A stretch of 64,000 bases of DNA from Alphaproteobacteria bacterium (GTDB lineage: Bacteria; Pseudomonadota; Alphaproteobacteria; RF32; CAG-239), in assembly GCA_045597005.1 (NCBI GenBank), contig JAZODJ010000009.1:6348-70347 (forward strand), given 5' to 3'. How positions within the stretch are numbered: position 1 is the first letter of the stretch; each line of letters begins with the position of its first letter. Positions 1 to 64,000 of the stretch are shown piece by piece. The position numbers were made by a program, and so were the translations under genes. The notes beneath the pieces were generated by a model. That model saw only the letters and a list, made by a program, of their open reading frames with translations, had not been told where the DNA came from and did not search any database.

Positions 1-48937: not shown

Positions 48938-48969
48938 ATCAATCTCCTTAATCAAAAACTGTCCCTATA

Positions 48970-48985
48970 TTAACACAATTTTAAC
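48970..48985. promoter_or_regulatory. Consensus CtrA-binding box
   Basis: TTAA-cacaatt-TTAAC (TTAA-N7-TTAAC), about 33 bp upstream of ATG 48937; ctrA present in window. Confidence 0.5.
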
Positions 48986-49082
48986 CTTTTTGCAAGCCCC
49001 TTAATATTCCGCAACTATCCTATTGACTCTCCTGTTTTATTGTATTAAATTCAAAGGCAAATTTTATAAAAAAGGTTTTTAT

Positions 49083-49130
49083 ATGTACGATTTTTGCATC
49101 ATATCAATCATTTCTCGAATTATCCCCTAG
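49083..49130 (+). promoter_or_regulatory. Ile-rich leader peptide / putative ileS attenuator (MYDFCIISIISRIIP)
   Basis: 6 of 15 codons are Ile, in three doublets; stop in loop of atcccc/ggggat hairpin; atatgtac (49081-88) complementary to gtacatat (49147-54); 76 nt before ileS. Confidence 0.7.
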
Positions 49131-49206
49131 GGGGATTTGGTTTGTTGTACATATCAATTTAGTTTTTTGCTTAAATCAATCAATTTAACATTTTAGGATA
49201 TAAAAA

Positions 49207-52200
49207 ATGGCTCATTATGCAGATGTAAAGGCAAAGCCTGACTTTGTCGCACTGGAAAAAGAAGTATTAAAATTTTGGGAAGAAAATAAAACATTTGAAA
49301 AATCGGTTCAAAACCGTGATGGCGCAGCTGAGTTTGTATTTTATGACGGCCCTCCGTTTGCTAACGGTACGCCACACTACGGACATATTATGGTATCATA
49401 TGTCAAAGACGTTGTCGCTCGTTTTCAAACTATGAACGGCAAAAAGGTTGAACGCCGTTTGGGGTGGGACTGTCACGGACTTCCTGCCGAAATGTCTGCT
49501 GAAAAACAGCTCGGTGTTTCCGGCCGCAAACAAATTGAGGAATATGGTATCGAAAAGTTCAACAACTTTTGTCGTTCCGATGTTTTGAAATATTCTAATA
49601 TTTGGGTTGATACATTTAAGCGCATTGGCCGTTGGGTTGATTTTAATCACGATTACAAGACTATGGACTTATCGTTTATGGAAAGCGTGATTAACAACTT
49701 CAAACAACTTTGGGATAAAGGTCTGGTTTATGAGGACTATCGTGTATTACCATATTCTTGGGCAGCTGAAACACCGCTTTCAAACTTTGAAGTAAACCAA
49801 GGGTATCAAGATAAAACCGACAATGCAATAACCGTTTTATTCAAACTTGAAAACGGAATGAAAATACTTGTCTGGACAACTACTCCGTGGACATTGCCGT
49901 CAAACCTTATGCTTGCCGTAGGTAACGATATTGACTATGTAGTTATGGAAGAGGACGGACAAAAATACATTCTTGGTCGCGCATTACTCGGACGCTACAA
50001 AAAACAGCTTGAAAATGCTGTCGAAGTAGGTTCAATGAAAGGTTCTGAACTTGTTGGTATGAGTTATGAGCCAATGTTTCCATACTTTAAACACTTGAAG
50101 GAAAAAGGCTGTTTCAAAGTATTATCAGGCGAATTTGTCTCAACCGAAGATGGTACCGGTGTTGTACATATTGCCCCCGGTTTCGGTCAAGACGACTTTG
50201 ATGTCTGCCGTGCTTGCAATCCTAATTTTCCGGTTGTTTGTCCTGTTGACGAAGCCGGTAAATTTACTTCAGAAGTTAAAGATTACGAAGGCAAACAGGT
50301 TTTTGAGACCAACGAACCGATTATGCAATGGCTCAAAGAAAATGGTTTATTGGTTAAAAAAGAACAATATACTCACTCTTATCCGTTCTGTTGGCGTACC
50401 GATACCCCGCTTATTTACAAAGCAATGTCATCTTGGTTTGTCCGTGTAACCGATTTCAGAGATGATATGGTTAAAAACAATCAAGAAATAAATTGGGTTC
50501 CGGATCATATCAAAGACGGCCGTTTTGGCAAATGGCTGGAAGGCGCACGTGATTGGTCAATTTCCCGCAATCGTTTTTGGGGTACTCCAATTCCGGTATG
50601 GAAATCTGACAATCCGGCATTCCCTAGAGTAGATGTATTTGGCTCTGTGGTTGAAATTAAGGAAAAAACCGGTTTTGATGTAGTTGACTTGCACAAACCT
50701 TATATTGACGATGTGGTATACCCCAATCCGGATGACCCGTCAGGCAAAACAATGATGCGCCGTGTCGGTGATGTATTTGACTGTTGGTTCGAATCCGGTT
50801 CAATGCCGTATGCTCAAGTACATTATCCGTTTGAAAACAAAGAATGGTTTGAAAATCATTTTCCGGCAGATTTTATTGTTGAAGCTATGGACCAAACTCG
50901 CGGTTGGTTTTATACATTAACCGTGTTGTCAACAGCACTTCACAATCGTCCGGCGTTCAAAAATTGTATTTGTACCGGTTTGTTGATGGCCGAAGGCGGT
51001 CAAAAGCTATCCAAACGCCTCAAAAACTATCCTGATCCTAACGAAGTTTTAGATACCATAGGTTCTGATGCTTTGCGTTGGTTCTTGGTGTCATCGCCGG
51101 TATTAAAAGGCGGTAACTTAGCCGTAGACAAAGAAGGCAAAGAGATTGCCAAAGCTGCTCGCGAGGCTTTAATTCCGTTGTGGAATGCTTTTTACTTCTT
51201 TACACTTTATGCCAATGCCGAAAACTATCAAGCCAAAGAGGTATATTCTTCAACCGAGGCTATGGACAACTATATCTTGTCAAAACTCAAAAAGTTGTCG
51301 GAAATAGTCCAAAAAGGCATTAATACTTATGATGTTGCGGTTGCTTGCAACGAAATATCAGGTTTTATTGAGGTATTAAACAACTGGTATATTCGCCGCA
51401 CACGTGATCGTTTCTGGGAAGGTGACACAAAAGCATTTGATGTTCTTTATACCGTGCTTGTCAATTTAAGCAAAGTTGCCGCACCATTATTGCCGTTTGT
51501 TTCTGAATATATATTCAAAACATTAACCGGCAAAGAATCCGTACATCTGGAAGACTATCCAAATCTTTCGGCAATCCAATTTGATGCTTCATTGGTTGAT
51601 GATATGGATTTCTTGCAAGATTTATGTTCTGCCGGCAAATTTATTCGTGAAGAAAAGAACTTGCGTAATCGTTTGCCATTGAGTTCATTAACTGTTGTCG
51701 GTCATGAATTACCAACCGCATATAGCGAAATTATCAAAGATGAATTAAACGTCAAAGAAGTCAAGTTTGACAACAATCTGAGTGCTTATGCCGACAAAAA
51801 GATTTATCTTTACACACCATTGTTAGGCAAAGCCTTAGGTAAAGATATGGGAGCAGTAATGGCAGCTTACAAACAAGGGCAATGGGAACTCAATAATGAT
51901 GGCACATTGTCAATCGGTGGACAAAAACTTACGACAGATTTGTTTGAAGTTCGTCTTGATATGAAAGAAGGTGTTGCCGGTCGTGCCTTTGCCGAAAACA
52001 AAGCTTTGGTAACATTAGATACTGTTGTTACCGATGAACTGAAACGTGAGGGAATGGCTCGTGACTTTGTCCGTCTTGTCCAAACATTACGTAAAGATAA
52101 AGACTTTAACGTTTCAGACAGAATAGAGCTTTATTATTCGACATCGGATGCTGAACTTGCCAAAGCACTAAGCGAAAACGAGGCCTACATAGCTGAACAG

Positions 52201-52293
52201 GTTTTGGCTGTAAAAGTGGATAATACGTGTTCCGGTGGCGTAAATGCTGATATTGAAGGTGCCGATATCCGTTATGATGCCAAAGTAGCTTAA
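49207..52293 (+). CDS. ileS: Isoleucyl-tRNA synthetase, type 2 (archaeal/eukaryotic-like)
   Basis: DGPPFANGTPHYGH, WTTTPWTLPSN, RDWSISRNRFWG, DQTRGWF, KLSKRLKNYPDP, long C-terminal extension. Confidence 0.96.
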   Translation: MAHYADVKAKPDFVALEKEVLKFWEENKTFEKSVQNRDGAAEFVFYDGPPFANGTPHYGHIMVSYVKDVVARFQTMNGKKVERRLGWDCHGLPAEMSAEKQLGVSGRKQIEEYGIEKFNNFCRSDVLKYSNIWVDTFKRIGRWVDFNHDYKTMDLSFMESVINNFKQLWDKGLVYEDYRVLPYSWAAETPLSNFEVNQGYQDKTDNAITVLFKLENGMKILVWTTTPWTLPSNLMLAVGNDIDYVVMEEDGQKYILGRALLGRYKKQLENAVEVGSMKGSELVGMSYEPMFPYFKHLKEKGCFKVLSGEFVSTEDGTGVVHIAPGFGQDDFDVCRACNPNFPVVCPVDEAGKFTSEVKDYEGKQVFETNEPIMQWLKENGLLVKKEQYTHSYPFCWRTDTPLIYKAMSSWFVRVTDFRDDMVKNNQEINWVPDHIKDGRFGKWLEGARDWSISRNRFWGTPIPVWKSDNPAFPRVDVFGSVVEIKEKTGFDVVDLHKPYIDDVVYPNPDDPSGKTMMRRVGDVFDCWFESGSMPYAQVHYPFENKEWFENHFPADFIVEAMDQTRGWFYTLTVLSTALHNRPAFKNCICTGLLMAEGGQKLSKRLKNYPDPNEVLDTIGSDALRWFLVSSPVLKGGNLAVDKEGKEIAKAAREALIPLWNAFYFFTLYANAENYQAKEVYSSTEAMDNYILSKLKKLSEIVQKGINTYDVAVACNEISGFIEVLNNWYIRRTRDRFWEGDTKAFDVLYTVLVNLSKVAAPLLPFVSEYIFKTLTGKESVHLEDYPNLSAIQFDASLVDDMDFLQDLCSAGKFIREEKNLRNRLPLSSLTVVGHELPTAYSEIIKDELNVKEVKFDNNLSAYADKKIYLYTPLLGKALGKDMGAVMAAYKQGQWELNNDGTLSIGGQKLTTDLFEVRLDMKEGVAGRAFAENKALVTLDTVVTDELKREGMARDFVRLVQTLRKDKDFNVSDRIELYYSTSDAELAKALSENEAYIAEQVLAVKVDNTCSGGVNADIEGADIRYDAKVA

Positions 52294-52298
52294 AAGAC

Positions 52299-52330
52299 AA
52301 AGCCCCGTCATTAAAAACGGGGCTTTCTTA
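52299..52330 (+). terminator. Terminator of ileS
   Basis: aaagccccgt/acggggcttt. Confidence 0.8.
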
Positions 52331-52428
52331 TTATCCAAAAATTAACCATATTTATGCTACAATCCGGCTTAAATGCAGGGAATATACACATTTTAAAGAA
52401 AAAGTACAAAATTTTGACAAAAAACCTC

Positions 52429-52457
52429 TTGCAACAAGTCCAAAAATAGTGTATTAT
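52429..52457 (+). promoter_or_regulatory. Sigma70-type promoter of giant ORF
   Basis: TTGCAA-17 nt-TATTAT. Confidence 0.55.
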
Positions 52458-52499
52458 CTCCCTAACTGCGAATTTAAACCTTATATAGGAGACTGGATA

Positions 52500-55400
52500 A
52501 TGGCAACTAAATGGGATGCTTTATGGGATGATGAAGATTGGTGGAAAAAGCAATCAAGAACAGCATTATACGTAATATACAGAGATATTCAAAACGAAGA
52601 AGATAAGCTCAAATTCCGTAACAAGATGATGCTATCTTCTGTTGATGCAGATAAAAGCATATGGACAGCATACGATTTATTGTCATTTGTCCAGGTTGCG
52701 GAGGAAGCTGGTTTTCAATACACTACGGATGTAGACGAAACAAAAGATATTCGTCGTGAAGACATTGAAGCACTGGCTGTGACAAGATTACAAGCACTTG
52801 AAAAAAATAGTGAAAAAAATCTTTCTTACTATCTTCGAGCTAAGGCATTAAAGGAAGTAATCTCAAAAACTACTTCGTCTGACGATAATGATAGAGATAT
52901 TCTCAAAACTTCGATTTATACTGATACCAAAAAGATTGAAGAACAATTACCCCAAACGGAACCAGATATTGAACAAGCCACAGAATTTCGCGCCGCCGAT
53001 GATTCCGGAGCATTAGACGGTGTTTCTGACGAAATAAAGCAAGCTTTTATTAGAAAAATTGAGCAAACTTTTGGTTGGAATTTAATAAATGCTGAGCAAG
53101 TAAAAGCTAATGACGCACACTTAAATAGCAATATTGATTTAAGTGTGGAAATAAATGATGACGCCGGAAATAAAATTACTAACCAGATTTATTGCGGGTG
53201 TGATAATATTCCGTTACCGTTCAGCTATCCGGAAGGTTTCTCAGATGAGAAGAAGCAACAATTTGCCTATATGTACAAAAACCAGTTGTTAGCTAACGCA
53301 GCGCAGCGTGCAACAATGGAGCTTATGAAGAATCCAAAACTTATTAGTGAAGCTCAAACAAAAGAAGAATTAGTAACTAAATTTGCAGATGTTGTTAAGC
53401 AAAAATATCAGCATAGTGTCGTTATGGCAGCTTTGTTTTCCAATGAAGATTTAGGCAAAAAAATACAATTTAATAAATCGATGCAACTTGTTGCTGACGA
53501 TACAACAGATGATGATATTCAAAACATTCTTTCTAAACTAGAAAACGATGAAATAAAATTAGATTCCGACGCTATTGCTATGGATACCACTGCGTTGAAA
53601 TGGGAAATTGAAAACGCTGAGCGTATTATGAAGACCAAGCATATAGATGTAGATGCTCTTCCTTTCTGGAAAAAAGCAACAGGAGCTGTTAATAATTGGT
53701 TTAATCATATAACCAAGCGTGGCGGTTGGAAAAATCTTAGTGTCAATGTGTTAGCCAACGGTGGTGCATATATAGGGGCAACCATACTTATCGGCAAAGG
53801 TGCGGCGGCTGTTGTTGCGGCAGGAGTATCAACTCCGGCAGTTGCCTTATTGGCAGGAGGTTATGCTCTTTATGCTGGTTGGTCTTATGTCAGTGCCAAA
53901 AAGATGCCTGCTATTAATAAGCTGATTAGTGAAGCCAATCAGCAACAATTGGGTTTCAAAGATACAATAAAACATATTCGGAAAAATTATTCTCGTGCTA
54001 AAAAAGAGATACAAGCAGAAGCAGAGTTTAAATCTCGTTCTAATTTTCGTGTCGGAGAAGGAGTTATCGGTGGTGCAGCTACGACAGCTGGGGCTTTTGC
54101 TGGCAATCCGTTGATAAGAATTATAACTTCTTCTGCAGCTAAAACTGTCTTGTTGGGCAAGAGTATTTTTAATCGCAATCAAAGTAAAGAAAATTTACAA
54201 AAAAATGTTAATAAATCTAATTTAAACGCATTTAAAACTGCAGAAAATTATGTAACTCAAGATAAAGTGTCTTTAGGGGCGATTATTGCCGGAACAGCGA
54301 TTGCTCGAGGAGTTTTTGGTGATGCCACCCCCTCTAGTGACACAATAGGACAAGAACAGCAAGTAAACGTAGAAGCAGAAGGATTCCAACCGGATAGCTT
54401 AAGAAGCCAACTGGATAGCTTAGGAGGAAAAGGAACTCCACTGGATAGGTTAAGAGCTCAACTGGATAGCTTAGGAGGAGAAGGAACTTCACTGGATAGC
54501 TTAAGAGCTCAACTGGATAGCCTAGGAGGACAAGAACAACCGGATAGCTTAGGAGTAGCAGTGCAACAAACAGACGGAATGCCTGTCGACAATTCTGCAG
54601 TAGACGGAGGTAATCCTGTCGCAGAAGGAGGTAATCCAGCAAAATTTACACCTCACACGGATGAAAAAACAGGTATGACTGTTTGGCAAGAGGCTAAGAC
54701 CAAAGGTGGTGTAACTGAAACTTATTTACAAGATGCCAAAGGTAATAATTTTGTCAGATACGAAGGTCTTAATACAAACCACGTCGTTTCAGAAGCTTCA
54801 TATGCCAAATTGATTGACACAATCAATTCAAAGGGGAATACCAACTTCGTAATGGAAGACGGTTCAAAATATACATTCCAAGAAGCTGTTGAAATGATGC
54901 GTGAAAAGCTCAATGCTAATCCGGACAGGCTTCCTGAAGGAATAGGTACTAACCGAGCCATTTATTTAGCCATGATGCGCGCTCGTTATACCGGTAAGCT
55001 TGATATTATAAATGATATCAAATGTAATGATAATGAGTTAACAGCGTTGGTCGCAGAATCCCAAAAGTATGCTACCAATCCAGGACACATTGGCCGTTTA
55101 ATTACAGAACGTCCTTTACCAACACGTGTCGGACCTGCTTCAGCGATTACAGATCCATGCGTTCCGGTAAACAATCTGGGAGTGAACGAAGCTCCGGATG
55201 CCGAAATTCTTTCAGCTGAAAATGATGTTAATAAATCAAATATCACAACAGAAAAAGTTGATATGGCAGCTCCTTATACCGAAGTCAAAACAACTTTTGA
55301 TGGTAATAAAGGTGATTATCCTGTAAATCAAGAATCTGTTAACGGTGAGTACGAAAAAACATTCAAAAAAGATGGATCTGTCTGGATAGATGATAAAGAT

Positions 55401-56399
55401 GGCATAACTACAACAACAGGTCTGGAAAGTAATAATCGAGAAGTTCATTATCATGCGCCTGTTGATGCAACTCCGATTATCAACAATTTGCCGAATGTTC
55501 CGACATCCACCGAAACAGTAGATGGTGTAACAACTATGACTTATGCCTTCCAATCAGGAAAAACAGTTCAGGTTGTGTTAGATCCTCTCAAAGAAGGTGC
55601 CGAAGCACGAACAGGACATTTCTTGATTGACGGAAAAGAATATATTATTGATGCCAACTCAAGTAAAGCACTGGGTGAAAAGATAAGCGCACCTTTAGAT
55701 GGCGGACTTCAATACCGGATGGTTGACGGAACCGAGCAAGATGTTTCGCAACATCTTACAGATAATGTGAAAGACCTTAACAAAGGTATCGACAAGTTAA
55801 ACGAACATATTGAAAGCATCGCCAACAAACAAAAAGGAGCAATTGCCGGTCAAGATATTTCTGTTGAAGAGTATAATGCAGGATATACTGAAACTGGTAC
55901 CGAAAATGTTACATTAACACCGGAACAAACTGCCGAAATTAGGTCAAAAGGTGAATTTGTTTGTACCGGTATAAAAGACGGCAAAGCAATAATGACTGTA
56001 ACAGGTGTTGAGGGTGTTGATAGAATATCTGTTGTCGCACCGACACACGTCAATATGGCAGGTGCTTCGGATGCTGTGGTTGATATCAAAGACAAGGTCT
56101 ATACTGCAACTATAACTACTCAAGGAGGACAAAATTTAGTTGTTTCAATTGATGACAACATAGATCCTAGTACCAATTTGCCTAAAGGAACAAGCATTAC
56201 CTATGACGGAAAACCGGTTGTCCTTGACAGCAAAACAGCAACCGATGTTGAGAAATCTGTGGAAAATGCTTTTGCAGCCAACAACGTAAACGTTGATGTC
56301 AAAGCTCATACTCCGTTTACGGATAAAATTGTTAAAGCTTGTGAAGGATTTACCCAAAAGGTTGCTGCAGCAGCTAAAAGCCAAGTTGTAGAGAAGTAG
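52500..56399 (+). CDS. Giant orphan protein (~1300 aa) with central hydrophobic helices and internal repeats
   Basis: ATG 52500 behind aggag (ORF-track GTG 52449 overlaps the -10); no recognisable family. Confidence 0.8.
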   Translation: MATKWDALWDDEDWWKKQSRTALYVIYRDIQNEEDKLKFRNKMMLSSVDADKSIWTAYDLLSFVQVAEEAGFQYTTDVDETKDIRREDIEALAVTRLQALEKNSEKNLSYYLRAKALKEVISKTTSSDDNDRDILKTSIYTDTKKIEEQLPQTEPDIEQATEFRAADDSGALDGVSDEIKQAFIRKIEQTFGWNLINAEQVKANDAHLNSNIDLSVEINDDAGNKITNQIYCGCDNIPLPFSYPEGFSDEKKQQFAYMYKNQLLANAAQRATMELMKNPKLISEAQTKEELVTKFADVVKQKYQHSVVMAALFSNEDLGKKIQFNKSMQLVADDTTDDDIQNILSKLENDEIKLDSDAIAMDTTALKWEIENAERIMKTKHIDVDALPFWKKATGAVNNWFNHITKRGGWKNLSVNVLANGGAYIGATILIGKGAAAVVAAGVSTPAVALLAGGYALYAGWSYVSAKKMPAINKLISEANQQQLGFKDTIKHIRKNYSRAKKEIQAEAEFKSRSNFRVGEGVIGGAATTAGAFAGNPLIRIITSSAAKTVLLGKSIFNRNQSKENLQKNVNKSNLNAFKTAENYVTQDKVSLGAIIAGTAIARGVFGDATPSSDTIGQEQQVNVEAEGFQPDSLRSQLDSLGGKGTPLDRLRAQLDSLGGEGTSLDSLRAQLDSLGGQEQPDSLGVAVQQTDGMPVDNSAVDGGNPVAEGGNPAKFTPHTDEKTGMTVWQEAKTKGGVTETYLQDAKGNNFVRYEGLNTNHVVSEASYAKLIDTINSKGNTNFVMEDGSKYTFQEAVEMMREKLNANPDRLPEGIGTNRAIYLAMMRARYTGKLDIINDIKCNDNELTALVAESQKYATNPGHIGRLITERPLPTRVGPASAITDPCVPVNNLGVNEAPDAEILSAENDVNKSNITTEKVDMAAPYTEVKTTFDGNKGDYPVNQESVNGEYEKTFKKDGSVWIDDKDGITTTTGLESNNREVHYHAPVDATPIINNLPNVPTSTETVDGVTTMTYAFQSGKTVQVVLDPLKEGAEARTGHFLIDGKEYIIDANSSKALGEKISAPLDGGLQYRMVDGTEQDVSQHLTDNVKDLNKGIDKLNEHIESIANKQKGAIAGQDISVEEYNAGYTETGTENVTLTPEQTAEIRSKGEFVCTGIKDGKAIMTVTGVEGVDRISVVAPTHVNMAGASDAVVDIKDKVYTATITTQGGQNLVVSIDDNIDPSTNLPKGTSITYDGKPVVLDSKTATDVEKSVENAFAANNVNVDVKAHTPFTDKIVKACEGFTQKVAAAAKSQVVEK
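54390..54554 (+). repeat. In-frame ~51-bp tandem repeat (xDSLRAQLDSLGGxGT, three copies plus partial)
   Basis: ctggatagcttaagagctcaactggatagcttaggagga repeated with few substitutions. Confidence 0.9.
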
Positions 56400-56415
56400 T
56401 AATATTCTCTAAAAT

Positions 56416-56449
56416 AAAATCCCCTGTTTTTGATAAAACAGGGGATTTT
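56416..56449. terminator. Bidirectional terminator
   Basis: aaaatcccctgtttt/aaaacaggggatttt 15-bp stem. Confidence 0.8.
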
Positions 56450-56464
56450 GTTACATCATTTTTT

Positions 56465-56911
56465 TTATTGTTTTACAGCTTGAGCATTTGCTTTTCTGGC
56501 ATTATACATTGCCATAAAATCAATCGGGTTTAACATCAGCGGAGGCAATCCTGCATTGCTCATTGTATTAGCAACAATTTGGCGAGCAAAAGGATAAATC
56601 ATATGCGGAATTTCCATCATCAACACCGGTTCACGATGTTCTTCCGGAATATTCAATGATACAACAGCCGCATACGAAAGTTCTAAAATAAATGCTTTTT
56701 CTTCCTCAACATCACCATTAACCGCAACATTAAGCATAACATTAAAAGTTTTTTCTTCTTCCAGTTTTTCTACCTCAACATTAACCTCAACATTAACCTT
56801 CGGATTTGTCCCTTGCAATTTCTTAAAAATTGCCGGAGCATGAGGTATTTCCATAGATAAATCTTTAATGTATTGATTTTGAATTAAAATAGCCGGTTGT
56901 TTTTGTTCCAT
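56465..56911 (-). CDS. secB: Protein export chaperone SecB
   Basis: QYIKDLSMEIPHAP, EIPHMIYPFARQI, PPLMLNPIDF. Confidence 0.92.
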   Translation of the reverse strand: MEQKQPAILIQNQYIKDLSMEIPHAPAIFKKLQGTNPKVNVEVNVEVEKLEEEKTFNVMLNVAVNGDVEEEKAFILELSYAAVVSLNIPEEHREPVLMMEIPHMIYPFARQIVANTMSNAGLPPLMLNPIDFMAMYNARKANAQAVKQ

Positions 56912-57047
56912 AAATCATTCTCCTAAATTCAAATAACTAATTAACTACATACAACCAAAATTTGTTTAGGTCAAATGATAATAAACAGTTGATAAAAGTT
57001 TCCGACGCAGTTATATTGTAAAAGTCAGAGTAGGAGATTAAAAACAA

Positions 57048-57713
57048 ATGATGAGTTTAGATATTATCGTTCTTTTAGTTGTTGTTGTGCTTATATTCCA
57101 ACGCCTGTGGCGTACACTTGGCTCTCGTCCGGAGGTCGAACCCAAAAAGGTTAAACTCAGTCGTGAAGGAGCCGAAAAATTATATAATCTTCTTCGTTCC
57201 GAAGCCGAAAAAGAATTCAAAGAAGCTGCTCGCAATGCCGAAGAGCTTGTCCCTGTCGATTCTAAACCGTTAAACGAAATAGATTCCGTTTTGCTTAATA
57301 TTCCCAATTTCAAAAAAGACACATTCTTAAATGGTGCCAAAAAAGCTTTTCAGGTTATTACCGAAGCATTCAACAAAGCAGACAGCGAAACATTAAAAAT
57401 GCTTGTCAGTCCGACTATTTTTAAAAAGATGCAAGCTGTAATAAAACAACGCAAAGAGGACGAGGTTTCTGCCGAAACGGATTTTATCTGTTTTGACAAA
57501 GCCGATATAATCAAAGCCAAGATTGACGATAAAAACAAAGCTTATATCAGTGTTGAATTTGTTAGTGAACAGGTTAATGTTCTTCGCGACAAAGACAATC
57601 AAATTATTGAAGGTGATGAAAACTACATCCAAACAATTACCGATGTTTGGACTTTTGAAAAATCGCTTGATACAAAAACACTCAACTGGGTATTGGTTTC
57701 GACTAAAAAATAA
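57048..57713 (+). CDS. Tim44/TimA family adaptor protein
   Basis: L..TLGSR, FLNGAKKAFQVI..AF, V.FVSEQ, ITDVWTFEK...NWVLVST. Confidence 0.88.
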   Translation: MMSLDIIVLLVVVVLIFQRLWRTLGSRPEVEPKKVKLSREGAEKLYNLLRSEAEKEFKEAARNAEELVPVDSKPLNEIDSVLLNIPNFKKDTFLNGAKKAFQVITEAFNKADSETLKMLVSPTIFKKMQAVIKQRKEDEVSAETDFICFDKADIIKAKIDDKNKAYISVEFVSEQVNVLRDKDNQIIEGDENYIQTITDVWTFEKSLDTKTLNWVLVSTKK

Positions 57714-58867
57714 TGCAAAAATATATACTTTTTATAATGTCATTTTTTTTACTCGTCGGTTGTTCTAAACAACAACCGGAATCAGATGTATCTTTGAAAG
57801 AAGTACCTTTTTCTGAATTGCAGGGCTTTGATGCAGACGATATGCTGGGGGCATACAAAGCTTTTCGTCGTAGTTGTGAAGCTGTTTCGCTTCAAAGCGG
57901 AGAATATCTGGGAAAATCAGCAATCAAAATAAATCGCAATGATTATCTGACAATTTGTGCTAAATCAGCCGGTATTATGCCTGCAAAATTCAAAGATTTT
58001 GTAAAAGACAATTTTGTTCCTTATTTGGTAACCTATAAAAAATCATCAGAAGGAAAATTTACTGCTTATTATGAAGCAGAACTCAAAGCATCTTATCAAC
58101 GAGATGATGTCTACAAATATCCTGTATATGGGCGTCCGTATGATTTAATTGAGCTGAATTTACAAGATTTTGATCCGACACTTCCGAATAAAAAGCTTAT
58201 CGGGCGCGTAGATAGCGGAAAACTTGTTCCTTATTATACCCGTGAACATATTTCTAAAAACGGGGCCAATGCTCCGGTAATATTATGGGCGGACAGCAAC
58301 ATAGATATCTACGTTATGCAGATCCAAGGTTCAGCTGTTGCGCATATGAAAGACGGAAGCAAAATCAGAATTTCCTATGCTAACAGCAATGGTCGTCCAT
58401 TCAGAGGAATAGGATCAATACTTTTATCAAAAGGACTGGTAAAACCCGGCAATGCTTCAATGGGAAGTATTAAAAAATGGCTTCGTGAAAATCCATCTCT
58501 TGCCGAAATTAATATGAACGAGAACGAACGATATATTTTTCATCGCTTAGGCAATCCAGAAGGTCCTTTAGGCGCTCAGGGAGTTCCGCTAACAGCCGGT
58601 CGTTCATTGGCCGTTGACAAATCATTTGTTCCGTTAGGGGCATTATTGTGGTTAGAAACATCACTACCGGGTGGTACACCGATGAGTAAATTGGTTGTTG
58701 CACAAGATATCGGCTCAGCTATTAAAGGAGCTGTCCGAGGAGACTATTTCTGGGGATCAGGCGGTGATAACATTCTGGAAGAAGCCGGTAAAATGAATTC
58801 CAAAGGGCAATATTATATTTTAATTCCAAAACATTCGGAGTCAGTAAATGGCCAAGAGAATAAATAA
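57713..58867 (+). CDS. mltA: Membrane-bound lytic murein transglycosylase A
   Basis: Lipobox LVGC, FTAYYE, MQIQGS, N.RYIF, SLAVD, AQDIGSAIKGAVRGDYFWG. Confidence 0.92.
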   Translation: MQKYILFIMSFFLLVGCSKQQPESDVSLKEVPFSELQGFDADDMLGAYKAFRRSCEAVSLQSGEYLGKSAIKINRNDYLTICAKSAGIMPAKFKDFVKDNFVPYLVTYKKSSEGKFTAYYEAELKASYQRDDVYKYPVYGRPYDLIELNLQDFDPTLPNKKLIGRVDSGKLVPYYTREHISKNGANAPVILWADSNIDIYVMQIQGSAVAHMKDGSKIRISYANSNGRPFRGIGSILLSKGLVKPGNASMGSIKKWLRENPSLAEINMNENERYIFHRLGNPEGPLGAQGVPLTAGRSLAVDKSFVPLGALLWLETSLPGGTPMSKLVVAQDIGSAIKGAVRGDYFWGSGGDNILEEAGKMNSKGQYYILIPKHSESVNGQENK

Positions 58868-59354
58868 GGCAGATGCAATGGCGTTTAAAGCATTGCAAAA
58901 AGCTATTTCAGAAGACAAGCTACACATTTGTCTTATAAATTCAAAAATAAATGTACCCGGTTCTCCTGTATATAATCCATGGGAGCTGTTATTACCGATT
59001 TTGATTCCCGTATTAATAGGTTTTATTTTAATCGGTTTGGTCGGTATTTTGCTTGGTTTGGCGGTTATGATTGTTGGTATATTGTTATCGTCAAACCTAA
59101 TAAAAAAGAAAATGGAGCATCGCTTGCTTGAACGCACCAAGGAGCGTTTTACTTCAAACTATGAAACATGTAATGAGCTTTGGGATTTCGGTGGAATTGT
59201 TTTGGTAAAGGTTGAAGATAAAAAACAGGGGTGTATATCTCCGGAAGGTAATTGGAAAGAATTTGTTGTTCTTAATTTCTCCGAATATATGACGGATAAA
59301 AAGGTCGAAAAAAAAGACGAAGAACCGGAAATAAACAATGAAAAAGTTGCCTAG
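58848..59354 (+). CDS. Hypothetical membrane protein
   Basis: PGSPVYNPWE followed by TM hairpin; overlaps both neighbours. Confidence 0.72.
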   Translation: MAKRINKADAMAFKALQKAISEDKLHICLINSKINVPGSPVYNPWELLLPILIPVLIGFILIGLVGILLGLAVMIVGILLSSNLIKKKMEHRLLERTKERFTSNYETCNELWDFGGIVLVKVEDKKQGCISPEGNWKEFVVLNFSEYMTDKKVEKKDEEPEINNEKVA

Positions 59355-59904
59355 CATTAATACCCCTAAAGATGTTGATGTATGGGAAGAAGAAGTTCTT
59401 GGTGTAAAACGTATTAAACAACCGGAAGAAAAGCCGTCATCCCCTTTAATTATAAGCGAGGTTGAACCATCTTTACGTACAGAAGGATTGTATAATGCCA
59501 ATTCTTTTAATCCGTTGACAGTAGGAGCTACAAATAATATTGACAGAAATACGGCAGAAAAATTTATCAAAGGTCAAATGCCCATAGATTCAAGATTAGA
59601 TTTGCACGGTCGCACCGAAAAAGAAGCATTTTCAGCCGTTGAGGACTTTATCAAAAATTGTTATATCCAAAATAAACGATGTATTTTGATTATTACCGGC
59701 AAAGGTATAAAAAAAGATGATACTCCATGGTATGAAAGCAAAGGAATAATCAGAGAGGCGCTTCCGGCATGGTTAAATCATCCGAATATTCGTCCTTTTA
59801 TACTTAGTGTATCTGTTGCTAAACAAGAAGACGGCGGTAGCGGAGCATTTTACGTTTTACTTAAAAGACAACGCCAATCAAATCCATCCAAAGAATTTAA
59901 GTAA
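59338..59904 (+). CDS. Smr/MutS2 domain protein
   Basis: RLDLHGRT, LIITGKG, DGGSGAFYVLLKR. Confidence 0.9.
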   Translation: MKKLPSINTPKDVDVWEEEVLGVKRIKQPEEKPSSPLIISEVEPSLRTEGLYNANSFNPLTVGATNNIDRNTAEKFIKGQMPIDSRLDLHGRTEKEAFSAVEDFIKNCYIQNKRCILIITGKGIKKDDTPWYESKGIIREALPAWLNHPNIRPFILSVSVAKQEDGGSGAFYVLLKRQRQSNPSKEFK

Positions 59905-60357
59905 AACATAAATAGCGGCAAATTCCAAAACAATCATAAGCTTGTAGACGTTTTGATAGCTTTTTTTAGATGTTTTGTGCCTAAATACTTTTTGAGCTAT
60001 ATAAGCACCTATCCAACCGCCCAAAAATTCCAGAGTATGCAAATCTTTTTCCGGAATTCGCCAAGCTTTCTTTTTCGCAGCACGCTTATCCGCACCATAG
60101 GCTATAAAAGTGCTTAAATTTATTCCTCCAAGCCAAAAAATCGCAAACAACAACAGAGTTTTATACGATAAAATATTATTAATTCTGAAATAGTTGTTTT
60201 CAAAATAATAAGCCGCTCCTATTATCATTGCTGCATTCAACAAATAAAACTTATTATATCGCAGCATTGGAATTATTGCCGCCATTCCTAAAAGAATTAA
60301 CATAAACGCAATTGTCATCATTTTAAGTATATTCCCCTTTATTAATCTTAGAAACAC
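59878..60357 (-). CDS. DUF1294 family membrane protein
   Basis: YGADKRAAKKKAWRIPEKDLH...GGWIGA...FRHKTSK. Confidence 0.85.
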   Translation of the reverse strand: MFLRLIKGNILKMMTIAFMLILLGMAAIIPMLRYNKFYLLNAAMIIGAAYYFENNYFRINNILSYKTLLLFAIFWLGGINLSTFIAYGADKRAAKKKAWRIPEKDLHTLEFLGGWIGAYIAQKVFRHKTSKKSYQNVYKLMIVLEFAAIYVLLKFFGWI

Positions 60358-60442
60358 ATTATCTTAAACAAAATCAAAAAGCAAATAGTGAATAAGTAAA
60401 AAATTATATTTTCTATTTTTTTGCAATGCAGTTATACTGTTC

Positions 60443-61306
60443 GTGAATATATCTAATGGGAGTTTTATGATGAGAAAACATTTATATCTGGGAATTTGCG
60501 TTTTGGCACTGACTGCTTGCGGAACAGGCAGGGTAGGGCAAAAAAATGCGACTTTAGCCGATATGTTTGTTTGGGGACAAAATGATAACACAAATGCAGT
60601 TGTTGAAGCCACACCGGTACACACAACAATGGTTGCTGTTTCCGAAAAAAATAAATATGCCGGAAGAACAGGAAAAAAGAACGCTACGTTAATGGATATA
60701 TTTTCCAAAGAACAAAACGATACTCCTCAAACCATAGAAGTAAAACATATTGAACAGCCGGTATACGATGCTCCGTATGCTCCCGAAGATGATGGTGTTG
60801 AAGTAAAGTATGTAGAAGTTCAGCCTAATCAGCCGGTTGTTTCGGAAGGAAGAATTGTTGCAAGTGATTATGACGGATACAGTTTGGCTAAAAGAGGCGA
60901 ACGTTATGAGAGTGCTGAATACAACGTAACACCGCAAGTGTACGGTATTGTAGCATCACGCGCTGTTAACAAAATGCTGGCTGATGCTCCGGCAATCTTT
61001 GCTAATAATAAAAATGCCCCTCTTTTTATTGAAGATACCGTTTATGTCGATCGTTACATGCCGGTTTCACCAGATGTAGCCGGAAAAACCGCTAAAGAAA
61101 TTTTGCATGGATCTAAGATGTTCAACATAACGGACGATCGCGAAAAAGCTCAATATATCCTTAAAGGCATGTTAAATAATGTTAATACTCCGGAGATTCC
61201 CGTATTTTTTTATGAACTAAAACTTTATGATAATACCGGTAAATTACAGGGAAAATGGTCTGATACAATTCGTCAGGTTCAAAATGATGATGGAAGCTGG
61301 TGGTAG
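60443..61306 (+). CDS. Lipoprotein with LpoB/CsgG-like C-terminal domain (tentative)
   Basis: Lipobox LTAC (probable start near 60468); C-terminal AQYILKGML...FYELKLYDNTGKLQGKWS. Confidence 0.65.
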   Translation: MNISNGSFMMRKHLYLGICVLALTACGTGRVGQKNATLADMFVWGQNDNTNAVVEATPVHTTMVAVSEKNKYAGRTGKKNATLMDIFSKEQNDTPQTIEVKHIEQPVYDAPYAPEDDGVEVKYVEVQPNQPVVSEGRIVASDYDGYSLAKRGERYESAEYNVTPQVYGIVASRAVNKMLADAPAIFANNKNAPLFIEDTVYVDRYMPVSPDVAGKTAKEILHGSKMFNITDDREKAQYILKGMLNNVNTPEIPVFFYELKLYDNTGKLQGKWSDTIRQVQNDDGSWW

Positions 61307-62293
61307 ATGAAATTTTTCTATACAGCTTTGATTTTAACTTTTGTCGCCCCATTTGCAGTAATTGCTCAAGAGGTCGATACATCAGGAGGAGCATTAGTTT
61401 CTTCAGAAGTATGCGAAAGAATAATCAATGGCGAAAGTAAGGCGTCCGCTCGTGTACGAGCTTCTGACAAAGCATCTTTCAAAGCTGTCGAAGATATTCC
61501 CGAATTACGAGAATTGCGCAATTTTGTAGATGCCCACTATTTTAATTTAAAAGTTTATCGTTTGGTTGATAATTATCTTGATGATATCAAAATCAATGTA
61601 ATTCGTCAAAATGACGAGGAAGTATGTGTTGAAGTTAATGCTTATTTGCCGTACTCGGCAATAAATGAGATGTTTAATGATGCTAACGACAAAGCACAAG
61701 TTTCATCAGATGAAGATATGATAACTCTTGATATAGAAGATGAAGCACTGGATGATAAGGTAGACATAACAATTCCACCAAAGCCTGAAATAACAATAAA
61801 TGAAAATATTGCTTTTGAAAATACTCTTGAAGAAGATGTCGTTGTAGATAATGCCGTACCAACAAAAAAAGAAAACAAGCCCGTTGTTTATGTCGCCAGA
61901 ACAGAATTTTACAACGATACATCTACCAACGGATTTTTTCCCGATATCAAACAGCAACTTAGCGAAAATAAACATATCACGGTTATAGACACACTTAACA
62001 ACCCTAATTACATAATAAAAACCAAAGTTCTAAAAGCCAAAATTGATAATGTAAATTCGGAAACAGGACGTCTGCAAATTGTTGTTGCAGTCGAATTAAC
62101 AGATGTTGCTACATCTAAAATTACCACAGAACATCAAAATCGCTTTGTGTTGTTTAATACCAATGATGATACACAAATTACAGCCGCAAATTTAACAAAA
62201 AAACTAATATCCGAAGGAATTGCTAAAATACTGCCTCTGATAAAAGATGCAGATTCTCGCAACACTTCAGGATCCATAATTACGCCAAATTAA
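61307..62293 (+). CDS. Exported hypothetical protein
   Basis: Signal peptide PFAVIA; C-terminal NYIIKTKV...VELTDVATSKI (CsgG/FlgT-like fold, tentative). Confidence 0.65.
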   Translation: MKFFYTALILTFVAPFAVIAQEVDTSGGALVSSEVCERIINGESKASARVRASDKASFKAVEDIPELRELRNFVDAHYFNLKVYRLVDNYLDDIKINVIRQNDEEVCVEVNAYLPYSAINEMFNDANDKAQVSSDEDMITLDIEDEALDDKVDITIPPKPEITINENIAFENTLEEDVVVDNAVPTKKENKPVVYVARTEFYNDTSTNGFFPDIKQQLSENKHITVIDTLNNPNYIIKTKVLKAKIDNVNSETGRLQIVVAVELTDVATSKITTEHQNRFVLFNTNDDTQITAANLTKKLISEGIAKILPLIKDADSRNTSGSIITPN

Positions 62294-63039
62294 CCAAGCC
62301 AGGCAGGGTGTAATTTTATATTCAAAATTTTTATGAAAAAATCAGTAAGCGGCGGTTGTTGCATACTCAAATAATATCCGTCTATTTTTTCAAACAACTT
62401 TTCGAGTAATACGTTATTTTGTTCAGCGCTTTCCGAGGTATACAATACAAGCTCAACTCCTTTTTCTTTGTACATCACATATTCTACCGAACACAAATAT
62501 TGTCCGACATTATCGGCAATTATCTTTAATATTGCTCTATAGTCTTTAACTGATAAATTAAACGCATGATTACTTGCAAAATCAAAAAGGGTAGCCTCTT
62601 GTTCATACACATCCGGATATTCACCGATACGTTTTAATAAAGCCAAATTACCCGAAAGCAAGGCATATTTCACCATCACACTATAAAAATGTGTTAAGTT
62701 TTCACCGATATTATTCAAACGTGATTGCAACAAAATACCGGCTTTTTCAATTTGCCCTATATTAAGCAGGCAATCGCTATAAATAAGTTCAAAAAAGGAT
62801 GATAACTCTCCACCGATACCCCAAATCTTTTCACCCAGCCCGACTGCTGTAGAACGATTTCCCAACATCAGGTTAGCAAACATCAATCCGATTAACGGTT
62901 CAATTGCATTTTCAGAATTTTGATATATATTTTTTAATTGTTGTTCCGCCGGAGCAATATCAAAAATTTGAGCATAAGGATACGTTAAAAGTTCATTCAA
63001 TATTTCACGTGTTTGTTTTTTTGCTTCTTCATGTTCCAT
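62290..63039 (-). CDS. Hypothetical helical (TPR-like) protein
   Basis: 249-aa ORF 2 bp downstream of dtd. Confidence 0.65.
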   Translation of the reverse strand: MEHEEAKKQTREILNELLTYPYAQIFDIAPAEQQLKNIYQNSENAIEPLIGLMFANLMLGNRSTAVGLGEKIWGIGGELSSFFELIYSDCLLNIGQIEKAGILLQSRLNNIGENLTHFYSVMVKYALLSGNLALLKRIGEYPDVYEQEATLFDFASNHAFNLSVKDYRAILKIIADNVGQYLCSVEYVMYKEKGVELVLYTSESAEQNNVLLEKLFEKIDGYYLSMQQPPLTDFFIKILNIKLHPAWLG

Positions 63040-63041
63040 AC

Positions 63042-63482
63042 TTATTTCCTTTCCAACATAAAAGTTACCGGTCCGTCATTAATTAGGCTGACCTGCATAT
63101 CAGCCTGAAAAATACCGCAACAAACATCTATTCCATAACCTCTTAAACATTCAACAAAATACTCATACATCGGTTTAGCAATCTCCGGTTTGGCCGCATT
63201 TTCAAAACCCGGACGATTACCGTTAGCAGTATCTCCGGCCAACGTAAATTGTGATACAGCCAAAATTTTCCCTTTAGTATCTAATATTGATAAATTCATT
63301 TTTCCGTTTTCATCTTCAAAAATTCGTAAATTGGCAGTTTTTTTTGCCAAATACTCAACAGTTTGTTTGGTATCGTTTTTTTCAATTCCGACTAACGCTA
63401 AAAAACCCGCATCAATGGATGAAATTTCTTTTTTTTCAACTGTAACGCTTGCCTTGATAACCCTTTGCAATAAAACTCTCAT
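63042..63482 (-). CDS. dtd: D-aminoacyl-tRNA deacylase
   Basis: MRVLLQRV, LRIFEDENGKMN, SQFTLAG, GNRPGF, NDGPVT. Confidence 0.96.
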   Translation of the reverse strand: MRVLLQRVIKASVTVEKKEISSIDAGFLALVGIEKNDTKQTVEYLAKKTANLRIFEDENGKMNLSILDTKGKILAVSQFTLAGDTANGNRPGFENAAKPEIAKPMYEYFVECLRGYGIDVCCGIFQADMQVSLINDGPVTFMLERK

Positions 63483-63503
63483 TATAATTTACTCCAATCA
63501 ATA

Positions 63504-64000
63504 TCAATGATAAAACATATAAGCTACTGCGACGGCTGTTATAATTCCTGCCAAGTCAGCCAATAGTGCTAATGGCAAAGCCGCACCGGTTTTGCTTATT
63601 TTTACTGCTCCGAAATAAACAGCCAAAACATAAAAAGTTGTTTCGGTTGATCCTTGAATTATTGAAGATGTAAAACCAACAAAACTATCCACTCCATAAG
63701 CAGAAAAAGCATCAAGCATCATAGCTCTGGCTCCGCTTCCGGACAAAGGTTTCATTAATGCGGTAGGAATTGCATCAACAAAATCAGTATTCAATCCGAT
63801 TTTTTCAAACAATTCAGCCAACCAATCACATACATAATCAAACCCTCCCGAAGCACGAAAAACACCTATTGCAACCAACATTGCAACTAAATAAGGGATT
63901 ATTTGAACAGCAATCTTAAATCCGTCTTTAGCTCCTTCAATAAAAAGCTCATAAACATTTAATTTTTTCACTAATCCGGAAAAGATAAATATTATAACCA
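63504..64000 (-). CDS. Nucleoside-recognition (SpmA/SpmB-type) membrane protein, 5' end beyond window
   Basis: FIEGAKDGF...IIPYLVAMLVAIGVFRASG, MKPLSGSGA, GSTETTFYVLAVYFGAV. Confidence 0.85.
   Translation of the reverse strand, partial: VIIFIFSGLVKKLNVYELFIEGAKDGFKIAVQIIPYLVAMLVAIGVFRASGGFDYVCDWLAELFEKIGLNTDFVDAIPTALMKPLSGSGARAMMLDAFSAYGVDSFVGFTSSIIQGSTETTFYVLAVYFGAVKISKTGAALPLALLADLAGIITAVAVAYMFYH

Follow-up and report, generated by a model that had tools for sequence, protein, structure and literature searches.

Does the short isoleucine-rich open reading frame in front of ileS allow an alphaproteobacterium to match its isoleucyl-tRNA synthetase (IleRS) to the charging of tRNA-Ile? How aminoacyl-tRNA synthetase (aaRS) genes are controlled is well known for Firmicutes, which use T-boxes, and for several genes of Escherichia coli, but much less so for Alphaproteobacteria. 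The 64-kb stretch of DNA analysed here (the window) contains such a reading frame, and the original prediction proposed that it encodes a leader peptide through which the charging of tRNA-Ile feeds back on ileS.

The ileS gene (49207 to 52293, + strand) encodes a 1028-aa isoleucyl-tRNA synthetase with the Pfam domains tRNA-synt_1, Anticodon_1, and a C-terminal DUF5915, and has a Shine-Dalgarno (SD) sequence, TAGGA, at 49194-98 (+). A consensus scan recovered the promoter-like TTGACT site pointed out at 49023 as the -35 element of a promoter (49023 to 49051, +) with a 17-nt spacer and the -10 element TAAATT at 49046. The promoter block TTGACTC...TTGTATTAAATT is kept at an equal distance in relatives, where the DNA farther upstream is unrelated between species, and its position suggests that the leader-ileS RNA starts near 49058. 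Downstream of this promoter, and 76 nt from ileS, is the upstream ORF (uORF; 49083 to 49130, +), which encodes MYDFCIISIISRIIP followed by a stop and is preceded by an SD-like AAGG (49072 to 49075, +) 7 nt 5' of its ATG. This ATG lies at 49083, not at 49081, where the feature had been said to start. Six of the 15 codons are isoleucine codons, as predicted (ATG TAC GAT TTT TGC ATC ATA TCA ATC ATT TCT CGA ATT ATC CCC TAG). They are located at 49098-103, 49107-112, and 49119-124 (+), and are followed by the proline codon CCC (49125-27, +) and the stop codon TAG (49128-30, +). The ATA codon among them had been called rare, but ATA makes up 33% of the isoleucine codons in the long ORFs of the window, in which ATC (14%) and CCC are the rare ones.

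Two nested helices can be drawn around the uORF. The inner helix (P2, 49122 to 49136, +) is the predicted hairpin with the stop codon in its loop, formed by ATCCCC (49122-27), TAG (49128-30), and GGGGAT (49131-36), and it was flagged by a terminator scan. The U-rich stretch described 3' of it, TTGGTTTGTT, is only an interrupted run (U-rich tract TTGGTTTGTTG, 49137 to 49147, +, between P2 and the 3' arm of the outer helix). The outer helix (P1) joins ATATGTAC (49081 to 49088, +), which includes the uORF start codon, to GTACATAT (49147 to 49154, +), the (G)CACATA box of relatives; the two arms are exactly complementary, in keeping with the pairing proposed for the start region. The single-stranded bulge between P1 and P2 (49089 to 49121, +) comprises uORF codons 3-13 and is Ile-rich, C-rich, and G-poor, and P1 is followed by an unstructured, G-poor spacer (49155 to 49193, +) with a recurrent AATCAATCAAT motif (49173-49186).

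Conservation of Ile-rich uORFs in front of the ileS genes of relatives had been suggested as a check. Among 80 loci retrieved by IleRS similarity alone, and hence an unbiased set, the same device is present in 66, and every one of the 66 loci that have the hairpin also has the uORF. Together with other searches, the IleRS-selected loci gave 81 distinct leaders, and the device is carried by about 80 related gut alphaproteobacteria. The uORF is 13 to 16 codons long and ends in Ile-Ile-Pro-stop in all 81 leaders, with TAG or TAA, never TGA, as the stop codon. A frame of 12 to 16 codons that starts with ATG and ends at the hairpin stop is found in 81/81 leaders, compared with 2.8/81 after shuffling. 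An SD-like signal and an ATG were found in every leader, and pairing of the -18 to -3 region with the anti-SD sequence averages -2.9 kcal/mol, compared with -0.4 in control windows (81 leaders).

While the peptides diverge (MYDFCIISIISRIIP, MQINIINHIPFIIIP, MLKILIHIRTIIIP, and others), each uORF retains four to seven isoleucines in its 13 to 16 codons. AT bias, named at the outset as a possible source of this richness, is unlikely to account for it: isoleucine makes up 29% of the interior codons in frame, but only 11.6% and 7.8% in the other two frames and 7.4% of the proteome, so that Ile codons are 2.5 to 4 times more common in frame. At the proteome frequency of 7.4%, the chance of at least six isoleucines in 14 codons is 3e-4. 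The codons ATT, ATC, and ATA are exchanged synonymously at uORF positions -6, -7, and -10. The ATA share of Ile codons is 45% in the uORFs versus 33% genome-wide, and C-ending codons account for 38% versus 25%. The last four codons are invariant (ATT ATC CCY TAR), with no nucleotide variation in the last two Ile codons; the fixed ATC CCY is explained by pairing in P2. The synonymous turnover and the Ile enrichment at variable positions point to selection on decoding rather than on the peptide sequence. At this comparative level, a peptide that drifts while its Ile codons are kept supports the proposed feedback of tRNA-Ile charging on ileS. As a point against the sensor reading, the conservation of ATT ATC CCY TAR GGGRAT goes beyond the needs of the hairpin.

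The sequence of P2 is invariant across the clade, apart from CCC accompanying GGGG and CCT accompanying GGG; pairing is thereby retained while the distance between the arms varies, which speaks for a hairpin in the RNA and not for an operator in the DNA. The 3' segment of P1 lies 16 to 25 nt past the uORF stop. Because this arm shifts position between species, MAFFT and RNAalifold recovered only the P2 core, and P1 was therefore tested with alignment-free permutations of matched versus mismatched species duplexes and with a hand-specified structure. The P1 duplex is stronger within species than between species (-9.5 versus -6.1 kcal/mol; z = -11.7, 0 of 5000 permutations), and its variants include ATGTGC/GCACAT, ATGTAC/GTACAT, ATGCCC/GGGCAT, GATGC/GCATC, GATGA/TCATC, and ATGACGT/ACGTC. 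In the alignment of class A leaders (see below), 91.7% of cells pair in P1, compared with 47% to 63% in slid registers. The helix covers the AUG in 71/81 leaders and reaches into the initiation region in 81/81. The median length of the single-stranded bulge is 30 nt (10th to 90th percentile, 27 to 35), about one ribosome footprint. It has a predicted unpaired probability of 0.72 and pairs no better with other segments of its own leader than in mismatched species; the C/G ratio of the bulge and uORF interior is 2.3, and the YC density is 0.17 versus 0.08 in the background.

Folding of alternative structures had also been suggested. The same permutation was applied to five further pairs of segments: start region with the interior of the uORF, that interior with the post-P2 region and with the spacer, P2 3' arm and box with spacer and ileS ribosome-binding site, and 5'UTR with the post-P2 region. 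None of the five covaries as an antiterminator would (z from +2.6 to +5.5; weaker within than between species). For the ileS initiation region, no covarying pairing with the leader was found (matched -5.6 versus mismatched -6.75 kcal/mol), and this region is predicted to be mostly open (0.61 unpaired). Since only P1 covaries, we conclude that the leader has no antiterminator and that the ileS ribosome-binding site is not sequestered; translational attenuation of the erm/cat type was rejected on these grounds. T-box control, which the original prediction had seen no sign of, was likewise rejected. An Rfam cmscan (E<=10, 48000-50000) returned no T-box (RF00230: specifier loop, T-box sequence, antiterminator bulge) and no other known leader, and the best matches were to unrelated families and far below their gathering scores.

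In nearly all leaders, a T-run begins 4 to 9 nt and ends 8 to 14 nt after P2. The uORF stop codon is about 15 to 20 nt away from where the U-run ends. The leaders fall into two classes. Those of class A (47/81) have T5-T7 directly after the P1 3' arm, a terminator-like arrangement (for example, GGGATTGGGCAT then T7) in which this arm puts 5 to 9 nt between P2 and the U-run. Those of class B (34/81, including the window) have a 5- to 6-bp P2 followed, after a gap of 2 to 5 nt, by a U-rich run, with the P1 3' arm beyond it and no consistent U-rich run after P1. The spacer has a C/G ratio of 2.86 over 82 leaders (C>G in 73/82), compared with 0.91 for 176 control regions that lie upstream of genes elsewhere in these genomes. 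It contains no SD-like sequence, and predicted unpaired probabilities are 0.6 to 0.7. This composition fits the unstructured, C-rich, and G-poor character of rut-like Rho sites; alternatively, the skew could result from selection against structure or SD-like sequences. For these uncultured organisms, four bovine metatranscriptome runs yielded a single low-depth contig over the leader (49078-49266, from a related strain), which continues into ileS at a depth too thin to show termination; a search with a rumen relative gave no better RNA runs.

Taken together, we consider it likely, with a probability of roughly 0.7, that the leader senses charged tRNA-Ile in cis and sets the expression of ileS accordingly, as a leader-peptide attenuator whose design is not the classical one. 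Transcription from the promoter at 49023 would produce a leader RNA whose first feature is the 15-codon Ile-rich ORF, in which both ATA (minor tRNA-Ile2) and ATT/ATC (tRNA-Ile1) would be read. Free of ribosomes, the leader folds into the two nested helices, with P1 joining the uORF start region to the post-stop segment and P2 joining the last Ile and Pro codons to GGGGAT. A ribosome stalled at any Ile codon would lie on the 5' arm of one of the two helices or in the gap between these arms, and it would block this clamp wherever it stalls because the bulge is one footprint long. When Ile-tRNA is short, the clamp would stay open and ileS would be expressed. When it is plentiful, the first ribosome would clear the uORF and P1 would shut over the start codon, so that no further ribosome could enter. 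We infer that the bare, closed leader then lowers ileS expression, and this OFF step is the weakest link. The OFF step that we favour is premature termination of transcription, with the decision falling once RNA polymerase is beyond the hairpin: Rho, suggested here by base composition, would load on the leader and spacer, which are bare, rich in C, and poor in G. A pause would be provided by the U-run after P2/P1, which in class A would also be a default intrinsic terminator for untranslated transcripts. The main alternative for the OFF step would be cleavage and decay of the closed leader. One point counts against the sensor as proposed: a tightly coupled ribosome would suppress termination when isoleucine is plentiful, which is the opposite sign. 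More tentatively, and less likely than not, several features may jointly make up a distinct design. The uORF would sit between two nested helices exactly one footprint apart, the outer of which hides its own start codon, so that only the first co-transcriptional ribosome measures charging. There would be no antiterminator, and the decision would be made after the polymerase has left the hairpin, by Rho (or RNase) acting on the bare C-rich bulge and spacer unless a stalled ribosome covers them.

A rather unlikely alternative is that P1 and P2 with the U-run form a Rho-independent terminator that the stalled ribosome blocks directly, with neither Rho nor decay involved. Class A leaders do resemble a strong terminator with a bulged 5' strand, P2 in the window was flagged by the terminator scan, and Brewer et al. 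interpret the cysS uORF motif in the same way. However, the U-run precedes the P1 3' arm in the 34 class B leaders, including the window, where nothing is consistently U-rich after P1 and P2 alone offers 5 to 6 bp at 2 to 5 nt from the U-run. This geometry argues against simple intrinsic termination. Moreover, with so few nucleotides from the stop codon to where the U-run ends, the polymerase will have passed before the ribosome can complete the uORF, which excludes the classical logic of release followed by termination; termination would then be set by ribosome loading only, not by the Ile codons. These kinetics rest on published values for the ribosome footprint and for the minimum spacing of ribosome and polymerase. 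A terminator hairpin simply masked by a stalled ribosome is kinetically unworkable, and in class B the U-run lies between P2 and the P1 3' arm.

The close coupling of ribosome and polymerase could also be the signal itself. In pyrBI and pyrE, as in the ileS leader, the ORF overlaps the hairpin, so that translation itself keeps the hairpin covered and makes an antiterminator unnecessary. By analogy, P2 and the U-run would be a pause or weak terminator melted only by a close ribosome: plentiful Ile-tRNA would give read-through, starvation would give uncoupling at upstream Ile codons and termination, and ileS would follow the isoleucine supply rather than make up for a shortage. The geometry fits, since unwinding of P2 requires the ribosome to decode the last three Ile codons, the distance from P2 to where the U-run stops (8 to 14 nt) is typical of a hairpin-dependent pause, and starvation would first halt the ribosome at codons 5-7, leaving P2 free. 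We nonetheless regard this reading as unlikely. It amounts to positive feedback on an essential enzyme, for which we know of no precedent among aaRS leaders. In class A (47/81), the P1 3' arm parts P2 from the U-run by 5 to 9 nt, and any ribosome on the uORF would prevent the composite terminator, so that the outcome would be independent of isoleucine. Ribosomes stalled at the invariant Ile codons -3 and -2 would themselves open P2. Further, pyrBI and pyrE sense polymerase speed (the UTP level), with close coupling as the ON state, whereas the codons of the ileS leader point to ribosome speed at Ile codons.

It is very unlikely that Ile-Ile-Pro-stop acts as a nascent-peptide arrest sequence of the TnaC or Erm kind, with a small molecule (an antibiotic or free isoleucine), and not tRNA charging, as the trigger for stalling at termination. 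Arrest peptides require fixed residues along the exit tunnel, whereas the upstream residues here keep their Ile content but not their identity, and other positions vary freely. In its favour, the I-I-P end and the TAG or TAA after it do not vary, Pro-stop is a slow termination context, and TnaC also ends in Pro-stop (PMC8429421). However, the fixed ATC CCY is accounted for by P2, and the synonymous turnover with Ile enrichment at variable sites points to decoding. The absence of any sensor, with the element acting as a 5' stabiliser, a constitutive terminator, or a repressor-bound DNA palindrome and with Ile codons arising from AT-rich sequence and hairpin constraints, is most improbable: ATCCCCTAGGGGAT is a perfect palindrome in the window, the genome is 35% GC, and the last two Ile codons are nucleotide-fixed, but Ile codons are 2.5 to 4 times more common in frame than out of frame, the frame is length-conserved with an ATG and SD in every leader, CCT-type leaders have the non-palindromic arms ATCCC-N4-GGGAT, and P1 covaries at the RNA level.

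Three narrower readings were also rejected. A DNA operator is incompatible with the CCT-type leaders, which are not palindromic. A second small ORF from a TTG in the CACATA box could be drawn only in class B, as class A has no usable start. A programmed +1 frameshift at CCC-TAG is impossible in the 60% of leaders that have CCT.

The proposed sensor shares its basic logic with the E. coli leaders pheM-pheST, trpL, hisL, ilvL, and pheL, in which a short ORF with its own ribosome-binding site contains the cognate codons and stalling reports tRNA charging. In pheM-pheST the uORF also lies upstream of an aaRS gene, and pheL likewise has 15 codons and ends in Phe-Pro-stop. Classical leaders have four segments that form either a 2:3 antiterminator or a 3:4 terminator, with the stop codon about 70 nt from the U-run. 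In contrast, the ileS leader has two nested helices around the uORF with no covarying alternative pairing, a start codon in P1, a stop codon in the loop of P2, and a U-run that ends 15 to 20 nt from the stop, and the original prediction was right to set its geometry apart from that of a classical attenuator. The pheM-pheST leader is one precedent for a leader-controlled synthetase (cited in PMC1262725). T-boxes upstream of ileS in Firmicutes, and translational T-boxes in Actinobacteria (PMC1262725), serve the same gene and respond to the same signal of uncharged versus charged tRNA-Ile but, unlike the ileS leader, bind tRNA directly, without a leader peptide.

In tnaC-tnaA, speFL-speF, and mgtL-mgtA, a ribosome stalled in a short leader ORF keeps Rho off a bare C-rich leader, and an untranslated spacer precedes the gene (PMC12360218, PMC8429421). 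These leaders sense a small molecule through an arrest peptide, or Pro-tRNA through alternative structures, whereas the signal of the ileS leader would be Ile-tRNA at many codons, read with a single RNA fold and with Rho suggested by composition. An arrest peptide with conserved ligand-sensing residues is absent from the ileS leader, in which only the C-terminal I-I-P is fixed and is explained by RNA pairing.

The original prediction was aware of no such description for alphaproteobacterial ileS, but Alphaproteobacteria do offer two partial precedents. The uORFC-8-2 motif 5' of cysS in Rhodobacterales is a predicted ribosome-mediated attenuator (Brewer et al. 2021, PMC8632094) that, like the ileS leader, precedes an alphaproteobacterial aaRS gene and has a uORF with cognate codons, stems, and a U-run at its end. 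It differs in amino acid and gene (Cys/cysS), in its longer uORF with only two regulatory codons (positions 14-15), and in its two sequential stems, the first of which contains the regulatory codons; it is described as an intrinsic terminator, and a start-codon-sequestering outer helix is not reported for it. In Caulobacter crescentus, ribosome profiling led to the annotation of an "ileS leader CDS", CCNA_03934 (Schrader et al. 2014, PMC4117421), which resembles the ileS leader, as far as the annotation goes, in being a small translated ORF directly 5' of an alphaproteobacterial ileS. It served only as a negative control in that study, with no sequence analysis or mechanism published (PMC4117421). 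The ileS of Caulobacter encodes a 969-aa product and adjoins lspA, and from this size and neighbour its IleRS looks like the other IleRS type. Precedent in the literature is limited to this unstudied CDS and the predicted cysS uORF.

The ileS leader would be a clear, family-wide case of aaRS control in Alphaproteobacteria, and the responses of these common gut and rumen bacteria to mupirocin and other IleRS inhibitors could be predicted from it. With one helix shutting off the start codon, another enclosing the stop codon, a bulge the size of one footprint between them, and no antiterminator, ribosome-mediated attenuation would be more compact than in the textbook model. This geometry forces the question of how minimal leaders transmit their signal, whether by intrinsic termination, Rho, or decay. 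If the reading with Rho and no antiterminator is true, this would be the first amino-acid-starvation leader to act through Rho and not through an alternative RNA fold, and also the first described mechanism of ileS control in Proteobacteria.

The core motif occurs once within the window, and all of its matches in the clade, within the genome collection, that have enough downstream sequence to check are upstream of ileS. A wider regulon was rejected, as matches elsewhere were due to chance or unrelated. The clade at 73% to 77% IleRS identity has no Ile leader, and an Ile-rich uORF in a distant relative (L080/L200; MIIIDNITI...) was dismissed as chance because it falls on a conserved promoter and its own relatives lack it. 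One other Ile-biased small ORF is present in the window (20545-20574), inside a gene on the opposite strand.

The isoleucyl-tRNA synthetase gene, ileS (49207-52293, plus strand), encodes a 1028-amino-acid class I enzyme with tRNA-synt_1, Anticodon_1, and C-terminal DUF5915 domains, and its length and C-terminus make it look like a type 2 IleRS. It lies to the right of a divergent intergenic region (48956-49206), the left gene of which is on the minus strand. The promoter-like TTGACT at 49023 in the original prediction belongs to a sigma-70-like promoter (TTGACT, 17 nt, TAAATT; 49023-49051). The Ile-rich upstream open reading frame (uORF) was also as predicted, reading ATG (49083) TAC GAT TTT TGC ATC ATA TCA ATC ATT TCT CGA ATT ATC CCC TAG (49128-49130), with an AAGG 7 nt 5' of the ATG and its stop codon forming the loop of an ATCCCC/GGGGAT hairpin (P2, 49122-49136). 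P2 is followed by TTGGTTTGTTG. The start region ATATGTAC (49081-49088) is an exact complement of GTACATAT (49147-49154), forming an outer helix (P1). An Rfam scan placed all families far below threshold at the leader, including the T-box, which had not been expected here. Between two convergent genes at 48297-48354, the same genome carries a canonical strong intrinsic terminator (GCGGTGG...CCACCGC, T-runs on both sides), and P2 is much weaker than this ordinary terminator.

Unbiased statements on distribution rest on 80 loci fetched by IleRS similarity alone, all from metagenome-assembled genomes (MAGs) of uncultured Alphaproteobacteria of the gut or rumen (named, for instance, "Azospirillum sp.", "Ca. 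Scatocola", and UMGS149). The Ile-rich uORF is conserved in 66 of the 80, as an ATG-started ORF of 13 to 16 codons that ends at the same hairpin, 71 to 107 nt upstream of ileS. These loci are essentially those with an IleRS identity of at least 78%; the leader is absent from sister clades at 73% to 77% and about 60% identity. A motif scan together with a further IleRS search brought the total to 81 distinct leaders, the extra loci being chosen partly by motif. The promoter and leader are kept between species, and the DNA 5' of the promoter is unrelated. Within the clade, the core motif was not found before any gene other than ileS, among hits whose downstream sequence is long enough to judge.

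Judged from its codons, the leader is a coding element under selection for Ile. The leader peptides drift freely (MRNINIISVIFRIIP, MQINIINHIPFIIIP, MLKILIHIRTIIIP, MNRRIFISIITIP, and others), and each keeps three to seven Ile residues. When Met1 and the last three codons are excluded, Ile makes up 29% of codons in frame versus 11.6% and 7.8% in the other frames and 7.4% in the proteome, which argues against AT bias as the source of the Ile richness. ATT, ATC, and ATA swap among themselves at positions -6, -7, and -10 from the stop. The frame is open in 81 of 81 leaders (versus 2.8 after shuffling), and every leader has a Shine-Dalgarno (SD)-like signal (-2.9 versus -0.4 kcal/mol in controls). 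The description of ATA as rare was mistaken: it makes up a third of the Ile codons, the rare codons being ATC and CCC. ATA, which is decoded by the minor tRNA-Ile2, is nonetheless over-used in the leaders (45% versus 33% of Ile codons). Non-Ile residues are mostly F, S, Y, N, H, and R, with G-poor and often C-ending codons. The last four codons, ATT ATC CCY TAR, are without any variation; the Pro before the stop is conserved, and TGA is never used. A hairpin by itself would tolerate compensated changes, yet ATT ATC CCY TAR GGGRAT is absolutely invariant.

Within this invariant P2, CCC goes with GGGG and CCT with GGG, so that the loop grows from 3 to 4 nt with pairing kept; this fits an RNA hairpin instead of a DNA operator with fixed half-site spacing. 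In P1, the downstream box covaries with uORF codons 2 and 3 (ATGTGC/GCACAT, ATGTAC/GTACAT, ATGCCC/GGGCAT, GATGC/GCATC, GATGA/TCATC, ATGACGT/ACGTC, and ATG..CCTT/AAGGCAT). The start region has a duplex energy of -9.5 kcal/mol with its own downstream segment versus -6.1 with those of other species (permutation test, z = -11.7; 0 of 5000, and 0 of 10000 in a first run), bearing out the pairing originally proposed. P1 has a median of 12 pairs (-11 kcal/mol); it takes in the initiation region in every leader and the AUG itself in 71 of 81. In the same test, five other segment pairs each paired more weakly within species than across species: the start region against the uORF interior; the interior against the region following P2; the interior against the spacer (49155-49193 in the window); the P2 3' arm against the spacer and ileS ribosome-binding site; and the 5' UTR against the region following P2. 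The ileS ribosome-binding site is predicted to be 0.61 unpaired. These results point to a single fold, with no antiterminator and no sequestration of the ileS ribosome-binding site, and the suspected departure from classical attenuator geometry thus held up. On the 5' strand, the unpaired stretch from P1 to P2 (the bulge) has a median length of 30 nt (10th to 90th percentile, 27 to 35). The 9-nt CATATCAAT is directly repeated, once within the uORF (49100-49108) and once at the P1 3' arm region (49150-49158), and many relatives carry TTTTACATA twice, within the uORF and after the T-run; pairing of the start region with the internal repeat copy was unsupported by the permutation test.

A T-run begins 4 to 9 nt 3' of P2 in nearly all leaders, and its position defines two layouts. 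In class A (47 leaders), the P1 3' arm directly follows P2 ahead of the T-run, which additionally pairs with the A-rich ribosome-binding region; an ACATA box is kept after the T-run, outside P1. In the class A alignment, 91.7% of P1 cells are paired versus 47% to 63% in slid registers, with compensatory changes from GC to AU and CG to AU. Taken whole, a class A leader looks like an intrinsic terminator whose 5' strand carries a 30-nt bulge (e.g., GGGATTGGGCATTTTTTT), in keeping with purely intrinsic termination. Against this, the 34 class B leaders, including that of the window, have the T-run between P2 and the P1 3' arm and no consistent U-rich sequence 3' of P1. The class B P1 3' arm reads TTG CAC/TAC ATA ... 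and lies 9 to 11 nt after the SD-like GGGGA of P2 (e.g., 49145-49162). A second tiny ORF with an Ile codon near its start (TTG TAC ATA TCA ATT TAG in the window) is conceivable there, and is probably not general since class A has no usable start codon.

The Ile-rich, translated-looking uORF, the single clamp fold, and the footprint-sized bulge between its helices suggest a sensor of Ile-tRNA that acts in cis on ileS, to which we assign a probability of about 0.85. The start region supplies one 5' arm of the clamp and the final Ile-Pro codons the other, and a competition between clamp and ribosome is the likely logic. A ribosome stalled at any Ile codon would cover one arm or sit between them, so that a shortage of Ile-tRNA would keep the clamp open. 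After the ribosome leaves the uORF, P1 would shut off the start codon, making this a one-shot, co-transcriptional measurement. The open clamp is taken as the on state of ileS because the uORF codons are cognate to the gene.

Published expressome structures give a ribosome footprint from about -14 to about +15 nt relative to the P site and place the polymerase at least about 25 to 34 nt from that site. By these general figures, the stop codon cannot enter the A site while the polymerase is at the U-run, which ends 13 to 20 nt past the stop, and departure of the ribosome followed by terminator formation is thereby excluded for the polymerase that just made the leader. Purely intrinsic termination is therefore unlikely. 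In class A, the composite hairpin would be blocked by the mere presence of a ribosome on the uORF, independently of Ile supply. In class B, plentiful Ile would let a ribosome trailing close behind the polymerase unwind P2, giving the wrong sign. Together with the spacing argument, this geometry indicates that the Ile-dependent step probably comes after the polymerase has moved on. Rho, a tentative candidate for the effector, would load on the bare leader, with the U-run and P2 as a pause site and, in class A, also as the default terminator for untranslated transcripts. Two features fit such loading: a striking shortage of G in the spacer (C/G 2.86, with C exceeding G in 73 of 82 leaders, compared with 0.91 for 176 other upstream regions from these genomes), and a uORF interior that is rich in C and YC and remains unstructured. 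The main alternative to Rho, decay through cleavage of the exposed AU-rich bulge, whose AUUAUU resembles RNase E sites, is improbable. RNA data for this organism are limited to thin metatranscriptome contigs from cattle and sheep. One of them, 189 nt long and from a related strain, covers 49078-49266 and reaches from the start of the uORF into ileS, so at least some transcripts read through.

Among aminoacyl-tRNA synthetase genes, pheST is known to be controlled by a leader peptide, and such control has been predicted for cysS in Rhodobacterales (PMC8632094). T-box control is otherwise the known mode for ileS (PMC1262725). Rho acts on the bare leader in tnaC and speFL (PMC12360218), a likeness proposed here from leader composition. 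Neither an Ile-codon leader for ileS nor a nested architecture like P1/P2 turned up in full-text literature searches. The claim that an alphaproteobacterial ileS leader is undescribed holds to that extent, but an "ileS leader CDS" was annotated in Caulobacter after ribosome profiling and used only as a control (PMC4117421).

Several further upstream elements were noted. In most species, AATCAATCAAT (49173-49186 in the window), or a single AATCAAT, recurs 25 to 35 nt upstream of the ileS start in an otherwise unalignable spacer, and may serve as a translational enhancer, as a site for Rho or an RNase, or as a protein-binding site. Three Clostridia MAGs (Stercoripulliclostridium-like; L141:4740-5420, L168:5630-6310, and L099:1-450) have a promoter-driven 37-amino-acid ORF ending in IISIIISIIIIP-TAG and followed by GGGGGAT, with the same ATTATCCCCTAGGGGG core as the ileS leaders. 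Downstream lie a separate terminator and a gene for an XRE-cupin regulator. The ORF could encode a small hydrophobic protein that the motif scan hit by chance, or be an unrelated Ile-rich leader. In the sister clade at 73% to 77% IleRS identity, which lacks the Ile leader (L058-L062, L065, L066, and L073; about 110 to 60 nt upstream of ileS), most members conserve a AAAATGTTTAAAAATTCAGTTAAGATTCATTGCC-TTTTTT block, readable as a 12-codon ORF (MFKNSVKIHCLF), with a promoter-like CTTGAT...TAAAGT 3' of it. The Acetobacter sp. CAG:977-like clade (L201-L211 and L263) keeps CGTCAAGGATT(C/G)T(A/G)TTGAC about 95 to 60 nt upstream of ileS, where it overlaps the ileS promoter's -35 box. This block is a possible transcription factor site, suggesting that this lineage controls ileS by a different mode.
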